Assembly (NCBI GenBank): GCA_947575805.1 | Contig: CANPOY010000010.1 | Coordinates: forward strand, 164-64,163 | DNA length: 64,000 bases | Source: an uncultured Lachnospiraceae bacterium | Lineage (GTDB): Bacteria; Bacillota; Clostridia; Lachnospirales; Lachnospiraceae | Reading direction: 5' to 3' | The notes under the pieces: model-generated | What the model saw: the letters and a program-made list of their open reading frames with translations, nothing else | Database searches by the model: none | What the model was told of the DNA's origin: nothing | Made by a program: the position numbers and the translations under genes | Shown: piece after piece, positions 1-64,000 of the stretch | Position numbering within the stretch: position 1 is the first letter of the stretch | Layout of the letters: every line of letters begins with the position of its first letter

Positions 1-980
1 CCAAATATCATTTCTTGCGGATTTTTAAGGAAGCCTTTCATATGACGCCTGCAGAGTATGTCCGCAGAAGAAGGATTACGGAGAGTGTTCGGGATATTTC
101 GGATACCGACGAGCCAATTTCCTGGATCGGATATAGGCATGGGTTTAACTCCAAAGAAAATTTTACCAGAGTGTTTAAATCCGAGCATCATATTCTGCCC
201 TCCGAGTATCGAACGGCGGACAATAGTCTGAAGCTGCTTCACAGGGCAAAGCCGGACAAAGACGATTCCATTTTGGAATCCAAGATCTTGGCAGTGCCTG
301 AGATCGTGGAATTAAGGCCCTTCAGCGCCACGGTTTATAAAAGCGATGAAGAGGACCCCACAATGTTTTGGAATAAATATAATTGCGGTGGCTTATCCGG
401 GAAATTGTCCGGCGGCGAAGTTCAGACGGATTATGGATTTTCCGTGTGGAATTTCGAGGAAAACAGGCTGGAATATTATGCGGGAATTCTCACGGAATAT
501 GCGCATGGAGACCTGACGGGAACCATGCAGTTAAATGTGAATGGCGGCCTGTATGCAGTCTTTGACACTCCTTCGGCGGACAAGTATACCTTTGTGAATG
601 CCATACGCAGGGCATGGGAATATATTATGCAGGAATGGATTCCGCAGAGCGGATATGTATATCCCGGTGATTGTGATTTTGAAACCTACAGGGAAAGCAG
701 CAGGGAATATTCGGAACGAATCTTTATTCATAAGAATATTACGGCAAAGGAAGAAAAGGCTCTGCAGGAGCAGATCCTGGAGGAAAGAATTATCCGGTTT
801 ATCGGAGAAAAGCAACAGGAAAACGGCTGGATTGGCAGGGGCTTTCACGGAAGCAACAAAAATGCCGGTCAGTATGACAATCAGGAAACAGCCACGAAAT
901 ACATGGGCGAAAAGGCTCTGAAGGGAACCTTTCTCCTGGACAAGGCCATGAATGCTTATGTTACTAAAGTAGGACAGTAG
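1..980 (+). CDS. AraC-family regulator with GyrI-like effector domain, 5'-truncated by the window edge; carries an apparently unrelated C-terminal extension
   Basis: AraC HTH motif (IGYRHGFNSKENFTRVFK...PSEYR), then GyrI-like YAVF...AWEYIMQEWIPQSGY...FETY; about 80 extra residues follow YSERIFI. Confidence 0.75.
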   Translation, partial: KYHFLRIFKEAFHMTPAEYVRRRRITESVRDISDTDEPISWIGYRHGFNSKENFTRVFKSEHHILPSEYRTADNSLKLLHRAKPDKDDSILESKILAVPEIVELRPFSATVYKSDEEDPTMFWNKYNCGGLSGKLSGGEVQTDYGFSVWNFEENRLEYYAGILTEYAHGDLTGTMQLNVNGGLYAVFDTPSADKYTFVNAIRRAWEYIMQEWIPQSGYVYPGDCDFETYRESSREYSERIFIHKNITAKEEKALQEQILEERIIRFIGEKQQENGWIGRGFHGSNKNAGQYDNQETATKYMGEKALKGTFLLDKAMNAYVTKVGQ

Positions 981-1260
981 GGGCGGAATCTGGCAGACGG
1001 ATCCCTCCAGCCGATATCGGAATAGATTACCCTCATCCTGTACCGTCGAATCTTCTTCAATATTTCTTCCCACTTTTTTTATATCCGTCTGCGGCTGCCG
1101 CCTCGTACAGCAGCGCCGCGATACGATAAGCGCTCTCAAAGGCGGATGTTTCAGGTAAGATCTGGATGTCCGGACAGCGTTGTGCCGACTCCCAATTTGA
1201 TACGGCCTGATTGGTTACGCCAATGGAGGCTTTAAGATCCGTTTTTGGAAATAAAAATAG
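981..1260 (-). pseudogene. Fused remnants of an XRE HTH regulator and a GNAT-like C-terminus
   Basis: IGVTNQAVSNWESAQRCPDIQILP (XRE helix) joined to AYRIAALLYEAAAADGYKK; a frameshift in an A7 run (~1074-1080) continues as VGRNIEEDSTVQDEGNLFRYRL. Confidence 0.5.
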
Positions 1261-1405
1261 GATGAACAAATAAAAAATATTTGAAATCCGGTCATTATGA
1301 TATATAATCTACACATAAGAACCGAATGTCCGGAGGAAATCGCGTCTTTGGGGATACAAAACGTTAGTCGCACGGTTTCCCGATTATTAAGAAGGATCCC
1401 GATTT

Positions 1406-2077
1406 ATGACAAAAATTTTACTGGTGGAAGACGACAGGGGTATTGTGGCCAACCTTACGGAGTTTCTGACTGCGGAGGGTTTTCAAGTAAAAAGTGCTTC
1501 CGGGCAGGCGTCTGCGCTGAAGCTTTTAGAGAGTGAGCGGTTTGACCTGGTGCTGCTGGACATTTCCCTGTCTGACGGCAACGGCTTTGCCGTCTGTTCT
1601 GCGGTTAAGTCTCTCTATAATATTCCGGTGATCTTTCTCACCGCATCGGGGGATGAATACAGCACGGTCACCGGGTTTGAGCTGGGGGCGGATGACTATA
1701 TCCCCAAGCCCTTCAGGCCCAGGGAGTTAGTGACCAGGATCAGGAACATTCTCCGTCTTACGGGAGGCACAGGATCAAGTGTCCGTCTGGGTGAGGTAAC
1801 TGTGGATACCGTGAAGGGTACAGCCAGCAAAAACGGCAGAGATTTATATCTGTCAGCTCTGGAATACCGTCTGCTGCTTGTATTCTTAAATAACCGCGGG
1901 GCAGTGCTTACCCGGACACAGCTTTTAGAGGCGATTTGGGACGCGGCGGGAGAATTTGTAAATGATAACACTCTGACGGTATATATCAAGCGGCTCAGGG
2001 AAAAGATAGAGGACGATCCCCAGAATCCCACGATTATCATGACGGTCCGGGGGCTGGGCTATAAGGTTGATGGGTGA
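1406..2077 (+). CDS. OmpR-family response regulator
   Basis: ILLVEDD, LVLLDISL, GADDYIPKPF, winged-helix TVYIKRLREKIE...TVRGLGY. Confidence 0.95.
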   Translation: MTKILLVEDDRGIVANLTEFLTAEGFQVKSASGQASALKLLESERFDLVLLDISLSDGNGFAVCSAVKSLYNIPVIFLTASGDEYSTVTGFELGADDYIPKPFRPRELVTRIRNILRLTGGTGSSVRLGEVTVDTVKGTASKNGRDLYLSALEYRLLLVFLNNRGAVLTRTQLLEAIWDAAGEFVNDNTLTVYIKRLREKIEDDPQNPTIIMTVRGLGYKVDG

Positions 2078-3078
2078 TGAAGCTATTCAGAAATCTGGAA
2101 ATCAAGGAAACGGTATTGCTATATAGCTTATTGACAGTTGCTGCTTCCATAACCGCATTTACGTGGGAACAGCGCTTCGGCTTGCTGATGCTGGGGGTAT
2201 GCGTGGCGTTCTTTTCCGTATATCTGTTTGTTACCTGCAGAAGATACAGGCGCATTTCTCAGCTTGCTGCGGATATAGACCAGATCCTCCACGGGGATTG
2301 CCAGGTTTCTCTGGAAAAGTATGCCGAGGGCGAGCTTGCCATCTTACAGAGCGAAGTATATAAAATGACGGTTCGTCTGCGGGAGCAGCAGCATAGTCTG
2401 CAGGAGGATAAGGTTTATCTTGCGGATTCGCTGGCGGATATATCCCATCAGATTCGCACGCCTCTGACTTCCATAAACCTGCTGGTGTCCCTTCTTTCCG
2501 AACCGGATATAAGCGGGGAGCGGCGGCAGCAGTTATCCCGTGAGCTGTATGAACTGCTATCCCGGATCGAATGGCTTATCACTGCCCTGCTGAAAATGTC
2601 CCGGCTGGATGCGGGGACGGCAAAATTTAAATTGGAAAGCTTACCTCTTGAGGAACTGCTTCGAAGAGGGACGGCGCCTCTGTTGATTTCATTGGATTTG
2701 CGGGATCAGAGATTACAGGTATCTGCGGAAGGAAATTTTTTCGGGGATGCTTCCTGGACCTGTGAAGCGATTACGAATATTGTCAAGAACTGCATGGAGC
2801 ATACGCCGGAAGGCGGGAACATAGTGATAAAAGCATCGGAAAATGTCCTTTATTCCGAAATTCTTATTTCAGACAACGGCAGGGGCATTGCGGCGGAAGA
2901 TCTTCCTCATATCTTTGAACGCTTTTATAAGGGAAAGGATTCCGGCGAAAAGAGCTTTGGCATCGGTCTGGCGCTGGCGAGAAGGATTATTACGGCACAG
3001 AACGGTACGGTGAAGGCAGAAAACCAAATGTCCGGAGGCGTCAGATTTACCATTCGATTTTACAGGGGAACCGTTTGA
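2074..3078 (+). CDS. Sensor histidine kinase
   Basis: Two N-terminal TM segments, H-box ADISHQIRTPLTS, N/G boxes (NIVKNCMEH, DNGRGI, FERFY, GIGLAL); ATGA overlap with the regulator. Confidence 0.95.
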   Translation: MMKLFRNLEIKETVLLYSLLTVAASITAFTWEQRFGLLMLGVCVAFFSVYLFVTCRRYRRISQLAADIDQILHGDCQVSLEKYAEGELAILQSEVYKMTVRLREQQHSLQEDKVYLADSLADISHQIRTPLTSINLLVSLLSEPDISGERRQQLSRELYELLSRIEWLITALLKMSRLDAGTAKFKLESLPLEELLRRGTAPLLISLDLRDQRLQVSAEGNFFGDASWTCEAITNIVKNCMEHTPEGGNIVIKASENVLYSEILISDNGRGIAAEDLPHIFERFYKGKDSGEKSFGIGLALARRIITAQNGTVKAENQMSGGVRFTIRFYRGTV

Positions 3079-3095
3079 AGGCGGTTCCCTTTTTG
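3064..3095 (+). terminator. Intrinsic terminator overlapping the kinase stop codon
   Basis: agggGAACCG-tttgaag-GCGGTTCCct followed by a T run. Confidence 0.55.
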
Positions 3096-3158
3096 GTGAT
3101 TAATGGGGCGGTTACTGATGTACGGTATTTGGTAAAGTGACGTTTTTGTTATTTTAAA

Positions 3159-3190
3159 GTCACCGCCCTGTCACCTTGAGCATATAAAAT
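3159..3190 (+). promoter_or_regulatory. OmpR/PhoB-type direct repeats and -10 box upstream of the ABC operon
   Basis: GTCAC at 3159 and 3170 (11-bp period); TAAAAT at 3185-3190. Confidence 0.55.
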
Positions 3191-3258
3191 ACACTTTATA
3201 AATTCAGGAAATTGCCGGACTGGCAATTTAATCATGATAAAGACAGGAGTAATCGGAC

Positions 3259-3942
3259 ATGGAAATTTTGAGAGTGGAAAATCTTTACAGGACCTACGGC
3301 AAGGGTGAAAACCAGGTAAAAGCTTTGGATAATGTGTCTTTTTCCGTAAATAAGGGTGAGTTTCTTGCTATCATAGGCCCTTCCGGTTCGGGAAAATCCA
3401 CCCTGCTGCATATTCTGGGGGGAGTGGATAAGGCCACAAGCGGTAAGGTTTATATGGACGGCAGTGACGTTTACGCTCAGAACGACGAGCAGCTTGCCAT
3501 CTTCCGCCGCCGTCAGGTGGGACTGATTTATCAGTTTTATAATCTGATTCCGGTGCTTAACGTGGTGGAAAATATTACCCTTCCCGTACTGATGGATGGC
3601 AGGAAGGTCAATCAGGACAGACTGAGAGAGCTGATGACTACATTAAAGCTCGAGGGCCGTGAGAATCATTTGCCCAATCAGCTTTCGGGCGGTCAGCAGC
3701 AGAGGGTATCTATCGGCAGGGCATTAATGAACGCGCCTGCCGTGGTGCTTGCGGATGAGCCCACCGGAAACTTGGATTCCAAAAACAGTCAGGAAATTGT
3801 GGAGCTGCTGAAGGTATCCAATCAGAAGTATCATCAAACTCTGATAATCATTACTCACGATGAAAATATTGCCCTGCAGGCAGACCGCATTCTTGCCCTC
3901 GAGGATGGAAAAATTATACGGGATGAGGTGATTCGCAGATGA
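3259..3942 (+). CDS. ABC transporter ATP-binding subunit (LolD/SalX-like)
   Basis: GPSGSGKST, LSGGQQQRV, LADEPTGNLD, ITHD. Confidence 0.95.
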   Translation: MEILRVENLYRTYGKGENQVKALDNVSFSVNKGEFLAIIGPSGSGKSTLLHILGGVDKATSGKVYMDGSDVYAQNDEQLAIFRRRQVGLIYQFYNLIPVLNVVENITLPVLMDGRKVNQDRLRELMTTLKLEGRENHLPNQLSGGQQQRVSIGRALMNAPAVVLADEPTGNLDSKNSQEIVELLKVSNQKYHQTLIIITHDENIALQADRILALEDGKIIRDEVIRR

Positions 3943-6659
3943 ATATATTTTATAAAGTAACACTGCAGTCCTTAAAAAAGAACAAAACCAGAACCGCGGT
4001 TACCATCATTGGCATTATACTTTCGGCGGCTATGATCTGTGCCGTGACAACCTTTGTTTCCAGTATGCAGAACTATGCCCTGAGCTATGCGGTCTATTCA
4101 CAAGGAGACTGGCACGGCGCGGTGTTTGAGGCCCCGAAGAGCAATCTGGAGAGCATACGCGGTGCAAAGGAGGTTGCAGGATGTACTTACGGCCAGCGCC
4201 TGGGTTACGCAGAAATAGAAACCCGGAATGTGTTCAAGCCCTACCTGTATGTGCTGGGCGGCCAGAAAGAAAGTTTCTTTGAAATGATGCCGGTACACCT
4301 TATCTCCGGTGAACTGCCGAAAAACGCAAATGAAATTATTCTGCCGGTGCATCTTTCCACTGATGGGGGAGTGGACCTGGAGGTGGGAGATACCATTACC
4401 CTGGAGCTGGGGCGGCGAATGCTGGGCGGTCTGTCAATGGGACAGAATAATCCCTGTACCGTCTATGACAGGGAAACGAATAAGGAGATCAGAAATGATG
4501 AAATCCTTGAGCTAAGGGAGACAAGAACCTATACCGTGACGGGAATATACGGCCGGCCCTCTTTTGAAACCTGGTCTGCGCCCGGCTATACCGCACTTAC
4601 GGTTGCGGATGAAGAATTTTCGGACAGCACCTGCTTTGATGTCTATTTTAAGATGAAGAATCCTGCAAAGGTCTATGAATTTATGGAGGGTTCCGATCTG
4701 AGCGGAGAGTGGAACACAGAGGTTCTTATGTATTCGGGCGTATCCCGGTATGACAATTTTCTTAACGTGCTGACCAGCCTTGCGGTGATCGTAATCGGGC
4801 TGATCATGTTTGGCTCCGTATCTCTGATCTACAATGCTTTTTCCATTTCCGTTTCGGAAAGAACAAAGCAATTTGGCCTGTTGTCCTCCGTGGGGGCCAC
4901 AAAAAGGCAGCTGAAAAAGATGGTACTGTTTGAAGCTTGGGCAGTGAGCACAGTGGGAATTCCTTTGGGAGTCCTTGCCGGCATCGGCGGGATTGGCGTA
5001 ACACTGTTGTTTATCGGCAATAAATTTACCAGCATAATGGGAGAGTTCGATGCGCCTCTGCGGGTCTGCGTGTCCTGGCAATCTGTTGTCGTTGCCGTGA
5101 CGGTAGCCCTGGTAACGGTTTTGATTTCTGCCTGGATTCCTTCGAAACGGGCTACAAAGATTTCTGCAGTGGAGGCTATCCGCCAAAACGCGGATGTAAA
5201 GGGAAATCAGAAACCGATAAGAACTTCCTGGCTTAAGCTGAAGCTGTTTGGCCTTCCCGGTGTCCTTGCAGGCAAATATTATAAGAGAAGCAAGAGGAAA
5301 TACAGAGCAACGGTTTTAAGCTTATTTATGAGTATTGTGCTGTTCATTTCCGCATCTGCCTTTACGGATTATCTGATGGAATCCGTTATGGGAGGTTTTT
5401 CCGGTGACGGCTATGACCTTCGGTATTCAATTAGCGAGGAAGAAGTAATAGAAAAAGACAGGACGGAGGATGAAATTCTGGAGCTGTTGCTGTCGGATCA
5501 GCATGTAAGCGCCGGCACATATTTACGATATAAATATATTAATGGAACCATGGAAAACCAATATATTACGGAGGAATTCCTGAATTATTTTGCAGAGCCG
5601 GCTTCCCCGGAGGATGTGGAAGGAGGAAAAGCGTCCGAGACGCCTGTCAACGGATATGTGTATTTTGTAAGCGACAAGGAGTTTGAGCAGCTTCTCTCCC
5701 AATACGGTCTTCCCAGAGAAGACTATTTCAATGAGGAAGCGCCTTTGGGGATTGTCCAGGACGGAGCCACACGCTTTAATATAGATAAGGAAAAATATGA
5801 AACCGTGAATATAGTTAAATCCGATGTCAGCGAGTTTCACGGTAGGAAATTAAAAGATTTTTCGGAATACTACTATATGGAGGAGGGTCTGGACGAAAAC
5901 GGGAACCGGGTAATGCAGTTCTGGAATGACAATGATAAAAAGGATATGCAGGAGGTGCCCTATGAGGATGCCTTTATAAAGTACTTTTTAAGAACAGGCA
6001 AGACTATTAACCAGGTGCCGTTTTATATCGGGAAATCAACGGGCGCTGACTTGAATATCATTTATCCCTACAGTATGATGGACAACGTATTGCCGGAGGA
6101 AATGCGGTCTTCTAATACTTTTTTTTATCTGGCCACAGATGATCACAGAGCCAGCTTTGATAACCTTAAAAAGGTTCTTGATGAAAACGGCCTAAATTCC
6201 CTGAACCTGAATGACTATGCAGAGAGGGAGGAACTCAAGCGGAACCTTGTGACTATAATCCAGGTGTTTTCCTATGGGTTTATCGTGTTGATTTCCCTGG
6301 TGGCCGCGGCTAATGTGTTTAATACTATAACCACCAACATCAACCTGCGCCGCCGTGAGTTTGCAATGTTGAAATCCGTGGGAATGACGCAAAAGGGATT
6401 TCACAGGATGATGAATTATGAATGTCTGCTCTATGGAACCAGAGCGTTGCTCTTCGGGCTGCCTGTGTCCGCAGGTGTTACCTGGTTGATCTACCGGGCT
6501 GTAGCGGGAGGGTATGAAACGACCTGGCGTCTGCCCTGGGGAGCTGTTGGAATTGCGGTATTAAGTGTATTTCTGGTGGTATTTGCCACCATGATGTATG
6601 CCATGAGTAAGATCAGGAAAGACAATCCCATTGATGCCCTGAAAAACGAGAACCTGTAA
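3939..6659 (+). CDS. FtsX-like ABC permease (peptide export/resistance type)
   Basis: 906 aa; two FtsX-like blocks (SVSERTKQFGLLSSVGATKRQL and RRREFAMLKSVGMT), large extracellular loops, ends NPIDALKNE. Confidence 0.92.
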   Translation: MNIFYKVTLQSLKKNKTRTAVTIIGIILSAAMICAVTTFVSSMQNYALSYAVYSQGDWHGAVFEAPKSNLESIRGAKEVAGCTYGQRLGYAEIETRNVFKPYLYVLGGQKESFFEMMPVHLISGELPKNANEIILPVHLSTDGGVDLEVGDTITLELGRRMLGGLSMGQNNPCTVYDRETNKEIRNDEILELRETRTYTVTGIYGRPSFETWSAPGYTALTVADEEFSDSTCFDVYFKMKNPAKVYEFMEGSDLSGEWNTEVLMYSGVSRYDNFLNVLTSLAVIVIGLIMFGSVSLIYNAFSISVSERTKQFGLLSSVGATKRQLKKMVLFEAWAVSTVGIPLGVLAGIGGIGVTLLFIGNKFTSIMGEFDAPLRVCVSWQSVVVAVTVALVTVLISAWIPSKRATKISAVEAIRQNADVKGNQKPIRTSWLKLKLFGLPGVLAGKYYKRSKRKYRATVLSLFMSIVLFISASAFTDYLMESVMGGFSGDGYDLRYSISEEEVIEKDRTEDEILELLLSDQHVSAGTYLRYKYINGTMENQYITEEFLNYFAEPASPEDVEGGKASETPVNGYVYFVSDKEFEQLLSQYGLPREDYFNEEAPLGIVQDGATRFNIDKEKYETVNIVKSDVSEFHGRKLKDFSEYYYMEEGLDENGNRVMQFWNDNDKKDMQEVPYEDAFIKYFLRTGKTINQVPFYIGKSTGADLNIIYPYSMMDNVLPEEMRSSNTFFYLATDDHRASFDNLKKVLDENGLNSLNLNDYAEREELKRNLVTIIQVFSYGFIVLISLVAAANVFNTITTNINLRRREFAMLKSVGMTQKGFHRMMNYECLLYGTRALLFGLPVSAGVTWLIYRAVAGGYETTWRLPWGAVGIAVLSVFLVVFATMMYAMSKIRKDNPIDALKNENL

Positions 6660-6774
6660 ATAACATGGAAATTTGCTGAAAGCATGGGCCTGCTTTTTTA
6701 CCTTGACACAAGTATGACGCTATGTTATATTAGATAATGTCAACGTTTTGTTATACATTAAAAAGGAGGTTGCC

Positions 6775-7158
6775 ATGATTCAGCAAATTTCTGATGCCGA
6801 GTTTGAAATCATGAAAATTATATGGGGAAACGCAGATGAGGTGATCTTGTTTCCCCATATTATGGACGGACTGGCGGCCCGGGGTAAGCCGTGTCAAAAG
6901 AATACCCTGATTGTATTGCTGTCGCGGCTGATGAACAAGGGCTTTCTGGGCGCAAGGAAAATCGGACGCCGCAACGAATATACAGCCTTGGTTTCGGAAA
7001 CGGAATACCAGACAGCGCAGACAAAACATTTCCTGAATAAGATTTATGAGGGAAGCGCAAAAGGACTGGTTTCCAATCTGATTATGGGCGATCTGTTGGC
7101 AGATGAGGAATACGAGGAATTGAAAAGGCTGCTGGAGAAAGGGAAAGGGCAGCAATGA
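6775..7158 (+). CDS. BlaI/MecI/CopY-family repressor
   Basis: QISDAEFEIMKIIW...TLIVLLSRLMNKGFL...FLNKIYEGSAKGLVSNL; RBS aaggaggt before ATG 6775. Confidence 0.9.
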   Translation: MIQQISDAEFEIMKIIWGNADEVILFPHIMDGLAARGKPCQKNTLIVLLSRLMNKGFLGARKIGRRNEYTALVSETEYQTAQTKHFLNKIYEGSAKGLVSNLIMGDLLADEEYEELKRLLEKGKGQQ

Positions 7159-7890
7159 AAGCATTCATGAATGAACTGACGCACTATTAGCGGGGGATAT
7201 GCTATACAAATGGCGGGTACAGTTTACGGTCTGGGAAATTGCAAAAGCATGTGAATTTTCCTGTGATGAAGCTATTCTTACAAAAGAGGGATGCGAAAAT
7301 GCGCAGGACTACGGCAAAACCTTGCTCAACGCTATGGCGGCAGTTGGAAAGTACAGGGAAATTCTGGAGCATTTTGGGCGCGGCTTTCATTGGAGTTTAT
7401 CCTGTTGCTGCGGCAAGCGTGTCAAATCTGGCGAATGTGAAAAAAATACTGCCGTTGCAGTCTGATCCTTCGGCAGAAATGGAAACGTTGCATATTAAGG
7501 GGAAAACGTATTATTTAATTAGTGACAAAACCCAGCTCAGAGCAATCGGTACAGGCGAATATGGCATGGATCGGAATTATATGCAGCCTGCCGCTGTTTC
7601 AAATGGCATTCTTGAGTCTGGATGAAGAGGCGCAGACTGCGGAATATCAGGCGGCAGGTGTTACAGTGGATGGCAAGGACTATTATTACCAGAGCCAGCT
7701 GGTCAATATCTTTCTGGACATCCGCTCCAACAAGTCATATTACACGCTGAATATGAATCCCAAGGGAACCGTCAATATCAAGATCATTCGTAATGAAGAA
7801 AATGAAATCACAGGAGTCGCCTATATGACCGAGGCGGAAGTGACGGAGCTGCTGAGTGACATGGAGGATGCGGATGATGAGGAAATGTAA
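7155..7890 (+). pseudogene. BlaR1/M56 peptidase remnant with multiple deletions, an in-frame stop and frameshifts
   Basis: ATG overlaps the BlaI stop; MKAFM joins directly to NELTHY*RGDMLYKW (HExxH region), then WEIAKACEFSCDEA and YGKTLL; C-terminal pieces lie in different frames. Confidence 0.8.
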
Positions 7891-7923
7891 GCGCCCGCAA
7901 AGGGGTATACAGGGAGGACATAT

Positions 7924-8613
7924 ATGGAAACAGGCACGGTAACGGTACTTTTTCTAGAGGACGAGCCCACCATACGGGAAGTACTGGCGGAGTATATGAA
8001 GACGTCCGGATACCTGGTAACGGAAACTGTCAGGGGAGACGAGGCCATATCCCTTCTGCGGGAAAACACCTATCATATTGCGGTGCTGGACGTGATGGTG
8101 CCCGGGGTGGACGGATTTGAGGTGCTGCAATATATCCGGGATAGCTGCCCGGAAACCGCTACCATTATGCTGACTGCCCTGGATGACGAGAAGACCCAGA
8201 TCAAGGCCTTTAATTTATATGCGGATGATTATGTAATCAAGCCGGTGTCCCCTATTATTCTGTTAAAACGGATGGAGACTATTCTGCGGCGCACTTTGTA
8301 TATGGAGAGTAAACTTCAGGAGCCGAAGACGCCTCTCAAACTTCATCTTGAGGAGGATGCTTACAGTGTCTATTACGGGAGCGAGAGGCTGCCCCTGACT
8401 TTGAGCGAATATCTTCTTTTCCAGACCCTGTACCGTCACCCGGAGCGGGTGTATACCAGAGAACAGCTCATACTGCACATTTTTAATGAGGAATATATCG
8501 GCAATGACAGGATCATAGATGCCCATGTGAAGAACCTGAGGAAAAAGCTGCCGGTAAACTGTATCAAGACCGTGATCGGAGTAGGCTACCAATTTGACGG
8601 CGGTTGTTCATAA
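7924..8613 (+). CDS. OmpR-family response regulator
   Basis: FLEDE, AVLDVMVP, ADDYVIKP, IDAHVKNLRKKL, TVIGVGY. Confidence 0.93.
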   Translation: METGTVTVLFLEDEPTIREVLAEYMKTSGYLVTETVRGDEAISLLRENTYHIAVLDVMVPGVDGFEVLQYIRDSCPETATIMLTALDDEKTQIKAFNLYADDYVIKPVSPIILLKRMETILRRTLYMESKLQEPKTPLKLHLEEDAYSVYYGSERLPLTLSEYLLFQTLYRHPERVYTREQLILHIFNEEYIGNDRIIDAHVKNLRKKLPVNCIKTVIGVGYQFDGGCS

Positions 8614-8647
8614 GCTTATCAAGATAACAGAAAGGCAAGGTCTTTAT

Positions 8648-10105
8648 ATGAAGTATGAACGAAAGGGCCTGGATAAAAAGAACCGGCTGTACAGCATTAT
8701 ACTGGCGGTGGTGCTGCTGGCCGGCCTCGTAGGGTATTTCATCTGCATGCTGCCCTCGCTGTATGTAAGCTACCGCAAGGAGCAGAATCTGAGATCCGTG
8801 GCACGGCAGCATACTGCCTATGTGGAAAACGGGAATTACAACGGTATCAAGACGGCAAACCCGGCAGCTTGCTTTTCCATAAGGATTCCTCATGAGGGAG
8901 ATACTTTTCTTTTGGCAAGTCCATCCTGGAATCTGGAGGTGACGGCGGAAACGCCGCAGGCCAGAGAAGCCTTTTCCGGGCTGCGCCAGCTCCTGGAGCG
9001 ATATAAAAACGGAGATTTCCCGGAGGACTATACCCAGGAACAGTTTTATGAAGAAATGGAGGTCTGGGTTGCCGGATGGAGGGAGCACTGGGAGAAATTC
9101 TCGTCCGCTCTGCCGGTGGGGATTGATCTGGAGCTTACCAGCAATGTGAAGTATAACGGCGAGAGCAGCAGGGTACACCTGATGGCCGATGAAATACTGG
9201 TTCTGGAAGTGGGAGCCACCGACGGGGATAATATTTATACAAATTATATTGCCATGGAGGATACGGGAGACGCTTTTGTCTTTACCTGTCTGCCTGTGGT
9301 GACGCCGGATATGGGAGATATACGTCCCGTGGTGCTGCAGAGCATTCCTATGCTGGGGGCGGTGATCCTGCTGCTGGTACTGCTGTTTTCCCAAATGTAT
9401 TCCAGGGGCATCCTGACGCCTATATATCGTGAGCTGGAAGACAAGAATCAGGCGCTTCAGGAGGAAAATAAACGCCAGGAGATTTTCCTGCGGGCCTCTT
9501 CCCATCAGCTCAAGACTCCGCTCTCCGCGTCACTGCTCCTGCTGGACGGTATGATAAACCGGGTGGGGAGATATAAAGATACCTCCCTTTATCTTCCCAG
9601 GGTAAAAGATCAGCTGCTTTCCATGCGGAAAATGGTGGAGGATATTCTGTCCCTAAACCATTGTCGGGACAATATCGAGCTTCGGGACTTGCAGGTTATG
9701 TCATTGCTTGAGGGCAAGCTTTCGGAATATCGGGTGAAAACTTTGGATAAGGGGCTGCAGGTATTCTGTACGGGAGAGGGCGGAACCGTAAAGGCGGATG
9801 AATATCTGATACTGCAGATCCTGGACAATCTGATTTCAAACGCGGTGGAATACACGCCGAAGGGAAACAGGATCGAGGTACGGGCTTCCCGGACGGCTGT
9901 TTCCATTGAAAATTACGGGGTGACAGTCCCGGGGGAAATTCTGCCCCATGTTTTTGATCCTTTTGTCAGCGGAAATCATGAGCGGGAGATTGCAAGCCAT
10001 GGATTAGGCCTGTATATAACGGCGTATTATGCAAAGCAGATGGGGTTTTCCGTGCAGATTGAAAACAGGGAGGACAGTGTGCTGGCCACATTGTATTTTT
10101 CTTAA
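8648..10105 (+). CDS. Sensor histidine kinase
   Basis: Two TM segments, H-box ASSHQLKTPLS, DNLISNAVEY, FDPF, GLGLY; ATG 8648 preferred. Confidence 0.92.
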   Translation: MKYERKGLDKKNRLYSIILAVVLLAGLVGYFICMLPSLYVSYRKEQNLRSVARQHTAYVENGNYNGIKTANPAACFSIRIPHEGDTFLLASPSWNLEVTAETPQAREAFSGLRQLLERYKNGDFPEDYTQEQFYEEMEVWVAGWREHWEKFSSALPVGIDLELTSNVKYNGESSRVHLMADEILVLEVGATDGDNIYTNYIAMEDTGDAFVFTCLPVVTPDMGDIRPVVLQSIPMLGAVILLLVLLFSQMYSRGILTPIYRELEDKNQALQEENKRQEIFLRASSHQLKTPLSASLLLLDGMINRVGRYKDTSLYLPRVKDQLLSMRKMVEDILSLNHCRDNIELRDLQVMSLLEGKLSEYRVKTLDKGLQVFCTGEGGTVKADEYLILQILDNLISNAVEYTPKGNRIEVRASRTAVSIENYGVTVPGEILPHVFDPFVSGNHEREIASHGLGLYITAYYAKQMGFSVQIENREDSVLATLYFS

Positions 10106-10110
10106 GAATC

Positions 10111-10165
10111 TCCATAGAGCTTTCATGCTGTCTTCATTGGAAATTCATGTGATGCTGTTATTCTT
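10111..10165 (+). promoter_or_regulatory. Four tandem response-regulator boxes plus an extended -10
   Basis: TCCAT 10111 and TTCAT 10122, 10133, 10144 (exact 11-bp period), then TGtTATTCT. Confidence 0.65.
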
Positions 10166-10200
10166 AACAGGAATCGGATAGACGGAAGGAGGAAACAGCA

Positions 10201-11082
10201 ATGCAGTTGACAATCGAAAATCTGACAGTAAAATACGGTACGGAAATCGCTTTGGAGATCAAGGAGCCGCTGACGGTAAGCGAAGGCGACAGAGTGGGCA
10301 TTATCGGCTCCAACGGCGCCGGAAAGAGTACTTTGATCAAGAGTATTCTGGGGCTTGTAGAGTACCGCGGGAGTATCCGCACAGACTTAAATCCGCGGCA
10401 GATAGCTACCCACATGCAGTTCAACGAGTACACGGATGCCATGCCATGTAAGTACATCATGGAGGTGATTCTGGATACCAAGGTGTCTAAAAATCCCCGA
10501 CTCCAGGAGCTGATACATTATTTTGAATTTGAGGACTGTCTGCGAAAAAAATATGACAAGCTGTCGGGCGGCCAGAAGCAGCGGTTCACCATCATTATGG
10601 TGATGATGCAGGATGCGCCGCTGACCTTTTACGACGAGGTGACCTCCGGACTTGATTTTGAGACCAGGCAGAAGCTTGTGGAGAAGCTGGTAAACTGGTA
10701 TCAGGGTAAGACCTCCAGTCTTTGCATAGTATCTCATTATTATGAGGAGTTGGAGCAGTTGGCCAATAAAATACTGATTCTGGACAAGGGGAAGGTCATT
10801 GATTACGGAGACAGGGATCAGTTGTTTCGGAAATACTGCGGACGGGCGGTGGTTGTGTTTGACGCCCGGTCCCGGCATCAGGAGCTGGTAAAGGGCTATA
10901 GAAAGCTGGCATCTCCGGCTCACCTGACAGCACTGTCGGTAAAGGACGAAGCGGAGGAACTGGCAGTGACAAAGCTGCTGCTGGAAAATAATATTAATTA
11001 CCGACGCAGCAACAGCGACATTGAAATCATGTACAGCAATGCCAGGCAAACATTTTATGGGGAGGGTCAGGGTGATGAATAA
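10201..11082 (+). CDS. ABC transporter ATP-binding subunit
   Basis: GSNGAGKST, LSGGQKQR, FYDEVTSGLD, VSHY. Confidence 0.93.
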   Translation: MQLTIENLTVKYGTEIALEIKEPLTVSEGDRVGIIGSNGAGKSTLIKSILGLVEYRGSIRTDLNPRQIATHMQFNEYTDAMPCKYIMEVILDTKVSKNPRLQELIHYFEFEDCLRKKYDKLSGGQKQRFTIIMVMMQDAPLTFYDEVTSGLDFETRQKLVEKLVNWYQGKTSSLCIVSHYYEELEQLANKILILDKGKVIDYGDRDQLFRKYCGRAVVVFDARSRHQELVKGYRKLASPAHLTALSVKDEAEELAVTKLLLENNINYRRSNSDIEIMYSNARQTFYGEGQGDE

Positions 11083-11860
11083 ACAGATACAGAGAAAGAA
11101 GCTTTCGGCATCCATGCTGCTTTTCGAGTTTCGCAATATCACGGGTAATCCGTATATACACATATTTGGTATCGGGCTGCCGGTGCTGATGGTGCTGATA
11201 TTCGGAAACGTGCTGGCATCCAATATACCGGACGGGGAGATGTTGTCTAAGGCGGTGACGGGGCTTTTCCTGGGACTGGGGACGATGATACCCCTGGCGG
11301 CAATGCTGGTGGGCTATGCGGCGACCTTTTCCCAGGAGCTGGAAAAGGGGATTCCTCAACGGCTGGAGCTGTTTGGCATAGATCAGGGCATGACGATAGT
11401 CAGCCGGATTCTTGCCGAGCTGATCTTTCAGGTCTGCTCCTTTGTGATCTACTTTGCAGTGGGGGCTCTGATCCTGCGGATAGAGGCGCCTGCGGTGAAG
11501 GGGCTGTTCTGTTACATGATATGTATTGCGGCATTGGGGGTTATTTCTTTTGGGTTGGCTCATGCCGTTGCCCTGTTATTCCGTAAATTTGGCATTACCT
11601 ACTGCGTTACCATGATACTTTATTTCTGCATTATGATAGTCAGCGGGATGATGGGGATAGACTATGAGATGCTGCCCCCGCCGGTACAGGCGGCAGCCAG
11701 ACTGCTGCCCACCCACTATTTTGTCAAAGATTTCGCGGATATTTGGCAGGGCAGAGAATATAACTTTATACCCATGCTGCAGGCATATCTGTTTACGGGG
11801 GCATTGGCAGGCGTTCTGTTGTTTTTCAGCTTACGGCGCAGGGCAGGGAAAAACGCATAA
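11075..11860 (+). CDS. ABC-2 type permease
   Basis: About six hydrophobic segments; overlaps the ATPase stop; LLPTHY motif. Confidence 0.88.
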   Translation: MNKQIQRKKLSASMLLFEFRNITGNPYIHIFGIGLPVLMVLIFGNVLASNIPDGEMLSKAVTGLFLGLGTMIPLAAMLVGYAATFSQELEKGIPQRLELFGIDQGMTIVSRILAELIFQVCSFVIYFAVGALILRIEAPAVKGLFCYMICIAALGVISFGLAHAVALLFRKFGITYCVTMILYFCIMIVSGMMGIDYEMLPPPVQAAARLLPTHYFVKDFADIWQGREYNFIPMLQAYLFTGALAGVLLFFSLRRRAGKNA

Positions 11861-11866
11861 TCAGGA

Positions 11867-11898
11867 AATCGTCACTTTTACAGGGTGGCGATTTTTTT
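11867..11898 (+). terminator. Intrinsic terminator
   Basis: AATCGTCAC-ttttacagg-GTGGCGATT plus a T run. Confidence 0.75.
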
Positions 11899-11918
11899 GT
11901 CAAATCAAAGGATGCAGG

Positions 11919-11947
11919 TTGACAATTAAGTAAGCGTTACATATAAT
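11919..11947 (+). promoter_or_regulatory. Consensus sigmaA promoter
   Basis: TTGACA(11919)-17 nt-TATAAT(11942). Confidence 0.8.
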
Positions 11948-12050
11948 AAAGTTACATATGTTGCACTACATATGTTTTGCAACAGAGATAACAGTCTGAA
12001 ATGTGTTTGTTATGTTTCACATTTCTGTTTAAGCTGCCCTGGAGATTGAT

Positions 12051-12677
12051 ATGCCACGAAAATTTATGTTTACAAAAGAAGAAATTATCTCCGCAGCCCT
12101 GGAGCTGACCAGAAGAGGCGGGATGCCGGCTCTGACCGCCAGAGCCCTGGGAGCGGAGCTGGGTACCTCATCCCGGCCGGTATTCGGCCTTTTTAAAAAT
12201 ATGGAAGAGGTACAGACGGAGGTTTTAAAAGCGGCAAATAACTTATATCAAAGCTATCTGAGGGAGGATATGATAAGCGGAAAATATCCGCCTTATAAGG
12301 CAAGCGGCATGGCATATATCCGCTTTGCCAGAGAGGAAAGGGAGCTTTTCCGGCTGCTCTTTATGCGTGACCGTTCCCGGGAAAAGGTGGAGGAAAGCAG
12401 GGAGGAAATACGGCCGCTGCTGGAAATTATCAAACGGCAGCTGGGTCTTAAGGAAGAGGATGCTTATTGCTTTCATATTGAAATGTGGATATATGTTCAT
12501 GGTATAGCGACCATGCTGGCAACCTCCTATCTGGAATGGGATCAAGAGTTTATCAGCAGGGTACTTACAGACGGATATGAGGGTATGAAAGCCAGATATA
12601 CGGCATTACAATCACAAAACCAGGAGGAACAAACCAATGGAGGCAATTCAAACGCAACGCCTGACAAAAAAGTATAA
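12051..12677 (+). CDS. TetR/AcrR-family regulator
   Basis: N-terminal HTH (KEEIISAALELTRRGG...ELGTSSRPVFGLFKNMEEV), GMAYIRFA...LFRLLF. Confidence 0.9.
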   Translation: MPRKFMFTKEEIISAALELTRRGGMPALTARALGAELGTSSRPVFGLFKNMEEVQTEVLKAANNLYQSYLREDMISGKYPPYKASGMAYIRFAREERELFRLLFMRDRSREKVEESREEIRPLLEIIKRQLGLKEEDAYCFHIEMWIYVHGIATMLATSYLEWDQEFISRVLTDGYEGMKARYTALQSQNQEEQTNGGNSNATPDKKV

Positions 12678-13380
12678 AGGTCTCACTGCAGTAGACAGCC
12701 TTGATCTGGTTGTACATGAGGGTGAGCTTTTTTCGCTCTTAGGCATCAACGGGGCAGGGAAAACCACAACGATCAAAATGTTATCCTGTCTGACCAGGCC
12801 CACGGGCGGAGATGCAATACTTCTCGGCAGCAGTATTGTCAGGACTACGGCAGAGGTCAAGAATATGATCGGTGTATCACCTCAGGAAACGGCAGTTGCA
12901 CCTAATCTGACCGTGAAAGAAAATCTGGAGCTGATGTGCGGTGTTCACGGTTTTCCGCGGGAAAAGAGAAATCGAAAGGTCGAAGAACTTACGAAGCAGT
13001 TTGAGCTTGCACAAATTTCCGGGAAAAAGGCGGGCAAACTTTCTGGGGGCTGGCAGCGCAGGCTGAGTATCGCCATGGCACTGATCAGCGAGCCGAAAAT
13101 ATTGTTTCTCGATGAACCGACCCTGGGGCTGGATGTGCTTGCCAGAAGCGATTTGTGGGATAACATTCTTTCCCTCAAGGGCAGGATCACTATGATACTG
13201 ACCACACATTATATGGAAGAAGCGGAAGCGCTTTCTGACCGCATTGGCATTATGAAAGGCGGAAAGCTTCTTGCCCTGGGAACAGCGGAGGAATTAAAGA
13301 ATAAAGCAGGTACGGATAAATTTGAGGACGCATTTATAGCAATTGTAAAAGGGGAGCGGCCCCTTAATGGAGGGAATTAA
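12637..13380 (+). CDS. ABC transporter ATP-binding subunit
   Basis: GINGAGKTT, LSGGWQRR, FLDEPTLGLD, TTHY; RBS aggagg. Confidence 0.95.
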   Translation: MEAIQTQRLTKKYKGLTAVDSLDLVVHEGELFSLLGINGAGKTTTIKMLSCLTRPTGGDAILLGSSIVRTTAEVKNMIGVSPQETAVAPNLTVKENLELMCGVHGFPREKRNRKVEELTKQFELAQISGKKAGKLSGGWQRRLSIAMALISEPKILFLDEPTLGLDVLARSDLWDNILSLKGRITMILTTHYMEEAEALSDRIGIMKGGKLLALGTAEELKNKAGTDKFEDAFIAIVKGERPLNGGN

Positions 13381-13381
13381 A

Positions 13382-14113
13382 ATGAGAGTGCTTACTTTTT
13401 CCGGAAGAACGGCCAAAGAGATATTACGGGATCCCCTGAATCTTGCGTTCGGCTTAGGCTTTCCCCTTGTGCTGATATTCCTGCTGTCCGCAATACAGGC
13501 GAATATACCGGTAAGCCTTTTTGAAATAGAAAGGCTTACTCCCGGCATTACAGTATTCGGGCTTTCCTTCATGGCGCTGTTTGCATCCACGCTGGTGGCA
13601 AGAGACAGGGAGAGTGCCCTGCTCCAAAGGCTTTACACTACTCCGCTCACTGCTGCAGATTTCATTTTCGGGTATATGCTGCCGATTCTGCCGATCGCGG
13701 TGGCCCAGAGCATTGTCTGCTATATTGCGGCAATATGCTTAGGGCTGCCTGTTACCGTGACGATTGTATATGCGGTGCTGTTTATCATACCGGTGTCCTT
13801 ATTCTTTATTGCTTTAGGCCTGCTGTGCGGCAGTGTGTTCGGCGTGAAGCAGGTGGGGGGGATCTGCGGCGCCCTGCTTACCAATTTGACGGCTTTTCTG
13901 TCCGGTGTGTGGTTTGACCTGGATCTCGTGGGCGGTACCTTTCGGAAAATAGCCAATCTCCTGCCCTTTGTTCATGCGGTGGAGCTGGAAAGAGCCGTGC
14001 TGAATGGCAACTATGCCCAAGTCCTCCCCCATATCGGGTGGGTGCTTGGCTATACGCTTGCGGTCGCCGCTCTGGCTGTATTGCTTTTTTTGCGGCAGAT
14101 GAAACGGCAGTAA
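13382..14113 (+). CDS. ABC-2 type permease
   Basis: EILRDP, hydrophobic segments, LLPFVHAVE. Confidence 0.9.
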   Translation: MRVLTFSGRTAKEILRDPLNLAFGLGFPLVLIFLLSAIQANIPVSLFEIERLTPGITVFGLSFMALFASTLVARDRESALLQRLYTTPLTAADFIFGYMLPILPIAVAQSIVCYIAAICLGLPVTVTIVYAVLFIIPVSLFFIALGLLCGSVFGVKQVGGICGALLTNLTAFLSGVWFDLDLVGGTFRKIANLLPFVHAVELERAVLNGNYAQVLPHIGWVLGYTLAVAALAVLLFLRQMKRQ

Positions 14114-14124
14114 AGGATATGGGA

Positions 14125-14817
14125 CTAATCCAGACCGCATTTCTTATAGGATAAAATGAAAAGCACCGTAAACAGAAGGAGGTTTGCACTGATGATGGAA
14201 ATACTGTCAGGTTTAAGACTTTGGGCATCCATCTGCTCAAGCATCAGGACAACCTGCTGGGAATAGGTAAACCTGGCTACTTTTGCAATACCGGTGTTGA
14301 ACATTGACAGCATGGGCAGAAACGAGAAAATCATCATTACCGGCACGGATACGGAGGCTGCCATCATCTGGGTTTTACTTCGGGTACCTATGGCCGCACC
14401 CAGCAGCAGGGAGGCCAGGATGCCTGCCGCCATAATGCCCAGGAAGGTAAGGCCGCCCTGCAGGGTATAGCTTCCTGCGGCGCACATGACTGCGGCTCCC
14501 AGCATGCAGGCGAGCCAGATGTAGCTGCCCACTCCGAGTAAATATTCATAGGGCTTCACATTGGACATCAGCAGGACTCGCAGGGTATTTTGCTCCTTTT
14601 CTTCTGCAATAATAGCCGAAACGGCGGTCAGCGGCGCCATACCTACGTACATGGCTGCGAACATATTGACAAAGAAATTCATGGGCATTCCGTCTATCCG
14701 TACCGTATTGTTCATGATCACGGTCAGCACGGGAAAGAGGATAAACTGAATCAACACGGTTTTGTTTTTAAAGGTATCTTTGATCTGTTTTTTTAAAATT
14801 GCAATAATATTATTCAT
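14125..14817 (-). CDS. ABC-2 type permease
   Basis: AIIAEEKEQNTLRVLLMSNV motif, multiple TM segments; ATG 14817 with an RBS. Confidence 0.88.
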   Translation of the reverse strand: MNNIIAILKKQIKDTFKNKTVLIQFILFPVLTVIMNNTVRIDGMPMNFFVNMFAAMYVGMAPLTAVSAIIAEEKEQNTLRVLLMSNVKPYEYLLGVGSYIWLACMLGAAVMCAAGSYTLQGGLTFLGIMAAGILASLLLGAAIGTRSKTQMMAASVSVPVMMIFSFLPMLSMFNTGIAKVARFTYSQQVVLMLEQMDAQSLKPDSISIISANLLLFTVLFILSYKKCGLD

Positions 14818-14848
14818 GTTGGCTCCTTCGGAAAAGATTTTCGTGTTT

Positions 14849-15748
14849 TTAGATACCGGTGCGGTCGGCACAGGCTTCCAGTTTTTCCCCGGTTAGTTCG
14901 ATAAAAACTGTTTCCAGCGTCGGTTCCGTGGAATGTATGGTCTCAATGGCTTCCTGCTCCAGATATTCCTTTATCTGCAGAGCGGAAGCGCTGCTGTTTT
15001 CCAGTGAAACCGTCCGGCCGTTCTTTAAGGTCAGCATAAGTCTGTTCAGGTGATTATATTTCCTGCGAACATCCTCCGGTGTTCCGTATTCCAGAATACG
15101 TCCCCGGCTCAACAGCGCTACATGGTCGCAGAGGGCTTCTGCCTCGTACATATTGTGGGTGGTGAGGAAAATGGTGGCGCCCCGCTTTCTTTGGGCCTCT
15201 AAAACACTGTGGATCTCCCTGGTGGTAACAGGATCCAGCCCGGAGGTGGGTTCGTCCAGAAACAGGATTCCGGCGTCATTCATCAGGGCCCTGGCCAGGG
15301 ACAACCGGTTTTTCATGCCCTTGGAAAGCTTTGCGGCGGCAGTGTTTCTGGCCTCATACAAGCCTATATTTTTTAAAATATCGGCAATCCTGCTTCGGGA
15401 AACGTGATAAATGTCTGCGTAAAACGAAAGGTTGTCATAGACAGACAGGCGGTCGTACAGCCCGAAATTATCCATCATGATCCCGATCCGGTTATGCTCC
15501 GCGGCCTGCAGTTTCCCAGTGTCCCGGCCCAGAAGCATGGCACAGCCCTCATCCGGCTTAAGCTGCCCGGTGAGAAGTTTGATCAGGGTGGTCTTACCTG
15601 CGCCGGAGGGTCCTAAAAGGCCGAAGATTTCTCCTGCTGATATTTCGAAGCTGACATGATTAAGAACCTGATTTGTGCCGAAGCGGAAGGAAAGCTCCCG
15701 AGCTATGACAGTGCTTTCGGATTTAGATTTTTGCGTTTCCCTGTTCAT
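14849..15748 (-). CDS. ABC transporter ATP-binding subunit
   Basis: GPSGAGKTT, LSKGMKNR, FLDEPTSGLD, TTHNM, EPTLETVFIELTG. Confidence 0.95.
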   Translation of the reverse strand: MNRETQKSKSESTVIARELSFRFGTNQVLNHVSFEISAGEIFGLLGPSGAGKTTLIKLLTGQLKPDEGCAMLLGRDTGKLQAAEHNRIGIMMDNFGLYDRLSVYDNLSFYADIYHVSRSRIADILKNIGLYEARNTAAAKLSKGMKNRLSLARALMNDAGILFLDEPTSGLDPVTTREIHSVLEAQRKRGATIFLTTHNMYEAEALCDHVALLSRGRILEYGTPEDVRRKYNHLNRLMLTLKNGRTVSLENSSASALQIKEYLEQEAIETIHSTEPTLETVFIELTGEKLEACADRTGI

Positions 15749-16226
15749 GATATAACTCCTCCTGTTTCTTTAATTTTTGCAGTGCTTCTTCCATTCGTCT
15801 GTTTTCTTGCTTTTCCCGGATAGTGGTTACCAGCCAGCTGCCAACAAAGGATATGCCGAAGCAGAGAAAGAACATCGTCCAGGGCTGCCACATATTGGCG
15901 GGAAACCAGCCGAAGGCTATGATGAATACAACAATGACAAGGATTACGGCAGTCAGCATACAGACGGTTCGCGCCCAGAGGGGCATTTGCTTTATTAAGG
16001 TATCCGTAAAAAACACAAACCGGAGGCCCGTAACGATAGCAGATATGCAGAGGAACTCAAAAGCAATCCCCGTTGGAACGCCCCGGCCTCCCAACTCAAA
16101 CATGGAGGAGAAGCCCCGGGCAGATTCCCCGAAAGCAAGACAGAAAATGTTCAGCATCAGCATTGCAAATCCGAATATCATTAATATCTGTGCCAAATAA
16201 TCAAAAATTGTTTTTCTTTTTTCCAT
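15723..16226 (-). CDS. DUF3021-like membrane protein (inhibitor component of a LytTR regulatory system)
   Basis: Four TM segments, FGWFP motif, directly downstream of an isolated LytTR gene. Confidence 0.75.
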   Translation of the reverse strand: MEKRKTIFDYLAQILMIFGFAMLMLNIFCLAFGESARGFSSMFELGGRGVPTGIAFEFLCISAIVTGLRFVFFTDTLIKQMPLWARTVCMLTAVILVIVVFIIAFGWFPANMWQPWTMFFLCFGISFVGSWLVTTIREKQENRRMEEALQKLKKQEELYHEQGNAKI

Positions 16227-16667
16227 TCATTTTACCCCCAGCCTTTTCTTCAAGTCATCGGCGTACTGCCGTGACGCGATGATTTGTTCTCCGTTTGACA
16301 TGGTGACACGGATTCTTCTGTTAATGTCAGCCCTTAAGGATTGAATGCTTCGAAGCTGGATTAAAAATGACTTGCTTACCCGGAAGAAGCCGTATTCCTC
16401 CAGCTGTTGCTCCAATTCGTATAAACGGAACTCGGATTCATATACATGGTCGCAGGTGTAGATATAGCATTTCCTGTCCACACTTTCTATGTATATGACC
16501 TGAGCAATATCAAGCAAATGAATTTCATCCTCTTTCCTGGCTGTCAACTGGTGATTCATCGTCCGCAATGCTGCCAGAAGCTTTTCTATATCCGGTGTCA
16601 GCTCTCTGCAGGTTACGGAGATCTCTAAATCCTGAGCCGTTTCGTCTACATTAATTTCTATCTTCAA
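16227..16667 (-). CDS. LytTR-only DNA-binding regulator
   Basis: IIYIESVDRKCYIY...LYELEQQL...FFRVSKSFLI...SRQY; no receiver domain. Confidence 0.92.
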   Translation of the reverse strand: MKIEINVDETAQDLEISVTCRELTPDIEKLLAALRTMNHQLTARKEDEIHLLDIAQVIYIESVDRKCYIYTCDHVYESEFRLYELEQQLEEYGFFRVSKSFLIQLRSIQSLRADINRRIRVTMSNGEQIIASRQYADDLKKRLGVK

Positions 16668-16704
16668 AGAATCACCGCCCTTCCGTTGCTTTACTCATGG
16701 CATC

Positions 16705-16776
16705 AGTATATATAAATATGACCCGCATATCAATCCTTCAAACACAGGATGCCGTTTTTATGACATAAGATGCCGC
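16705..16776 (-). promoter_or_regulatory. LytTR box and promoter of the LytTR operon
   Basis: Minus strand: GCGGCATCT-12 nt-ACGGCATCC (16776-16747), 13 nt, then TTGATA-17 nt-TATACT. Confidence 0.8.
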
Positions 16777-16787
16777 AAAGCTGCTGA

Positions 16788-16816
16788 TTGTGAAAAAACG
16801 AGGAAGATGGTATAAT
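16788..16816 (+). promoter_or_regulatory. Divergent sigmaA promoter for the WYL gene
   Basis: TTGTGA-17 nt-TATAAT with extended TG. Confidence 0.65.
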
Positions 16817-16900
16817 GGAATTTAAGTAATAGAAAATGCGAAGCAGTTTCTATATATGGCGCAAACAGCCTGCGCCAGCACAGGATGATAAGGAGTTCTC

Positions 16901-17818
16901 ATGAAAATAGAAAGGTTGATCGGGATATTATCGGAGCTTTTGCAGAAGGATATGGTCACTGCACCTGAGCTGGCCCGGCGTTTTGAGGTCTCCAGAAGAA
17001 CCATAGGCAGGGATATTGAGGATCTGTGCAGGGCAGGAATTCCTGTGAGTACCAGGCAGGGCATCGGGGGCGGTATCAGCATAATGGAGGGATACCGGGT
17101 GGACAGGACGCTGCTGACCTCCAGGGATATGCAGATGATCCTGGCGGGTCTCCGCAGTCTGGACAGTGTCAGCGGAAACCATTATTACAGACGGCTCATG
17201 GAAAAGCTGCAGCCGGGTTCTTCTGATTTTATTAATGGAAGGGATTCCGTTCTTATTGACCTGTCCTCCTGGCATAGGGATGCTCTGGCACTTAAAATCG
17301 AAGCGATACAGACGGCAATTGACGGAAATCACTGGCTTGCCTTTCATTACTATGGGCCAAGGGGGGAGAGCAGCCGCATCATTGAGCCCTATTATCTGGT
17401 ATTTAAATGGTCAAGCTGGTATGTGTGGGGCTGGTGCAGGGCGCGGGAGGATTTCCGGCTGTTTAAACTGAACCGGATGGAGCAGCTGAACGTATCTGCA
17501 GAGCAATTTGAGAGCAGGGAAGTTCCTCTGCCGGATCTGCAGGACGAGCGTGTTTTTCCCGGCGGTATCCCGGTGAAGGCATTGTTTGAACCGGAAATGA
17601 AATGGCGTTTGGTGGATGATTACGGGCCCTGTTGTTTTGAAGAGCAGCCGGACGGCAGACTCCTGTTTCACGGGGAGTATACGAACAGGGAAAATCTGAC
17701 CCAATGGCTGCTGGCTTTCGGAGATAAGGTAAGACTTTTGGAGCCGGAAGATTTGCGGGTGGAGCTGCTGAAGACGGCAGAAGCCATGGCGGCAGTATAC
17801 AGGGAGGCCAGGGAATAA
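16901..17818 (+). CDS. YafY-family HTH-WYL transcriptional regulator
   Basis: ELARRFEVSRRTIGRDI, G.GGG, WYL-domain IEPYYLVFKWSSWYVWGWC...FRLFKLNRM. Confidence 0.92.
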   Translation: MKIERLIGILSELLQKDMVTAPELARRFEVSRRTIGRDIEDLCRAGIPVSTRQGIGGGISIMEGYRVDRTLLTSRDMQMILAGLRSLDSVSGNHYYRRLMEKLQPGSSDFINGRDSVLIDLSSWHRDALALKIEAIQTAIDGNHWLAFHYYGPRGESSRIIEPYYLVFKWSSWYVWGWCRAREDFRLFKLNRMEQLNVSAEQFESREVPLPDLQDERVFPGGIPVKALFEPEMKWRLVDDYGPCCFEEQPDGRLLFHGEYTNRENLTQWLLAFGDKVRLLEPEDLRVELLKTAEAMAAVYREARE

Positions 17819-17820
17819 CG

Positions 17821-20493
17821 TTGATACAAGACATGAAGACAGGTACAGGCACGGATATTCACCAAACAGTAAATGCGGAGGATATGATTATGGATAATAT
17901 AAGGGAGCCTTTAAAACCGTCCGGCGGCAGAACGCCGGAGACCGGGAACCGTGAGCAGCAGAGTGGGATGCAGAGCGTTCAGAATCTGGAGGCCATCATC
18001 AATGAGGGCCTTCGAACCGCCTTGCTGGAGAGGACTCCGGATCAATCCCTGGAGGTACTGCTGAAGCATCTGGGAAATGCGTTGAGCGGGGAGCGGACCT
18101 ATATATTTGAAAAGAACGAGTCCGGCGGTGATGACAATACCTATGAGTGGGTGGCTGACGGGGTGACACCGGAAAAGGAGAACCTTCAGGATGTTCCCCC
18201 GGAGGTATGTGCCGTCTGGTATCGAAAATTTGAAGTCGGCAGATTTATCGTCATTCATAACCTGGAAGAGACGCGGGAGGAAGACCCGCTTATGTATGAG
18301 ACGCTGAAACCCCGGAATATTCATTCCCTTGTGGTGGTTCCTCTTTATGACGACGGAAGGCCCATCGGTTTTTACGGCGTGGACAATCCGCCTGCAAAGT
18401 CACTGGAATACGCCTCAAATATGCTCCAGACCGCGGCATACTTCATTGTCTCTTCTTTGAAAAGGCGTAATCTTGTTCGTGAGCTTCAGAAGCGGAGTGA
18501 TCAGGTTCTTCACGCGCTCAGCGTGGATTATCTTGGTATCTATCAGGTGAACTTCGATACGGGCGAATGTGAGATATACCGGGACAGTGAGCAGCTGAGG
18601 ATGGATTGGGCAGTCAATTGCGAGGATGGTTATGAGACGGCCATGGAAAGGTATATATCCAGGTATGTAGTCCCCGGGGATCAGGAACGGCTTCGGCTGG
18701 TGACAAAAAAAGACTATGTGCTGGATCAGCTCAGGAGAAAGAATAAGTTTTATGTCCGGTATCAGGTGAAAGATAATTCTTATGGGCTGAAACATATGGA
18801 GATTCATTTTTCTGCCAGGGAGGAACTGGTGGAAGGCAACAGTGCGATTTTTGCCCAGCGGGATGTAAATGCCGTGGTGGAGCAGGAAGAGAAGTATAAA
18901 CTGGAAGCAAGGCAGAGCCTGGAGAGCATTCTGGAAGGAGCCAGAACCGGTATCTGGACCATTGAGCTGGAGGAAGGGTGCCGGCCGAGGATGTATGCAG
19001 ACCGAACAATGCGGATACTTTTGGGAGTACCGGATGGGATTGAGCCGGAGGAGTGCTATCAGCGCTGGTATAAAAATATTGAGCCGGGTTATGTGGAAAT
19101 GGTGCAGGAATCGGTGCGGGAGATGATGGAAACCGGGCGTGCCGAAGTGATTTACCCCTGGAATCATCCTGAGCTGGGGAAAATATATGTCCGCTGTGGC
19201 GGCGTGCCGGACAGGAAATTTAACAAAACGGGGGTCTGCCTGAGCGGATACCATCAAGACATCACGGAAACTATGGTAACCCGGAAGAAGCAGGAGCAGG
19301 CCATTTTGGAGCTGCTGGAGAAAGTTAGACAGGCAAACTCGGCAAAGAGTGAATTCCTTTCCCATATGTCCCATGATCTCCGTACACCCATCAACGGGAT
19401 TCTGGGAATGCTGGCCATTATGGAGAGAAGCCAGGAGGATCCTGAGCGGCAGCGGGATTGCCGGGAAAAGATCCGTGTATCCACGGAGCATCTGCTGTCA
19501 CTGGTCAACGACGTCCTTCAGGTCAGCAAGCTGGAAAGCGGAAGACCTTCGGAGATAGAAGAGCCTTTTGAACTTCATGACATATTGGAAAGCTGCATTA
19601 TGATTCTGTCTGCTCAGGCAGAAACGGCAGGGATTCGTCTGGTGCTGGAAGAAGCGGACATACAGCATGTGAGGCTGATTGGAAATCCACTGCACCTGAA
19701 ACAGATCCTGATGGGTATTATCGACAACGGGATCAAATATAACCGGCCCAACGGCTCTGTAGTGATCCGGGTAAAGGAGACCGGCTGCGAGGAAGGGATT
19801 GCAAGTTATCGGTTTGCGATCGAAGATAACGGAATCGGTATCGGGGAGGACTTTAAAAAGCATATTTTTGAACCCTTTACTCAGGAACATCAGGGTGCAA
19901 GGACGCACTATAACGGCGCCGGGCTTGGCATGTCTATTGTGAAGAAGCTGGTAGATCAATTAGAGGGGACCATTGAAGTAGACAGTCAGATTGGCAGGGG
20001 AAGTGTATTTTATGTTACACTGCCCATACATGTAGACCAAGCGTGGAGTGCTGAGCCTTTGGAGGAGGAAGGGGATATACAGGCAGATATAGCCGGGATG
20101 CGCGTCCTTCTGGTGGAGGATAACGAGATCAACTGTGAGATTGTGGAGTTTATGTTGGAGCAGGCGGGCGCTGAGGTGGTGACTGCCAACGACGGAAAGG
20201 CGGCCGTGGATGCTTTCGAAGCCTCTGCACCGGGAAGCTTTGACTGCATACTTATGGATTTGATGATGCCGGTTATGAGTGGGTATGAGGCGGCCCGGGT
20301 GATTCGCGGATTAGACCGGCCGGACGCGGAAGCAGTGCCTATTATAGCGTTATCAGCTAACGCATTTGAGGAGGATGTGGCAATGACAAAGGATGCCGGA
20401 ATGAATGAGCATCTGGCAAAGCCGGTGGACATCAACGAAGTGTTCAGGGCCATGCGCCGGCTGAAAGGGGTGACGGAAGGAGCAGAAGAATGA
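17821..20493 (+). CDS. Hybrid histidine kinase (GAF, PAS-like, HisKA, HATPase, receiver); exact start uncertain
   Basis: GAF (NTYEWVADGV...GFYGVDNP), FLSHMSHDLRTPINGILG, DNGIGI, GAGLGMSIV, VLLVEDN, ILMDLMMP. Confidence 0.92.
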   Translation: MIQDMKTGTGTDIHQTVNAEDMIMDNIREPLKPSGGRTPETGNREQQSGMQSVQNLEAIINEGLRTALLERTPDQSLEVLLKHLGNALSGERTYIFEKNESGGDDNTYEWVADGVTPEKENLQDVPPEVCAVWYRKFEVGRFIVIHNLEETREEDPLMYETLKPRNIHSLVVVPLYDDGRPIGFYGVDNPPAKSLEYASNMLQTAAYFIVSSLKRRNLVRELQKRSDQVLHALSVDYLGIYQVNFDTGECEIYRDSEQLRMDWAVNCEDGYETAMERYISRYVVPGDQERLRLVTKKDYVLDQLRRKNKFYVRYQVKDNSYGLKHMEIHFSAREELVEGNSAIFAQRDVNAVVEQEEKYKLEARQSLESILEGARTGIWTIELEEGCRPRMYADRTMRILLGVPDGIEPEECYQRWYKNIEPGYVEMVQESVREMMETGRAEVIYPWNHPELGKIYVRCGGVPDRKFNKTGVCLSGYHQDITETMVTRKKQEQAILELLEKVRQANSAKSEFLSHMSHDLRTPINGILGMLAIMERSQEDPERQRDCREKIRVSTEHLLSLVNDVLQVSKLESGRPSEIEEPFELHDILESCIMILSAQAETAGIRLVLEEADIQHVRLIGNPLHLKQILMGIIDNGIKYNRPNGSVVIRVKETGCEEGIASYRFAIEDNGIGIGEDFKKHIFEPFTQEHQGARTHYNGAGLGMSIVKKLVDQLEGTIEVDSQIGRGSVFYVTLPIHVDQAWSAEPLEEEGDIQADIAGMRVLLVEDNEINCEIVEFMLEQAGAEVVTANDGKAAVDAFEASAPGSFDCILMDLMMPVMSGYEAARVIRGLDRPDAEAVPIIALSANAFEEDVAMTKDAGMNEHLAKPVDINEVFRAMRRLKGVTEGAEE

Positions 20494-21051
20494 TATTGTG
20501 ATGTCCTTACACCACTTTTGATTGATGACATCCGCCTCAAAGTCGCACTTGAGAATATTTGCCTTATCGTTTGGTACGGTGTCATGGTTGGCAGGATGGT
20601 TATATTTCTTTACTACTACGGAACGAAGCCCTTGTGCAGCCATATGCTTCTGTGCCTGTTTTACCCCCGGCCAAATTTTTCGTACTCTTTCTGCCTGTTT
20701 GAAGGTGCACAAGCCAGAGCCTTGTAATAAGCGCTCCTTGGAAATTTCAAGGCTCTGTCAGTCTTAAGACGTTGGTTCTCTTTCCGGAGCGCCTTATACT
20801 CCTTGAGGGTGACCGTTTCCTCATCCGATACTTTGATCGGTGAGAGCTGTTTAGCCCGGTTGCTGAGTGCGTTCCGCTTTACGCCATATTCACGTTCCGG
20901 TTGTGGATTCGAAGTTCCTCCGGCATTCTACAGATCCATGATCTGCTGCTCAAATTCCGGAGTGTAAGATTTTTGGTTTTTCGCCATGTTGAACACTTCC
21001 GTTGCTCTTTCATTTGATAGTATAGGTTGTTCAACTTTTCCTGTCTATTCC
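20494..21051 (-). mobile_element. Degenerate IS3-family insertion sequence (left end, orfA and partial orfB)
   Basis: orfA-like MAKNQKSYTPEFEQQIMDL* (ATG 20987); orfB-like RSAYYK...NILKCDFEADVINQKWCKDIT; IR-like end GGAATAGACAGGAAAAGTTGAACA at ~21051; DDE core absent. Confidence 0.8.
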
Positions 21052-21071
21052 TATATACTAAAACCAATTTC

Positions 21072-22466
21072 TCACTTTATGAACTCTGCCACAATATTGG
21101 ATATGTCCACATCTGTGCCCTCATGGAGTATTTCCAAAAAGCTCTCCGTCGTAGCAATACTATACTGATACCTCTGACAATAATTCGACAAAATAGTGAG
21201 AAATTTCTCTTTTCCTACAGCGTCCATCAATGTTTTAAGGAACATAGCGCCTCGATCATAAATGACCCACTGATAGACGGATGCTTCGTCACAAGGAACA
21301 TTCACCTTTTCGTCCGCTGCGCCATTGCTTGCGATGTCCTTTAGCTCCCAATAAGGAAAGTCTATATTTCCCTCAGCATCCAGACACAACCCAGTGGCAA
21401 AATCCGAAAAGCCTTCATCCAGCCAGGGTTCCTGATTCTCATCGTTACCGACAAGACCATAAAACCATTGATGGGCCACCTCGTGAAAGGTATTTATCTT
21501 CATACTGATCTGCTCTGAACCAAATAGAACGGTAATCAGTCCCGAATATTCCATATTGGGCGAAAAATTGGTTCCTAAAGCACTGTTGGTGACAACTAGC
21601 GTATCATAAGGATACTGTACAAATATGCTGTTAAAGTATTCCAGAGAAAAAGCAGCACAGTCCATAACATACTCCATGCGCTGTCGTGTCACGTTGTCTG
21701 CCGTTTCATTAAAATAGCCTAAAATCGCTGTACTGCCCACCGTCCGCTCTAAAAGTACATAGTCCTTACAGGCAAAAACCATAATGTCTCGCCGTTTTTC
21801 TGCCCTGTAAGAATATGTCGTGATACCGTCGCTGGTCTGTCGGGAAAGTTCATCCCCATTACATGCCAAGATATATGTTTCCGGTACACGAATGGTTAAG
21901 TTATAGTCCGCCGCAGCTCCATAGCGTCCGTCACCGTTCTCCGGCAAAGGGGCAGTATCCCAGCCGTTTTGATCATACATTGCCAACTGCAGCGAGAACA
22001 TAGGTAGCTGCACGTCGCCGTCACGTGACACGCCGTACATGCTCTCCAAATCGGGAATCAATATCTCACAAGCAAAGGTTAGCTCTATGGTCTGTTCCGG
22101 CTCCAACTTCTGCGCTAGCTCCACACAATACAGCACGCCCTCCTGCTCTCTCTGCCATTGCAGTGCGTTTCCGTCCTGATCCTGCACAGATAAAACTACA
22201 ATATCCCCGTTCTCCACTTGGCGCAGGCCCTTAAATTTATTGCCGTAAATGTGGAAATATAGTGTTTTCGTACTGCCAGAACCTGTGTTTATGATCTCGA
22301 TCGTCTCCGTATAAGCCATATGTCGCATTTCCGGATCCAAATCTGCATCAATGGCATAGGTTGTCTCAAAAGATAACTCTTCCTTTTGGCTGCACCCGCA
22401 CATAGCCGTAAAGCAAGTCAGCAAAAGCAAGAAAATAATAAGTACCTGTATAGGTCTCGTTTTCAA
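21072..22466 (-). CDS. M1-family zinc aminopeptidase, predicted lipoprotein
   Basis: HEVAH-X18-E (WLDEG), NMEYSG, YDRGAMFL; TTG 22466 with a GGAGG RBS; signal peptide ending MCGC. Confidence 0.88.
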   Translation of the reverse strand: MKTRPIQVLIIFLLLLTCFTAMCGCSQKEELSFETTYAIDADLDPEMRHMAYTETIEIINTGSGSTKTLYFHIYGNKFKGLRQVENGDIVVLSVQDQDGNALQWQREQEGVLYCVELAQKLEPEQTIELTFACEILIPDLESMYGVSRDGDVQLPMFSLQLAMYDQNGWDTAPLPENGDGRYGAAADYNLTIRVPETYILACNGDELSRQTSDGITTYSYRAEKRRDIMVFACKDYVLLERTVGSTAILGYFNETADNVTRQRMEYVMDCAAFSLEYFNSIFVQYPYDTLVVTNSALGTNFSPNMEYSGLITVLFGSEQISMKINTFHEVAHQWFYGLVGNDENQEPWLDEGFSDFATGLCLDAEGNIDFPYWELKDIASNGAADEKVNVPCDEASVYQWVIYDRGAMFLKTLMDAVGKEKFLTILSNYCQRYQYSIATTESFLEILHEGTDVDISNIVAEFIK

Positions 22467-22494
22467 ATAGTACCTCCATCTGAATTGCAATTAA

Positions 22495-22584
22495 AGTCTG
22501 CACATTGGATAATTGCTTTTTTATTTCATTTACTGTTGTTGTTTTCCCGCCTGCTGTTACGGCGGCTATCGCAATCACTTTCAT
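22495..22584 (-). pseudogene. N-terminal fragment of a P-loop kinase-like gene
   Basis: MKVIAIAAVTAGGKTTTVNEIKKQL (Walker A) with an RBS, interrupted by the upstream region of the M1 peptidase. Confidence 0.6.
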
Positions 22585-22604
22585 AAAATCACTCTTCTAT
22601 CATC

Positions 22605-22631
22605 TATGCACAAAGTTTAAGTTTGTGCATA
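22605..22631. terminator. Hairpin downstream of the TA operon
   Basis: TATGCACAAA-7 nt-TTTGTGCATA, perfect 10-bp stem. Confidence 0.55.
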
Positions 22632-22661
22632 AGGTGTATTTCACTCTCAAACGCCGAGGGC

Positions 22662-22840
22662 TTATTGTTGATGCTCAATAATCCATTGTAAAATTTCCTT
22701 TTCACCAATATCACCGGATGCCAATGCAAGAATGACATCGCTTAACTCCTTTTGGCTGTAGGACAATTCATATCCGTTTAATACAAGAAAAATTAACATA
22801 AATGGAGTTTTAGTACCTGTTCTTTGCTTAAAATAATCAT
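22662..22840 (-). pseudogene. doc: Fic/Doc toxin with the catalytic core deleted
   Basis: ATG 22840 overlaps the antitoxin stop: MIILSKEQVLKLH, then an out-of-frame jump to MLIFLVLNGYELSYSQKEL...; no HxFxDGNKR motif. Confidence 0.8.
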
Positions 22841-23079
22841 GTTGCAAGAACCTCATATGCTTCCGTATTCTGTTTTATTAACCGGTCAGATATTGCAAAG
22901 ATATCTTCATTACTGGCAATTTTTTCCTTTTCCGCTTTACTGAAATCAATGACCAAATATCTGGGTACATTATTTTTCAGAATAACCGCCGTTCCATGTT
23001 CGTCAACTACTTTGGCTACTTTTGAAAAATTTTGATTTGCTTCTGTAATTGAAATCATTGTGTTTGTATCTATTGTCAT
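22837..23079 (-). CDS. Phd/YefM-family antitoxin
   Basis: ISITEANQNFSKVAKVVDEHGTAVILKNNVPRY. Confidence 0.9.
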   Translation of the reverse strand: MTIDTNTMISITEANQNFSKVAKVVDEHGTAVILKNNVPRYLVIDFSKAEKEKIASNEDIFAISDRLIKQNTEAYEVLAT

Positions 23080-23434
23080 TCTATATGCACCTCACTTCCA
23101 CTTAAATTATATGTAAATTCTAGCTAGAAAACAACCTATTTTCCATTTTGATTGTCGTATAATTAAATTCTGCCCTTGTAAGTTACCCATAAGGACAAAA
23201 ACAAGGGAAAATACATATTGTAAAATTATTGGAAAATCAATATTTTCCTGATATAATGAAGTGGCTTGCATATGCGGCATTTGCTATAGTTACCGATTAT
23301 GCTCAGGAGGTATTAAGCATAGCCCTTTATGATGCATTTACCTCCCTGCCTGAATAATCTGCCGATTTTAGACTGTTCAGCGATAGTTTGTATTGCCGGA
23401 GGCGGCATTGCGGGAAAACAGGAGGGACAAGAAT

Positions 23435-23692
23435 ATGAGCGGTGAAAACGAATTGCTGGGAAACCTGGAAAAGCTGCATACTACGGAGCTGGACGTCGAG
23501 AGGATAATAAGAAACCTTTCCCTGGATGTTGAGGATGTGGCAGAATGGTGTCGGGAGCAGGTTAGCTCGGCCCGGGCGGATATTTCAAGAAAAGGGAAGA
23601 ACTGGTATGTCAGTGTGGATGGCTGTGTAATTACGGTAAACGCGTACAGCTATACCATTATAACAGCGCATAAGGAAAAGAAGAAACGTTGA
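23435..23692 (+). CDS. DUF3781-like small protein
   Basis: LHTTEL...RIIRNL...GKNWYV...ITVNAYSYTIITAHK; RBS ggaggg. Confidence 0.75.
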   Translation: MSGENELLGNLEKLHTTELDVERIIRNLSLDVEDVAEWCREQVSSARADISRKGKNWYVSVDGCVITVNAYSYTIITAHKEKKKR

Positions 23693-23737
23693 TCCGTTGG
23701 GAGTCAAGTCTATAGCTGACAGCATGGAAGGCCTGTA

Positions 23738-24355
23738 ATGAGCAGAGAGAAAAAGACAGGGAAACTCCGGATGATTGTCATAGCCGTTATTATTAGTGCC
23801 ACGTTGGCAATAATCGGACCCATGTGTTACGGGAAATATCAAATCAGCAAAATACCGGAGCTGTCCTTTGCGGAGGTTTTGGAATATACGACAAAGGATA
23901 ACGAGGATGCCTGCATTACTGTGGGGATTGTGAAGGGCGGGCAGGTTTCCTGGAGGGTATATGGAGAAAACGGGAAAGAGCTTCCGGCAGAAGGAAAGCT
24001 GTACCCGATCATTTTTGCCCAAAACAAGTTGGGACTGACTAATATAAAAATTTCTGAACAGGACGGTGACCTTGGAAATTACTGGGACAGGAAGTCAGAC
24101 GATGCGTATTTGGCGGCAGGCACCATTACATCCGATATAACGGATATGCTTTCCTACGCACAAATGCAGCTTTCGGATCATCCATATTTCACCGAATGTC
24201 ACAAGAGTCTGAAATCAATCAATGCGTCTACCAAAGACTATGAGACTATGGGCATCCATCTGGATGAGATCGGGATGGCGTGGATTATAGATGACAAAAG
24301 CGGTATAATATGGCATAATGGTGGTACGGGAAATTTAAAAACTATTACTCCATAG
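23738..24355 (+). pseudogene. Serine hydrolase (beta-lactamase-like) with an in-frame internal deletion and a truncated end
   Basis: N-terminal TM segment, ITVGIV...VYGENG, DAYLAAGTITSDITDML, WHNGGTG; no SxxK nucleophile motif. Confidence 0.65.
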
Positions 24356-24420
24356 CAAGTGCAGTGTGTCCAAAGGACGCTATGGGTAAATCTTAATAAC
24401 ATCATTTTGGAGGTTGGGGA

Positions 24421-24861
24421 ATGGTAATAAAGGCAGAACTCAAAGATATAAGCACTGTGGCAAGTCTGGCAGTGCAGATGTGGGAGGACAATACGGTAGA
24501 GGATCTGATTCAGGAGTTTACGGAAATTCTTTCCAAGGGTAACGCCCGGTTCTTTTTAAAATATGAAAATGACATTCCTGTAGGATTTTCGCAATGCCAG
24601 CTGCGCTCGGACTATGTGGAAGGAACGGAGACGACTCCTGTGGGTTACCTGGAAGGCATTTTTGTCAGGGAAGAATATCGGCATATGGGATATGCGAAAG
24701 AACTGCTGGCTGCATGCGAAGCATGGGCCAGGGATCAGGGCTGCCGGGAGTTTGCCAGCGACTGTGAGCTGGACAATACGGAAAGCTATCATTTTCATAT
24801 GGCCGTGGGATTTACGGAAGCAAACAGGATTATTTGTTTTACTAAAAAAATTCTCAAGTAA
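24421..24861 (+). CDS. aac(6'): Aminoglycoside 6'-N-acetyltransferase-like GNAT
   Basis: QLRSDYVEGT...PVGYLEGIFV...GCREFASDCELDN...FH.AVGFTE..RIICF, typical of the AAC(6')-I group. Confidence 0.75.
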   Translation: MVIKAELKDISTVASLAVQMWEDNTVEDLIQEFTEILSKGNARFFLKYENDIPVGFSQCQLRSDYVEGTETTPVGYLEGIFVREEYRHMGYAKELLAACEAWARDQGCREFASDCELDNTESYHFHMAVGFTEANRIICFTKKILK

Positions 24862-24935
24862 GTATTCTCTTAAAATTCATGGCTCTCTTTCTAAAGCGTC
24901 TATTCAAAGTTTTCCTGTGACAGTTGATTGGCTCG

Positions 24936-24986
24936 GCATAGCATATACATACCAGTTCAGCCTGAACTGGTATATATATGCTATGC
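24936..24986. repeat. Near-perfect 24-bp inverted repeat with a 3-nt loop
   Basis: GCATAGCATATACATACCAGTTCA-gcc-TGAACTGGTATATATATGCTATGC, one mismatch. Confidence 0.9.
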
Positions 24987-24998
24987 TGTTAAAACCAA

Positions 24999-25027
24999 TT
25001 GACAAAAGGACTGGGGGGGGGTAAAAT
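24999..25027 (+). promoter_or_regulatory. sigmaA promoter with a G9 homopolymer in the spacer
   Basis: TTGACA(24999)-aaaggactGGGGGGGGG-TAAAAT(25022); spacer exactly 17 nt. Confidence 0.75.
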
Positions 25028-25252
25028 GCGATAAGAAGCTGCGGACATTGGCTTTGGAGCAAAAAAAGGATAAACATGTTATTCAGGAGGCATACCGCCA
25101 TGAAATGTTTAAACCATCCCACGATCCGGAACCAACGCAAAATAATAAGCTGAATCAGAAAAAAATTCAGGAATTATGCAACCGGCTGTATTCTCTATTC
25201 GTTCTATGTGTGTAAGGACCAAACCCCGAACAGGACGAAAGGAGAGGAGAAA

Positions 25253-25378
25253 ATGTCGGATGGTTTTATCAGGCAAGTGATTCAGGCGGTTATCGAATCA
25301 TTCCCCATAGATCGGGCGAAAAAAACGGATATGTTACGGAGGATCACGGATCCTAAAAAGAAAAAGGGGGAGCAATAA
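25253..25378 (+). CDS. Unannotated 41-aa small protein
   Basis: RBS aaggagaggag; MSDGFIRQVIQAVIESFPIDRAKKTDMLRRITDPKKKKGEQ*; stops 3 nt before the next ATG. Confidence 0.55.
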   Translation: MSDGFIRQVIQAVIESFPIDRAKKTDMLRRITDPKKKKGEQ

Positions 25379-25381
25379 AAT

Positions 25382-27220
25382 ATGTATTGTACTTCTTGTG
25401 GAAAACAAATCGCGGACGATGCCGCATTTTGTCCGCATTGCGGAATGCCTGTATCATCGAGCGATGAACTGGCAGAGCTGGTGGCCGCGGCGCGCATCGG
25501 CGACCAGGACGCCATTGGCGCTTTGTATGAAAAGACTTACAGTAAGGTCTATTACACTGTCAAGTCCATAATCAAGGATGAGGATACGGTGTTTGACATC
25601 GTACAGGACACTTACATAAAAGCGTTCGCCCATCTGAACAGTTTCCAGGGTGACACGAAGTTTTTACCATGGATACGCCGCATTGCCGCCAATACGGCCA
25701 GGGACTGGCTGAAAAAGAAGCGTCCTATGCTGTTTACGGAGCTGAGCTCCGGCGACGAAAAGGATACTCCCGCAGAAGAGCTGTTTCCGGATGAGCGCAG
25801 CGAGAATCTGCCGGACCAGGTCATCGATCAGGAAGAGACAAAGCGCCTGATCCGCGAGATTATCGAGGAGTTGCCGGAGGATCAGCGTGCTGCTATCGGT
25901 ATGTTCTACTATGAGGAAATGTCAGTTAAAGAGATTGCCGCCGCAATGGGGGTCTCCGAGAGCGCAGTTAAGAGTCGGCTGATGTACGGGCGGAACAAAA
26001 TAGAAACGAAGGTCAGGGAACTGGAGAAGCAGGGCACGAAGCTCTACAGCCTGTCTCCTCTTCCGTTCCTGCTGCTGCTTTTCCGCAATCAGAAGGCATA
26101 TGCGGCCGAGGCACCGGACAGCCGGATTCTTCACGCTATCCTTGCTTCGCAGCCCATGGATGGAGCTGCAGCGGCCGGGGCCGCGCAGGGCGTCGGTACG
26201 GCAGGAGCAGGCACCGGGGCAGGGGCAAGTACCGGGGCGGCGGCTGGCAGCCTTGGTGCGCTGAAAATCGGACTGGTCACTCTTGTCGCCGCGGCAGTTG
26301 TAGGCCTTGGCATTTATGGCGGGATGCGGATCGCTTTCCGCTCTGGCGAGTCACAGAATTCTCAGACTATCGAGGGCGTCATTGACCAGAAAGAGTCGGA
26401 GGCATCTGTAGAGCCTTCTGCAGTAGAATCACAACCAACGGAAGAGGACACAAAGGATTCAACAATGGAGGCTTCCCAATCTACGGAAGAAGAGAGCTCG
26501 GAAGGGGAAGAAGAGAGCCTGGAAGCCGAGGACGAGGCAGTTTGTTCATACATTTTCTCGGATATGCCAATAGCGGCATTTGAGATAACGGGATTGGGAA
26601 TTGGTCCGGATGTGGCCGTTCTCGAGGAACCTATCGTTTTTGAGGATGGTTACAGTGAACTTATACCTCTTGTTCCGATGACGCCAGGCGAAAACACATT
26701 TGTACTGTACTGCTTTTCCGGAGGGAATGAGACTGATCAGGAGTACTATGGAATATCACGGGCCAAAATCCATTCCCCGTCGGGAAGCAGTCCCTGGGAA
26801 GCAAATTCATATACGGTTAATGAGATACCTGCTGAGAATGTCCCGGAGGGCTGGGCAGGTATAAGCAAACATCATGGAGAATTTAAGGAACAAGATGCCG
26901 GAAGTCATGAGACCGTGGGTGATGAATTTGTGATGAGCCTGGATGAGCCGGGTAACGGGGAGTTTAAGAGCATAGTTGACCCCTGGCTTCATTATATAAC
27001 ATTTGCGGAAATCTTCCATAGCGACGCACCCGAGCCCGATGCGATACATGTGGTAGAAGTATTAACATTTACGTACGGAGATGAATACAGCGTGGAAGAG
27101 AACGTGGTTTCAGAAGTGGCGGCAGCCTTTGAAGAGCGGGGAGCGACCGTTCGGGAGATTTCCGTGGAAGAGGCTCTTGCAAGGGATCAAATAACAGTAT
27201 CCGAGGAAAATGCGGACTAA
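25382..27220 (+). CDS. Zinc-ribbon / ECF sigma factor / transmembrane / extracellular-domain fusion protein
   Basis: CxxC-X10-CxxC N-terminus; sigma region 2 (DIVQDTYIKAF...WIRRIAANTARDWLKK); region 4 (LPEDQR...KEIAAAMGVSESAVKSRLMYGR); Ala/Gly linker, TM helix, acidic Ser/Glu/Thr linker, ~220-aa domain. Confidence 0.85.
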   Translation: MYCTSCGKQIADDAAFCPHCGMPVSSSDELAELVAAARIGDQDAIGALYEKTYSKVYYTVKSIIKDEDTVFDIVQDTYIKAFAHLNSFQGDTKFLPWIRRIAANTARDWLKKKRPMLFTELSSGDEKDTPAEELFPDERSENLPDQVIDQEETKRLIREIIEELPEDQRAAIGMFYYEEMSVKEIAAAMGVSESAVKSRLMYGRNKIETKVRELEKQGTKLYSLSPLPFLLLLFRNQKAYAAEAPDSRILHAILASQPMDGAAAAGAAQGVGTAGAGTGAGASTGAAAGSLGALKIGLVTLVAAAVVGLGIYGGMRIAFRSGESQNSQTIEGVIDQKESEASVEPSAVESQPTEEDTKDSTMEASQSTEEESSEGEEESLEAEDEAVCSYIFSDMPIAAFEITGLGIGPDVAVLEEPIVFEDGYSELIPLVPMTPGENTFVLYCFSGGNETDQEYYGISRAKIHSPSGSSPWEANSYTVNEIPAENVPEGWAGISKHHGEFKEQDAGSHETVGDEFVMSLDEPGNGEFKSIVDPWLHYITFAEIFHSDAPEPDAIHVVEVLTFTYGDEYSVEENVVSEVAAAFEERGATVREISVEEALARDQITVSEENAD

Positions 27221-27250
27221 GACGGAAAATGTGCAGTTATGGAGGAAAGT

Positions 27251-28192
27251 ATGAGAAATAAGAAAACGCTTCGATCAGGAATATTGATGGTAACAGTAAT
27301 GCTGTTTTTAAGTGGCTGTGGTAATCAGGCAGAGTCGGCAAGTGCAGAGTCGGCAAGTGCAGAGTCGGTGAAGACAGTACAAGAGGAAAGCATAGTGGAA
27401 AGTATGGAGAGTTCAGAAGTTGAAGACAATTCTGCGCCTGTTGAATCGGAAAAGCCGGATGTGACGGCTGAACCTACGCAGACGTCTGAGCCCGCTGAAA
27501 CTGTAGCGCCTGTTGAGACGGAAGAGCCCGTTGAGAAAGAAAAGCCTGCGGACACGAAGAAGCCCGTTGAGAAAGAAAAGCCTGCGGACACGAAGAAGCC
27601 CGTTGAGAAAGAAAAGCCTGCGGACACGAAGAAGTCCGTTGAGAAAGAAAAGCCTGCTGCTACAGACAAACCTGCAAAGCCCGCAGATAACCAGGCTGCC
27701 GATGCACCTTCCGAGCCGGCACAGCCCTCCGAACCTGTTCAGCCTTCCGAGTCAACACAGCCTTCTGTACCCGCAGAATCGGAAAGCAGTGGTTCAGAAC
27801 AGCCACATGAACATAATTGGGTAGCGCATACCACTCAGCGCTGGGTATCTCAAATCGTGACAGTAGTAGACGAGCCGGAACGATATGAGAAAGTAGGTGT
27901 GGCAGAAATATACTGGTATAATACAGGCACATGGGAGGTGACGAGAGACCCTGATCGTTTCACAGAATGGTGCTATGACGAGGTAGGCGGAGCATCCTGT
28001 CCCATGGCAGGATGGCATGAGGGCAATCCTTTGTTCTTAGGATATGACGAAAGCGGACATGCCCAATTTGCAGGAGATCATGTCCTCTATGATACTTATG
28101 ACTATATTCCGGCAGTTACCCACGAGGAGGATCAGGGATATTACGAAACATATGTGGACTACTACTACTGCGACTGCGGCGCAACCAAATAA
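27251..28192 (+). CDS. Lipoprotein with Pro/Lys/Glu tandem repeats and a Tyr/Trp-rich C-terminal domain
   Basis: RBS ggagg, lipobox LSGC, (EKEKPADTKKPV)n, C-terminal HEHNW...CDCGATK. Confidence 0.8.
   Translation: MRNKKTLRSGILMVTVMLFLSGCGNQAESASAESASAESVKTVQEESIVESMESSEVEDNSAPVESEKPDVTAEPTQTSEPAETVAPVETEEPVEKEKPADTKKPVEKEKPADTKKPVEKEKPADTKKSVEKEKPAATDKPAKPADNQAADAPSEPAQPSEPVQPSESTQPSVPAESESSGSEQPHEHNWVAHTTQRWVSQIVTVVDEPERYEKVGVAEIYWYNTGTWEVTRDPDRFTEWCYDEVGGASCPMAGWHEGNPLFLGYDESGHAQFAGDHVLYDTYDYIPAVTHEEDQGYYETYVDYYYCDCGATK
27330..27368 (+). repeat. 15-bp tandem repeat (AESAS)
   Basis: GCAGAGTCGGCAAGT x2.6. Confidence 0.85.
27527..27657 (+). repeat. 36-bp tandem repeat, about 3.6 copies
   Basis: CCCGTTGAGAAAGAAAAGCCTGCGGACACGAAGAAG identical at 27527, 27563 and 27599; partial copy at 27635. 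Confidence 0.95.
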
Positions 28193-28259
28193 CTTAGACG
28201 GAAGCCGTACTTTATTTTTTAGTACGAAAGCCCTTAAAAATAGGAAAAAGGAGAAACAA

Positions 28260-29123
28260 ATGAAAGCAAAACCAATTACAACACTTTTACTGGCACTGGC
28301 CCTGGTGCTTCCCCTCTCCGCCTGCGGCGGAAACAGAGATGACGTACATACCCGTATTGAGGGAGACACGCTCTACCTCTCCGGCAGAGGAACCGTAAAT
28401 CACGAAGATTTCGGCGATTTTAGTCCGGATAATGTAGTGGTTGAGAAAGGAATTACCGGGATTGGTGAAGGAGCATTCCATATGTGCGGAAACATGACCG
28501 AAATTAGTCTGCCTGAAGGTGTGAAGAGCATCGGCGATGGTGCGTTCAGTGCGTGCAGCAGTCTGAAAACGGTCACTCTGCCGGAGAGCGTGAAGAGCAT
28601 CGGCGAGGGTGCATTCCGCGAATGCAGCGGTCTGCTTCTTATCAGCCTGCCCGAAAGTGTGGAGAGTATCGGCCAGGCTGCATTCTACAGGTGCAGCAGC
28701 CTGATGTCTATCACCTTGCCGGAGGGCCTGAAGAGCATCGGCGACGCTGCATTCAACGGATGCAGCAGTCTGACAGCCATTACCCTGCCGGAGGGCGTGA
28801 AAAGCATTGGCGAATATGCGTTCCTGGAATGCAGCAGCCTCACCTCTATCACCTTGCCCGAAGGCGTGGAGAGTATTGGCGCTGGTGCGTTCTATGGATG
28901 CAGCAGCCTGAGAAGTATCACTCTGCCTGACAGCGTGGAGAGTATCGGCGCTGAGGCATTCACATTGTGTGAAAGCCTGACAGAGGTGACACTGGGCACC
29001 GGCTTGACGGAATTTCCCAGCTTTGACGGCGCCTATGCGCTTACACGGATCAAAGCCCCCAGCAGCCTGCAGGAATCGGCCATAAAGTCCGGGATAGATC
29101 TGTCCCTGATTGAATGGTATTAA
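28260..29123 (+). CDS. BspA-type leucine-rich-repeat lipoprotein (LRR_5)
   Basis: RBS aaggag, lipobox LSAC, about seven 23-aa repeats LxxIxLPEGVKSIGxxAFxxCSS. Confidence 0.9.
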   Translation: MKAKPITTLLLALALVLPLSACGGNRDDVHTRIEGDTLYLSGRGTVNHEDFGDFSPDNVVVEKGITGIGEGAFHMCGNMTEISLPEGVKSIGDGAFSACSSLKTVTLPESVKSIGEGAFRECSGLLLISLPESVESIGQAAFYRCSSLMSITLPEGLKSIGDAAFNGCSSLTAITLPEGVKSIGEYAFLECSSLTSITLPEGVESIGAGAFYGCSSLRSITLPDSVESIGAEAFTLCESLTEVTLGTGLTEFPSFDGAYALTRIKAPSSLQESAIKSGIDLSLIEWY

Positions 29124-29203
29124 CAGCAGGGCAGCGCCCAAAACGGAAAGTAATTGTGCTCCTTTCGGATACTGGATATAATGGAGGAAAGGAGGGCTAA
29201 CCG

Positions 29204-29370
29204 ATGGATCCGTTAAAAAAAGAAGATGCGTCAGGGAGTATGGGATTGTCGATCCGGAAAGACGGATGGTGACGGTTTACGGATTTGAAAAGGAGACGGT
29301 GGAGCATTACAGCTTTGGGGAAGCGGTGCCGGCAGGGATTTATGAGGACTTTTCCATAAGGGTGCAGTAG
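29204..29370 (+). pseudogene. Uma2-family endonuclease remnant (start joined to the C-terminus)
   Basis: Strong RBS and MDPLKKED, then out of frame VREYGIVDPERRMVTVYGFEKETVEHYSFGEAVPAGIYEDFSIRVQ*. Confidence 0.65.
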
Positions 29371-29381
29371 AGTAAAATCAT

Positions 29382-29428
29382 AAAAAGTCCTGTAAACGGT
29401 GTAAATATGCTGTTTACAGGACTTTTTT
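29382..29428. terminator. Bidirectional intrinsic terminator
   Basis: AAAAAGTCCTGTAAAC...GTTTACAGGACTTTTT between convergent units. Confidence 0.8.
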
Positions 29429-29458
29429 CTTCGCAGGGGAAAATCTTCTCCGCCTGAT

Positions 29459-30685
29459 TTATCTGCCTGAAACCTGGAAGCGCTGATAAATCGGTTTTCC
29501 AATGGCGGCAATGATTATGCCTGCGGCCAGATAGATTAGCGGGACTGCCTGCCAGGGAGTCAGATAGTGACCAAATATGGAAACCGTGTATTGTCCGAAA
29601 ACATTCCAGGGTGCAAGGAAGGACCAGGGGAGCCAGTTCCAAATCTGTGCAGCCACTCTGTAATGCGTCGGAGCAGTCACAATTAAAGGCGCAATCAACA
29701 GCCCGACTGAAATTGCCAGTGTGGCAATATTACTTTTCAGCAGCTCTGACAATACCATGACAAATACACTTGTGATAACAGCAGCAGCCATCATGTTTCC
29801 ATATGCGATCAATATCGCCTGGCCGCAGGTGACAGGGCTTGAGCTTGGATTGTAAATGAATTGAAAGGTCGCCTGAAATCCCCCTGTACCATACAGGCAT
29901 ACGGCCGATGTAAATTCTGCGGTAAAAAACAGGATGGTAATGACTATGGCAAAGGTGGTCCCCGCTGCTATTTTAGCCCAGTAGAGCCATGTTTTTCCTA
30001 AGGGAGAGGCTAATATAAGCTGGTCTGTTTTTCGGATATGTTCATCCGAAAAGATCCCCGAAAGGCATATGGCAATTAATATCAGCACAAAGAGTCCGGT
30101 GGTCTGATAGCTTGAAAACAGGGCGCGGTATCCGCCGTGTTCTTCATAGACATAGGGCTTCTTTACCTGTTCCTCCTGTTCTCTCCAAAATTCTGTTTCT
30201 CCCTTTGACAGCTTTATGTCTTCCCGCATGGAAGTAAGCCATGCCTGCCTTTTGGCGTACAGCTCGGCTTCATTTGGCTGCCATGAATACATGGCTTCAA
30301 AGGTCTGCATACCCGATGTTTTACGTATGATTTGAAAGATTTCACTGTATGGACGTGCATATTTCCGGTATTCTTCTGTTGCTTGATAAGGGGTTTCGGT
30401 GGTCTGCGGGATTTTTTGATAGGCAGCTATGGTTTCTTCCAAAAGCGCCTGATCAATTTCCCTGCCGCTCAGCTCCAGAGCATATTTTTTGTCTGTTTGA
30501 TACATATTAAAGTTTGTGTCTATGAATTTCCCGTCTATATAATAGTTTCCAAGGAGTGGGGCAAACACGGAAATGACACAGATCAGAATGCCCAGCATAG
30601 AAGAAATCCACACTATTTTTTTACTCAGTAATTTTTTCCATTCGTACCCGAAGGCGGCTCCAAAATTATTCATGGTTTGTCTCAT
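29459..30685 (-). CDS. ABC transporter permease
   Basis: One N-terminal TM segment, large loop, FSDEHIRKTDQLILASPLGK, C-terminal TM bundle. Confidence 0.85.
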   Translation of the reverse strand: MRQTMNNFGAAFGYEWKKLLSKKIVWISSMLGILICVISVFAPLLGNYYIDGKFIDTNFNMYQTDKKYALELSGREIDQALLEETIAAYQKIPQTTETPYQATEEYRKYARPYSEIFQIIRKTSGMQTFEAMYSWQPNEAELYAKRQAWLTSMREDIKLSKGETEFWREQEEQVKKPYVYEEHGGYRALFSSYQTTGLFVLILIAICLSGIFSDEHIRKTDQLILASPLGKTWLYWAKIAAGTTFAIVITILFFTAEFTSAVCLYGTGGFQATFQFIYNPSSSPVTCGQAILIAYGNMMAAAVITSVFVMVLSELLKSNIATLAISVGLLIAPLIVTAPTHYRVAAQIWNWLPWSFLAPWNVFGQYTVSIFGHYLTPWQAVPLIYLAAGIIIAAIGKPIYQRFQVSGR

Positions 30686-31385
30686 TTTTGACCTCCCCGC
30701 TAATATGCTGTAAGTAAAAATCTTCCAGACTGCCCTTGCTTTCGTTCCACTTATCCTGATAAATAAGCTTTCCGGCCTTCATGATTAAAACGGTATCGGC
30801 AATGTGCTCAATATCCGACACAATATGAGTTGACAGCAGCACAATGCTATCCTTGCCCAAAGTCTCCATCAGATTGCGGAAGCGTACTCTTTCCTTTGGA
30901 TCCAGTCCGGCAGTGGGCTCGTCTACTACAAGAAGCTTTGGCTGCCCAAGTAAGGCCTGCGCGATTCCCAGGCGCTGCTTCATGCCGCCGGAATAGGTTT
31001 TTATTTTCTTTTTGGCGGCATCCTGTAAGGATACCAGCTGTAAAAGCTCCGCTGCTCTTTGCTTTGCCTGCGGCTTAGCAAGCCCCTTTAACGCCGCCAT
31101 GTATAAAAGGAAGTCCTGCCCTGTGAATTCGGGATAGTAGCCAAAATCCTGGGGAAGGTATCCCAAAACAGAGCGATAATTTTCTTCACCCACATCCATA
31201 CCGTCAAAAGATATACTGCCGCTTGTAGGCTTTAAAATGCCGCAGAGCATTCTCATCAGAGTTGTTTTTCCGGCGCCGTTTTCACCAAGCAGTCCGTTAA
31301 CGCCCTTTTGAAGCTTTAAGGAAATACGGTCAACCGCAATATGATTTTTATATTGCTTTGATACTCGGTCTATTACAAGTTCCAT
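30666..31385 (-). CDS. ABC transporter ATP-binding subunit
   Basis: GENGAGKTT, YSGGMKQR, VDEPTAGLDP, STHIVSD; real start is ATG 31385. Confidence 0.93.
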   Translation of the reverse strand: MELVIDRVSKQYKNHIAVDRISLKLQKGVNGLLGENGAGKTTLMRMLCGILKPTSGSISFDGMDVGEENYRSVLGYLPQDFGYYPEFTGQDFLLYMAALKGLAKPQAKQRAAELLQLVSLQDAAKKKIKTYSGGMKQRLGIAQALLGQPKLLVVDEPTAGLDPKERVRFRNLMETLGKDSIVLLSTHIVSDIEHIADTVLIMKAGKLIYQDKWNESKGSLEDFYLQHISGEVKNETNHE

Positions 31386-32089
31386 GCTAGTTCCTCCGTT
31401 CCTTTCATTGTTAGATAGATTTCCCGCGCTGCTCTGCCAATCAAAAAGACAGACAAAATGATCCACCAGTGAATGTAAGTAAATTGATATAAAAAATCGG
31501 CAAGTATATGAAGTCCAAAGTTTGTCATACTTACCAGCGCAGCGGCACACATGCAGCCGTAAAATGCTTCCCTGCCGTGAAAACGGCGGGTGAACCACAG
31601 GCTGATCGTTACAGTCAGCAGATAGGGAACCAGCAGGTAGATTCCTGTCTGGAGTAAAGATAGATTGCCGCTGCGGCATAAGGGAATCAGACAGCATATG
31701 ACAAGCCCGTCAAGCAACCCCAGAATACTCATCTTTGCCAACACAACACTTTTTGAGGAAAATCTTGCGGACATTTCAAGCTCCTGCATTCCATATTTTG
31801 CGGAGCGCGTGCTTTCCGTCACAGCCAGCAGGCCAAGAAAGGGTATCAGCGCGGACAGAATCCATAAGGTATTCGGATTCATGTGGTGGGCGCCCATCAG
31901 CGCAGGCACGAGCAATAGCAGGGACAGCGCCAATACCCGTTTTCGGAGATAGGTAATCTGTGCAAAAACAAACTGCCGCATACTGATCTGAGGCTTGGCG
32001 AGAGTTCTTAAAAACCGGGCTTTTTCCTGCCGGTTGGGTGCAGGAAACTCAAAGGCCTTTTTAAGCTTCTGTTTTAAAGCTCTGTTCAT
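31373..32089 (-). CDS. Membrane protein, putative anti-sigma partner
   Basis: Short soluble N-terminus then 5-6 TM segments; overlaps the ECF sigma stop. Confidence 0.7.
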   Translation of the reverse strand: MNRALKQKLKKAFEFPAPNRQEKARFLRTLAKPQISMRQFVFAQITYLRKRVLALSLLLLVPALMGAHHMNPNTLWILSALIPFLGLLAVTESTRSAKYGMQELEMSARFSSKSVVLAKMSILGLLDGLVICCLIPLCRSGNLSLLQTGIYLLVPYLLTVTISLWFTRRFHGREAFYGCMCAAALVSMTNFGLHILADFLYQFTYIHWWIILSVFLIGRAAREIYLTMKGTEELAWNL

Positions 32090-32547
32090 TCCGTAAATCC
32101 CTCCTTTATCAGTTCTTCCTTTAACTGCTTTGATGCCCTTGCCAGTCTGCGGTAAACGGCAAAACGTGATATTCCCGTAATTTTACAAATGGAAGTAACG
32201 GAAATTTCATGTACATACCGCAGAAACAATAATTCCTGATCCTCTGCCGGAAGCCTTGCCATGGCGGCTCTTAAGGCAAGGCTATTAATGATTTCCTCTG
32301 ATGAATCACAGACCGAATTTTCTGCGGTATCTTCCATGCTGTAAACCGGCTTTTTCCGAAATTCATCCACACACAGATTTTTTGCGGTGGCATATAAGTA
32401 TGGCAGTATTTTTCCGCTGTCCAGCTTCAGGTCCCGTCTGTAAAATCGAAGAAAAGTTTCCTGGGTAATATCCTGAGCTAATTGCCTGTCATAAATTTTG
32501 AAACAGCAATAGTGGAAAATCTTGTCGTATTGTTCTTCGAGATCCAT
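32086..32547 (-). CDS. ECF RNA polymerase sigma factor
   Basis: AQDITQETFLRF, YLYATAKNLCVDEFRK, LPAEDQELLFLRY...ISRFAVYRRL. Confidence 0.9.
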   Translation of the reverse strand: MDLEEQYDKIFHYCCFKIYDRQLAQDITQETFLRFYRRDLKLDSGKILPYLYATAKNLCVDEFRKKPVYSMEDTAENSVCDSSEEIINSLALRAAMARLPAEDQELLFLRYVHEISVTSICKITGISRFAVYRRLARASKQLKEELIKEGFTE

Positions 32548-32719
32548 GTGCCTGAATGCCTCCCTCCATAATGTTTAACGAATGATGCTGCTAAAATGTG
32601 CGGGTTATTTTTAAAATTATACGCTTTTACTGACCGGTTCCGAAAGGGGAAAATGAGTATTCGTAACGTCTGAATCCTGAAGAATAGGAGAAGGGAATTG
32701 ATCAATTATACTATTCAAT

Positions 32720-32747
32720 TTGACAAGTCAGATGGGAATGCTATAAC
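32720..32747 (+). promoter_or_regulatory. sigmaA promoter upstream of the T-box
   Basis: TTGACA(32720)-16 nt-TATAAC with extended TG. Confidence 0.65.
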
Positions 32748-32771
32748 TCTATGCAAGTTGATTTAAGGAAA

Positions 32772-32892
32772 AGTGATGACGGAAACAAGCAGCATACTAA
32801 TCGCAGACAGAGAGCGTCATATGGTGGAAGACGCTTATGCGGATCGTATGTGAAAACCATTGCCCGGCTGTAATACTGAAAGTAGCTGTAAG
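32772..32892 (+). ncRNA. T-box leader, Stem I only; probable Asn (AAC) specifier
   Basis: GA motif (GGAAACAAGCAG), AG bulge CAGAGAGC, terminal loop GGTGGAA, specifier context GAA-AAC at 32855-32857, CTGAAAGTAG; no GGTGGTACC antiterminator downstream. Confidence 0.65.
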
Positions 32893-33148
32893 CATTATAT
32901 TTAGTTCGCCGTTTTTCGCATGTTATATGATATAATGAGTGCAAACGAAACTGATGCACTGCATGTGTCTGGTCAGGGATGATGAACAGTCGGATGATAA
33001 AGTATGAACTCCCGGCGGTATATGCCAGGAGAGGCTGCGCTATTGGAACGAGGATGTTCAGGCAGCTGTGACCGCGATAGAATTATTGAAATAACGGATA
33101 AGCGGATTATGAAGAAAATCCGGTAACCGATTAAGGAGTAACATGTAA

Positions 33149-33880
33149 ATGGTATACAAATATTGTGAAAATGAGAATTTTGAAGATTTAGCCAGCGGAA
33201 GAGTAATTGCGCAAAAGGCGGGGTTCCCAAACTTCCCCGTCCGGCTTGCACAGGAAATATTTGGCAGGTGCTGCAGTTATCTGGAGACTCATGACAGGAT
33301 ATGTATTTATGATCCCTGCTGCGGTGGCGGCTATCTGTTGACGACCCTCGGATTTTTGAATTATGATAAAATAGAAACAATAATTGCATCCGACATAAGT
33401 GAGGAGGCGATACAGCTTGCCGGTGAGAATCTGTCGCTGCTTGGTAAAGACGGACTTAACCGGAGAATCGAGCAGTTAAACCAATTGCGTTTATTACATA
33501 ATAAAGCGTCCCACAGCGGAGCATTGGACAGTGCCGCCAATTTGTCAAGCATATTAACAAATGCAGGACATGAAATAAAATACAAAGTGTTTCAAGCCGA
33601 TATTTTGTCAAGGGCGCCCTTTGATCATCTGCATTTCAAGGCAGATATTGTCTTTACGGATGTCCCTTATGGAAATCTTGTAGAATGGCAGAAGGAAAAT
33701 GAGGATAATATTAATTTGCCGGATCAGTTTCTGCCGGTAATAAAGGACAAAGGAATTGTTGCCATATGTTCAGACAAGTCACAAAAATTTTATTCCAGGC
33801 ACTTTCAAAGACTGGAACGGCAGGCGGTCGGGAAACGTTTATTTCAGATATTTAAGGTGGAAAAGAAGTGCAGCTCATAA
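33149..33880 (+). CDS. AviRa-like rRNA methyltransferase
   Basis: EDLASGRVI...PNFPVRLAQEIFGRC, SAM motif YDPCCGGGYLLT, DIVFTDVPYG. Confidence 0.75.
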   Translation: MVYKYCENENFEDLASGRVIAQKAGFPNFPVRLAQEIFGRCCSYLETHDRICIYDPCCGGGYLLTTLGFLNYDKIETIIASDISEEAIQLAGENLSLLGKDGLNRRIEQLNQLRLLHNKASHSGALDSAANLSSILTNAGHEIKYKVFQADILSRAPFDHLHFKADIVFTDVPYGNLVEWQKENEDNINLPDQFLPVIKDKGIVAICSDKSQKFYSRHFQRLERQAVGKRLFQIFKVEKKCSS

Positions 33881-33992
33881 TAAAGAGCAATTTTACGCCG
33901 ATATAATAAGTGAGACGCATAGGGGCCTGCAGGTTTGCTGGCAAGGAATCGGATTTATGCGTGCCTATTCAGCTGATATGAGGAGCCGGAAA

Positions 33993-34700
33993 ATGAATGT
34001 CAGAACAGTAGTTGGCGAAACTTATTCTGCCAATGCGCAGGGAAATGGAATGCTAATAGTCAATGCGGACAGTGCGAAACAGGGCAAAAACCGTTTCAAG
34101 CAGTGTGACATACTGGAAATACATGACGGGGATGAGTCTGCCTTTTACAATGATTATGACGGATATGGCAATCTGAAAGAATACGGAGACAGTTTGCGGT
34201 ATAGATATTCTCATACAATAGTATATAGTACTGCATGGTTTGATGCAGCCGTGGGAAAAATCCTGGGACAGGCAGCGGAAGGCAACGATAACGGGGAGTA
34301 TGACGGAACGGATCTTGTAAACGCCTGTGGTTTGGCCTATGCGAAGCGTTATGAGGATATTGAAAAAAGATACGAAGACGGCAAAGAGCAATGGTTTGAT
34401 ATAGACGGCACGCCACTGACCGCAGATAAGGAAACGGAGTATTTGAATGCGCATTTTGAAGCTGCCGTAACCTTTCGGATCAGCTCTGCAAAAGTAATGG
34501 CAGGGCTAATGCGGCTTCATGAGGAGATACAGGAAGTGCCACAGGAAGAAATGAAGGAACTGGAAAGTATTTTTTATCGTTCGAGAGATAGATATATGGA
34601 CGCTTATAAAGCCGGCCGGATAACAGGTGAACCGCTGGTTTTTCAGAGATTTTCATTTGGCAACAGTGCTTTGCTGGCATTGTTGGTGCAGAAAAGATAA
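33993..34700 (+). CDS. Hypothetical protein; start uncertain, possibly chimeric
   Basis: Open frame with RBS aggag before ATG 33993; no motif recognised. Confidence 0.45.
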   Translation: MNVRTVVGETYSANAQGNGMLIVNADSAKQGKNRFKQCDILEIHDGDESAFYNDYDGYGNLKEYGDSLRYRYSHTIVYSTAWFDAAVGKILGQAAEGNDNGEYDGTDLVNACGLAYAKRYEDIEKRYEDGKEQWFDIDGTPLTADKETEYLNAHFEAAVTFRISSAKVMAGLMRLHEEIQEVPQEEMKELESIFYRSRDRYMDAYKAGRITGEPLVFQRFSFGNSALLALLVQKR

Positions 34701-34708
34701 ACTGCCAT

Positions 34709-35182
34709 TTACATATCCTTCTGAAAATACCTGGATTCAATCCCATCCTCAACAAAGGTTTCTGTATCCGTAAAGGAATTTTTCAGTAAAACCCTGATAG
34801 AGGGGGCGTTCGCGGAATATGTAAATGCGCCGACAGACCTTAAACCAAACCTTTCTTTTATTTCAATGAGAAACATTTGTAACGCTTTCGTTGCAACTCC
34901 CTTACCCCAGTACGTTTTATCAAAGATGCAGTAGCTTACCATGGCATGGCGCTCTTCCTGCTGGATGCAGTAACACCAAATATCTCCGATATAGCTGCCG
35001 TCCGCATAGATTGTGCGGCCATAGCTGGTAGCCCCGGGCTGCTGTGTTTTCTCAAAATCAGCCAGTGCATCACTTTCGGTGGCGGTCTTTTGCGGAAGAT
35101 GTCTGCGCACCTCCGGGTCACGAGTTCTGTGGAAATATGTGATTACAGTATCTGCCGTGCGGTTACGCAATTCCAGTATCAT
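34709..35182 (-). CDS. GNAT acetyltransferase (RimJ/RimL-like)
   Basis: IFDKTYWGKGVATKAL, NAPSIRVLLKNSF. Confidence 0.85.
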   Translation of the reverse strand: MILELRNRTADTVITYFHRTRDPEVRRHLPQKTATESDALADFEKTQQPGATSYGRTIYADGSYIGDIWCYCIQQEERHAMVSYCIFDKTYWGKGVATKALQMFLIEIKERFGLRSVGAFTYSANAPSIRVLLKNSFTDTETFVEDGIESRYFQKDM

Positions 35183-35320
35183 CTGTTGCCCCTTTCTTAA
35201 TTAACGTCTTATAAGCAAATTCCCATTCCTTTTTCCTTTATAAAGAGAAGTTTATGCTAATTATAGCATAGTATGTGAATTTTTCCATGTGTTTCTCAGG
35301 GGTTTCAGGGTTATTGTTTA

Positions 35321-35374
35321 TTTATCGAATATCAATAAAAATATATTGACATTCGACATGCCGGGTGCTATAGT
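35321..35374 (+). promoter_or_regulatory. Imperfect palindrome (candidate operator) and sigmaA promoter
   Basis: TTTATCG-5 nt-CAATAAA at 35321-35339; TTGACA(35346)-17 nt-TATAGT. Confidence 0.6.
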
Positions 35375-35449
35375 AACGTTACAAAACGGCAGATTTGAAA
35401 TCTGGAAAAATAGTTCATTAAAAATGCTGTTTCAGAAAACGGAGGAACC

Positions 35450-36772
35450 ATGAAAGAAAATAAGGAAAAAGAAAATGAAGAAAAATGGAGTTTGTTGATA
35501 AGACATCCCTTTTGGGCGGCCGTGCTGTTGTCGGTAATACTGGGGGCGCTCCTGACTCTGGCGCTGCAGGTGATTGCAGGAGCAGGGCACATAATAAGGG
35601 GATCAGGTTTAGGAGGAATCGTTGCGCTGGGCGAGACTTTTACTGTAGGAATCATTATTTTGGGCGGAATTATGATATTTCCCCTGGTCTTAACGGCGGC
35701 AGAGATTTTGCTGCTGGTGAAGGGGAGGAGGAATCAGGAGATATATCAAAAAGGAAGGATCTTTGATATAGCGGGGATTGTGCTGGGAGCGCTATACAGT
35801 GTGGTCTATCTGAGCTTTTTTGCCGAGGTGTCCTTTGACAGCGACTGGCAGGAGCAGTTGGTGAACCGTCAGATCCATACCCCCGTATATACCCAGGCCT
35901 GGCTTACTGTAATCGTGGTGGCTCTGGTGGCTGTGGCCGGTTATCTGATTGTTAATTTTATTCCCTTAAAAGTAATGCCGCCGCTGATGCTGGTTTCAGG
36001 GATGGCTGCCATGTATCTGGGAGCTGTTGAAAGCGTGGTCTGGGGGATACAGGTTTTCCAGGGTGAGCTTCTTGATCATTATCTGCTGTTGTATCCGTTT
36101 TATTGTCTGCTGCTTACGGCGAGAACGGTCAGCCACAAGATGTGGGAGTGGAAGCAGCTGCTGGAGACGGATGAACTCCGGCGGCAGCAGTATTGTGGCG
36201 GAAAGGGAGTCCTGCAAAGGTGCAATTCTTTTCTGGCAAAATCGGAGCGCTGGCCATTGGCGGCATTGCTGCTGATGTGGCCTCTGCTGGGCATCCTGAT
36301 CGCCTTGCTGCTATTGTTCGGACAAAAGCCTGACTCGGTAATTAAGGCATTTACAGAGACCAGTGACTGGAGCCTGTCTCAGCGGGTGGCTCCCCAGAAT
36401 CTCAGCTATGACGAGCATTACCTCTGCACCGTGGCGGCAGGAGGGCACGAGAATATCGTTAAGCCTACACGGCTGGGGGTAAGGCACGGGCATCAGGTCA
36501 TTGTGAACAGGCAGCTTTGTATAGCAAATGCCTTTGAGCAGGTTTTGGAGGAGCGGACACCTCGCTTTCACAGGGCAGTTCGCCGGTTTTATGATACTTA
36601 TGGGTTTCCGGTTGCCAGGCTGATCCGCTCCAAAACGGCGGCGGATGTGGTTTATTTCATTATGAAGCCGTTGGAATGGATCTTTTTGGCAGTGCTTTAC
36701 CTGACGGATGCGAACCCGGAAAACAGGATTGCGATCCAGTATACGGGAAAGAACCTGAAGGATTTTGAGTAA
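35450..36772 (+). CDS. DUF6688-like integral membrane protein
   Basis: Multi-TM N-terminus; conserved C-terminus ETSDW...HYLCTVAAGGH...VNRQLCIANAFE...YDTYGFPVA. Confidence 0.7.
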   Translation: MKENKEKENEEKWSLLIRHPFWAAVLLSVILGALLTLALQVIAGAGHIIRGSGLGGIVALGETFTVGIIILGGIMIFPLVLTAAEILLLVKGRRNQEIYQKGRIFDIAGIVLGALYSVVYLSFFAEVSFDSDWQEQLVNRQIHTPVYTQAWLTVIVVALVAVAGYLIVNFIPLKVMPPLMLVSGMAAMYLGAVESVVWGIQVFQGELLDHYLLLYPFYCLLLTARTVSHKMWEWKQLLETDELRRQQYCGGKGVLQRCNSFLAKSERWPLAALLLMWPLLGILIALLLLFGQKPDSVIKAFTETSDWSLSQRVAPQNLSYDEHYLCTVAAGGHENIVKPTRLGVRHGHQVIVNRQLCIANAFEQVLEERTPRFHRAVRRFYDTYGFPVARLIRSKTAADVVYFIMKPLEWIFLAVLYLTDANPENRIAIQYTGKNLKDFE

Positions 36773-36788
36773 GAGGGAGAGTGGCAAG

Positions 36789-37301
36789 ATGAAAGAAAAC
36801 GGATCTGCGTTGGAGCGAAAAGCTTTTGGAGAGTCCGCAGGACCTGCGGCAGTCAGAAGGCTGACCTGGATAAAGGCGACTAAATATCTTTTGGATCTTA
36901 TGTTCTGTGTAGGAATTTTGGGGACGGCATCCCTGCCCTGGAGTATCAGGTGGATCGGGAAGCAGCTGCCGCAGTTGGTTCAGCATTATGAGGAATCCGT
37001 CATTATTTACTTTGTGCTTGGTATTGCAGCAGAAAAGCTGCTTTGGGAGTTGCGGAAAATCTTTAAGACAGTGCTGGCGGAAAACTGTTTTGTTCGGGAA
37101 AATGTGGTCAGTTTGCAGAAAATGGGGAATTGGAGCTTTTTCATTGCTTTGATGGCGGGTGTCAGGAGTATTGTGTATATGACCATTGCCATGGGCGTGG
37201 TCATTCTGGTATTCCTGATTGCCGGGCTGTTCAGCAAGGTATTGGGCTTTGTATTTGAGCAGGCTGTGGCCTACAAGGAAGAGACGGACTGGACCATATA
37301 G
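36789..37301 (+). CDS. DUF2975-family membrane protein
   Basis: Four TM segments, LRKIFKTV...CFVRENVVSL, ends KEETDWTI. Confidence 0.85.
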   Translation: MKENGSALERKAFGESAGPAAVRRLTWIKATKYLLDLMFCVGILGTASLPWSIRWIGKQLPQLVQHYEESVIIYFVLGIAAEKLLWELRKIFKTVLAENCFVRENVVSLQKMGNWSFFIALMAGVRSIVYMTIAMGVVILVFLIAGLFSKVLGFVFEQAVAYKEETDWTI

Positions 37302-37310
37302 GAGGGAGCT

Positions 37311-37526
37311 ATGGGGATCATTGTAAATCTGGATGTTATGATGGCAAAGCGCAAAATGAGCCTTACGGATCTTGCCGGCAAGGTAGATCTTACGCTGGCA
37401 AATCTGTCCATCTTAAAAAACAATAAGGCAAGGGCGGTACGGTTTTCCACATTGGAGGCTATCTGTAAGGCATTAAACTGTCAGCCGGGGGATATTCTGG
37501 AGTATGTGGAGGATGAGGAAGGATGA
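37311..37526 (+). CDS. YozG-like Cro/C1 HTH regulator
   Basis: NLDVMMAKRKMS...ANLSILKNNKARAVRFSTLEAICKALNCQPGDIL. Confidence 0.92.
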   Translation: MGIIVNLDVMMAKRKMSLTDLAGKVDLTLANLSILKNNKARAVRFSTLEAICKALNCQPGDILEYVEDEEG

Positions 37527-37610
37527 TGACGGGCATGGACGACGCAGGGAAGTGGAAAGGGAGACGGTGGAAACAGAAAGAATGCCGGAGAAATTCGGCT
37601 TTTCGTACCT

Positions 37611-38059
37611 TCAATCTGTCCAGGTGCCTGATGCTTCAGCGCCTGGAGCATACGGCAGCTTCCGGGCAGTCATCATGTAGCTGATGACCAGTACGATGTC
37701 TGCACCCGGATTTTGCCCCACATAGGTGATCATGGAATAGCCATAGGAGGTGGCAGCGATTTCCAGCCGGCCGTAAAGCTTGTTGGTGGCAGTGAATCCG
37801 GCGATAAAAACAACTCCTGCGCCATGAGGATGGCAAAGCCCTGTGTGAAGCCCTGAATGATCCCAAGCATCATCCGGTTCAGCCAGTCCGACGCCCCCAG
37901 TGCGGCAAGGGCATTAACACCCGGAAATTTGCCTACCACGGCAGTATCCACCACCGTGTAGAGCTGCTGGAAAACATTGCCTGCCATCAGTGGCAGGGCA
38001 AAGGTTAGTATTAATTTACCGGGTTTCCCCTCAGTCATGCTTTTGATATAAGATGCCAT
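37611..38059 (-). pseudogene. MATE efflux transporter with two large internal deletions
   Basis: MTEGKPGKLILTFALP...FQQLYTVVDTAVVG, then a frameshifted jump to IAGFTATNKLYG...GQNPGA (~37815), then a jump to the C-terminus (~37703). Confidence 0.85.
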
Positions 38060-38247
38060 GTTTTCTCGCTGGCCGTTGCCTTTTTTATTCTAACTATACC
38101 AAAAAAGGCGGAAAAGCAAAATGTTTTTGAGATCCCGCCAGTGACCCAACTTGTAGGCTTGACATTTCCTGCTTTGTTGCATAAGGTAGAATTAGAAATA
38201 GTTACAGGTAACTTCTATAGGTGTTTGGAAAGGCGGTTATCTCAATC

Positions 38248-38967
38248 ATGTTATTGATCGGGGCCAAAATACAGGAATGTCGGAAAATGCAGAGTTTAAA
38301 CCAGGAGGAATTTGCTGCCAGGGTTGGCGTGACCAGGCAGGCGGTATCCAAATGGGAGACGGATAAAGCATATCCGGATCTGGACAAGCTGGCTACAATC
38401 TGTGATATTCTGCAGATCAGCATTACGGAATTGGTATACGGAGAAGTCGTTCCGGAACTGGAGGAGCCTGCCGGACAGACGCCGGAAATAAAAGAAAAAA
38501 CTGTCGGAAAGGCACGTGGAAAAGGGGGCTTCCTGAGGCTGTGGATCCTGTTCGCGCTGATTGGAGGATTGCTCCTTTTCTGCGGAGTGCTCCTGGTGAC
38601 AGTAATGACACATAATTCCTGGACGAAAGAGGATGTTTTAACAGAACGTGTGCGTGTGGAAAGGGTGTATCGGCAATATACCAAGGCGGATGTTTCCTTT
38701 TTTGACGATGTTTCCCGCAGAGTTGTGAAAACGGTGTGGTTGGATGTGAACGGTATCAGAGAAGGCGACTTTCTGTTCTGCTACACGGATGAAGATCAGA
38801 AGGGTGTTTATTATGAATACCAGGGATCTACGCTGATTGTTCTCACGGCGGCGGAGCTTGTCTTTTTTGTAATGCTTTTCATTTGCATCGGGGAACTCAG
38901 GCGGTATGCAAGGGATAACGTGCGGCATATACCGACGGATGAAATGAAGGAGAGCGAACAGCCATGA
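38248..38967 (+). CDS. XRE-family HTH regulator with two C-terminal TM segments
   Basis: LNQEEFAARVGVTRQAVSKWETDKAYPDL; hydrophobic stretches at ~aa 95-118 and ~195-215. Confidence 0.85.
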   Translation: MLLIGAKIQECRKMQSLNQEEFAARVGVTRQAVSKWETDKAYPDLDKLATICDILQISITELVYGEVVPELEEPAGQTPEIKEKTVGKARGKGGFLRLWILFALIGGLLLFCGVLLVTVMTHNSWTKEDVLTERVRVERVYRQYTKADVSFFDDVSRRVVKTVWLDVNGIREGDFLFCYTDEDQKGVYYEYQGSTLIVLTAAELVFFVMLFICIGELRRYARDNVRHIPTDEMKESEQP

Positions 38968-40094
38968 ACGGGATAAAGAAAGTGTTATATACTGTGACGG
39001 TAGTCCTGTGGCTGTCTGCGCTGTTCGGTGGGCTTTGGTTCGCAGGTGTTTTCTCCATTGGCGGCAAAAGCGGCCTTTACGATGCGGCAGAAGAATTGGC
39101 GGCAGAAACGGGAAATGACAGGCCACCGGTTTGGACGGTGGTGTTCAAGGGCATGAAGTTTGTTCTGCCGCAAAAGGGAAAAGTATACCTCCATGAAAGC
39201 GGCTGCATGAATATCAGGCAGGATGAGCGGTATCTGATTCAAATAGATATTGAGGAAAATACGCTGGATGAAATGTGGTCAGATATGGAGCAAAAGAGGG
39301 AGTCGCTGATAAAATCCGGCTACTGTATGGAGAAAGAGGCGGAACGGGTCACGGGAGAGGGGTATGATTATATCCGTTATGTGCTCAGCCTGAAGGATGA
39401 AAGAGGAAGTGATCTTGACCAGACTTTTTTTGAAGTCCTTCTGGCATCGGCAGATGAAGAGAGACATTTTCTGGTGGTGATTCTGTATGATGAGATTGAT
39501 GTGGAAAAGCTGGATGACACAATGCGCGAAAAGATATATGACGAGGCGCTGGTTCGGGCAAAAGGAATTTGGGAGGGTGCCTGCCGGACGGATGAGGCGG
39601 ATGATGAGGTAGGAATGCTTTTCACGGAGGATAAGAGCCTTAACCCTGATCAACGATATATTCTTGAGGACACACTTGTATATGGGGACGGAGAGCACAG
39701 TCTTTCTTACAGACTTCCGGAGCATTGTATGCTGACTTTAGATAATATCGCGGGAAAGACCTATTATGACGAGGATAATCAGGCTTATATTCAGACGAAT
39801 GTGGTGAAGTATACATGGTTGACGGCCAGGGAAATGGCAGAATCTGTTGCCGACAGAGAGCTTTCCCGCCCTCTTACATCAGGGGAGCTGAAGGTAAGCG
39901 GCAGGACCTTTTATTATTATACCTATTCTGTTGCGGAGTATGGGAGAAATAAAACGTCATTGGTGTATGAGTTTCACGGGTATTGCGACTTGGAGGACGG
40001 AAGTATTTATTCTATATTCGGATATGCAGATGATAATCCGGAGGCAGCCGATGAAGCCTATTATCTGGAATGGATGGATATTACAGTATTATAA
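38964..40094 (+). CDS. Membrane-anchored hypothetical protein (acidic extracellular region)
   Basis: N-terminal TM segment; ATGA overlap with the upstream gene. Confidence 0.7.
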   Translation: MNGIKKVLYTVTVVLWLSALFGGLWFAGVFSIGGKSGLYDAAEELAAETGNDRPPVWTVVFKGMKFVLPQKGKVYLHESGCMNIRQDERYLIQIDIEENTLDEMWSDMEQKRESLIKSGYCMEKEAERVTGEGYDYIRYVLSLKDERGSDLDQTFFEVLLASADEERHFLVVILYDEIDVEKLDDTMREKIYDEALVRAKGIWEGACRTDEADDEVGMLFTEDKSLNPDQRYILEDTLVYGDGEHSLSYRLPEHCMLTLDNIAGKTYYDEDNQAYIQTNVVKYTWLTAREMAESVADRELSRPLTSGELKVSGRTFYYYTYSVAEYGRNKTSLVYEFHGYCDLEDGSIYSIFGYADDNPEAADEAYYLEWMDITVL

Positions 40095-40235
40095 ATGCCA
40101 GGCTGATTCCTTGACACTTTGCCAAAATGGACTAAAATAGTAAATAGAGCAAAGAGCTTGTGAAGTGAAAATATTACATAGCGGAATTCAGCGGCGTTAA
40201 ATGCCGTGAATGCTGGGGAAAGGCGGAATCAGAAT

Positions 40236-41981
40236 ATGAAGACAGCGGCAGAACTGCAGACCTTGCTGCGGCAGATAGATCATAAAAGCTATCCTGCATA
40301 CAAGGACACAAGAGGAAAATATCAGTTTCAGCAATATGTGTTATCTATAGACCATGTGCAGGGGGATCCCTTTGCGGCACCCTCAAAGGTCAGTATTATA
40401 GTGCCGGGAAAGGTTGCCGGCTTTGCGGGGGAATGTTATGACAGCAATGTCAGAAAGATTGCGTTTCAGGACTTTCTGCTGCGGAGGATGGCGGCGAAGA
40501 TCAAGGATTATTCCTTTAAAGCAAAGGGTTCCGGCAAAAGCGGCCTTCTGGGGATCAGCCATCCGGGACAGGAGGTGCTGGAGCGCAGCGCCTGCATGGT
40601 GAACACTGCAAACGGGGATCTGACGATTCGCATGGAAATTGGTTTTCCTGCCAATGGACGTACTATCAACGCAGGAGAGCTTGGTAAAATTCTGTTTGAT
40701 TTTCTGCCGCTGTGCGTTAGGCAGACTCTGCTGTCTTCTTCCTGTCCGAAAGACAGTCTTGAGAAGGTGCTGTTTCTGGCGGACGACCAGCAGTATATCC
40801 GGGAGGAACTGAAAAAGAGAGAGTTGGTGGCATTTGTGGCAAACGGTGCAATCCTGCCCAGAAAATCCGGGGTATCCTCCCTGCCCATGAAGGAGGCGGT
40901 GGCTTTTCAGAGCCCTGCGTCCATGGAAGTGGTTTTGGAGCTGCCTCATCACGGGAAGCTTGCGGGCATGGGGATTAAAAAGGGTGTCACTTTGATTGTA
41001 GGCGGCGGATACCACGGTAAATCCACGCTGCTGGAGGCGTTGGAGCTGGGAGTATACAATCATATTGGCGGAGACGGCAGGGAATATGTGATTACGGAGG
41101 ATACTGCCATGAAGCTGCGGGCGGAGGACGGCAGGAGTATCCAGAAGACGGATATTTCCATGTTTATCCGTAATCTGCCCAACGGCAGGGATACCAAATG
41201 CTTTTACACGGAGGATGCCAGTGGCAGTACCTCTCAGGCGGCCAATACGATAGAGGCCATGGAAGCGGGAGCAGGCCTGTTTTTGATTGACGAGGACACC
41301 AGCGCCACCAATTTTATGATTCGCGATGAGCTGATGCAGCGGGTGGTGAGCCGGGACGTGGAGCCCATCATTCCCTTTATTGACAAAGTGCGGGAGCTGT
41401 ATGAGGATTACGGTATCTCTACCATACTGGTGGCGGGCAGCTGCGGCTCTTATTTTCACAAGTCGGACTGCATTGTGCAGATGAATAAGTACCAGCCTGT
41501 GGAAATCACCGAATTTGCCAAAAAGGAGGCGGAGAGCTATCCCTATATTCTGGGAGCGGCAGATAAATCGGAAAAGCCGGATTATTACCGGGTGGTAAAA
41601 AGAGATATGGCCTTTGCCAAAGACGACCGTATCAAAATGAGAACGGACGGCGTGGACGGCTTTTCCATAAACCGGGAAGAGGTGGACCTGCGGTATGTGG
41701 AACAGCTGGTGGATCCGGAGCAGGTGACGGCATTGTCCTACATGATTAAGAATATGAAGCTCCATGATTTTGACGGTAAAAAGACATTGGGCCAGGCAGT
41801 GGAGAATATGTATAACCGTATCGGGGAAAGGGGCTTTGGCGCTTTCTGCGGCGGCAGTCAGGGACGGGGCGGAGAAGGGGGCGACGCAGGTTCCCTTCCC
41901 GGCAACCTTGCCATACCGAGAAAGCAGGAGCTGTACGCGGCTTTGAACCGGTGCCGGGAGCTGATTCAGATACAGGTGTGA
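40236..41981 (+). CDS. ABC-class ATPase domain protein without a transporter partner (predicted ATPase of the ABC class)
   Basis: DHVQGDPFAAPS, Walker A GGGYHGKSTLL, ASGSTSQAAN, LIDEDTSATNFM, RKQELYAALNR. Confidence 0.85.
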   Translation: MKTAAELQTLLRQIDHKSYPAYKDTRGKYQFQQYVLSIDHVQGDPFAAPSKVSIIVPGKVAGFAGECYDSNVRKIAFQDFLLRRMAAKIKDYSFKAKGSGKSGLLGISHPGQEVLERSACMVNTANGDLTIRMEIGFPANGRTINAGELGKILFDFLPLCVRQTLLSSSCPKDSLEKVLFLADDQQYIREELKKRELVAFVANGAILPRKSGVSSLPMKEAVAFQSPASMEVVLELPHHGKLAGMGIKKGVTLIVGGGYHGKSTLLEALELGVYNHIGGDGREYVITEDTAMKLRAEDGRSIQKTDISMFIRNLPNGRDTKCFYTEDASGSTSQAANTIEAMEAGAGLFLIDEDTSATNFMIRDELMQRVVSRDVEPIIPFIDKVRELYEDYGISTILVAGSCGSYFHKSDCIVQMNKYQPVEITEFAKKEAESYPYILGAADKSEKPDYYRVVKRDMAFAKDDRIKMRTDGVDGFSINREEVDLRYVEQLVDPEQVTALSYMIKNMKLHDFDGKKTLGQAVENMYNRIGERGFGAFCGGSQGRGGEGGDAGSLPGNLAIPRKQELYAALNRCRELIQIQV

Positions 41982-42056
41982 AAGGAATGAAGATTTTCTA
42001 AGCGGACAAGAGGGGCATGTCTGAAAAGTGAGAGGAATGCAAGAGGGGAGGGACTT

Positions 42057-43460
42057 ATGAACGTGCGCAGTATGGATCAGCAGAAGAAGGTGGATTACAT
42101 GCTCAGCGAGCCGGTACCGCATCTGGTCTGTCAGATGGCGGTGCCCACTATCATCAGTATGCTGGTGACTTCCTTTTATAATATGGCGGATACCTTTTTT
42201 GTGGGAAAGCTGAATACCCAGGCTACGGCAGCGGTGGGCGTGGTCTTTTCGGTGATGGCGTTTATTCAGGCGTTTGGCTTCTTCTTCGGCCACGGCTCCG
42301 GCAATTTTATTTCCCGGAAGCTGGGTGCCGGAGAGTTTGAAGAGTCAAACCGTATGGCGGCAGTGGGGTTTTATACGGCCTTTTTTGCCGGGGTGATCGC
42401 GGGAGTTCTGGGGATTATTTTCCTGACGCCGCTGGCGAAGGCGCTGGGGTCCACGCCCACGATTCTGCCCTATACAAAAGACTATCTGCGGATTATTTTG
42501 GTGGGCTGTCCCTTTATGATGTCCTCGCTGGTGCTGAACAACCAGCTTCGTTTCCAGGGCAGTGCGTCATATGCCATGGTGGGGATCGTCACCGGGGCGG
42601 TGCTGAATATTGTGCTGGACCCTCTGCTGATCTTTGTCTGTGATATGGGCGTGGCAGGAGCGGCGCTGGCCACGGTGGTGAGCCAGGTGGTCAGCTTTGT
42701 GATCTTGTTTATCATGAGCAGAAAGGGTGGCAACATCCGGATTCAATTTAAGAATTTTAAGCCCTCATGGATACTTTACTGGGAGATGTTTAAGGGTGGT
42801 ATTCCTTCCCTTTGCCGACAGGGACTTGCCAGTATTGCCCAGATCTGCTTAAACCGCGCTGCCGGTACATATGGCGGGGATTTCAGTGACGCGGCCATCG
42901 CGGCACTGTCCATTGTGGGACGCGTTTCCATGTTTGCCAATTCCGCGCTGATTGGTTTCGGCCAGGGTTTCCAGCCGGTTTGCGGTATGAATTACGGAGC
43001 AAAGCAGTATTCCCGGGTGCGGGAGGCCTTTCGGTTCTGTGTGAAATATGCGGCGGTTTTCCTGATCGTGGTTTCCGTGGCAGGTTTTGTATTTGCAGAG
43101 CCGCTGGTAACCGTGTTCCGCAAAGAGGATGGGGACGTGATCCGTATCGGCACATTGGCACTGCGGCTGCAATGTCTGGTGTTCCCGCTGAATGCCTGGA
43201 TCGTCATGTGCAATATGATGCTGCAGTCTATCGGCAAGGCGGCGAAGGCGTCTCTTGTGGCGGCGGCCAGACAGGGTATTTTCTTTATCCCCCTGATCTG
43301 GATTCTGCCTGCTTTTTTCGGCCTGCTGGGAGTGCAGATGTGCCAGACCTGGTCTGATGCCTGTTCCTTCCTGCTGTCACTGCCTTTAGGAGTAAGCGTA
43401 CTGCGGGAGATGAAAGCGCAGGAAGCGGAAAATGCGGGTGCACGGGCAGATGCCGGATAG
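42057..43460 (+). CDS. MATE-family efflux transporter
   Basis: FYNMADTFFVG, NIVLDPLLIF, GVAGAALAT, FQPVCGMNYGA; 12-TM pattern. Confidence 0.93.
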   Translation: MNVRSMDQQKKVDYMLSEPVPHLVCQMAVPTIISMLVTSFYNMADTFFVGKLNTQATAAVGVVFSVMAFIQAFGFFFGHGSGNFISRKLGAGEFEESNRMAAVGFYTAFFAGVIAGVLGIIFLTPLAKALGSTPTILPYTKDYLRIILVGCPFMMSSLVLNNQLRFQGSASYAMVGIVTGAVLNIVLDPLLIFVCDMGVAGAALATVVSQVVSFVILFIMSRKGGNIRIQFKNFKPSWILYWEMFKGGIPSLCRQGLASIAQICLNRAAGTYGGDFSDAAIAALSIVGRVSMFANSALIGFGQGFQPVCGMNYGAKQYSRVREAFRFCVKYAAVFLIVVSVAGFVFAEPLVTVFRKEDGDVIRIGTLALRLQCLVFPLNAWIVMCNMMLQSIGKAAKASLVAAARQGIFFIPLIWILPAFFGLLGVQMCQTWSDACSFLLSLPLGVSVLREMKAQEAENAGARADAG

Positions 43461-43540
43461 CGCGTTACCCTAACAGCTCAGACAGGGCACTGAACTGTTA
43501 GGCGTTACCAAAGTACGAAAGCAGAGGTGGAAATTTTGGC

Positions 43541-43569
43541 TTGACAGATTAACCATATGCTGGTACAGT
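43541..43569 (+). promoter_or_regulatory. sigmaA promoter of hisD
   Basis: TTGACA(43541)-17 nt-TACAGT. Confidence 0.65.
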
Positions 43570-43602
43570 AAAAATTGATATTAGGCGAAACGCTTGATCC
43601 AC

Positions 43603-43638
43603 GCTTGTCAGGGAAAATTTCTCTGGCAAGCTTTTTTT
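43603..43638 (+). terminator. Intrinsic terminator inside the hisD 5' leader (candidate attenuator)
   Basis: GCTTGTCAGGGAAA-a-TTTCTCTGGCAAGC followed by T7, between the promoter and the gene. Confidence 0.7.
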
Positions 43639-43783
43639 ATTTTATAGCAATCTGCGCTTTTTCTAGCAAGTTGTGCTTTCAGGCGCGTGATTTTACGAGT
43701 CTGCAAAGCAGATTTTACACTGGCAGCTTTGTAACCAATCGTGATAACGTGTTTCGCCATGAACAAAAAGGAGGAGGAAAGCA

Positions 43784-45070
43784 ATGATTACAATCAGCAA
43801 ATTTGACGTACAAAACCCCAGGTATAGGAATCTTTTAAACAGAAAAGGCAGCATACCGGCGGAGGTTGAGACTACAGTCAGGGAGGTGTTGAAAAGTGTA
43901 AGGGAAAAAGGCGATGAAGCACTGAAGTATTACATGAAAAAATTTGACGGCGTTGATCCTGACAAAATCGGATTCTTTGTTTCCGACCGGGAATTTGACG
44001 AGGCAAGGGAAAAGGTATCCCCCGAATTTAAAGAGGCGGTGAAAAGGGCCTGTGACAATCTTTTCGCATTTCACAAAAGGCAATTTCCGGCAGGCTTTTC
44101 GGAAGAAAATGGGGACGGTGTCATCCTGGAGCGCAGGTATACGCCGATCAACAGCGTTGCCGTTACCGTTCCCGGAAATATGGCGCCGCTGGTTTCCACC
44201 CTGTATATGAACCTCGTCCCGGCAATCGTTGCCGGCGTTCCCAATCTGTACATACTGACAAAGCCCAGGATTGACGGAACCATTGACGAACATTTATTAT
44301 ATGTGGCGGATTATCTGAAGGTAAGAAATTTCCTGAAGATTTCGGGTTCACAGGGACTGGCGGCCGTCGCTTACGGGACGGAGGGCATCCGAAAGGTTGA
44401 CGCCATAGTCGGTCCCGGAAATAATTATACGCAGATGGCAAAAAAGCTGTTGTTCGGCGAGGTGAAAATAGATTCCGTCGCGGGCCCTTCCGAAATTGCA
44501 GTGATTGCCGATGAAAATGCCAATCCCGCTTTCATCGCCGCCGATCTGATGTCCCAGGCAGAGCATGGAACGGGCTTTGAAGCCAGTACGGCTTTCTGTC
44601 TGTCTGAGGATCAGGCGCAGCAGATCAGAAAGGAAATCAATACTCTGTGCAAAGAAAACAATCTGATCGACACCACGAAAAGGAGCTTTGATAAGTATGG
44701 CGATATTTTTGTGGTGGATTCCGTGGAAGAAGCCGTACAGGCGGTTAATGAAATTGCACCGGAGCATGTGGAGCTGTTTCTGGAGGATTATGAGGCGGTG
44801 CTTGACCGCCTGACAAACGCCGGTGCGGTATTTGTGGGGGAATACAGCACCGAACCGGTGGGCGATTATTTCTGCGGTACAAACCATATTCTTCCCACCT
44901 GCGGTACCGCCAGATTTTCCTCAGGCATGTCGGTTGGGGAATTTATGAGAGGGTACAGCGTAATTCATTATACGGAGGCGGCCCTGAAAAAGAATGCGGA
45001 CCATATCGTCCGGCTTGCGGAAGCGGAAGGAATGAAGGCCCATGCCCTGGCGGTAAAGGTGAGGGAATGA
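43784..45070 (+). CDS. hisD: Histidinol dehydrogenase
   Basis: IVGPGNNY, IDSVAGPSE, DLMSQAEH, IAPEHVE, GDYFCGTNHILPT, GMKAHA. Confidence 0.9.
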   Translation: MITISKFDVQNPRYRNLLNRKGSIPAEVETTVREVLKSVREKGDEALKYYMKKFDGVDPDKIGFFVSDREFDEAREKVSPEFKEAVKRACDNLFAFHKRQFPAGFSEENGDGVILERRYTPINSVAVTVPGNMAPLVSTLYMNLVPAIVAGVPNLYILTKPRIDGTIDEHLLYVADYLKVRNFLKISGSQGLAAVAYGTEGIRKVDAIVGPGNNYTQMAKKLLFGEVKIDSVAGPSEIAVIADENANPAFIAADLMSQAEHGTGFEASTAFCLSEDQAQQIRKEINTLCKENNLIDTTKRSFDKYGDIFVVDSVEEAVQAVNEIAPEHVELFLEDYEAVLDRLTNAGAVFVGEYSTEPVGDYFCGTNHILPTCGTARFSSGMSVGEFMRGYSVIHYTEAALKKNADHIVRLAEAEGMKAHALAVKVRE

Positions 45071-45177
45071 TGTATGTATATTGATAATCTGATGAAAAGG
45101 AGTATAATAGCATTACGAACATCTGTAAAAAAAGTCTGACAGGAGTGCCGAAATAACGGCGGCAGGAAAGGAAGAAA

Positions 45178-46053
45178 ATGACGAACCTGGCAGTGAGAAT
45201 TCTATGCGGACTTCTGGCCGGAGCGGCGACATATGGGGTGTTTTCCTTTTTCCTGCTGAAAAAGGGCCCCCGGATGATTAAGCCCGTTCCAAGGGAGCCG
45301 CGTCTGGAGCTGTTGAGAAACTACGGCGGATATGCTCCCGGCCCGGAGCCGGAAAAATATCAGACGGTCTTTGTCTTAAACCGGAAAATACCTGATATTT
45401 TACGAAGGTACGATTATTTGTCGTATTCCGGCAGGGCCTCTGCAGATCAGGATGATTTTGTCTTTGCGATGCTTGATTTTGTATGTGACCATTTTAAGCA
45501 TAGCAGCAATGCGCGCCTGCCCCGGGACCACAGCATGGCGGGAATCATTGAGGGATGCAGGCGGAACGGGGGCGCGACGAATTGCAGGGGACTGTCGCTG
45601 ATCCTGGCTGAGCTCCTGAGAATGAATGGAATCCGGGCCCGGCATGTGACATGCAAGCCCTATGAGGAACCCTTTACGGACTGTCATGTGGTGGTTGACT
45701 GCTGCATGCCCTCGGGAAAAAGGATTATGCTGGATCCCACATACAGGTTGTACTTCGTGGAGGATAACGGCGGGTATGTCTCCGTTGCCCGGCTTCGGGA
45801 GGGGATTATTTCAGGGGTTGATTTTTACCCCAATGCAGCTGCCTCTTACAATGGGGAAGCGTTTATTCATGGCAATTACAGGGAATATATGGCTAAGAAC
45901 CTGCTGCGGTTAAACGCGAATTTAAGGCTTGACGATTCGCGGCCTGACAGGCCGGACGCAGAGATAGAGCTGGTTCCGGCGGGATATGCGACGGAAGGCT
46001 TTCCAAAGAGGATACAATTTGTAACCGATCCGGCGGTGTTTTGGAATATGTAA
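45178..46053 (+). CDS. Transglutaminase-like domain protein with an N-terminal TM segment
   Basis: Cys-His-Asp-type motifs NCRGLS, DCHVV, MLDPT. Confidence 0.75.
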   Translation: MTNLAVRILCGLLAGAATYGVFSFFLLKKGPRMIKPVPREPRLELLRNYGGYAPGPEPEKYQTVFVLNRKIPDILRRYDYLSYSGRASADQDDFVFAMLDFVCDHFKHSSNARLPRDHSMAGIIEGCRRNGGATNCRGLSLILAELLRMNGIRARHVTCKPYEEPFTDCHVVVDCCMPSGKRIMLDPTYRLYFVEDNGGYVSVARLREGIISGVDFYPNAAASYNGEAFIHGNYREYMAKNLLRLNANLRLDDSRPDRPDAEIELVPAGYATEGFPKRIQFVTDPAVFWNM

Positions 46054-46110
46054 GGGTGCGCAGACGAATCCTGAAACAGCCGGGGCGGAATTTTTACGGA
46101 TGGGGCAAAT

Positions 46111-46842
46111 ATGCGAAAAGAGGATAGATTTACTGATATGGACGGATTTCTGTACGAAACTCATATGCACACCTCGGAAGCCAGCGCCTGCGCGGTCAGT
46201 ACCGGGGCGGAAATGGCCCGGGCTTATAAGAGGGCAGGTTATACGGGCATTATTATCACGGATCACTTCTTCTATGGGAATACGGCAGTGGACAGAAGCC
46301 TTCCCTGGAGGCAGTGGGTGGAGCGCTTCTGCCTGGGCTACGAACATGCCAAGGCGGAAGGGGACAGAATCGGTCTGCAGGTCTTTTTCGGCTGGGAATC
46401 CGGGTACAGCGGGACGGAATTTCTTGTTTATGGGCCGGACAGGAACTGGCTTCTGGAGCATCCCGAGATTCGGGATGCCACGGTGGAAGAGCAGTTTAAA
46501 CTGGTGCATGAGGGCGGCGGCATCATCAGCCAGGCCCATCCCTACCGGGAAGCCAGCTATATCCGGGAAATCCGTACTTATCCGGATTTTGCAGACGCGG
46601 TGGAGGGCGTCAATGCCAGCCATTCCAGCCGGGAAAAGAAAGAGCGGCATCCGGAGTATAATGAGCGGGCGCTTGAGTATGCGGGGGAGCATGGGCTGCC
46701 TCTGACGGCCGGCTCCGACCAGCACAGCACGCATATGCTATGGGGAGGGATGGTCTTTCCCCGGAAGCTTAAAGACATTCATGATTTCGGACAGGCCGTA
46801 CTGAGCAGGGAGGCGGTGCGCCTTCTGGACGGTATGGAATGA
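46111..46842 (+). CDS. PHP-family phosphoesterase
   Basis: ETHMHT, ITDHF, QAHPYRE, GSDQH. Confidence 0.88.
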   Translation: MRKEDRFTDMDGFLYETHMHTSEASACAVSTGAEMARAYKRAGYTGIIITDHFFYGNTAVDRSLPWRQWVERFCLGYEHAKAEGDRIGLQVFFGWESGYSGTEFLVYGPDRNWLLEHPEIRDATVEEQFKLVHEGGGIISQAHPYREASYIREIRTYPDFADAVEGVNASHSSREKKERHPEYNERALEYAGEHGLPLTAGSDQHSTHMLWGGMVFPRKLKDIHDFGQAVLSREAVRLLDGME

Positions 46843-46858
46843 TATGCCGCTGTGCCCT

Positions 46859-47776
46859 TTAACTGGTTTTTTGCCCAATAATATATTTCTTTGCGGTTTC
46901 CTGGTAAATTTTGGTTATGTTTTGGAGCACGTCCGTGTGGGAAAAGGTTTTGTGGTAGATAATGTTAGTCTCGCGGATCATGCTCAGGTTTTCGATGGGG
47001 AGGGCGGTAATCTTTCCCTTCCGCAGCTCATCCATACAGGCGCTTTTGGGCAGAATGGACACCCCCAGCTCCTTGCGGATCAGGTCCTTGATGGTGGCAA
47101 TATTGTCCACCTCCATGGTGACGTCAAAGGCATCAATGCTGTCGTCGATGCCCTCCAGGGTGGCCTCAAAAAGGCTGCGGGTGGCGGAGGAAGAGGAGCG
47201 GAGGATCAGCCGCTCCCTTTTCAATTCTGCCAGAGTCACCAGGGAATGTCTGGAAAGAGGGTTATTGTTGGACATGACGCAGACCAGATAGTCCGTGTCC
47301 AGCATCAGGGCATTAAAGTTTAAGTTGGTATTTTTCCCGTCCACAACGGCAATATCAATTTCAAAATTTTCCAGCATAGTATAAAGATTTTTTATAGTAT
47401 CAGTGATAACCGTAATGCTTATGTTTGGATTTTCGTTACTGTATCTGGCAAGTACCTCTATCATCAGATTGCTTTCTGAGGTGTGGGTTACGCCCACACG
47501 GATCTTATTCAAATCCCGCTTGGCGTCGGCAATTTCCGCCCGCATCTGGGCATCCAGGGCCTTGATCCTCCTGGCGTATTTTACAAGGATTTCTCCTTCT
47601 TTTGTCAGCATTAAGCCGTTTTTCTTGCGCACGAAAAGCTGCTCTCCATAAGCTTTCTCCAATTGGCTGATGTGGTGGCTGACTGCGGGCTGGGTCAGGG
47701 AAAGCGCCTCTGCGGCCCGGGTAAAATTTCTCAAATCCGCAACTGCCAGCAGGGTTTCAAACTTGGAATCGATCAT
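46859..47776 (-). CDS. LysR-family regulator
   Basis: FTRAAEALSLTQPAVSHHISQLE...LTKEG; GGAGG RBS before ATG 47776. Confidence 0.95.
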   Translation of the reverse strand: MIDSKFETLLAVADLRNFTRAAEALSLTQPAVSHHISQLEKAYGEQLFVRKKNGLMLTKEGEILVKYARRIKALDAQMRAEIADAKRDLNKIRVGVTHTSESNLMIEVLARYSNENPNISITVITDTIKNLYTMLENFEIDIAVVDGKNTNLNFNALMLDTDYLVCVMSNNNPLSRHSLVTLAELKRERLILRSSSSATRSLFEATLEGIDDSIDAFDVTMEVDNIATIKDLIRKELGVSILPKSACMDELRKGKITALPIENLSMIRETNIIYHKTFSHTDVLQNITKIYQETAKKYIIGQKTS

Positions 47777-47794
47777 ATAGCCTCCTGAATTCAT

Positions 47795-47807
47795 ATAAAA
47801 TATTTAT
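47795..47807. promoter_or_regulatory. Candidate LysR T-N11-A box
   Basis: ATA-N7-TAT in the divergent intergenic region. Confidence 0.4.
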
Positions 47808-47899
47808 TGATGTTTAAAAAAACATAATTTTACTTTATTACTGGAATAGTGTAACATATAATAAATTATGATGCAAGAGATATGGGGAAAGGGGAAGGG

Positions 47900-49345
47900 A
47901 TGCTGGATTTACTTTATGATAAGCTTCAGGATTCGTCAGGGGTAGCTGCCATTATTATTTCCGTGGCATTTATGTTGTTTACAGGGTATGCTATGACCCG
48001 TATTACCAAGAAGCTGCGCCTGCCCAACGTAACGGCATACATAGTAGCCGGGATTTTGCTGGGGCCTTATTGCTTTAAGATTGTTCCTCCTGCCCTTGTG
48101 GAGGGAATGGATTTTATTGCCGACATTGCCCTGGCCTTTATTGCTTTCGGCACGGGAGAATTTTTCCGGGTTTCCGCGTTGAAGAAAAACGGTCTGAAGG
48201 TGGTGGTCATCACAGTGCTGGAATCCCTGATGGCGTCGGCTTTGATCTTTGTGGTTACCTTTTTCCTGCTGCGGCTGGATCTGACTTTTTCGGTGGTTCT
48301 GGCGGCACTGGCGGCGGCTACGGCTCCGGCTTCCACGGTGATGACCATTCGGCAGACGGGGGCAAAGGGTGATTTTGTGGATACCCTGCTGCAGGTAGTG
48401 GCGCTGGATGACGTGGTGGGACTGATTGCCTACAGCATTGCGATTTCCGTGGCGCTGGCTGCAAAGACAGGCAGGTTCAGCGCCGTGAGCATTTTACAGC
48501 CCATTCTGGTGAATTTCGGGGTGCTTCTGCTGGGCGGCCTGTTTGGAGGGCTGATGAAGCTATTGATGCCGAAGAAGCGTTCCACGGATAACCGATTGAT
48601 TATTTCCGTGGCCACTTTGTTTGCCTTCTGCGGGATCTGTGCGCTGCTGGACGTGTCGCCTTTGCTGGGCTGCATGTCCATGGGCATGGTCTACATTAAT
48701 ATTACGGAAGACGATAAGCTGTTTAAGCAGCTGAATTATTTCAGCCCGCCGATTCTGCTGCTGTTTTTTGTCCGTTCCGGCTTAAGCTTCAAGCTGGATG
48801 CCCTGGTTGACAGTTCTGCTTCGGTGGGGGCGGTTCCCCTTTTGGCGGTGGGGATTCTCTATTTTCTGGTTCGTATTATCGGAAAATACGGCGGGGCTTT
48901 TCTTGGATGCCTGCTGGTAAAGAAAAAGAAGGAAGTGCGGAATTACCTGGGACTGGCGCTGATCCCCCAGGCGGGGGTCGCTATCGGGCTTGCGGCCTTA
49001 GGAGCCAGAACCCTGGGCGGGGAGACGGGCAGTGCCCTGCAGACCATTATTCTGGCCTCCAGTGTTTTGTATGAGCTCATCGGCCCGGCCTGCGCCAAGC
49101 TTTCTCTGTACCTGTCGAAATCCTATTCCCATGAGCTGGAGGATCTGACGCCGGAGATTACGGCATCCCCGGAGAAGAAGTTAAGTGAGGTGGAGCTGCT
49201 GATCCAGCGGATTCAGGCGATCCAAAAGGAGCTGCCGGGGCATCTGAATACTCCGTCAGAGGAAGAGATTGCCTTTACGGAGGCAGCGGAGGAGCAGTAT
49301 GCCATGCTGCGGCATTCCCATATGGCAGGCAGGAGGTTAGGATGA
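47900..49345 (+). CDS. Cation:proton antiporter (CPA family)
   Basis: LPNVTAYIVAGILLGP, LAAATAPAST, VVALDDVVG, LIPQAGVAIGLA. Confidence 0.9.
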   Translation: MLDLLYDKLQDSSGVAAIIISVAFMLFTGYAMTRITKKLRLPNVTAYIVAGILLGPYCFKIVPPALVEGMDFIADIALAFIAFGTGEFFRVSALKKNGLKVVVITVLESLMASALIFVVTFFLLRLDLTFSVVLAALAAATAPASTVMTIRQTGAKGDFVDTLLQVVALDDVVGLIAYSIAISVALAAKTGRFSAVSILQPILVNFGVLLLGGLFGGLMKLLMPKKRSTDNRLIISVATLFAFCGICALLDVSPLLGCMSMGMVYINITEDDKLFKQLNYFSPPILLLFFVRSGLSFKLDALVDSSASVGAVPLLAVGILYFLVRIIGKYGGAFLGCLLVKKKKEVRNYLGLALIPQAGVAIGLAALGARTLGGETGSALQTIILASSVLYELIGPACAKLSLYLSKSYSHELEDLTPEITASPEKKLSEVELLIQRIQAIQKELPGHLNTPSEEEIAFTEAAEEQYAMLRHSHMAGRRLG

Positions 49346-50070
49346 ACGAGATAATTTATGACCCGTTGGCGAGATGGCTGGGAGAATGGGCCAGCGATAT
49401 AGGGATCGGTTCCGTGTGCCTGCGGCTGACGATTGCAGTCCTGCTCGCTGCGGTGATCGGCTGCGAGCGCGCCAGCAAGCGGCATTCGGCGGGGCTTCGG
49501 ACCTTTATTCTGGTGTCCTTTTCTTCGGCCCTTGTGATGCTGTTGGACTTATTTCTGATGCAGGAGACGCCGGTAAAGTTTCCGTTTTTGTCTGCGGCAT
49601 CCGTAATCAGCATTGCCATGCTCAGCGGAAATTCTATTTTATTCAGCTCAAGGAACCAGATCAAGGGTCTGACCACATCCGCAGGGCTGTGGTCCTGCGG
49701 TATCATTGGACTGACTGCAGGGGCAGGATTTTATACGGTGACATTGATTTCCTTTTTGCTGCTTTTATGTATTCTGACTTACCTGCCGGCGGTGGAGACT
49801 TACCTGAAAAACCGATCCAATCATTTTGAAATCCACTTGGAACTAAAGAGCAGGGAGAACCTGCAGGATTTCGTGACAACAATCCGCAGACTGGGGCTGA
49901 GGATTGATGACATTGAGTCAAACAGCGCCTATCTGGGATCCGGCTTAAGCGTGTATTCCGTGACCATTACCATTGCCAGCCAGGAATTAAAGAAATACAA
50001 AACCCACAGTGAAATTATTGAGGCCCTGGGTTCCCTGGATTATATTTACCATATCGAGGAAATGAATTGA
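49342..50070 (+). CDS. MgtC/SapB-family protein
   Basis: IGCERASKRHSAGLRTFILV, IKGLTTSAGLW. Confidence 0.92.
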   Translation: MNEIIYDPLARWLGEWASDIGIGSVCLRLTIAVLLAAVIGCERASKRHSAGLRTFILVSFSSALVMLLDLFLMQETPVKFPFLSAASVISIAMLSGNSILFSSRNQIKGLTTSAGLWSCGIIGLTAGAGFYTVTLISFLLLLCILTYLPAVETYLKNRSNHFEIHLELKSRENLQDFVTTIRRLGLRIDDIESNSAYLGSGLSVYSVTITIASQELKKYKTHSEIIEALGSLDYIYHIEEMN

Positions 50071-50080
50071 GGGGAGTAAA

Positions 50081-52159
50081 TCACTCCTCCAGCATCAGTT
50101 GTATCCGGCTCTGGATATTCCGGGCGGTTTCCTCCGCGGTGCGGTCTCCTGTAAAATAAGCGTTTGTCTCTTCCAGCACCAGATCAATGACCGTGTAATG
50201 CACCAGGTCGGCCGTGACATTTCCGCTTAGAATCAGATCAGCAAGCCGTTCTGCTTCACCCTCTGCTGCGGGAGCGGCGTAGATACCGTTAATGTGGATA
50301 CCGGATTGAGAAGAATCCCACTGCGCATACCAGCAGGATTCCCTGGCTGCCCAGGCGGATGTGTAACCGCTCATATGCCCTTGGTAATCCTCGGCAAAAA
50401 GTGTCCGCAGGAACTCCAGGGCGCCTTCCTTATTGCGGCTTTGGGAATAGATTCCGCAGGCATCCACGGCATTATTTACCAGAAGGACCTGGCTGCCTGT
50501 GGCAGGATACCCGTAAAGCACCGCCTTTTCTCCGTAGCAGGCATGTACCGTCAGATAACTGCCGGGATCGTGTGCGGAAAGCTGTACCATCATTGCATCG
50601 GGTGCATCTTCAAAGCTGAATTTTACCAGGCTCTTATCTCCATAGTCTCTGCAAAATTCCAGAAGGCTTATAAATTCCGGGGTATCGAAGGATGCCGTTT
50701 TTTCCTTCCGGTTGATAAATTCATTCTGCCGTCCCCGAAGGAGCATTCCCAAAAGGCTGCCTGCGGTGCCGTCCCTGTTGGCAGGCAGTGCCAGGCCGGC
50801 CGCCTCCGTAAAGGTCTGGTAATCCCAGCTTTCCGTTTCTGGCAGATACTCCGGATTGACGGCAAAGCCCCAGAGAGTGAAATGGGGCACCGCCATGCAG
50901 AGTTTTCCTTCTACCCGGTACAGCTCGTGTATCGCCCGAACCATGTCGTCGTTTAGCTCCTCTTCGAGCAGCCAGGGCTCCAGATCCTCCAGATACCCTT
51001 TTTCGGCATATGCGGTGTAATTGTCCACACAGCGGGAATACAGATCCAGAATATCCGGCCCCCTGCCGGAAGTGACCGCCGCCTGCATCTGCAGCCTTTG
51101 GTCACTGATGCTTTTACCGTCATATTCCTTCACGGTAATATAATAATCCGGATTACTCCTGTTGAAGGAAGTAATGCGCTCCCGCATGGTTTCGCTTAAG
51201 GAGACGGTACCGTAGACCAGCACCGTCCGCTCTCCCTCGGGTCCGTTTTGGGCAGCCAGCTCTTCCCAGATTCCCCCGGTGTCACCGGCCTGCTCCACAA
51301 GGTATACGGCTCCCTCTTCCGGATGCCACAGCCCTCCCAGAAGATTGGTGGATACGCCTGCGTCAATGCTGTTAAAGTGGGAGACGATTTCTCCGGTTTC
51401 ATTATTGAGAAACAGGATTCGATTGTCCACTGCCAGTACCAGGGTATCCGTATCCTCCGTCATAATTGACGCAAGGTGGATTGTGGGCAGCGGGATCGTC
51501 CACTGCTCTTTCACCTTTCCGTCTGCCGTCAGGGAGTACAGAGTGATTTTTCGGCCTGACTTTGCAACGGCGGCCACTGTTCCCGGCGTCTTTTCCAGCA
51601 GAAATGCGATACTGCCCTTTACCTTGTAGATCGTCTTTCGGCCGTTCTCCGGCGAATACTTCCAGATCTCATCTTCGTTTGCAAACCAGGCATTTTCCCC
51701 TGTGTCTGCAAAAAATACGGTGGGCTGCACCTGCTCCGGTGCCTCCTCCCGGGGAATAGAAAGTAAGGTTTCCCAGGATCCGCCTTCCGGGCATTTCCGT
51801 ACCTGCACCGTCTCCCCGCAGGATACTGCGGCATACAACATATCGCCGGCCGCCGATATGCCCATAATCATTTCCTGCTCGCCCTGTTTCCATTGCAGGC
51901 TCCGGGCGGTTCCGGTACTGAGCTCGCGTTCATAAATGCCGCCACCCATGTCCGCGGCCAATGCCCACAAACGGCGGCTGCCCGCAGCGACCTGGACGGG
52001 GCGGTGGTTCTCCCCGGCGAAGCTGATTTCTTCCGCTGCCTTTACGCCGAAGAATATTTCTTTTCCAAAGGAAAGCTCCTGCGCCCCGCAGGAAGTAAGG
52101 CAAAGATTCAGCAAAAGAAAACTTATGAAATAGATGATTTTTGGATGAGTTTTTTTCAT
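50081..52159 (-). CDS. Extracellular solute-binding lipoprotein (beta-propeller-like N-terminus plus SBP domain)
   Basis: Lipobox LTSC; FNRSNPDYYITVKEY, GPDILDL, GYLEDLEPW, AYFTGDRTAEETA. Confidence 0.8.
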   Translation of the reverse strand: MKKTHPKIIYFISFLLLNLCLTSCGAQELSFGKEIFFGVKAAEEISFAGENHRPVQVAAGSRRLWALAADMGGGIYERELSTGTARSLQWKQGEQEMIMGISAAGDMLYAAVSCGETVQVRKCPEGGSWETLLSIPREEAPEQVQPTVFFADTGENAWFANEDEIWKYSPENGRKTIYKVKGSIAFLLEKTPGTVAAVAKSGRKITLYSLTADGKVKEQWTIPLPTIHLASIMTEDTDTLVLAVDNRILFLNNETGEIVSHFNSIDAGVSTNLLGGLWHPEEGAVYLVEQAGDTGGIWEELAAQNGPEGERTVLVYGTVSLSETMRERITSFNRSNPDYYITVKEYDGKSISDQRLQMQAAVTSGRGPDILDLYSRCVDNYTAYAEKGYLEDLEPWLLEEELNDDMVRAIHELYRVEGKLCMAVPHFTLWGFAVNPEYLPETESWDYQTFTEAAGLALPANRDGTAGSLLGMLLRGRQNEFINRKEKTASFDTPEFISLLEFCRDYGDKSLVKFSFEDAPDAMMVQLSAHDPGSYLTVHACYGEKAVLYGYPATGSQVLLVNNAVDACGIYSQSRNKEGALEFLRTLFAEDYQGHMSGYTSAWAARESCWYAQWDSSQSGIHINGIYAAPAAEGEAERLADLILSGNVTADLVHYTVIDLVLEETNAYFTGDRTAEETARNIQSRIQLMLEE

Positions 52160-52181
52160 GGCGAAGTACCTTTCCCAGAAT

Positions 52182-52220
52182 AAAGCGGCATCTGTTTAAA
52201 TTATTTCAGATGCCGCTTTT
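52182..52220. terminator. Hairpin terminator
   Basis: AAAGCGGCATCTG...CAGATGCCGCTTTT. Confidence 0.7.
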
Positions 52221-52248
52221 GGAGTGCGCCTTGTAGTGTCTGTTTCCG

Positions 52249-54015
52249 TCATGCCGTAATTTCATGGTGGATCTGCAGCTCATACAACTTTCGGTAGATG
52301 CCGTTCTGGGCCAGTAATTCCTGATGGGTACCCCGCTCTCGGATTTTCCCCTTGTGCATGACCATGATGCAGTCCGCGTGCTGGATGGTGGAAAGCCTGT
52401 GGGCCACCATGATGGTGGTGCGTCCCCGCATCAGCTTTTCCAGTGCTTCCTGGATCAGCAGCTCCGTCTCCGTGTCAATGTTGGCGGTGGCTTCGTCCAT
52501 AACCAGGATGCGGGGTTTGTGGGCCAGGGTCCGGGCGAAGGACAAAAGCTGGCGCTCCCCGGCGGAGAAGGTGGAACCCCGCTCGGAAACAGGCTCTTCA
52601 TAGCCCTTGGGCAGCCTTTCAATAAAGTGGGAGGCATTCACATACTCTGCCGCGGCTTTGATTTCTTCGGGAGAGATTTCGTCATTGTAAAGCCGGATAT
52701 TGCTTTCCACCGTCCCCTCAAAGATGAATACATCCTGCTGCATCTGGCCGATGGCACTGCGCAGCTGCTTTTTGCTTAAGTTCCGTATGTCAACGCCATC
52801 GATATAAATATGTCCCTGCTGGATGTCATAGTATCTTCCGATCAGATTGAGGATAGAAGATTTGCCTGCGCCGGTGGCTCCCACAAAAGCTACGCTCTGC
52901 CCCGGCTCAATTACGAAAGACACATCTCGCAGCACGTAATTCTCGTTATCGTAGGCAAACCATACATGGTCAAACTCAATCCGCCCCCTGATTTCCGGAA
53001 GAACAACGGGCTCGTCTGCCTCCGGAACCAGGGTTTCCTCGTCCATAATGGTAAAAATCTTTTCGCCGGAGGCCAGGGAAGACTGCAGTGTGGAAAACTG
53101 CTCCGCCAGCTCCTGGATGGGGTCAAAGAAGGACTGGATATACTGGGCAAAAATATACAGGGTGCCGATGGGAATGATTTCACTTAAGACATCCTTGCTG
53201 CCAAGACCCAGCACCAGCATCAGGGACAGTACGCTGAGAATGTAAATCAGGGGGCGGAAAATGGCAAACACCAGCATTTCCCGATAGAACGCTCTGTAGT
53301 ATTTATAATTTTTGTCATTGAATTCCTCGAATTTCCTGTCTTCCCGGCCAAAGAGCTGGATTATGCGCATCCCGGAGAGGTTTTCCGAAAGAAAAGTATT
53401 CAGGTCGGTGAGCCGTGTTCTGGTAATACGATAGGTTTTTCTGGAAATCTTGCGGAATACTACGGTCAGTACGGCTACTACCGGCAGCAGGATAAAGGAA
53501 ATCAACGCCAGTTTCCAGTCCAGTGCCAGCATAACGGCGGCCAGCCCCGTAATCTTTACAATGTTGCGGAACAGCCGTACCAGAATGCCGGAATACATCT
53601 CGCTCAAGGCTTCCACGTCGTTCGTGACTCTTGTCACCAGCTTCCCCACGGGAGTCAGGTCAAAATAACGGCTGCTCAGCTTCTGGATATGGGCGTAAAG
53701 CTCCTGACGGACGGTATGGATGATCTGCTGACCGGTTTTCTGCAGCAGCCATATGGGGACTACGGTGAAAAAGAAGCTTAAGACCAGCACAATACCATAT
53801 TTTATGGAAGTCCCTATAATAATATCATAGCTTCCCTGCTCTTCAAACAGGTTGATGGCGTCGCCGATCAGAATAGGGCGGTAAAGCTCCAGGCCCGTCA
53901 GGCCCAATACCAGAAGCAGGCAGAGAATGACCCGGCCCGCATATGGTTTCATATAGGAGAGGAGGCGCAGTAAAACGCTTCCCTTATAAACGGATTCTAT
54001 TTTATCTTCCTGCAT
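52249..54015 (-). CDS. ABC transporter fused permease/ATPase (heterodimeric exporter subunit)
   Basis: TM domain, GATGAGKSS, FSAGERQLL, MDEATANID, AHRLSTI. Confidence 0.95.
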   Translation of the reverse strand: MQEDKIESVYKGSVLLRLLSYMKPYAGRVILCLLLVLGLTGLELYRPILIGDAINLFEEQGSYDIIIGTSIKYGIVLVLSFFFTVVPIWLLQKTGQQIIHTVRQELYAHIQKLSSRYFDLTPVGKLVTRVTNDVEALSEMYSGILVRLFRNIVKITGLAAVMLALDWKLALISFILLPVVAVLTVVFRKISRKTYRITRTRLTDLNTFLSENLSGMRIIQLFGREDRKFEEFNDKNYKYYRAFYREMLVFAIFRPLIYILSVLSLMLVLGLGSKDVLSEIIPIGTLYIFAQYIQSFFDPIQELAEQFSTLQSSLASGEKIFTIMDEETLVPEADEPVVLPEIRGRIEFDHVWFAYDNENYVLRDVSFVIEPGQSVAFVGATGAGKSSILNLIGRYYDIQQGHIYIDGVDIRNLSKKQLRSAIGQMQQDVFIFEGTVESNIRLYNDEISPEEIKAAAEYVNASHFIERLPKGYEEPVSERGSTFSAGERQLLSFARTLAHKPRILVMDEATANIDTETELLIQEALEKLMRGRTTIMVAHRLSTIQHADCIMVMHKGKIRERGTHQELLAQNGIYRKLYELQIHHEITA

Positions 54016-54081
54016 AATGTCCTCGTTTCCGCGCCGGATCCGGTACACCGCCAGGGCTTCCGACGCATGCTTTCCCTTTGA

Positions 54082-55869
54082 TTAATCTTCCTGCAGCTCC
54101 TGTTCCAGCTGCTGCTTTTCGTTAATGTGGGCATAGAAGCCGCCCAGCGCCACCAGTTCGTCATGAGTGCCGTACTCAGCCAGTTCTCCGTCTGTCAGCA
54201 CGGCAATGTGGTCGGCCTTCTGCAGGGTGGAAATGCGGTGGGCAATGACAATGGTGGTCTTATTTTTCCGCAGGCGCAGGAGATTTTCCAGAATCTGCTC
54301 TTCCGTGTCCGTGTCCACTGCCGACAGGGAGTCGTCCAGAATCAGCACGGCGGAATCCTTTAACAATGCCCTGGCAATAGAGCTTCGCTGCTTTTGGCCG
54401 CCGGAGAGGGTGACGCCTCTTTCCCCTACCAGTGTCAGGTAATTTTCTGGGAATCCCATAATGTTATCATGGATACAGGCGTTCTTTGCCGCCTGATGTA
54501 TGCTTTCCCGCAGTTCCGGATGCTCCTGAATACGTTCGTCCAGGCCGAAGGCAATATTTTCCTCCAGGGTATCCGAAAACAGGAAATTATCCTGGGGAAC
54601 GTATGCCATATCCCTGTGAAGAATGCTTAAGGGAATTTCGTCTATAGGCTTTCCGTCCAGAAGCAGCATTCCTTTCTCGCAGTCATAGACCCGCAGCAGC
54701 AGGTCTGCCAGGGAGGATTTACCGCTGCCGGTGCGGCCCAGAATACCAAGCATCTCTCCGGGGCGAATATGGAGGTCAATATTTTTTAACACGGGGAGTT
54801 CGCCGTCCGGGTAGGTAAAGGTCAGACCCTGAAGGCGGATGTCACCCTCCAGATGCAGCCTGCAGTCCGCCTGAAGCGGGGAATCCGCATCCACTATATC
54901 CGGTTCTTCCCGGAAGATGGCGGCTAACCGGTGAAATGCCGCCGCTGCCTGGCTGAAGGTGTTGATACAGTCACCGCAGGCAATCATGGGCCAGACCAGC
55001 ATGCCTATGTAAGAATTAAAGGATACGAACTGACCGATGGAAACCTTTCCGTCCAACACCATCTTTCCGCCGAAGACCAGGGTAAGCAGGAGGCTCAGGC
55101 CGGTCACCATATCCAGTGCTGCTCCGAAGATTGCCTGGAGCTTCGCCACCGACAGATTTTTTTCCCTGTTATTGTTGCTTGCCTCCCGGAAGGCGTCAAA
55201 GTCTGCATCCTCCTGGACAAAGGCTTTCAATACCCGGACTCCCGCAAGGCTTTCCTGCGCTTTGTCAGACAGGTGGGAAAATGCTTCCTGACGCCTGGTC
55301 TGGCGCTTTTTCTGTTCGATACCGTAATAATAGCAGCCGAAAGCCACCAGGGTCAGGGGAACAAAGGCCAGCAGGGTCAGCTTAAGGTCCACGTAGAAGA
55401 TCATCTTGAAAAGCACCATGATTGTCATAACTACAGCGTCAAAGGTAGTGATCACCGCCATGCCCACCGCCTGGCGGATGGCCTGGAGGTCATTGGTAAA
55501 ATGGGCCATCAGGTCCCCCGTCTTGTGGCTGTTGTAGAAGCGGGCGGAAAGTATTTCCAGATGGCGGAACAGGTCGTTCCTCATACGGTATTCAATTCCC
55601 CGGGAAGCGCCGATGATGAAAAAGCGCCAGCCGAAGCGGCCCAGCATCATGATAAGGCCTGCCAGAAGAATTTTAAGCAGGATGGGTTTTACACCTTCGA
55701 AGCCGAAGCTGCCCTTCGTCAGGCCGTCAATAATTTCGCCGGTGTACTGGGGAACATAAAGGCTTGCCAGATCTACCAGCAGCAGAACGACGACACCCAG
55801 CAGGTAATGCCATTTATAGCTCCACAGATAGGGAAGCATGGATAATTTTGTCTGTTTTGTTCTACTCAT
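54082..55869 (-). CDS. ABC transporter fused permease/ATPase (heterodimeric exporter subunit)
   Basis: TM domain, GRTGSGKSS, LSGGQKQR, LDDSLSAVD, AHRISTL. Confidence 0.95.
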   Translation of the reverse strand: MSRTKQTKLSMLPYLWSYKWHYLLGVVVLLLVDLASLYVPQYTGEIIDGLTKGSFGFEGVKPILLKILLAGLIMMLGRFGWRFFIIGASRGIEYRMRNDLFRHLEILSARFYNSHKTGDLMAHFTNDLQAIRQAVGMAVITTFDAVVMTIMVLFKMIFYVDLKLTLLAFVPLTLVAFGCYYYGIEQKKRQTRRQEAFSHLSDKAQESLAGVRVLKAFVQEDADFDAFREASNNNREKNLSVAKLQAIFGAALDMVTGLSLLLTLVFGGKMVLDGKVSIGQFVSFNSYIGMLVWPMIACGDCINTFSQAAAAFHRLAAIFREEPDIVDADSPLQADCRLHLEGDIRLQGLTFTYPDGELPVLKNIDLHIRPGEMLGILGRTGSGKSSLADLLLRVYDCEKGMLLLDGKPIDEIPLSILHRDMAYVPQDNFLFSDTLEENIAFGLDERIQEHPELRESIHQAAKNACIHDNIMGFPENYLTLVGERGVTLSGGQKQRSSIARALLKDSAVLILDDSLSAVDTDTEEQILENLLRLRKNKTTIVIAHRISTLQKADHIAVLTDGELAEYGTHDELVALGGFYAHINEKQQLEQELQED

Positions 55870-56069
55870 AATCGTTTCCTTTGCTGCAGAGTTTGTAACG
55901 GTAAAAATCAAGGTATATTTCCGAATAAAAACCATTCTAACATATTTGAAACAAATAGAAAAGCGGCAGTATTTTTATATTTTCCTGGTTTTGTTTGTGA
56001 CATTTGTCCTTCGATGCCGCCTTATTTTGTGAAAGCTTTCAAATAATTGATTACTGTGTGGGCGAAATT

Positions 56070-56280
56070 ATAACGGATGAGCCTGCGACAGAAGTAAACC
56101 TTTTTGTACATATTCTGCGGGAACGAGAAGGCAATGTATTCGTCCGAAGCTATTTCTATTCGGAGGAGATTGGGGAGATCGCGGCCAGGTATGGGATAAC
56201 TGCCTGTAAAGTCACGGTTATGCTCAATTGCACAAGAGGGAAATTAATGCAGCACCTGGAAAAGGAGGGATTTGAAAAAT
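56070..56280 (+). pseudogene. Fragment of an ECF sigma factor (region 4 only)
   Basis: NVFVRSYFYSEEIGEIAARYGITACKVTVMLNCTRGKLMQHLEKEG; no region 2. Confidence 0.65.
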
Positions 56281-56628
56281 GCTATGGTGACGGCAGCGGG
56301 GATAAAATAAGTAATATGGGAGGAAACGCACAGACGACAGGTAATGAGAGCCTATACGGCATCTGGACTAAACCGGGGGACCTTTGCGCTTCGGTTTCAT
56401 GGATTGTTTGTGCCGCCGTTGGCGGCATGTTTGAATGTGCGAGGAAAGTGTGAGGAAACAGGAGGATGGCAGAAAATATGGTATAATCAAAGATACTTTT
56501 GCTATTTCTGAGACAGAGTTCCGTTTGATCTGTGAAAAAATTTATGGTATTCTGAAGCAGGATCTAGATTAGGGTAATGCCCTCAGGGCACCTGCACCGT
56601 AAAGCAGAGTTTGAAACAGGAGAAAGCC

Positions 56629-57567
56629 ATGTCCGGGAAAAGAAAACAGAAGCATCTGATACATCCGGTGCTGGGTAACATGAAATATTGTGAGGGGCGG
56701 GTGTGGCTTCCGCAGTCGCCGCTGGTTAAGCTCAAGATCCCTCTTTGGGGGGAATTTTACGGGGTAACGCCCGTATTTATGGCGAAGAGTGAAGACCAGG
56801 AAATTAATCCGCTTCAGGTGGAGGCCTATAGGAAATTCGAGAGCCTGGTGATGGAACAAACCGATGAGATGGAGCAAATGATTTTGGAGCATTATAAAAA
56901 TGCTTCAGTGGAAAGAATTGTTCCGACAGCGGTCCTTTTTGGATACGGAGGGGAATGTCTGCTGGAGATTCGGGATGGCGGCGTTTTTATGGGATTTTCC
57001 ATGTTTTTGGCACCGAAGATGTGTCTCTGCGATACCTGGATGGCAAACTGCTATATGAGAGAGGATTCCAAAGCGGCGGATATTGTCCGCCGGATACGGG
57101 AAAAGCTGTTCGGGGAAGCTGGAACGGATGGGGACAAAGCGGCAGAAGCGAAAGGGCCGGAGTATAACGAGGAAAAATCAAAACAGTTTTGGATAAAATA
57201 TGCACAGGCTCTGCTGGACTATGAGCGGGAACAGGCTGAAAAAAACCGGCAGCTGCTGGAGAAATATGACAGCATTCAGAAGCCTCGGATGCCGCTGAAA
57301 AAAGCGCTGCTCGGCGCAGGCAGCATAGTACTATGCACTCTTGTACTGGGGTGGATTGGACACAGTGTAGTATCGCTGGATCTCGAAGTAATGAATCCCA
57401 TTGAGCAGCTGCTTGTGCTTTTGGTCAGTATTTTCTTCTGGTTTATTTTTTCGGCGGGGTGTTTTTTTAATGTTCGTGACCTATGGTCGGATTACCTTTC
57501 GGCCAGAAAGGATTTTGACACTTACCGGTGGGAGCAGATTGAACAGGAGAGCAATCCAGGCGGATGA
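56629..57567 (+). CDS. Hypothetical protein with two C-terminal TM segments
   Basis: RBS caggag; soluble N-terminal domain, coiled-coil-like linker, hydrophobic C-terminus. Confidence 0.7.
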   Translation: MSGKRKQKHLIHPVLGNMKYCEGRVWLPQSPLVKLKIPLWGEFYGVTPVFMAKSEDQEINPLQVEAYRKFESLVMEQTDEMEQMILEHYKNASVERIVPTAVLFGYGGECLLEIRDGGVFMGFSMFLAPKMCLCDTWMANCYMREDSKAADIVRRIREKLFGEAGTDGDKAAEAKGPEYNEEKSKQFWIKYAQALLDYEREQAEKNRQLLEKYDSIQKPRMPLKKALLGAGSIVLCTLVLGWIGHSVVSLDLEVMNPIEQLLVLLVSIFFWFIFSAGCFFNVRDLWSDYLSARKDFDTYRWEQIEQESNPGG

Positions 57568-57802
57568 ATGCCCTCGGAAGCCTTTTGTGCAAGGTCTTCA
57601 AGCTTCATGGATTGCTGGTGCCGGCTGTGCACCAACATGCCGGGAGGCGGCAGAATAATTGCGGGGAAAGTATCCGGTCAGATTTTGCTGGAATTTTCGG
57701 CGCAGTTACGCTAGAATATAGGAAGCCTGCGTGGCGAGCATATGAGAAGTGAAGGATTATAATATGCTAAAAGAATTATTATGGTGTGGAGGAAGAGGAA
57801 GC

Positions 57803-58456
57803 TTGAACACAATAGTATTTGATATGGACGGGGTTCTATTTGATACGGAGCGGCTGTGTGAGCAGAGCTGGCTGGTGACGGCTAAGGAAGCCGGACTGCC
57901 GGGGATGGAGGAAATCTTCCCTAAATGTATCGGCCTGAACGCCAATGACAGCAGAAGGATTGTGATGGAGGCTTACGGGGAGGGCTTTGATTATGAGGGA
58001 TTCCGGTCCAAGGCCTCGGATTGGTTCTGGAACTACATAGAAAAGAACGGATTGCCTGTAAAGCCGGGGGTTCGGGAGCTTCTTGCCTGGCTGCAGGAAC
58101 AGGGCTTTCGGGTGGGCCTTGCCTCTTCCACCAGGCGTTCCACCGTACTGAATCACCTGGAACAGGCGGGGATTCGTGATATTTTTTCGGTGATTGTCAC
58201 GGGGGATATGGTGGAGCACTCCAAGCCTCAGCCGGATATTTATCTGCTGGCCTGCAGGGAGCTTGGCACGGAGCCGGGAGAGGCCTATGCCGTTGAGGAT
58301 TCGCCAAACGGGATCCGTTCGGCGTATGCTGCCGGGATGACGCCTCTGATGGTGCCGGATATGATTGCACCGGATGAGGAGATGGCCCGCCTGAGCAGGA
58401 AAATATTCGGGGATTTAGGAGAGGTGCTGGAGTTTTTAAAGGAGGAATCCCAATGA
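57803..58456 (+). CDS. HAD-superfamily phosphatase (beta-PGM/CbbY-like)
   Basis: FDMDGVLFDTE, LASST, KPQPDIY, VEDSPNG; TTG 57803 with an RBS. Confidence 0.92.
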   Translation: MNTIVFDMDGVLFDTERLCEQSWLVTAKEAGLPGMEEIFPKCIGLNANDSRRIVMEAYGEGFDYEGFRSKASDWFWNYIEKNGLPVKPGVRELLAWLQEQGFRVGLASSTRRSTVLNHLEQAGIRDIFSVIVTGDMVEHSKPQPDIYLLACRELGTEPGEAYAVEDSPNGIRSAYAAGMTPLMVPDMIAPDEEMARLSRKIFGDLGEVLEFLKEESQ

Positions 58457-58941
58457 AATTAATAATAACCGATCTGGAAAATTTCAAGGTTCCGGTGGAA
58501 GGAGATTACAAAATCATTCAACCTCAGGGCAATATCAGAAATTGCATCGGGTGCTTTGGATGCTGGACCAGGACCCCTGGAAGGTGCGTGATCCATGACG
58601 GGTATGAAAACACGGGGATCGATATGAGTAAGTGTACGGAACTGATTTTCGTGAGCAGATGTTATTATGGCAGTGTGAGTCCGTTTGTAAAAACTGTGCA
58701 GGACAGGGCAATTTCCTATATCCATCCGGATTTTGTGATGCGCAGGGGGGAAATGCACCATAAGCGCAGATATAGTAATGTAATCCAGTTGTCCGCATAT
58801 TATTACGGAGAAACTGTCACAGATGCGGAAAAGGAGACGGCGCGGAAGATTTTGCAGGCAAATGCGGATAACTATGACGGAAGGGTAAAAAATATATATT
58901 TTTATAAATCGGCAGAGGAATTGGAGGGCATTCGTATATGA
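58453..58941 (+). CDS. Flavodoxin-like/FMN reductase family protein with a CxxCxxC motif
   Basis: CIGCFGCW...PGRCVIHD, SPFVKTVQDR. Confidence 0.8.
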   Translation: MKLIITDLENFKVPVEGDYKIIQPQGNIRNCIGCFGCWTRTPGRCVIHDGYENTGIDMSKCTELIFVSRCYYGSVSPFVKTVQDRAISYIHPDFVMRRGEMHHKRRYSNVIQLSAYYYGETVTDAEKETARKILQANADNYDGRVKNIYFYKSAEELEGIRI

Positions 58942-59615
58942 AAACGGCGCTTATTAACGGGAGCCCTAAGGTAAAATCCAGCAACAGCGGAATATTGCTG
59001 GAGGATTTAAAGGCGTATCTAGTGGAAACCGAAGCTGTGGAATTTGGACTTCACACAGGCACTGCTGCAAAAGAAAAGGCGGAGGCGCTGAACCAGGCGG
59101 ATGCCCTGGTGTTCTCTTTCCCCCTTTATGTGGACGGAATTCCCGGACACCTGCTCTCGTGTCTTGCGGATCTGGAGGAGGCTTCCAGCAAAAGCAAGGG
59201 AATTCGGGTATACGGAATAGTCAACTGTGGTTTCTATGAGGGTATTCAGGCTGAGCCGGCGCTGCAGGTCCTGCAGAATTGGTGTGAAAAAGCGGGATAT
59301 GTCTGGGGAGGCGGCGTAGGAGTGGGCGGCGGAGGGGGACTGGCTCAGATGCCTAAGACAAAGTCAGGTCATGGCCCGAGAGAGCCGATTGAGAAGGCAC
59401 TGAAGGCGCTTGCCGAAGCGATCTGCTCGGAGCATGTGCAGGGGGACCAGCAGGCGCAGGATCATCAGCAGATACAGGAGAATCAATATGTGTCGGTTGC
59501 TTTTCCGAGATTTTTGTATAAGCTGGCGGCACAGATGGGGTGGCGTCAAATGATGAAAGCAAGCGGCGGCAAGGCGCGGGATTTAGGGAGAAGACCGGAA
59601 GGCGGCGAAGACTAA
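58938..59615 (+). CDS. Flavodoxin-like NAD(P)H-dependent oxidoreductase
   Basis: INGSPK, FSFPLYVDGIPGHL, NCGFYEG, GGVGVGGG. Confidence 0.8.
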   Translation: MKTALINGSPKVKSSNSGILLEDLKAYLVETEAVEFGLHTGTAAKEKAEALNQADALVFSFPLYVDGIPGHLLSCLADLEEASSKSKGIRVYGIVNCGFYEGIQAEPALQVLQNWCEKAGYVWGGGVGVGGGGGLAQMPKTKSGHGPREPIEKALKALAEAICSEHVQGDQQAQDHQQIQENQYVSVAFPRFLYKLAAQMGWRQMMKASGGKARDLGRRPEGGED

Positions 59616-59658
59616 GCTGGCGCCGTAGAAGACACAGGAACGCAGAGGAGACTTGTTC

Positions 59659-60513
59659 ATGGCATCATTGGGCATACCCCGCAACACCATAGAGATACTT
59701 AAAAAATATAATTTTAATATTCAGAAAAAATTCGGACAGAACTTTCTGATTGACACCTCTGTCCTGGACAGAATTATCAGAGCTGCCGAGATAACCGGGG
59801 AGGACTTGTGCCTGGAAATCGGTCCTGGAATCGGCACCATGACCCAATATCTGGCGGAGACGGCCCGGGAAGTGGTGGCGGTGGAAATTGATAAAAATCT
59901 GATTCCCATATTGGAAGAGACACTTTCGGATTATGGAAATGTAACGGTGATCCAAGACGATATACTGAAGGTGGATCTTAACCGGATCGTGGAACAGCGA
60001 AACGGAGGAAAACCTATAAAGGTGGTGGCAAACCTGCCCTATTATATCACCACGCCCATTATTATGGGACTGTTTGAAAAGCAGGTACCGGTGAAGAGCA
60101 TTACGGTGATGGTGCAGAAGGAAGTGGCGGAGCGGATGCAGGCAGGGCCCGGCACTAAGAATTACGGTGCCCTTTCTCTGGCAGTGCAGTATTATGCCGA
60201 GCCGGAGGTTGTGGCAAATGTACCGCCCAACTGTTTTATCCCCAGGCCGGGGGTGGGAAGCGCGGTAATCCGGCTCACCAGGCATGAGAAACCAACCGTG
60301 CAGGTAGAGGATGAGCATAAGATGTTTTCCGTTATCAGGGCATCCTTTGGCCAGCGCCGCAAGACTTTGGTCAACAGCCTTACGAATTCGCCGGAGCTGG
60401 GAATCTCCAGAGAGTGCGTGGCAGAAGCATTGGAGGAGATGGGACTGCCTGCCATGGTCAGGGGGGAGGCATTGACTTTGGAGCAGTTTGCAGAGCTGAG
60501 TAACCGGATATAA
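59659..60513 (+). CDS. rsmA: 16S rRNA dimethyladenosine transferase KsgA/RsmA
   Basis: KKFGQNFL, EIGPGIG, VVANLPYYITTPI, QKEVAER, FGQRRKTL. Confidence 0.97.
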   Translation: MASLGIPRNTIEILKKYNFNIQKKFGQNFLIDTSVLDRIIRAAEITGEDLCLEIGPGIGTMTQYLAETAREVVAVEIDKNLIPILEETLSDYGNVTVIQDDILKVDLNRIVEQRNGGKPIKVVANLPYYITTPIIMGLFEKQVPVKSITVMVQKEVAERMQAGPGTKNYGALSLAVQYYAEPEVVANVPPNCFIPRPGVGSAVIRLTRHEKPTVQVEDEHKMFSVIRASFGQRRKTLVNSLTNSPELGISRECVAEALEEMGLPAMVRGEALTLEQFAELSNRI

Positions 60514-60683
60514 AGCAGATTAACAGGAACACACGATTGAGATTATAAACCATCGCTGGATTTTCGGAATGAATTTTTGTCCGTCAGGGAAGCAAATATT
60601 TTGAATGTAATTGCAGCAGTAAGGTATGACACAGAAAGCCGTATCGTATATGCTGCAGGGGTGTTATAGATTACTCGGGTTTC

Positions 60684-60710
60684 CGGCCTGCAAACTATTT
60701 GCAGGCCGGA
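60684..60710. terminator. Hairpin terminator between convergent units
   Basis: CCGGCCTGCAAA-ctat-TTGCAGGCCGG. Confidence 0.7.
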
Positions 60711-60732
60711 TTATCAAACATTTACAACCGTT

Positions 60733-61602
60733 TTAATAATTCTGAAGATACATATACGCGTCCTCCAGCGTCACCGATGCCGGTCGGCAATCAATCCCGG
60801 GTTTTACCCTGCTTAAGATGCGCAGCCGAATTCCGCCTTCCGCCTGTTGCTTGGAGGAAATACGGTATTTCTGTTCCAGATCCCGCGCCTTTGCGGGATC
60901 TGTTACCGTACACTCCCAGACGTAGCCGGCTGCATGGTCCAGTAGATTTTGAATGCTGCCGGAGTACAGGAAATGTCCCTTTTTCATTACGGCAAGCTGA
61001 TTGCAGGTGGCGGCCAGGTCCTCCACTACATGGGTGGAAAACAGGACGGTGCGCTTTTCCGAGAAATCCACCAAAAGATTACGAATTCTGATGCGTTCCT
61101 CCGGATCCAGGCCGGTGGTGGGCTCGTCGATAATCAGAAATTCAGGGTCGTTTAAGAGCGCCTGGATAAGGCCCACTCGCCGTTTCATGCCGCCGGAGAG
61201 CTGTTTCATCTTCTTTTTCCTGTGCTCTGTCAGGCCGGTCTTCTCCAGGTAAAATTCAATGCGCTCCCGGCAGAGTGTTTTGGGAACGTCAGCCAGGCTA
61301 CCCATATATTCCAGGCATTCCTGCACGGTCAAACCCGGATATAAGTCGATCTCCTGAGGCAGATAGCCGATCTGTTTCTGTATCTTTTCATAATTTTTCT
61401 TATGGTACTGGATGCCGTCCAAGGTTACCGTGCCGTCAGTAGGGGCAAGGGTGGTGGTCAGCACCCGCATCAGTGTGGTCTTTCCGGCGCCGTTTTCTCC
61501 CAGCAGTCCAAAGATTCCGTCCGAGATTTTCAGGCTGGCATGGTCGATGGCAGTTACTTTATTTCGAAAGGTCACGGTCAGGTCATTGATTTCAATACTC
61601 AT
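60733..61602 (-). CDS. ABC transporter ATP-binding subunit
   Basis: GENGAGKTT, LSGGMKRR, IDEPTTGLDP, STHVVED. Confidence 0.95.
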   Translation of the reverse strand: MSIEINDLTVTFRNKVTAIDHASLKISDGIFGLLGENGAGKTTLMRVLTTTLAPTDGTVTLDGIQYHKKNYEKIQKQIGYLPQEIDLYPGLTVQECLEYMGSLADVPKTLCRERIEFYLEKTGLTEHRKKKMKQLSGGMKRRVGLIQALLNDPEFLIIDEPTTGLDPEERIRIRNLLVDFSEKRTVLFSTHVVEDLAATCNQLAVMKKGHFLYSGSIQNLLDHAAGYVWECTVTDPAKARDLEQKYRISSKQQAEGGIRLRILSRVKPGIDCRPASVTLEDAYMYLQNY

Positions 61603-61606
61603 AAAT

Positions 61607-62299
61607 TTATCCTCTTTTCTTTAACAGGGTTGGCAGGAGCAGAAGCATTGCGGCGCAGAGGGCGATGCAGATGCCCTTTCCCGCAAGCCAGCTGAAGTCA
61701 CCGGTGTCTGTTATATTTCGGTAGGCATAGGAAAAAACATTCCTTGGGCCCATGACCTTTTTGGCAAAGGAGGAATTTGCCATAAGCCACAGGAGCAGGC
61801 ATCCGCCGATTCCACACCACAGACTGCGGAAGATGCAGGCAAGGGTGCCTGAAAGGATGGACCAGAATGCGATTGTCACCGCCATTGCTCCCAGGAAAAT
61901 GAGAAACTGTCCAATTTCGCTTCCGGCTTCCGGTTGTATAAAGCTGAATGGGCGGGGCTTTTGAAAAAGAAAAAACAGGCAAAAGCCTATTGCAGCCAGC
62001 AACAGGAGAAAGCCCTCCTGGATCAGCAGCCTTGTGCCTACGGAGCAGAGCTTTTTTTTCATCGGATACAGACGCCAGACCTCAGAACGTTTGCCGGTGA
62101 TTTCCTGCACATAGGTGTCTGCGCAGAACGCTGCTGCCAGAATCGCCAGGGCAGGCTCCATAGCAGTTCCGATCTCACAGCTTACCGACACGCCCCGGAT
62201 CAGGCTGAGGATGAATACAAAAAACAGTGCGAAGGATACTTTATAAGGGGGCAGGGATATTTTGATTTCTTTCTGCATTATACCCGCCTCCGTTTCCAT
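61607..62299 (-). CDS. ABC permease-like membrane protein
   Basis: About six TM segments; in operon with the ATPase. Confidence 0.75.
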   Translation of the reverse strand: METEAGIMQKEIKISLPPYKVSFALFFVFILSLIRGVSVSCEIGTAMEPALAILAAAFCADTYVQEITGKRSEVWRLYPMKKKLCSVGTRLLIQEGFLLLLAAIGFCLFFLFQKPRPFSFIQPEAGSEIGQFLIFLGAMAVTIAFWSILSGTLACIFRSLWCGIGGCLLLWLMANSSFAKKVMGPRNVFSYAYRNITDTGDFSWLAGKGICIALCAAMLLLLPTLLKKRG

Positions 62300-63342
62300 A
62301 GTTGAATCGAAATCAGCAGAATGATAACGGATGCCGCCAGGAGGAAGCTTTGATTGAGCACCACCAGAGGCGGCTCGGCCGTATCGAAAAACTGCCCTGG
62401 AAACCGCACCATGATGGCCAGTGGCATTCCATAATAACCGTATACTCCGTCTGCGTTGTGGCCGCCCATATTGGAATAAACAATCAGGAGCAGCAAAAGC
62501 GGTACTCCGGGAAGCGGATTTTTAAATAGTAGGGAGATAAGTACATAAATGCACACGATTATGAACATATTAGGCACAATGTACAGGCAGGTTGCCGAAA
62601 TAAAGTCCAGCAGCCGCACTTCAAAGCCCTGTTCCCGGGTGGAAATCAGGCAGATTGCCCAGAATGCCAGATTCAGGACAGCCAGCGTAATCAGGCAGGT
62701 TGAAAATCCGCCCAGGGCTTTCCCCAATACATAGCTTTTGGCGGTGACGGGCTTGGTGTGAAGAAGCTCATAAGTGCAATTTCTGGTATCCTGTATAAAC
62801 AGTACGGCCAGCATAATCGTTGCGAAAAAACCCATATGCACTCCTGCAAGATCAGCAAATTTCCTGGAGAAGTAATAGGAATAGGGATTTTCTGAAAGAA
62901 CCTGCCTAAGATAGGCATTGATTTCCTCGCTGGTTCCTTTTCTGTATTTTGTGTGCTCGTACTGCGTAGCAGCCCCAAAAAAACGATATTCCTCTTCAAA
63001 GTACTGAGAAGCCTCTGAGATACTGAGATCTTTTGATTTGCTTACAGCGGCCTGCGCCTCGGCGCTGCTCATTCCATAGCCTGTGATAAAGGATTTCTGC
63101 ATGGCGGCTTCCCATAAGGCCCGGCGTTCCTCTGGGGGTGTGGGGATATAACCCTGGCAGGGTTCTCCTGCGTGAATGATCTCGGGATAATTGTTGACGA
63201 TCTGCTCCCCCGGAGAGAGAAAACGAATCTGCAGATAGAGCTCCAGATTCAAGTAGACGCTCAGGATTACGACCGTGATTCCCAGCCAGAAAAGGGGCCG
63301 CTTTAAGTAGTTTGTGACTTCTCTTTTTAAGATTGCAAGCAT
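62278..63342 (-). CDS. ABC transporter permease
   Basis: N-terminal TM segment, large loop, YELLHTKPV...YVLGK, C-terminal TM segments. Confidence 0.85.
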   Translation of the reverse strand: MLAILKREVTNYLKRPLFWLGITVVILSVYLNLELYLQIRFLSPGEQIVNNYPEIIHAGEPCQGYIPTPPEERRALWEAAMQKSFITGYGMSSAEAQAAVSKSKDLSISEASQYFEEEYRFFGAATQYEHTKYRKGTSEEINAYLRQVLSENPYSYYFSRKFADLAGVHMGFFATIMLAVLFIQDTRNCTYELLHTKPVTAKSYVLGKALGGFSTCLITLAVLNLAFWAICLISTREQGFEVRLLDFISATCLYIVPNMFIIVCIYVLISLLFKNPLPGVPLLLLLIVYSNMGGHNADGVYGYYGMPLAIMVRFPGQFFDTAEPPLVVLNQSFLLAASVIILLISIQLWKRRRV

Positions 63343-63434
63343 ATTTTGCCTCCCTCCATAAAATATTGCGGCGGTCCGTTGCCCATTTTCCGGTGAGCTT
63401 CAGGCAGCCTTCAAATACAGGATATAAGGTAAAT

Positions 63435-63461
63435 CACAACAAAAAGACAATGCCGCGACAA
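63435..63461 (-). promoter_or_regulatory. Three response-regulator boxes
   Basis: Minus strand TTGTC-TTGTC-TTGTG at an 11-bp period upstream of the permease operon. Confidence 0.55.
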
Positions 63462-63473
63462 AAGTCGGATTGT

Positions 63474-64000
63474 TTACACAATTCGACCGAATACCGCGGT
63501 TACCGAAGCACCGCCCTGATTTAAGTTCCCCGTCAAAAGCCTGCCGCCGTGCTTTTCACAGTACAGCCTGCTGATATACATTCCGATTCCGGCATGTTTC
63601 AGGCTGTCTTTGGCATTTTGCTGATAAAAGGGCTCCACAGACCTGATGAAGGAATCGCAAAATCCACAGCCGTCATCAGTTACGCAGATCTGACATTCGG
63701 AGCCGGTGACGGAGAGGGTGATTTCCACTGCTTCTTTTGCGTAACGGAGGGCGTTGGACAGCAGATTTTCCGTGACCTCTAATATAATTTCCTTATCACC
63801 CTGGAAGGAATCTCCTGAGGGGGCAACGTGAAGCACAATTCTTTTTCCGTATTTTTTTCCCAGAATGCTTATCTCCGCGAGAAGATCTGCCCGCAGCTGT
63901 TTGGCGGTAAGTGCATTCGGACAAATCTCACGCCGTTCCAGGCTGCTCAGCTTTCGCATGGTCTCCACGAACTTATCCATGCGGTCAAGCTGTTTTTCGC
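63474..64000 (-). CDS. Sensor histidine kinase, C-terminal HATPase part (gene starts beyond the window)
   Basis: ENLLSNALRYA, DDGCGF, PFYQ, GIGMYIS. Confidence 0.9.
   Translation of the reverse strand, partial: EKQLDRMDKFVETMRKLSSLERREICPNALTAKQLRADLLAEISILGKKYGKRIVLHVAPSGDSFQGDKEIILEVTENLLSNALRYAKEAVEITLSVTGSECQICVTDDGCGFCDSFIRSVEPFYQQNAKDSLKHAGIGMYISRLYCEKHGGRLLTGNLNQGGASVTAVFGRIV

What the first reader, a model, noticed from the sequence alone, without database searches (positions are those of the whole stretch)
24936..29123. Candidate undescribed system: phase-variable cassette with a membrane-tethered ECF sigma factor and two surface lipoproteins
Seen: one co-oriented run consisting of a palindrome, a promoter with G9 in its spacer, a 41-aa ORF, a Zn-ribbon/ECF-sigma/TM/extracellular fusion (gap 3 nt), a repeat lipoprotein (gap 30 nt) and a BspA-type LRR lipoprotein (gap 67 nt). 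A bidirectional terminator closes the run at ~29400. Known: BspA-type LRR proteins mediate host or cell binding in other bacteria, and homopolymers in promoter spacers act as phase-variation switches. Inference: a stochastic switch gates a one-component transmembrane sigma factor, which could amplify a surface-protein programme. This would combine contingency switching with signal sensing.
Basis: partly seen in the sequence, partly recalled or inferred. Interest (0 to 1): 0.82.

Follow-up and report, generated by a model that had tools for sequence, protein, structure and literature searches.

The report
Variable-promoter membrane sigma factor operon
A mouse-gut Clostridia bacterium has an operon for a membrane-anchored sigma factor, a tiny conserved partner protein and two surface lipoproteins that probably switches itself on through its own promoter, and a second promoter upstream holds a run of G's whose length differs between otherwise identical strains, so expression probably varies between lineages.

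Summary
All the described features are in the sequence at the stated coordinates. Three points change the picture.

1. The 41-aa ORF is a real gene. It sits directly before, and is translationally coupled to, a Zn-ribbon/ECF-sigma/TM/ectodomain fusion in about 35 genomes of Lachnospiraceae and Oscillospiraceae. This pair is the conserved core, not the four-gene cassette.

2. It is an ECF-type motif, TGCAACC-N15-TCGTT. The motif is conserved before the small ORF in 34 loci and before the next secreted-protein gene in 16. It occurs 53 times on the sigma strand and once on the other; shuffles give about 2. This predicts autoregulation and control of neighbouring envelope proteins.

3. The G tract is hypervariable. 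It is G8 or G9 in near-identical mouse-gut strains, in two separate haplotypes and within single studies. It is G7 in two sister species. The flanking hexamers are conserved.

The G-tract promoter originally served a B-box membrane-protein gene, now a 17-codon stub here. The palindrome is best read as the 3' RNA hairpin of the upstream GNAT gene.

No RNA data or raw reads were usable, so operon structure, the effect of tract length and sigma release remain inferred. Verdict: new variant of known kinds, moderately interesting.

The parts
24934..24988 (+). 25-bp-stem hairpin (palindrome). Most likely the 3' RNA hairpin of the upstream GNAT gene (24421-24861), not part of the switch.
   Evidence: -47.3 kcal/mol, z = -7.3; 3 of 26 pairs change on both sides, and several one-sided changes give G-U pairs on the + strand, in three species; in L007 a 74-nt insertion separates it from the -35.
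24999..25027 (+). P1, a sigma-A-type promoter: TTGACA, 17-nt spacer, TAAAAT. The spacer ends in the hypervariable G tract 25013-25021 (G9 here).
   Evidence: 11/12 match; hexamers conserved in L007 and L008; tract is G9, G8 or G7.
25100..25153 (+). 17-codon stub (MKCLNHPTIRNQRKIIS*) of a B-box zinc-finger / multi-TM protein gene that is intact in L008 (2354-2881).
25177..25203 (+). P2, an ECF-type promoter: TGCAACC-N15-TCGTT (-35 TGCAAC, -10 CGTT). Predicted autoregulatory promoter; TSS expected near 25210.
   Evidence: 53 matches on the sigma strand against 1 on the other in 66 loci; shuffles give 1.9 +/- 1.3. The AAC/CGT promoter class is described in PMC5758882.
25253..25378 (+). 41-aa helical-hairpin protein with motif FIRRxIxAxIESFPIDxxKK, translationally coupled to the sigma gene.
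   Evidence: conserved down to about 40% identity in about 32-38 loci. The gap to the sigma gene is 3 nt, or the genes overlap by 4 or 11 nt.
25382..27220 (+). Zn-ribbon / ECF sigma (sigma2 + sigma4) / invariant post-sigma4 segment / Ala-Gly linker / single TM / acidic stalk / 226-aa ectodomain.
27251..28192 (+). Lipoprotein with polymorphic acidic/Pro-Lys repeats and a Cys-containing C-terminal domain that ends in YYCDCG.
28260..29123 (+). BspA-type LRR (LRR_5) lipoprotein with 23-aa (69-nt) repeats.
29230..29370 (+). Remnant of the C-terminus of a Uma2-family endonuclease gene. It lies inside the putative 3' UTR.
   Evidence: Pfam E = 0.029.
29382..29427 (.). Bidirectional terminator-like hairpin: 16-bp perfect stem, 14-nt loop, A-run before and T-run after.

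Best explanation
The locus is an autoregulated ECF sigma operon of a large, uncharacterised Clostridia family.

Its core is a 41-aa cytoplasmic protein and a sigma factor. The sigma carries an N-terminal zinc ribbon and is tied to the membrane by one TM helix, with a variable outside domain. In this species two lipoprotein genes follow, without a promoter or terminator of their own, and are probably co-transcribed.

Two promoters feed the operon:
- P2 (TGCAACC-N15-TCGTT, 25177-25203) is the family-wide ECF-type promoter, most likely read by this sigma itself. That gives positive feedback.
- P1 (24999-25027) is a housekeeping-type promoter left over from a deleted B-box gene. Its spacer is set by a slippage-prone G tract: G9 gives 17 nt, G8 gives 16 nt, G7 gives 15 nt.

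Inferred mechanism: tract length sets the basal supply of the tethered sigma. An outside signal, or proteolysis within the membrane, frees or activates the sigma. The sigma then amplifies its own operon and with it the two surface lipoproteins.

Shown here: the anatomy, family conservation, the promoter motif, and tract polymorphism.
Inferred: who reads P2, the effect of tract length, co-transcription, and the release mechanism.
For: Sigma identity:
- Pfam, NCBIfam and PDB matches to sigma-E and SigW over aa 26-217.
- TM helix at about aa 291-315, kept in all aligned homologs.
- Family size: 870 proteins with E <= 1e-3 among the candidates scored; 112 confirmed stretches in species genomes.

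Small ORF: coupled to the sigma gene in about 32-38 of 67 loci.

P2 motif:
- 53 hits on the sigma strand, 1 on the other, against 1.9 +/- 1.3 in shuffles.
- 34 hits lie 100-300 nt before the sigma start; 16 lie just before the next gene downstream.
- The boxes and their spacing are fixed while the spacer sequence varies.
- It fits the AAC/CGT class of ECF promoters (PMC5758882).
- The window has only one exact copy.

Downstream genes: signal-peptide-like N-termini in 51% against 21% of other genes in the loci (p = 2e-8). Pfam finds OmpA, SLH, Cu_amine_oxidN1 and LRR_5 domains among them.

P1:
- Hexamers are conserved in three species even though the B-box gene was lost before the window lineage and L007 split.
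- No terminator-like site on the + strand between P1 and 29382.

G tract:
- It is the only indel in 5.3 kb among near-identical strains.
- G9 in X4, X7, X32, contig L004 and the window. G8 in 14 runs.
- Both lengths occur in haplotype A (X3, X5 against X4, same study) and in haplotype B (X19 against X7, same study; X8 against X32, same study).
- A nearby A7/A6 indel is haplotype-linked, so it behaves differently from the G tract.
- G7 in L007, L087 and L008.
Against: - No usable RNA data. The 'RNA' contigs are either flat across the region like DNA or come from paralogs. TSSs and co-transcription are therefore unproven.
- Only assembled contigs were available, so heterogeneity within one population was not seen.
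- G8 and G9 give 16- and 17-nt spacers, both workable. The effect may be a modest dimmer rather than ON/OFF.
- The G tract is absent from the rest of the family.
- P2 is assigned to this sigma only by position and the usual logic of ECF autoregulation.
- No anti-sigma domain was detected between sigma4 and the TM helix, so autoinhibition and release by proteolysis rest on analogy.
- The lipoprotein genes have no P2 copy of their own, and their content varies between close relatives.
Confidence: 0.55

Rival explanations
1. Relic promoter. P1 with its G tract is only the decaying promoter of the deleted B-box gene. The tract slips neutrally, and the sigma operon is expressed only from the ECF-type promoter P2. 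There is no adaptive phase variation.
For: - The B-box gene is reduced to a 17-codon stub.
- P2 is conserved across the family, whereas the G tract is confined to this small clade.
- The commonest states (G8 here, G7 in sister species) give sub-optimal spacers of 16 and 15 nt.
- One G run of this length is expected from composition alone.
Against: - Both hexamers stay at consensus in three species, although the deletion predates the split of the window lineage and L007.
- There is no terminator between P1 and P2, so P1 transcripts should read into the sigma operon in any case.
- A neutral G9 tract would be expected to be interrupted over time. Instead it keeps toggling in two haplotypes.
Confidence: 0.3
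2. Tethered but not released. The sigma fusion acts while still anchored (like ToxR or CadC), or the small protein is the real anti-sigma. The outside domain would then be a surface or anchoring module rather than a sensor, and no regulated proteolysis would be involved.
For: - A long flexible Ala/Gly linker of variable length lies between sigma4 and the TM helix.
- The ectodomains are highly variable and in some homologs are BspA LRR repeats like the neighbouring surface proteins (P0016, P0069).
- No anti-sigma domain was detected.
- A conserved cytoplasmic 41-aa partner exists.
Against: The characterised sigma/anti-sigma hybrid IutY is released by regulated proteolysis (PMC8999054). The Gly-rich TM helix preceded by an Ala-rich stretch resembles site-2 protease substrates (own knowledge, not tested).
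Confidence: 0.2
3. Chance neighbours. The two lipoprotein genes are unrelated to the sigma and are transcribed from their own housekeeping promoters.
For: - Orthologs are conserved only in the closest relatives, with other genes inserted between them.
- No P2 copy lies in front of either gene.
Against: - Gaps are only 30 and 67 nt, the genes are co-oriented, and no + strand terminator-like site was found before 29382 (the simple scan allows only 3-8-nt loops).
- No + strand promoter-like match lies in either intergenic gap; the only ones past the first 50 nt of the sigma gene are a 9/12 match inside the lipoprotein gene (27885) and one beyond the LRR gene (29351).
- Across the family, secreted-protein genes are enriched downstream and are often P2-driven.
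- The window's lipoprotein shares its layout and a C-terminal CxCG motif with the family's P2-driven neighbour genes.
Confidence: 0.1

Closest known systems
Sigma/anti-sigma hybrid proteins: IutY of Pseudomonas putida (ECF243) and the ECF52/48/53 groups, e.g. SCO4117 of Streptomyces coelicolor (PMC8999054, PMC5826349)
   Same: An ECF sigma core is fused through a transmembrane segment to an extracytoplasmic domain, giving a one-protein signalling unit with no separate membrane anti-sigma gene. ECF52 also contains a zinc finger.
   Different: - Here the zinc ribbon is N-terminal to sigma2, not between sigma4 and the membrane.
- No recognisable anti-sigma, FecR or ZAS domain is present.
- A conserved 41-aa partner gene precedes the sigma gene.
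- The hosts are gut Clostridia, and the ectodomains are unrelated to those of the known groups.
- Proteolytic release has not been shown here.
Autoregulated ECF promoters of Bacillus subtilis sigma-W/M/X/V (AAC in the -35, CGT in the -10; PMC5758882)
   Same: TGCAAC...CGTT has the same box types and spacing class. It lies before the sigma's own operon and before neighbouring envelope genes.
   Different: Those sigmas are soluble and are held by separate anti-sigma proteins. The motif here is only predicted, and the extended consensus (TCGTTTcATAGGTGTAA) is specific to this family.
Phase variation through a simple-sequence repeat in the promoter spacer: Neisseria meningitidis porA (poly-G) and opc (poly-C), Haemophilus influenzae hif (TA repeats), Mycoplasma hyorhinis vlp (poly-A). 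From own knowledge.
   Same: A homopolymer lies between the -35 and the -10, so slippage changes the spacer length. Tract length differs between otherwise identical strains.
   Different: - The regulated unit here is a sigma factor operon with predicted positive feedback, not a single surface protein gene.
- The host is a commensal Lachnospiraceae.
- Only G7-G9 were seen, and no expression data exist.
BspA-type LRR surface proteins: Tannerella forsythia BspA and Streptococcus HupY/LrrG (NCBIfam NF047961)
   Same: LRR_5 repeats (E = 1.4e-65) behind a secretion signal.
   Different: The protein is short (287 aa) and lipid-anchored. Its score against the HupY model is far below the cut-off (157 against 1250 bits). 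Binding function is untested.

Membership tests
ECF (group 4) sigma-70 family | Sigma2 and sigma4 domains are present, and sigma3 and sigma1.1 are absent. | tested here: met
   Sigma70_r2 covers aa 48-114 and Sigma70_r4_2 covers aa 155-206. TIGR02937 scores 107.6 bits against a cut-off of 42.9. Aa 26-214 align to full-length sigma-E (E = 1e-21).
ECF (group 4) sigma-70 family | An AAC / CGT-type target promoter lies before the sigma's own operon (autoregulation). | tested here: met
   TGCAACC-N15-TCGTT lies at 25177-25203 and at the same relative place in 34 loci. Recognition by this particular sigma was not tested.
Sigma/anti-sigma hybrid (IutY / ECF52-like one-component ECF) | A C-terminal extension with TM helix or helices and an extracytoplasmic domain on the same polypeptide. 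| tested here: met
   One hydrophobic helix at about aa 291-315. It is conserved in 24 homologs. The ectodomain folds with pTM 0.76.
Sigma/anti-sigma hybrid (IutY / ECF52-like one-component ECF) | A recognisable anti-sigma domain (ZAS, RskA or FecR type) between sigma4 and the membrane. | tested here: not met
   No Pfam hit for aa 215-293 at E <= 1 or in the whole protein. An invariant 22-aa segment of unknown type is present instead.
Sigma/anti-sigma hybrid (IutY / ECF52-like one-component ECF) | Activation by regulated intramembrane proteolysis. | not testable with these tools
   This needs protein biochemistry.
SSR-mediated promoter phase variation (porA/opc type) | A homopolymer lies between the -35 and -10 hexamers. 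| tested here: met
   G9 at 25013-25021 fills the 3' end of the 17-nt spacer.
SSR-mediated promoter phase variation (porA/opc type) | Tract length differs among clonal or near-clonal relatives, recurrently. | tested here: met
   G8 and G9 both occur in haplotypes A and B and within single studies. Sister species have G7.
SSR-mediated promoter phase variation (porA/opc type) | Mixed tract lengths within one population, and reversible switching. | not testable with these tools
   Only assembled contigs were offered. Contig breaks near the tract are ambiguous because of the adjacent palindrome.
SSR-mediated promoter phase variation (porA/opc type) | Expression changes with tract length. | not testable with these tools
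   No RNA data for this locus.
BspA-type LRR (Pfam LRR_5) surface protein | LRR_5 repeats together with an export signal. | tested here: met
   LRR_5 E = 1.4e-65. The lipobox LPLSAC follows a basic, hydrophobic N-terminus.

The most novel reading that the evidence does not exclude
A slippage-prone G tract sets the basal level of a membrane-tethered sigma factor that activates its own promoter. Small, heritable changes in spacer length would then be converted by positive feedback into stable ON or OFF lineages for a set of fast-evolving surface lipoproteins in a gut commensal. More broadly, the Zn-ribbon/ECF/TM fusion with its 41-aa partner would be a widespread, unstudied type of one-component envelope signalling system in gut Clostridia, with a predictable regulon marked by TGCAACC-N15-TCGTT.
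Probability: 0.3. Interest if true: 0.8.

Novelty: new variant of a known kind. Interest (0 to 1): 0.6.

Why it matters
Lachnospiraceae and Oscillospiraceae dominate the mammalian gut, yet how they regulate their surface proteins is barely known. This analysis gives three testable handles.

- A large sigma family with a defined domain layout and an obligatory micro-protein partner.
- A sharp promoter motif that predicts the family's regulon from sequence alone.
- A natural length polymorphism in a promoter spacer, seen in public mouse metagenomes. It would be an example of repeat-based contingency switching in a gut Clostridia commensal, acting on a regulator rather than on a single antigen.

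If confirmed, it would link stochastic variation, signal sensing and positive feedback in one small locus.

Tried and rejected
- RNA evidence. Runs labelled RNA gave contigs with flat, DNA-like coverage across genes and spacers, or contigs from 95%-identical paralogs. No conclusion on transcription was possible.
- Raw reads for within-sample tract heterogeneity. None were offered. Contig breaks near the tract (X10, X12, X13, X14, X18) were not used as evidence, because the adjacent palindrome also breaks de Bruijn graphs.
- Rfam. Only a sub-threshold hairpin-like hit (mir-590, 27.7 against 65 bits), so there is no riboswitch or leader RNA.
- Full-length AlphaFold model. Poor (pLDDT 53.8).
- Ectodomain model. 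Good (pTM 0.76), but it has no PDB neighbour (best E = 0.33). There are also no Pfam or PDB sequence hits for the ectodomain, for the C-terminal domain of the first lipoprotein, or for the small ORF.
- Exhaustive phmmer with the 41-aa protein. Only 11 hits at E <= 1e-3, one of them a spurious repetitive ORF. Synteny was far more informative.
- Palindrome as operator of the switch. Rejected. Its distance to the -35 changes by 74 nt in L007, and one-sided changes keep G-U pairs on the + strand.
- A P2-like promoter in front of the two lipoprotein genes. None found.
- Metagenome-wide pattern scan for more tract alleles. One contig only, with G7.
- Literature searches. No paper on this Clostridia family was found. 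I could not assign it to an ECF group.
Full report
**Observation**

- The region 24918-25004 is an imperfect 43-nt inverted repeat. Its core, 24934-24988, folds into a hairpin with a stem of about 25 bp (-47.3 kcal/mol, z = -7.3 against shuffles). It occurs once in the window.
- P1 is TTGACA (24999-25004), a 17-nt spacer and TAAAAT (25022-25027). It is the best sigma-70-type match in 24300-29800, at 11 of 12. The last nine spacer bases are G (25013-25021).
- The ORFs follow with gaps of 3, 30 and 67 nt. They are the 41-aa ORF (25253-25378), the 612-aa fusion (25382-27220), a 313-aa lipoprotein (27251-28192, lipobox LSGC) and a 287-aa lipoprotein (28260-29123, lipobox LSAC).
- Pfam finds Zn_Ribbon_1, Sigma70_r2 and Sigma70_r4_2 in the fusion, and LRR_5 (E = 1.4e-65) in the last gene.
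- A perfect 16-bp inverted repeat flanked by A and T runs lies at 29382-29427.
- The simple scan finds no + strand terminator-like site between P1 and that hairpin.

By composition alone, one G/C run of 8 or more per 64 kb is expected. The features matter because of their conservation and polymorphism, not their mere presence.

**Organism and family**

- The exact sigma protein occurs on mouse-gut metagenome contigs. The nearest genomes are uncultured Acetatifactor MAGs, with 88% (L007) and 85% (L008) identity.
- The sigma belongs to a large family. 870 proteins reach E <= 1e-3 among the candidates scored, and nearly all of the best 120 carry the two sigma domains and most also the zinc ribbon, at lengths of about 340-840 aa. 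112 confirmed stretches were found in species-representative genomes of Lachnospiraceae, Oscillospiraceae and relatives.
- An alignment of 24 members shows a highly conserved N-terminal half:
  - the CxxC...CxxC ribbon;
  - the ECF regions 2 and 4;
  - an almost invariant segment just after region 4, LEKxGTKLYxLxPxPFLLLLxR;
  - an Ala/Gly-rich linker of variable length;
  - a conserved hydrophobic helix (about aa 291-315 here);
  - an acidic stalk and a variable C-terminal domain.
- The sigma core aligns end to end with sigma-E and SigW structures (E = 1e-21) and passes NCBI's ECF superfamily model.
- The ectodomain of this subgroup folds confidently (pTM 0.76) into a beta-sandwich plus an alpha/beta sub-domain. 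It has no PDB neighbour. In other members the ectodomain is different, and in two it contains BspA LRR repeats (P0016, P0069).

**The small ORF is a real, conserved partner**

- tblastn finds the 41-aa protein immediately before the sigma gene in 32 non-redundant loci, down to about 40% identity.
- ORF inspection raises this to about 38 of 67 loci.
- The stop codon lies 3 nt before the sigma ATG, or the two genes overlap by 4 or 11 nt.
- The peptides share helix / SFPID / helix with a charged tail.
- Nothing in Pfam, NCBIfam or the PDB resembles it.
- So the conserved unit is the small ORF plus the sigma.

- About 50-76 nt before the small ORF, nearly all close and mid-distance loci carry TGCAACC-N15-TCGTT. 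More distant loci carry TAAAACC-N16-TCGTC. The two boxes and their distance are fixed, while the spacer sequence drifts.
- Over 66 loci (749 kb) the pattern occurs 53 times on the sigma strand and once on the other. Composition-matched shuffles give 1.9 +/- 1.3.
- 34 hits lie 100-300 nt before the sigma start. 16 lie after the sigma gene, of which at least a dozen sit 17-90 nt before an identified downstream gene; two loci (L040, L047) have tandem copies.
- AAC in the -35 and CGT in the -10 are the hallmarks of ECF promoters, and ECF operons are usually autoregulated (PMC5758882, PMC7826278).
- In the window the motif occurs once, at 25177-25203. It has an A/T-rich stretch upstream, and the RBS of the small ORF lies about 40 nt downstream.
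- I therefore read it as P2, the sigma's own promoter. This assignment is an inference from position.

**What the sigma probably controls**

- Across the family, co-oriented genes directly downstream have signal-peptide or lipobox N-termini in 51% of cases, against 21% for other genes in the same loci (Fisher p = 2e-8; crude predictor).
- Their Pfam domains are envelope-related: OmpA in 9, and Cu_amine_oxidN1, NPCBM, SLH and LRR_5 in 2-3 each.
- In the main branch the P2-driven neighbour encodes three parts: an N-terminal anchor, a long acidic repeat stalk, and a small C-terminal HYxCNCG...HMxQH knuckle.
- The window's first lipoprotein has the same layout and ends in YYCDCG.
- In the window, L007 and L008 the lipoprotein genes have no P2 of their own. 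They would therefore depend on read-through from P1 and P2.
- Their content is fluid. The lipoprotein family has 1, 2 and 5 copies in the window, L007 and L008. Leftover pieces of the sigma gene's 3' end follow some copies. The repeats differ between strains.
- The BspA-type gene has an ortholog only in L007 and, in part, L008.

**Origin of P1 and of the leader**

- In L008 the same promoter (hexamers identical, G7) drives an intact 175-aa gene for a B-box-like zinc finger with several TM helices. P2, the small ORF and the sigma gene follow.
- In the window and in L007 only the first 7-8 codons survive, as a 17-codon ORF at 25100-25153. The sequence then rejoins the L008 alignment just before P2.
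- The 220-nt 'leader' is thus a deletion scar.
- The B-box gene recurs in 6 loci and is P2-driven in L011 and L012, so it belongs to the same regulon.
- P1 has kept consensus hexamers in all three species since the deletion. This argues that it still works, now reading into the sigma operon.

**The G tract is hypervariable**

- Among contigs that encode the identical sigma, the tract is G8 or G9.
- When contigs of 22 public runs were laid on the locus, the tract was the only indel in 5.3 kb among near-identical strains.
- Tally:
  - G9: the window, X4, X7, X32 and ENA contig L004.
  - G8: X1, X2, X3, X5, X6, X8, X9, X10, X11, X12, X15, X16, X19, X33 and three ENA contigs.
- Both lengths occur in the haplotype identical to the window (X3 and X5 against X4, one study). 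Both also occur in a second haplotype defined by six SNPs (X19 against X7, one study; X8 against X32, one study).
- An A7/A6 difference 40 nt away follows haplotype strictly, which serves as an internal control.
- The two sister species have G7, in three assemblies.
- The resulting spacers are 17, 16 and 15 nt.
- This is the signature of a slippage hotspot placed as in porA or opc. With 16 and 17 nt both usable, the effect may be graded. Effects on expression and mixtures within one population could not be examined.

**The palindrome**

- It follows the GNAT gene in all three species.
- Three of 26 pairs changed on both sides, and seven pairs vary on one side only, nearly always to or from a G-U pair on the + strand. 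G-U pairs are tolerated in RNA but not in a DNA operator.
- In L007 a 74-nt insertion moves it away from the -35.
- I assign it to the 3' end of the GNAT transcript, as a stabiliser, an insulator or an atypical terminator without a U tract. It is not part of the switch.

**Mechanism and comparison**

- The closest known systems are sigma/anti-sigma hybrids. These are IutY, which is released by Prc and RseP, and the ECF52, ECF48 and ECF53 groups, which have a zinc finger and TM helices (PMC8999054, PMC5826349).
- This family shares the single-polypeptide, membrane-spanning design. It fails the test for a recognisable anti-sigma domain, has its zinc ribbon at the opposite end, and adds a micro-protein partner.
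- It therefore works like those systems but is not a member of them.
- The tract belongs to the well-known class of promoter-spacer repeats. The unusual points are that it acts on a regulator with predicted positive feedback, and that it occurs in a gut commensal Clostridia.
- Overall this is a new variant of known kinds, with a concrete, testable circuit. Interest is 0.6.

Noticed in passing
window 29230-29370 (+): C-terminal remnant of a Uma2-family endonuclease gene (…EYGIVDPERRMVTVYGFEKETVEHYSF…). It lies between the LRR gene and the terminator. Pfam Uma2 E = 0.029, matching profile positions 123-159 of 172.
   Followed up: partly
window 25100-25153 (+); L008 2354-2881: A 17-codon stub of a B-box zinc-finger / multi-TM protein gene that is intact in the sister species. 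The same gene recurs near the sigma in 6 loci and has the ECF-type promoter in L011 and L012.
   Followed up: partly
window 27329-27368 and 27521-27657: The lipoprotein repeats are polymorphic between strains. The 15-nt unit has one copy fewer in X13 and X16, and the 36-nt unit has one fewer in X16. Every short-read contig breaks in this array.
   Followed up: partly
L007 9100-9225; L008 5021-10390: The lipoprotein family is tandemly amplified: 2 copies in L007 and 5 in L008. Leftover pieces of the sigma gene's 3' end follow some copies, which indicates repeated segmental duplication.
   Followed up: partly
window 29388-29428 and 23328-23374: The terminator hairpin and a 47-nt piece upstream recur with different flanks in contigs of other runs. 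They may be dispersed repeat elements, or sequence shared with other species.
   Followed up: no
window 25061: The A7 run is A6 in runs X7, X8, X19 and X32. This indel follows haplotype strictly, unlike the G tract 40 nt upstream.
   Followed up: yes
window 22662-23079 (-): A Phd/YefM-type antitoxin gene (weak Pfam hit, below cut-off), followed by a short 64-aa ORF that may be a truncated toxin.
   Followed up: no
window 29459-32547 (-): A separate, conventional cluster on the opposite strand: a small ECF-like sigma, a multi-TM protein, an ABC ATPase and an ABC-2 permease.
   Followed up: no
window 27834: The window has C where every laid run that covers the site has A, inside the lipoprotein gene. 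This is either a variant private to the window's strain or an assembly difference.
   Followed up: no
L016, L017, L022, L023, L024, L028, L036 (gene after the sigma): The P2-driven neighbour genes of the main family branch encode an anchor, a long acidic repeat stalk and a conserved C-terminal motif, HYxCNCGxxTTDYxELKxHMxQH..NSYHT. This is an undescribed small Cys/His knuckle.
   Followed up: partly

What the first reader, a model, noticed from the sequence alone, without database searches (positions are those of the whole stretch)
24999..25027. G9 homopolymer that sets a 17-bp sigmaA promoter spacer
TTGACA-aaaggactGGGGGGGGG-TAAAAT has a perfect -35, a near-perfect -10 and an exact 17-nt spacer, 9 nt of which are a G run. 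It is the only G run of this length I noticed in the window. One slipped base would give a 16- or 18-nt spacer, the classic mechanism for tuning a promoter. Alternative reading: with 8 or 11 G, TTG at 24999 would be in frame with an open stretch ending at TAA ~25215, but no RBS supports this.
Basis: partly seen in the sequence, partly recalled or inferred. Interest (0 to 1): 0.78.

Follow-up and report, generated by a model that had tools for sequence, protein, structure and literature searches.

The report
Slippery poly-G promoter beside a deleted gene
A near-perfect housekeeping-type promoter in a mouse-gut Lachnospiraceae genome has a run of G's in its spacer whose length differs between samples and related species, as in known phase-variable promoters; here the gene it originally drove is deleted down to 17 codons, so at most it reads on into a neighbouring ECF sigma-factor operon.

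Summary
TTGACA (24999-25004), a 17-nt spacer ending in G9 (25013-25021) and TAAAAT (25022-25027) are present, and G9 is the only G/C run longer than 7 in the 64 kb.

G9 is the minority allele. Assemblies of 16 public runs carry G8 (16-nt spacer) and 3 carry G9. Both lengths occur on two different SNP haplotypes, within the same studies, so slippage recurs and G9 is not a long-read artefact.

The same promoter sits upstream of an orthologous gene in five other Lachnospiraceae lineages:
- G7/G8
- G7
- G8
- G10
- G9/G10/G11

More distant orthologues have an ordinary TTGACA-N17/18-TATAAT promoter at the same place.

That gene encodes a roughly 175-aa B-box-like zinc-finger membrane protein. In this window, and in the sister species, a clean in-frame 468-nt deletion leaves a 17-codon relic (25100-25153).

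Downstream lie a conserved ECF-type promoter (25177-25206), a 41-aa ORF and a zinc-ribbon ECF sigma gene.

So the promoter and its slippage are supported. No transcription start or expression effect could be tested. It is a new member of a known kind (porA-type spacer phase variation), and its native target has decayed in this genome.

The parts
24999..25004 (+). -35 hexamer TTGACA
   Evidence: Identical in L001, L002, L003 and L138; TTGACT in the L005 lineage.
25005..25021 (+). Promoter spacer: aaaggact plus the poly-G tract. It is 17 nt in this assembly and 16 nt in most others.
25013..25021 (+). Poly-G tract, G9 here. G8 in 16 runs and G9 in 3 runs.
25022..25027 (+). -10 hexamer TAAAAT (TATAAT in sister species L001)
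25033..25035 (+). Predicted transcription start (A/A/G, 6-8 nt after the -10). Inferred, not observed.
   Evidence: Inference from sigma70-type promoter geometry. No informative RNA data.
25085..25090 (+). AGGAGG ribosome-binding site of the relic ORF (decayed to GGCAGG in L001)
25100..25153 (+). 17-codon relic (MKCLNHP|TIRNQRKIIS*) of a roughly 175-aa B-box-like zinc-finger membrane protein gene. The junction of the 468-nt in-frame deletion lies between 25120 and 25121.
   Evidence: Alignment with the intact L002 gene. Intact orthologues.
25177..25206 (+). ECF-type promoter TGCAACC-N15-TCGTTCTA (N16 to the CGTT core), presumably autoregulated
   Evidence: Motif at about -205 from the sigma start in 16 of 27 homologous loci, with a non-conserved spacer. 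Also follows the B-box gene in L041, L042, L052 and L054, and precedes the sigma operon in L053.
25253..25378 (+). 41-aa ORF with a strong RBS, the conserved first gene of the sigma operon
25382..27220 (+). 612-aa protein: N-terminal zinc ribbon, ECF sigma-70 regions 2 and 4, then a hydrophobic (predicted transmembrane) segment and a C-terminal domain
   Evidence: Pfam and NCBIfam.
24936..24986 (.). 51-nt palindrome (25-nt arms) downstream of aac(6'), probably its terminator and an insulator. With its outer stem it folds at -45 kcal/mol.
   Evidence: Kept with compensatory changes in L001.

Best explanation
The site is a genuine sigmaA-type promoter. Its spacer ends in a poly-G tract that gains and loses single G's by slipped-strand mispairing, so the -35/-10 distance switches between 16 nt (G8, the usual allele) and 17 nt (G9, this assembly).

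It is the ancestral promoter of a roughly 175-aa B-box-like zinc-finger membrane protein gene. That gene lies directly upstream of, and in the same direction as, an ECF sigma operon: P_ECF, a 41-aa ORF, then the zinc-ribbon ECF sigma gene.

The poly-G spacer design is kept in at least six Lachnospiraceae lineages with tract lengths of 7 to 11. This is the genotype signature of a phase-variable 'volume control' promoter of the Neisseria porA type.

In this window's species and its sister species, a 468-nt in-frame deletion has reduced the target gene to a 17-codon relic. Here the promoter can only make a short leader that reads through the ECF promoter into the sigma operon, since no terminator lies between. 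Tract length would then set the basal, sigmaA-driven input to a sigma factor presumed to activate its own promoter.

Shown: the sequence anatomy, the tract polymorphism and its recurrence on separate haplotypes, conservation across lineages, the deletion, and conservation of the ECF motif.

Inferred: promoter activity, the transcription start, the effect of 16 versus 17 nt, read-through, and any adaptive role.
For: Anatomy.

The promoter class is real in this genome: 9 sites matching at least 11 of 12 positions against 1.05 expected, nearly all just upstream of ORFs.

Tract census from per-sample assemblies:
- G8 in X1-4, X6-13, X16, X17, X19 and X24; G9 in X5, X14 and X33.
- G9-specific 31-mers are held only by X5, X14 and X33.
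- G8 and G9 both occur on haplotype A (X4 and X6 versus X5, all in study P3) and on haplotype B (X7 versus X14 in study P4; X8 versus X33 in study P3).
- Internal control: the nearby A7 tracts never vary, except an A6 at 25061 that is strictly linked to haplotype B.

Sister species: G7 in L001, X28 and X29; G8 in X26 and X27.

Same design upstream of the intact orthologous gene:
- L002 lineage: G7 in four contigs.
- L138: G8.
- L003: G10.
- L005 lineage: G9 (L005), G10 (L129, L131, L140) and G11 (L053, L130), with near-identical flanks.

Other orthologues carry canonical TTGACA/T-N17/18-TATAAT at the same position.

The deletion relic has identical breakpoints in the window and L001.

The gene order sigmaA-type promoter (poly-G in L002, ordinary in L052; none evident in L054), B-box gene, P_ECF, small ORF, sigma is seen in L002, L052 and L054.

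The ECF motif is conserved in 16 of 27 loci.

No + strand terminator-like site lies between 25028 and 25253, and the leader has no significant structure (z = -0.7).

precedent: in porA, 11G, 10G and 9G between -35 and -10 give graded expression (PMC3639595).
Against: - No transcription start or expression data exist. The runs labelled RNA cover the intergenic and coding regions evenly and look like DNA.
- Only per-sample majority alleles from contigs were available. Heterogeneity within a sample or culture, and switching rates, were not measured.
- Both 16 and 17 nt are normal spacers here; 5 of the 9 best promoter-like sites use 16 nt. The G8/G9 effect may therefore be small.
- Several lineages sit at spacers that should be poor: 15 nt in all four L002 contigs, and 19-20 nt in the L003 and L005 lineages. 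Either low or off states predominate, or the simple spacer model is incomplete.
- The native target gene is gone in this genome, so the element may be a decaying leftover.
- Conservation of the hexamers between the window and L001 (1 change in 12 positions at 12.5% background divergence) is not statistically distinguishable from neutrality.
Confidence: 0.6

Rival explanations
1. The promoter is real and the tract is mutable, but the variation is neutral noise. The G tract is simply an unstable homopolymer in a promoter that works about equally well at 16 and 17 nt. In this genome the promoter is a functionless leftover of a deleted gene, and the sigma operon depends only on its own ECF promoter.
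For: - The target gene is reduced to a relic, and the relic's RBS is already decaying in L001.
- 16-nt spacers are common among strong sites.
- G8 predominates in 16 of 19 runs.
- Most sigma homologues have only the ECF promoter and no strong sigmaA site upstream.
- Hexamer conservation is not significant.
Against: - An uninterrupted G tract is retained in six lineages whose other spacer bases differ completely. A neutral tract should often be interrupted or lost.
- Both hexamers are intact in every haplotype and in L001, long after the shared deletion.
- G9 reached majority in three samples on two haplotype backgrounds.
Confidence: 0.3
2. It is not a promoter. The site is a chance consensus match in an intergenic region, and the G run has some other role (for example a protein-binding or structural element) or none.
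For: There is no transcription start evidence. The distance to the next intact gene is unusually long at 225 nt. In related lineages the spacers range from 15 to 20 nt, many of them outside the sigma70 optimum.
Against: - Sites matching at least 11 of 12 positions are 9-fold enriched and lie in front of genes.
- The long distance is explained by the 468-nt deletion. The site lies 73-101 nt upstream of the relic's ATG, the same position as canonical TTGACA-N17/18-TATAAT promoters of intact orthologues.
- Both hexamers are conserved across six lineages while the sequence between them diverges.
Confidence: 0.07
3. G9 is an assembly or sequencing artefact and the tract is really fixed at G8.
For: Sixteen of 19 runs and seven other contigs have G8. 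X3, which is identical to the window elsewhere in the region, has G8. Homopolymers are error-prone in long-read assemblies.
Against: G9 contigs at depth 7-13 occur in three independent runs from two studies, and G9-specific 31-mers are indexed there. Sequencing errors affecting a small minority of reads, as I would expect at an 8-9-nt run, could not dominate a contig. Length also varies in two other lineages.
Confidence: 0.03
4. It is a coding-region frameshift switch. With G8 the TTG at 24999 opens a 71-codon frame ending at 25215, so the tract would turn a small protein on and off.
For: With G8 the frame is open in haplotypes A, C and D.
Against: - There is no RBS, and the start codon would be the -35 hexamer itself.
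- The frame is broken by the A6 allele in haplotype B and stops after 14 codons in L001.
- Three single-base indels separate the window from L001 in this stretch.
- There is no Pfam hit.
- The stretch is homologous to the 5' UTR, start and end of the B-box gene of L002, read in another frame.
Confidence: 0.01

Closest known systems
Neisseria meningitidis porA (and opc) promoter: a poly-G/poly-C tract between -35 and -10
   Same: A homopolymeric G tract forms the 3' part of the spacer of a sigma70-type promoter. Single-base slippage changes the spacer length. Natural populations carry several lengths. In porA, 11G, 10G and 9G give graded expression (PMC3639595).
   Different: - The host is a Gram-positive gut commensal (Lachnospiraceae), not a pathogen.
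- Tracts are shorter here (7-9; 9-11 in one related lineage).
- The ancestral target is a small zinc-finger membrane protein next to an ECF sigma operon, not a major surface antigen.
- In this genome the target is deleted.
- No expression data exist.
Treponema pallidum subfamily II tpr genes and tprL: poly-G tracts upstream that modulate transcription
   Same: Variable-length poly-G tracts sit in promoter regions and vary between and within strains (a paper on TprL turned up, PMC7864442; the details are from my own knowledge of Giacani et al.).
   Different: In T. pallidum the tracts lie around or upstream of the start site rather than filling a canonical -35/-10 spacer, and the organism is a spirochaete pathogen.
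Bacillus subtilis sigM and sigX operons: dual sigmaA plus autoregulated ECF promoters
   Same: An upstream sigmaA-type promoter and a downstream ECF-type promoter (TGCAAC...CGT) face the same ECF sigma operon. The general architecture is from my own knowledge; the motif was tested.
   Different: Here the upstream promoter originally belonged to a separate gene and reaches the sigma operon only by read-through. It carries a mutable tract. The sigma is fused to a zinc ribbon and to a membrane-spanning C-terminal domain.
Invertible promoters (invertons) of gut Bacteroides and Clostridia
   Same: Heritable, reversible, stochastic promoter switching in gut commensals.
   Different: The mechanism is entirely different: site-specific inversion, not repeat slippage. 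No inverted repeats flank this promoter in an inverton-like way. The nearby palindrome is a hairpin upstream of it.

Membership tests
Phase-variable promoter with a simple-sequence repeat in the spacer (porA/opc type) | A homopolymeric tract lies between recognisable -35 and -10 hexamers | tested here: met
   TTGACA, 8 nt plus G9, TAAAAT.
Phase-variable promoter with a simple-sequence repeat in the spacer (porA/opc type) | Tract length varies among cells or populations of the same strain, recurrently and reversibly | tested here: met
   Met at the level of per-sample majority alleles. G8 and G9 occur on two identical-haplotype backgrounds within the same studies. The neighbouring A7 tracts are stable. 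Within-culture frequency was not measurable because no raw reads were available.
Phase-variable promoter with a simple-sequence repeat in the spacer (porA/opc type) | The tract is retained, at differing lengths, in related strains or species | tested here: met
   Six lineages with G7 to G11. The L005 lineage has G9, G10 and G11 with near-identical flanks.
Phase-variable promoter with a simple-sequence repeat in the spacer (porA/opc type) | Tract length changes transcription of the downstream gene | not testable with these tools
   This needs reporter fusions or RT-qPCR of G8 and G9 clones.
Phase-variable promoter with a simple-sequence repeat in the spacer (porA/opc type) | A functional gene is under its control | tested here: inconclusive
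   The native gene is a 17-codon relic in this window. Read-through into the ECF sigma operon is possible, since no terminator was found, but it was not shown. The gene is intact in the L002, L003, L138 and L005 lineages.
SigmaA (sigma70 housekeeping) promoter | Near-consensus hexamers at 16-18 nt spacing, more often than chance | tested here: met
   The site matches 11 of 12 positions. The window has 9 such sites against 1.05 expected.
SigmaA (sigma70 housekeeping) promoter | Positional homology with promoters of orthologous genes | tested here: met
   Canonical TTGACA/T-N17/18-TATAAT lies 60-95 nt upstream of the B-box gene ATG in L048/49, L052, L055, L056, L119-128 and L142-144.
SigmaA (sigma70 housekeeping) promoter | A mapped transcription start 5-9 nt downstream of the -10 | tested here: inconclusive
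   The available 'RNA?' runs are Logan contigs with flat coverage over genes and spacers. Their contig ends are not interpretable as transcript 5' ends.
Autoregulated ECF sigma promoter | A conserved AAC-type -35 and CGT-type -10 at fixed spacing, with a variable spacer, upstream of the sigma operon in homologues | tested here: met
   TGCAACC-N15-TCGTTCTA (N16 to the CGTT core) lies at about -205 in 16 of 27 loci. It is also present in L041, L042, L052, L053 and L054.
Coding-region SSR frameshift switch | The tract lies inside a conserved, translatable ORF | tested here: not met
   There is no RBS, and the frame is not conserved across haplotypes or in the sister species.

The most novel reading that the evidence does not exclude
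A clade of mouse-gut Lachnospiraceae maintains a true contingency locus. Stochastic poly-G slippage in the promoter of a B-box zinc-finger membrane protein, a candidate partner or anti-sigma of the adjacent membrane-tethered zinc-ribbon ECF sigma, would gate that sigma's regulon, which may include the neighbouring lipoprotein and BspA-type LRR surface protein genes. This would create heritable cell-surface heterogeneity in the gut. In the window's species, deletion of the membrane protein gene would have re-wired the same switch to feed the self-activating sigma operon directly, turning a graded promoter into a bistable on/off device.
Probability: 0.15. Interest if true: 0.72.

Novelty: new member of a known kind. 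Interest (0 to 1): 0.52.

Why it matters
Phase variation through simple-sequence repeats is documented mainly in host-adapted pathogens such as Neisseria, Haemophilus, Campylobacter, Helicobacter, Treponema and Mycoplasma. For gut commensals, invertible promoters dominate the discussion. A full-text search for homopolymeric, phase variation, Lachnospiraceae and promoter together returned no paper.

The finding gives a simple, testable example in abundant gut Firmicutes: a poly-G spacer promoter conserved across several species, polymorphic in public metagenomes, and attached to an uncharacterised zinc-finger membrane protein and ECF sigma module. Tract length can be read straight from metagenomic reads, so the state of the switch could be followed in vivo.

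There is also a practical point. The G9 in this assembly differs from the G8 in most short-read assemblies, and this difference is biological polymorphism rather than an assembly error.

For this particular genome the importance is limited, because the switch's native gene is gone.

Tried and rejected
- **Exact-pattern scans.** Scans for the promoter with a variable gap in genome contigs and metagenome contigs found nothing.
- **Rfam scan of 23500-26500.** The only hit was a sub-threshold chance match of the palindrome to mir-590.
- **RNA evidence.** At first, contig ends at 25210 and 25214 in X26 and X28 looked like an ECF-promoter start. Laying the same runs on L001 showed flat coverage across genes and spacers, with overlapping contigs at the break. 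I withdrew this as start-site evidence. The runs X15-17 and X24, labelled 'TRANSCRIPTOMIC WGA', also behave like DNA.
- **The -35 as the outer end of the long palindrome.** Rejected. In L001 a 75-nt insertion separates the palindrome from the promoter, and only the 51-nt core is conserved.
- **Long-range pairing of 25106-25122 with the start of the 41-aa ORF.** Not pursued. The pairing is short, the leader fold is not better than shuffled sequence, and the segment is a deletion relic.
- **The coding reading of the TTG frame.** Rejected.
- **Identity of the B-box protein.** Sequence searches of Pfam, NCBIfam and PDB gave only sub-threshold zf-B_box and DUF6040 hits. Its role as an anti-sigma factor remains a guess.
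- **L019's G6 run.** It lies inside a coding region and is unrelated.

Full report
**1. The observation**

Positions 24999-25027 read TTGACA-aaaggact-GGGGGGGGG-TAAAAT. The simple promoter scan ranks it best in 23000-28000, with 11 of 12 matches and a 17-nt spacer.

The G9 at 25013-25021 is the only G or C run longer than 7 in the 64 kb. Counts of G runs of length 3 to 9 are 680, 166, 42, 5, 1, 0 and 1, and no C run exceeds 5.

Sites matching at least 11 of 12 consensus positions with a 16-18 nt spacer number nine in the window, all on the + strand. First-order Markov simulations give 1.05. Seven of the other eight lie 43-103 nt upstream of a + strand ORF. The organism therefore uses canonical sigmaA promoters, and a site of this quality is likely to be real. 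Five of the nine have 16-nt spacers.

**2. The surroundings**

- Upstream is an AAC(6')-type aminoglycoside acetyltransferase gene at 24421-24861 (NCBIfam NF043067, 200.6 bits against a cutoff of 140).
- It is followed by a 51-nt palindrome at 24936-24986. With its outer stem this folds at -45 kcal/mol, z = -10. It is kept with compensatory changes in the sister species and is probably the terminator of that gene.
- Downstream of the promoter lie about 225 nt without an intact gene, then a 41-aa ORF (25253-25378).
- Next is a 612-aa protein (25382-27220) with an N-terminal zinc ribbon, ECF sigma regions 2 and 4, and a hydrophobic segment followed by a C-terminal domain.
- In front of the 41-aa ORF, at 25177-25206, is TGCAACC-N15-TCGTTCTA (16 nt to the CGTT core). 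The same motif, with a non-conserved spacer, lies at about -205 from the sigma start in 16 of 27 homologous loci from many Lachnospiraceae and Oscillospiraceae. This is the expected picture of an autoregulated ECF promoter.

The best relatives in GTDB are uncultured Acetatifactor and Lachnospiraceae MAGs from mouse gut. All runs that hold the sequence are mouse-gut metagenomes.

**3. Does the tract vary?**

Only Logan or ENA contigs were available, which give per-sample majority sequences. No raw reads were available.

Over 24700-25500 I distinguished five SNP haplotypes:

| Haplotype | Defining differences from the window | G8 | G9 |
|---|---|---|---|
| A | none | X1, X2, X3, X4, X6, X9, X13 | X5, and the window itself |
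| B | 24741T, 24974G, 25098T, 25099T, 25174A, and A7 to A6 at 25061 | X7, X8 | X14, X33 |
| C | see calls listed below | X10, X12, X19 | none |
| D | see calls listed below | X11 | none |
| E | see calls listed below | X16, X17, X24 | none |

- A search with a 61-nt query centred on the tract found the G9-specific words only in X5, X14 and X33.
- G8, giving a 16-nt spacer, is therefore the common state.
- G9 is a real minority allele. It appears on two different backgrounds and within the same studies: in P3, X4, X6 and X8 versus X5 and X33; in P4, X7 versus X14.
- That is recurrent change at this tract, not one inherited event and not a long-read artefact.
- As an internal control, three A7 tracts in the same 800 nt never vary, and the A6 at 25061 is strictly linked to haplotype B.

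**4. The sister species (L001)**

L001 has 88% sigma amino-acid identity and 87.5% identity in this intergenic region. It has the same gene order and carries TTGACA-aatggatt-G7-TATAAT, a 15-nt spacer. Runs X26 and X27 of that species have G8, while X28 and X29 have G7.

**5. The turning point**

I scanned the 266 kb of fetched homologous loci for G/C runs of 7 or more. The same design appeared elsewhere:

- L002: TTGACA-aaaggaat-G7-TAAAATGCGATAAGA
- L003: TTGACA-aaataaaggc-G10-TAAAATGC
- L005: TTGACT-ttttttc-G9-tg-TAAAAT

In each case a gene starts 70-95 nt downstream. It encodes a roughly 175-aa protein beginning MKCFNHPEREAVATCQKCGKGLC... It has a cysteine/histidine-rich B-box-like N-terminus (Pfam zf-B_box, below cutoff) and hydrophobic segments.

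The family has at least 178 clusters at 90% identity. Almost none are named, and there is no relative of solved structure by sequence.

The window's short ORF at 25100-25153 (MKCLNHP|TIRNQRKIIS*, with an AGGAGG RBS at 25085-25090) is the remnant of this gene. Alignment with L002 shows one clean 468-nt gap (156 codons, in frame). It has the same breakpoints in the window and in L001, and the junction in the window lies between 25120 and 25121. The relic is decaying: it has a 1-nt deletion near its end, and its RBS is lost in L001.

The ancestral order was sigmaA-type promoter, B-box gene, P_ECF, small ORF, sigma. It is seen intact in L002, L052 and L054, though in L054 no upstream promoter is evident.

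**6. A wider census**

I fetched contigs encoding members of the protein family.

Lineages with a poly-G spacer:

| Lineage | Tract | Spacer |
|---|---|---|
| Window species | G8/G9 | 16/17 nt |
| L001 species | G7/G8 | 15/16 nt |
| L002 lineage | G7 in four contigs | 15 nt |
| L138 | G8 | 16 nt |
| L003 | G10 | 20 nt |
| L005 lineage | G9 (L005); G10 (L129, L131, L140); G11 (L053, L130) | 18-20 nt |

L129 and L130 have neighbouring accession numbers, apparently from the same submission, and have identical flanks.

Other orthologues have an ordinary TTGACA/T-N17/18-TATAAT at the same position and no tract: L048/49, L052, L055, L056, L119-128 and L142-144. Others show no obvious promoter.

Two conclusions follow:
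- The site is a promoter by positional homology.
- An uninterrupted G tract is retained while the rest of the spacer diverges completely, and its length is polymorphic in all three lineages that were sampled more than a few times. This is the genotype signature of a repeat-mediated phase-variable promoter.

**7. Mechanism**

Slipped-strand mispairing at the G tract changes the -35/-10 distance by one base pair, and so changes their rotational phasing, per event.

In Neisseria porA the same arrangement gives graded expression. The 11G allele is high, 10G is about 2-fold lower and 9G about 6-13-fold lower at the cell surface (PMC3639595).

By analogy, G9 (17 nt) should be the strongest state here and G8 (16 nt) somewhat weaker. 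This is inference.

The native gene is deleted, so the transcript would consist of a leader of about 219 nt that runs through the ECF promoter into the 41-aa ORF and the sigma gene. No terminator-like site lies on the + strand in between, and the leader has no significant structure. If the sigma factor activates its own promoter, small changes in basal input could be amplified. This also is inference.

**8. What could not be shown**

- I could not obtain a transcription start.
- Runs flagged 'RNA?' gave contigs of uniform depth over genes and spacers.
- An apparent 5' end at 25210-25214 dissolved when the same runs were laid on L001.
- Within-sample heterogeneity, switching rate and any expression effect remain untested.
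- Several lineages sit at spacers that should be weak (15, 19 or 20 nt). This fits 'mostly low or off' phase variation, but it also warns that the simple spacer model may be incomplete.

**9. Alternatives**

- Neutral leftover promoter: 0.30.
- Not a promoter: 0.07.
- Artefactual G9: 0.03.
- Coding frameshift switch: 0.01. This is rejected because the TTG frame has no RBS, is broken in haplotype B and in L001, and is homologous to the UTR and ends of the B-box gene read in another frame.

**10. Verdict**

Three corrections apply:
- G8 with a 16-nt spacer is the usual state.
- The element is the conserved promoter of a gene that has been deleted in this genome.
- The sigma operon downstream has its own ECF promoter.

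It is a new member of a known kind. It is of moderate interest as an example of repeat-mediated phase variation in gut Lachnospiraceae, and of limited functional weight in this particular genome.

Noticed in passing
window 25100-25153: A 17-codon ORF with a strong RBS is the in-frame deletion relic (468 nt lost) of a roughly 175-aa B-box-like zinc-finger membrane protein gene that is intact in related species. The window and sister species L001 share the same breakpoints.
   Followed up: yes
window 25177-25206: An ECF-type promoter, TGCAACC-N15-TCGTTCTA (N16 to the CGTT core), lies in front of the 41-aa ORF and sigma operon. It is conserved at about -205 in 16 of 27 homologous loci, with a variable spacer.
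   Followed up: yes
window 24421-24861: The gene upstream scores above the NCBIfam cutoff for aminoglycoside 6'-N-acetyltransferase, AAC(6') group E (200.6 bits against 140). It keeps the same neighbours in L001 and L002.
   Followed up: partly
window 24936-24986 (outer stem 24923-25003): A 51-nt near-perfect palindrome folds at -45 kcal/mol (z = -10) and has no U tract. It is conserved with compensatory substitutions in L001. Logan contigs often break here. It is probably the aac(6') terminator.
   Followed up: partly
window 23738-24355: This 205-aa ORF is an internally deleted and C-terminally truncated remnant of a 381-aa beta-lactamase-family serine hydrolase (L002:492-1637, PF00144). Residues of about 109-232, which contain an SLTK sequence (a candidate SxxK motif), are missing. 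It is the second gene in this neighbourhood decayed by deletion.
   Followed up: partly
window 27329 (inside ORF 27239-28192): Runs X15-17 and X24 have a 15-nt deletion in the repeat-rich N-terminal part of a putative lipoprotein (SAESA repeats). This is copy-number variation of a short tandem repeat in a predicted surface protein directly downstream of the sigma gene. Related species show a 12-nt indel at L001:4841.
   Followed up: no
L001 3361-3440: A short segment between aac(6') and the palindrome in the sister species has contig depth of 150-1000x against 5-40x for its flanks, and many different neighbours. It is a multi-copy small repeat element (MITE/REP-like) and is absent from the window at this position.
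   Followed up: no
window 22662-23079 (- strand) and 23393-23692: A Phd/YefM-like antitoxin ORF (weak Pfam hit) with an overlapping small ORF downstream may form a toxin-antitoxin pair. A DUF3781 gene is also present.
   Followed up: no
window, whole: All nine near-consensus sigmaA promoter-like sites (at least 11 of 12 matches) are on the + strand, and G exceeds C by 27% on this strand. This is consistent with a leading-strand window with co-oriented genes.
   Followed up: no
window 28044-29123: A BspA-type leucine-rich-repeat protein gene (PF13306, E = 5e-65) lies just downstream of the sigma operon and the lipoprotein gene. It may belong to the sigma factor's regulon, but no ECF motif was found in front of it.
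   Followed up: partly

Follow-up and report, generated by a model that had tools for sequence, protein, structure and literature searches.

A family of predicted membrane-anchored ECF sigma factors with exchangeable outer domains in gut Clostridia

ECF sigma factors rank third among the major routes by which bacteria transduce signals, and nearly all of those studied rely on a separate anti-sigma protein. The locus described here raises the question of how such a factor might be controlled when sensor, membrane anchor and sigma factor share one chain without a recognisable anti-sigma domain. It was found in a stretch of 64,000 nucleotides from an uncultured Lachnospiraceae bacterium (hereafter the window). 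The initial annotation, made from the sequence alone, had proposed that the sigma factor is either released by intramembrane proteolysis or acts while tethered. Here we describe the protein, its relatives and its operon, and weigh these readings against other explanations.

From its N-terminus, the 612-residue protein consists of a zinc ribbon, ECF sigma region 2, sigma region 4 and a hydrophobic motif. In the membrane half, which follows, a Gly/Ala linker leads to one transmembrane (TM) helix, and an acidic spacer to a folded ectodomain of 220 residues (Table 1). All of these elements, from the zinc ribbon to the C-terminal domain, had been listed in the initial annotation and were recovered in place. 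The Pfam profile Sigma70_r2 matched residues 48-114 (41 bits) and Sigma70_r4_2 residues 155-206 (58.8 bits), whereas sigma regions 1 and 3 gave no Pfam match in the 612-residue protein. With 107.6 bits, the match to the profile TIGR02937 (sigma70-ECF) exceeded the cutoff of 42.9. Regions 2 and 4 without regions 1.1 and 3 make up an ECF (group 4) sigma-70 factor, and the conserved region 2 residues and the sigmaE-like fold of this group are also present. E. coli sigmaE aligned end to end with residues 26-214 (E 1e-21), and the predicted fold resembled those of sigmaE, SigW and AlgU (Foldseek probability 1.00). Region 2 alone superimposed on sigmaE region 2 structures within 1.4-1.8 Å, and residues 118-148 of the linker between the two regions had a pLDDT below 50. 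Among 59 family sequences, Asp72, Gln75, Asp76, Tyr78, Lys80, Phe82, Trp97, Asn104 and Arg107 of region 2 are invariant; in ECF sigma factors these are core-binding and -10 contacts. Given the full-length alignment with sigmaE, the matching fold and the invariant region 2 residues, the sigma part is, as judged from its sequence, a genuine sigma factor.

Table 1. Positions of the features at the locus, numbered from the first nucleotide of the window
Feature	Position	Strand	Residues or sequence	Basis and remarks
Housekeeping-type (sigma-70-like) promoter candidate	24999..25027	+	TTGACA-17-TAAAAT	Consensus scan, 11/12; pattern match only
ECF-type promoter	25180..25203	+	AACC-N15-TCGTT	Predicted autoregulatory; conserved in related loci
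Conserved micro-ORF	25253..25378	+	41 aa, MSDGFIRQVIQAVIESFPIDRAKKTDMLRRITDPKKKKGEQ	Own Shine-Dalgarno; six-frame analysis of loci
Fusion ORF	25382..27220	+	612 aa	ATG start; stop codon within coordinates
Zinc ribbon	25385..25453	+	Residues 2-24, CxxC-X10-CxxC	Pfam Zn_Ribbon_1; pLDDT about 80
Sigma region 2	25463..25729	+	Residues 28-116	Pfam and NCBIfam; pLDDT 88-97
Acidic disordered linker between sigma regions 2 and 4	25730..25828	+	Residues 117-149	Corresponds to sigmaE linker in alignment
Sigma region 4	25829..26029	+	Residues 150-216	pLDDT 81-91
Segment adjoining sigma region 4	26030..26152	+	Residues 217-257, GTKLYSLSPLPFLLLLFRNQKAYAAEAPDSRILHAILASQ	AlphaFold confidence <50
Gly/Ala/Thr-rich low-complexity linker	26153..26257	+	Residues 258-292	
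Single TM helix	26261..26323	+	Residues 294-314	Conserved GLGALK just before; K295 invariant
Acidic Ser/Glu-rich spacer outside membrane	26327..26545	+	Residues 316-388	
Folded ectodomain	26546..27202	+	Residues 389-607	Beta-rich part, then small alpha/beta part
Lipoprotein gene	27251..28192	+	MRNKKTLRSGILMVTVMLFLSGC...	Lipobox LSGC read from sequence
BspA-type leucine-rich-repeat lipoprotein gene	28260..29123	+	MKAKPITTLLLALALVLPLSAC...	Pfam LRR_5, E 1.5e-65; lipobox
Terminator-like hairpin	29387..29428	.	GTCCTGTAAAC-N14-GTTTACAGGAC, then TTTTTT	Read directly

The zinc ribbon has two CxxC knuckles that are predicted to bind metal, and its match to Zn_Ribbon_1 (PF13240) reached 35.8 bits against a gathering threshold of 25. 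Its cysteines Cys3, Cys6, Cys17 and Cys20 are invariant in alignment A1, and all four are kept in 113 of the 120 top homologues. About a fifth of the relatives lack the ribbon, which supports the earlier view of it as an extra module, and an optional one, of the fusion family.

Of all contiguous stretches, the one directly behind region 4, residues 217-257, is the best conserved in the family, as seen in the conservation profile. Gly218, Thr219, Lys220, Leu221, Tyr222, Pro226, Phe229 and Leu254 are invariant. The stretch holds the hydrophobic motif LYSLSPLPFLLLLF at residues 221-234 and takes the family form GTKLYxLxPxPFLLLLF. When residues 210-262 were used as a query against 1.84 billion representatives, no stand-alone form of the motif was found, and in all 155 representative clusters with the motif it directly follows sigma region 4. 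The idea that it derives from a separate anti-sigma factor was rejected on this ground. The apparent N-terminal placements proved to be truncated gene calls. The segment is a candidate built-in inhibitory or docking element. In the AlphaFold model of residues 1-330, residues 222-297 were of low confidence, and the docking of the motif and the zinc ribbon on the sigma domains was unreadable. Autoinhibition is unsupported by this model, because the segment is left undocked at a pLDDT below 50. Pfam searches with residues 216-330 and with the ectodomain gave no match even at E values up to 1.

The linker that follows is 73% Gly plus Ala over residues 263-292, and its Gly/Ala/Thr composition is common to all relatives at lengths from 15 to about 180 residues. 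The TM helix reaches a Kyte-Doolittle maximum of 2.23 over 19 residues and appears as a helix at residues 293-320 in the AlphaFold model. Of the 120 top homologues, 119 have a single TM helix in this region (about residue 290-330). The sequence pattern of the helix, IGLIALAAVAVVGLGAFG, is conserved and rich in Gly and Ala, and its conservation goes beyond the needs of a simple anchor. Outside the membrane, residues 316-385 of the spacer carry a net charge of -19. The ectodomain was modelled confidently (pLDDT 88.8, pTM 0.87). Its comparison with PDB structures yielded no significant fold match (best E 0.02 with TM 0.13, none with E <0.001), and its sequence matched neither PDB nor Pfam entries. 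It is 40-65% identical to stand-alone proteins with a lipoprotein signal peptide and lipobox, in which a like spacer separates the lipobox from the domain. Because of this identity to free-standing lipoproteins, the C-terminal domain is placed outside the cell; the helix, read in the initial annotation as membrane-spanning, very probably does cross the membrane with the C-terminus outside. The protein is best explained as an ECF sigma factor anchored by one pass through the membrane, with its N-terminus inside and its C-terminus outside. Among the genes of the ectodomain-like lipoproteins, one ends a canonical ECF sigma and ABC transporter cluster, and others adjoin Tn7-like genes; these contexts point to no mechanism.

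Homologue searches retrieved 870 relatives of the fusion protein. When species-representative genomes were scanned, 149 relatives came to light, in Lachnospiraceae, Oscillospiraceae and related Clostridia; one isolate that bears the family is Lachnoanaerobaculum orale DSM 24553 (locus L051). Zinc ribbon and single TM helix occur together in 113 of the 120 top relatives. Several fusion paralogues per genome are common, and their outside domains are exchangeable. The family keeps a fixed layout in which the ribbon is optional, the linker length variable and the ectodomain replaceable, and the conservation of this architecture is far beyond chance. As the initial annotation had anticipated, a conserved sigma part is joined to variable ectodomains: those of 67 family proteins fell into 11 clusters. 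The ectodomain type of the present protein is rare, being shared among these 67 fusions only with L009 and L011, and in the family members P0016 and P0069 an LRR_5 domain itself serves as the ectodomain. Among the loci compared, only L074 has an ectodomain similar to a neighbouring gene product, so that a sensor domain made as a copy of its own target is unsupported in general.

The chance that the fusion is an artefact, whether joined in assembly, read through from two genes or produced by a deletion in one strain, is practically nil. Nothing speaks in its favour; occasional degenerate copies do exist elsewhere, one frameshifted (L081) and one truncated (L035). Against it, the identical ORF is present on several independent contigs from several mouse-gut samples, contigs of other sequencing runs carry it intact with substitutions as the only differences, and hundreds of proteins in several Clostridia families share the architecture. 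The earlier claim that sensor and sigma factor form one polypeptide is therefore borne out by the homologues, with deletion and assembly join ruled out. Its implied rarity was overstated, since IutY and the ECF48/52/53 fusions have already been described (PMC8999054). A full-text literature search found no paper on the present fused architecture. The protein belongs to a large and so far uncharacterised family of gut Clostridia. In other bacteria, fusions between sigma factors and membrane sensors have been known before.

Autoregulated promoters cognate to ECF sigma factors are of the AAC...CGT type. Comparison of the related loci revealed a shared ECF-type promoter with the extended consensus TGCAACC-N15-TCGTTtcATAGGTGTAAAc. 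Of 80 loci, 54 have the form TGCAACC-N15-TCGTT in the 350 nt before the gene, where a background rate of 0.017 per 350 nt would give 1.4; it typically lies about 200 nt before the start codon. A second copy just past the sigma stop codon, ahead of the next gene, is found in about 20 loci (21 matches). The copy listed in Table 1 is the only match on either strand of the 64-kb window, and transcription from it would be expected to start at about 25210-25214. Contigs from runs marked as possible RNA were of flat depth and gave no start site. In addition, the promoter hexamers co-vary with the sigma subfamily. We infer that the fusion sigma factor recognises this promoter, in which case it would drive its own operon, in a positive feedback, together with the neighbouring lipoprotein genes. 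The housekeeping-type candidate further upstream may provide basal transcription of the operon; its -35 hexamer falls within a 43-nt inverted repeat, on the right arm.

Downstream, the first lipoprotein gene begins 30 nt past the sigma stop codon. Members of its family follow sigma fusions in 9 loci. The gene is likely to share a transcript with the sigma gene and to be a target of the fusion sigma factor. The BspA-type gene is the last of the putative operon, which a terminator-like hairpin separates from convergent ABC transporter genes; the automated hairpin scan missed this structure because its loop exceeds 8 nt. Across the family loci, the downstream genes mostly encode exported proteins or lipoproteins. 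A search for paralogues in the window found only an ordinary canonical ECF sigma gene (32086..32547), 5 kb off and weakly matching. The proximity of this gene, as well as a small two-helix protein encoded beside the sigma-like domain, an arrangement loosely like that of NepR with PhyR, would suit a reading in which the sigma-like part is no working sigma factor but a membrane-bound decoy which, like the sigma-mimicking domain of PhyR, titrates the partner of another sigma factor. We regard this as very improbable, given the strong conservation of region 2 and 4 residues (several of them invariant), the full-length sigmaE alignment, the co-variation of promoter and sigma subfamily and the lack of a receiver domain.

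The initial annotation had also stated that no anti-sigma gene is adjacent. This holds for canonical anti-sigma genes, but a conserved ORF of 41 codons ends just before the sigma gene. Only 3 nt separate its stop codon from the sigma ATG, a spacing which suggests translational coupling, and the two are probably coupled. The micro-ORF has been called as a gene on related contigs. Its 33 distinct homologues share the ungapped core hIRRhIxAVIESFPIDxxKKxxhL, and the differences at the three codon positions (0.40/0.30/0.55) bear the signature of coding sequence. It has no Pfam match and appears as only 2 clusters in a collection of 5.8 billion proteins, which implies that gene callers mostly leave it uncalled. 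At 35-45 codons it occurs in about 36 of 81 loci, both with and without the zinc ribbon; in many others with an intact fusion, such as L005, it is missing or cut to about 10 codons. The micro-ORF is thus no obligatory part of the system, since about half of the loci lack it, and its product is a candidate partner or regulator of the fusion sigma factor.

These data bear on an explanation in which the sigma factor is controlled mainly by inhibitory protein contact rather than by proteolysis. The micro-protein, close to NepR in size and two-helix shape, would act either as a minimal anti-sigma factor or as an obligate co-factor; alternatively or in addition, the segment behind region 4 would fold back on the sigma domains, and the membrane part would merely transmit the signal that relieves inhibition. 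The conservation of the micro-ORF at the protein level, its 3-nt spacing as typical of sigma/anti-sigma pairs and its occurrence with and without the ribbon are consistent with this, as is a post-region-4 segment whose conservation exceeds that of every other part of the protein and which is never found apart from region 4. However, many intact fusions do without a full micro-ORF, AlphaFold shows no confident contact for the motif, and the micro-ORF could be a mere coupling or leader ORF. We consider contact inhibition distinctly unlikely.

We propose instead an autoregulated, membrane-held ECF sigma factor that is most likely released by regulated intramembrane proteolysis, a model to which we give about an even chance of being right. 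In the resting state, the full-length protein would be inactive or poorly active, being tied to the membrane, and the post-region-4 segment, the micro-protein or both might help to hold it so. A signal at the ectodomain would lead to removal or rearrangement of this domain, whereupon a site-2 protease of the RasP/RseP type would cut within the Gly/Ala-rich TM helix. The cut would free the sigma factor into the cytoplasm, and the freed factor would transcribe its own operon and the adjacent lipoprotein genes. Site-2 proteases favour helices with helix-destabilising residues. The conserved Gly/Ala-rich helix and the precedents of IutY and RsgI are circumstantial pointers to intramembrane cleavage, and by analogy the release model follows IutY, for which release was shown, and ECF52, for which it was proposed. 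Neither a site-1 protease gene nor an autoproteolytic SEA-like domain was found, and Pfam detected no ZAS, RsgI_N or FecR match in the fusion. Moreover, the long flexible linker would suit equally well as the leash of a tethered factor.

The latter point leads to the alternative that the sigma factor works while anchored, like the ToxR/CadC activators, with the linker as a leash for the RNA polymerase holoenzyme at the membrane. The ectodomain would then switch activity through conformation or oligomerisation across the TM helix, and the targets, namely its own operon and adjacent genes of exported proteins, would be held near the membrane by co-translational insertion. In line with this, the flexible low-complexity linker is universal and conserved in composition but not in length, and the small-xxx-small pattern GLGxFG in the TM helix could bring helices into contact. 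As far as it can be detected, the regulon is strictly local, with promoter copies directly flanking the sigma gene and a single copy in the 64-kb window. Its targets code for exported lipoproteins, and neither an anti-sigma domain nor a site-1 protease signature was found. On the other hand, a strictly local regulon fits a released sigma factor just as well, and among the described fused sigma factors proteolytic release applies to IutY and has been proposed for ECF52. No sigma factor is known to function while tethered to the membrane, which also counts against this alternative, and we hold it to be possible though doubtful. Its bolder form, in which the anchored factor transcribes its own operon and the lipoprotein genes in cis and the ESFPID micro-protein is a new kind of sigma regulator, seems to us unlikely. 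As a further variant of the anchored reading, an AAA+ protease might, after an intramembrane cut, degrade the tail, stall at the slippery Gly/Ala tract and leave a trimmed active sigma factor.

Members of the family are numerous in the Lachnospiraceae and Oscillospiraceae of the gut, groups that have been little studied by genetics. BspA-type leucine-rich-repeat surface lipoproteins, which may mediate adhesion, are among the likely targets of the present member. The family could reveal whether a tethered sigma factor can act, and it could yield compact one-protein sensors for the engineering of gut Firmicutes.

Several known systems resemble the fusion in part. ToxR and CadC have nearby targets, and a flexible linker and one TM helix connect their N-terminal, DNA-directed cytoplasmic domain to an outside sensor. 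They are winged-helix activators that recruit RNA polymerase, whereas the fusion would itself be a subunit of the polymerase, so that the likeness is limited to a possible working principle. The sigma/anti-sigma hybrid IutY (ECF243), which serves cell-surface signalling under iron starvation in Pseudomonas putida, likewise unites in one polypeptide an ECF sigma factor at the N-terminus with a membrane-spanning segment and a part outside the cytoplasm; it is activated by cleavage through Prc and then RseP, and truncated IutY is constitutively active (PMC8999054). In contrast to the present protein, its sigma factor is of FecI type and fused to an anti-sigma domain of FecR type, and its partner in the Gram-negative envelope is a TonB-dependent receptor. 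The fusion has no FecR-like domain by Pfam, belongs to a Gram-positive, Clostridium-related host, and comes with a zinc ribbon and a micro-ORF.

The sigma factors ECF48/52/53 of Actinobacteria, such as SCO4117 of Streptomyces coelicolor, are fused to transmembrane regulatory extensions and predicted to be activated by proteolysis (PMC8999054, PMC5826349). They share with the fusion a TM extension with a sensor-like outside domain, here the helix at residues 294-314 followed by the lipoprotein-homologous extracytoplasmic domain, and the lack of a separate anti-sigma gene. Unlike the fusion, they carry a ZAS domain after region 4, a Pro-rich region and a carbohydrate-binding domain. Residues 217-293 of the fusion contain no ZAS motif (HxxxCxxC), no cysteine and no zf-HC2 match; its zinc ribbon is N-terminal, its linker Gly/Ala-rich and its ectodomain without a fold match in PDB. 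Of the Firmicutes groups that the 2021 ECF reclassification credits with uncharacterised extensions, ECF262 (Ruminococcus albus), a group of Clostridia, is given in Table 2 of PMC8999054 as having a regulatory extension of unknown type; compared through this main-text entry, it is like the fusion a Clostridia ECF with an extension and may be identical with the family. The main texts on ECF reclassification mention an N-terminal zinc ribbon or a single-TM extension for no Firmicutes group.

The SigI/RsgI systems of Bacilli and Clostridia belong to the same phylum and likewise have a cytoplasmic module, a single TM helix, a disordered region, exchangeable sensors and several paralogues per genome. 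RsgI is cleaved by RasP once its ectodomain is lost (PMC10556640). Its N-terminal domain gave no Pfam match in the fusion, and a SEA-like fold was not among ectodomain matches in PDB at E <0.001. In SigI/RsgI, sigma factor and sensor are two proteins, and RsgI bears an autoproteolytic, membrane-adjacent SEA-like domain; in the fusion, by comparison, a single protein joins its sensor to a canonical ECF sigma factor with region 2 and region 4 of the sigmaE/SigW type.

Profile searches recovered every module that the initial annotation had named in the fusion protein, and its description is correct. The protein scores well over the cutoff of TIGR02937, the NCBIfam model of the ECF superfamily, and none of the narrower NCBIfam models reached its cutoff. 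Residues 26-214 give an end-to-end alignment with E. coli sigmaE (E 1e-21), and an AlphaFold model of residues 1-330, with a pLDDT of 88-97 in region 2 and 81-91 in region 4, matches sigmaE, SigW and AlgU in fold. The subsequent linker (residues 263-292) is 73% Gly plus Ala, the transmembrane (TM) helix (residues 294-314) reaches a mean Kyte-Doolittle value of 2.23, and the acidic spacer (residues 316-385) carries a net charge of -19.

Features of the fusion operon and the convergent ECF system (nucleotide positions in the window; residues refer to the fusion protein)
Feature	Position	Strand	Length	Remark
ECF-type promoter, AACC-N15-TCGTT	25180-25203			
Micro-ORF	25253..25378		41 aa	strong Shine-Dalgarno; stop codon 3 nt ahead of sigma ATG
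Fusion ORF	25382..27220	+	612 aa	ATG start
Zn_Ribbon_1	residues 2-24			profile search
Sigma70_r2	residues 48-114			profile search
Sigma70_r4_2	residues 155-206			profile search
Hydrophobic motif	residues 221-234			
Lipoprotein gene	27251..28192			starts 30 nt past sigma stop codon
BspA-type LRR lipoprotein gene	28260..29123			second downstream gene; hairpin terminator after
ABC ATPase and ABC-2 permease	29459..30685	-		canonical ECF system
Multi-TM protein	31373..32089	-	238 aa	overlaps ECF sigma gene; no Pfam match
ECF sigma	32086..32547	-	153 aa	canonical ECF system

The same protein was found, identical, on several independent mouse-gut contigs, and in contigs of other runs the ORF departs from that of the window by substitutions only. 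A search of 5.8 billion proteins returned 870 relatives; among the top 120, CxxC-X10-CxxC is kept in 113 and a single TM helix near residue 290-330 is present in 119. On the evidence of the contigs, an artefact is unlikely and was rejected; together with this conservation they rule out a strain-specific deletion or assembly join, a doubt raised by the initial annotation, and the helix, likewise questioned there, is very probably membrane-spanning. Scanning one genome per prokaryotic species gave 149 relatives in Lachnospiraceae, Oscillospiraceae, Ruminococcaceae, Eubacteriaceae and others, the nearest being mouse-gut Acetatifactor MAGs, with 2-3 copies in several genomes. The fusion belongs to a large uncharacterised family of membrane-anchored ECF sigma fusions in gut bacteria. 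Paralogue expansion is seen at locus L040 (3193-7154), a tandem pair of fusion genes of which the first lacks the zinc ribbon, and the Oscillospiraceae MAG HAN082 carries at least three copies on separate contigs (L082, L085, L088). Two loci are degenerate: L081 (4986-6900) has a frame shift inside sigma region 4, the usual ectodomain running on in another frame, and L035 (4998-5753) ends immediately behind the segment that borders sigma region 4; its linker, TM helix and ectodomain are missing.

Across the gene models of 80 loci the order of parts is the same: an optional zinc ribbon, sigma regions 2 and 4, LEKxGTKLYxLxPxPFLLLLF plus about 25 residues, a low-complexity linker rich in Gly, Ala and Thr whose length runs from 15 to about 180 aa, GLGALK, a TM helix that is rich in Gly and Ala and conserved in its sequence pattern, and finally the acidic spacer and ectodomain. 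The zinc ribbon is an extra module, as first described, missing from about one-fifth of the loci; its presence is uncorrelated with that of the micro-ORF across 81 loci. No other contiguous stretch of the fusion proteins is as conserved as the segment after sigma region 4 (residues 217-257). When residues 210-262 were searched against 1.84 billion representative proteins, the motif stood directly after sigma region 4 in all 155 clusters found, which thus give no sign of its descent from a separate anti-sigma protein. A few seemingly N-terminal cases were truncated gene calls.

The ectodomains of 67 fusion proteins fall into 11 clusters, one type accounting for 40, and the window's own type is shared among them by two Acetatifactor relatives alone. 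Pfam, PDB sequence and PDB fold searches with the window's ectodomain (residues 389-607) gave no match; AlphaFold yields a confident fold (pLDDT 88.8). Most of its relatives are 270-310 aa long and share the domain at 40-65% identity; a lipoprotein signal peptide with lipobox (e.g. MLKKVLVAGLMLTVMLSASAC|GK) opens these proteins, and an acidic spacer separates it from the domain. Given these export signals, homology places the ectodomain outside the cell and, combined with the 290-residue folded N-terminal part, supports a single-pass N-in/C-out protein. The window protein looks like a domain swap, with a lipoprotein-type domain in place of the family's usual ectodomain. At L091, L092 and L093, the loci of homologues P0136 and P0127, stand-alone lipoproteins of this ectodomain type are encoded immediately upstream of Tn7-like transposition genes (TnsB, TniB and TniQ), a PemK toxin and a resolvase. 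At L089 and L090, another homologue closes a cluster of ECF sigma, 342-aa protein and ABC transporter. P0158 (342 aa, from a 3.4-kb contig) joins the stretch of sigma region 2 and linker straight to the acidic spacer and window-type ectodomain, without sigma region 4, motif and TM helix, and may be a deletion variant or assembly chimera.

The extended promoter consensus of the family is TGCAACC-N15-TCGTTtcATAGGTGTAAAc. In 54 of 80 loci a looser pattern, AACC-N16-CGTY, lies no more than 350 nt ahead of the gene (background 0.017 per 350 nt), mostly about 200 nt from the start codon, and a second copy sits right after the sigma stop codon, ahead of the next gene, at about 20 loci (21 matches). 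The more distant subfamily has AAAACC...CGTC instead; therefore, the promoter co-varies with the sigma factor. The pattern occurs once in the 64-kb window. Alongside such sites, the fusion sigma is unlikely to be a decoy. Upstream of the gene, 33 distinct micro-ORF homologues align gap-free around hIRRhIxAVIESFPIDxxKKxxhL, and variation is highest at third codon positions (0.40/0.30/0.55), as expected of coding sequence. About 36 of 81 loci have the micro-ORF, some of them without the zinc ribbon, and a second sequence type of it occurs in the distant subfamily; gene callers mostly overlooked it, leaving just two clusters in the protein collection. Its product is a candidate partner protein of the fusion sigma. 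Control exerted mainly by this micro-protein and/or the conserved segment next to sigma region 4, with no proteolysis, strikes us as improbable.

The family of the first downstream lipoprotein follows sigma fusions in nine loci, most downstream genes at other loci also encode exported proteins, and LRR_5 serves as the ectodomain of some fusion family members. The downstream lipoprotein gene has tandem repeats (27329-27368 and 27521-27657), built of 15-nt units and of 36-nt units that encode PVEKEKPADTKK (3.8 copies). Here other samples differ by a deletion of 15 nt and a skip of 36 nt, and many public contigs stop within this gene; the repeats are therefore copy-number polymorphic and assembly-breaking. 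An inverted repeat between a GNAT acetyltransferase gene and the sigma operon (24918-25004; 43-nt arms, 79% complementary, 1 nt apart), whose right arm holds the -35 hexamer of a sigma-70-like promoter (24999-25027), could be a terminator or operator. Convergent to the fusion operon lies a canonical ECF system (29459-32547, minus strand), in which the multi-TM protein is likely the anti-sigma; both arrangements, classical and fused, are thus present in one genome. At 22662-23079 (minus strand), an 80-aa ORF with a Phd/YefM match under the Pfam cutoff (21.9 vs 29.8 bits) and an overlapping 64-aa ORF without Pfam match are likely a type II toxin-antitoxin pair. The sigma operon is preceded, at a distance of 5 kb, by a large hybrid histidine kinase (GAF, HisKA, HATPase_c, receiver; 17821-20493), with no link to the fusion seen.

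We propose a putative model in which the fusion sigma would be held inactive at the membrane until a signal at the ectodomain led to intramembrane cleavage and sigma release, by analogy with IutY, ECF52 and RsgI. The sigma would recognise the conserved ECF-type promoter and then transcribe the operon it belongs to, along with the lipoprotein genes next to it. Conserved and rich in Gly and Ala, the TM helix fits a site-2 protease substrate. IutY is released by Prc and RseP, and processing of ECF52 has been proposed (PMC8999054, PMC5826349); RsgI of Firmicutes is cut by RasP after loss of its ectodomain (PMC10556640). Judged by these analogues, proteolytic release has an even prospect of being correct. 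The main rival, a sigma active while tethered as in ToxR or CadC, fits the flexible linker universal in the family and the strictly local promoter set, and we hold it to be rather doubtful. The initial annotation, which had proposed either release or tethered activity, is partly supported; it had overlooked the ECF-type promoter, the micro-ORF and the downstream genes. For a large gut-bacterial family, the promoter and target genes are now predicted and a partner protein is put forward as a candidate, which makes release versus tethered activity directly testable.

Full-text literature searches returned no paper describing the family's architecture. The 2021 ECF reclassification lists Clostridia groups with uncharacterised extensions, e.g. 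ECF262 from Ruminococcus albus (PMC8999054), and this family may be one of them. Sigma factors with fused TM regulatory extensions are an established category, represented by IutY/ECF243 and by ECF48/52/53 with a ZAS domain (PMC8999054), and the present family therefore lies within this category rather than forming a new one. However, it lacks the FecR domain of IutY/ECF243 and the RsgI and SEA-like domains of RsgI, and in contrast to ECF48/52/53 the fusion has neither a ZAS motif nor any cysteine from sigma region 4 to the TM helix. Compared with these known fusions, further features of the family are a zinc ribbon at the N-terminus, an invariant segment bordering sigma region 4 and a micro-ORF.
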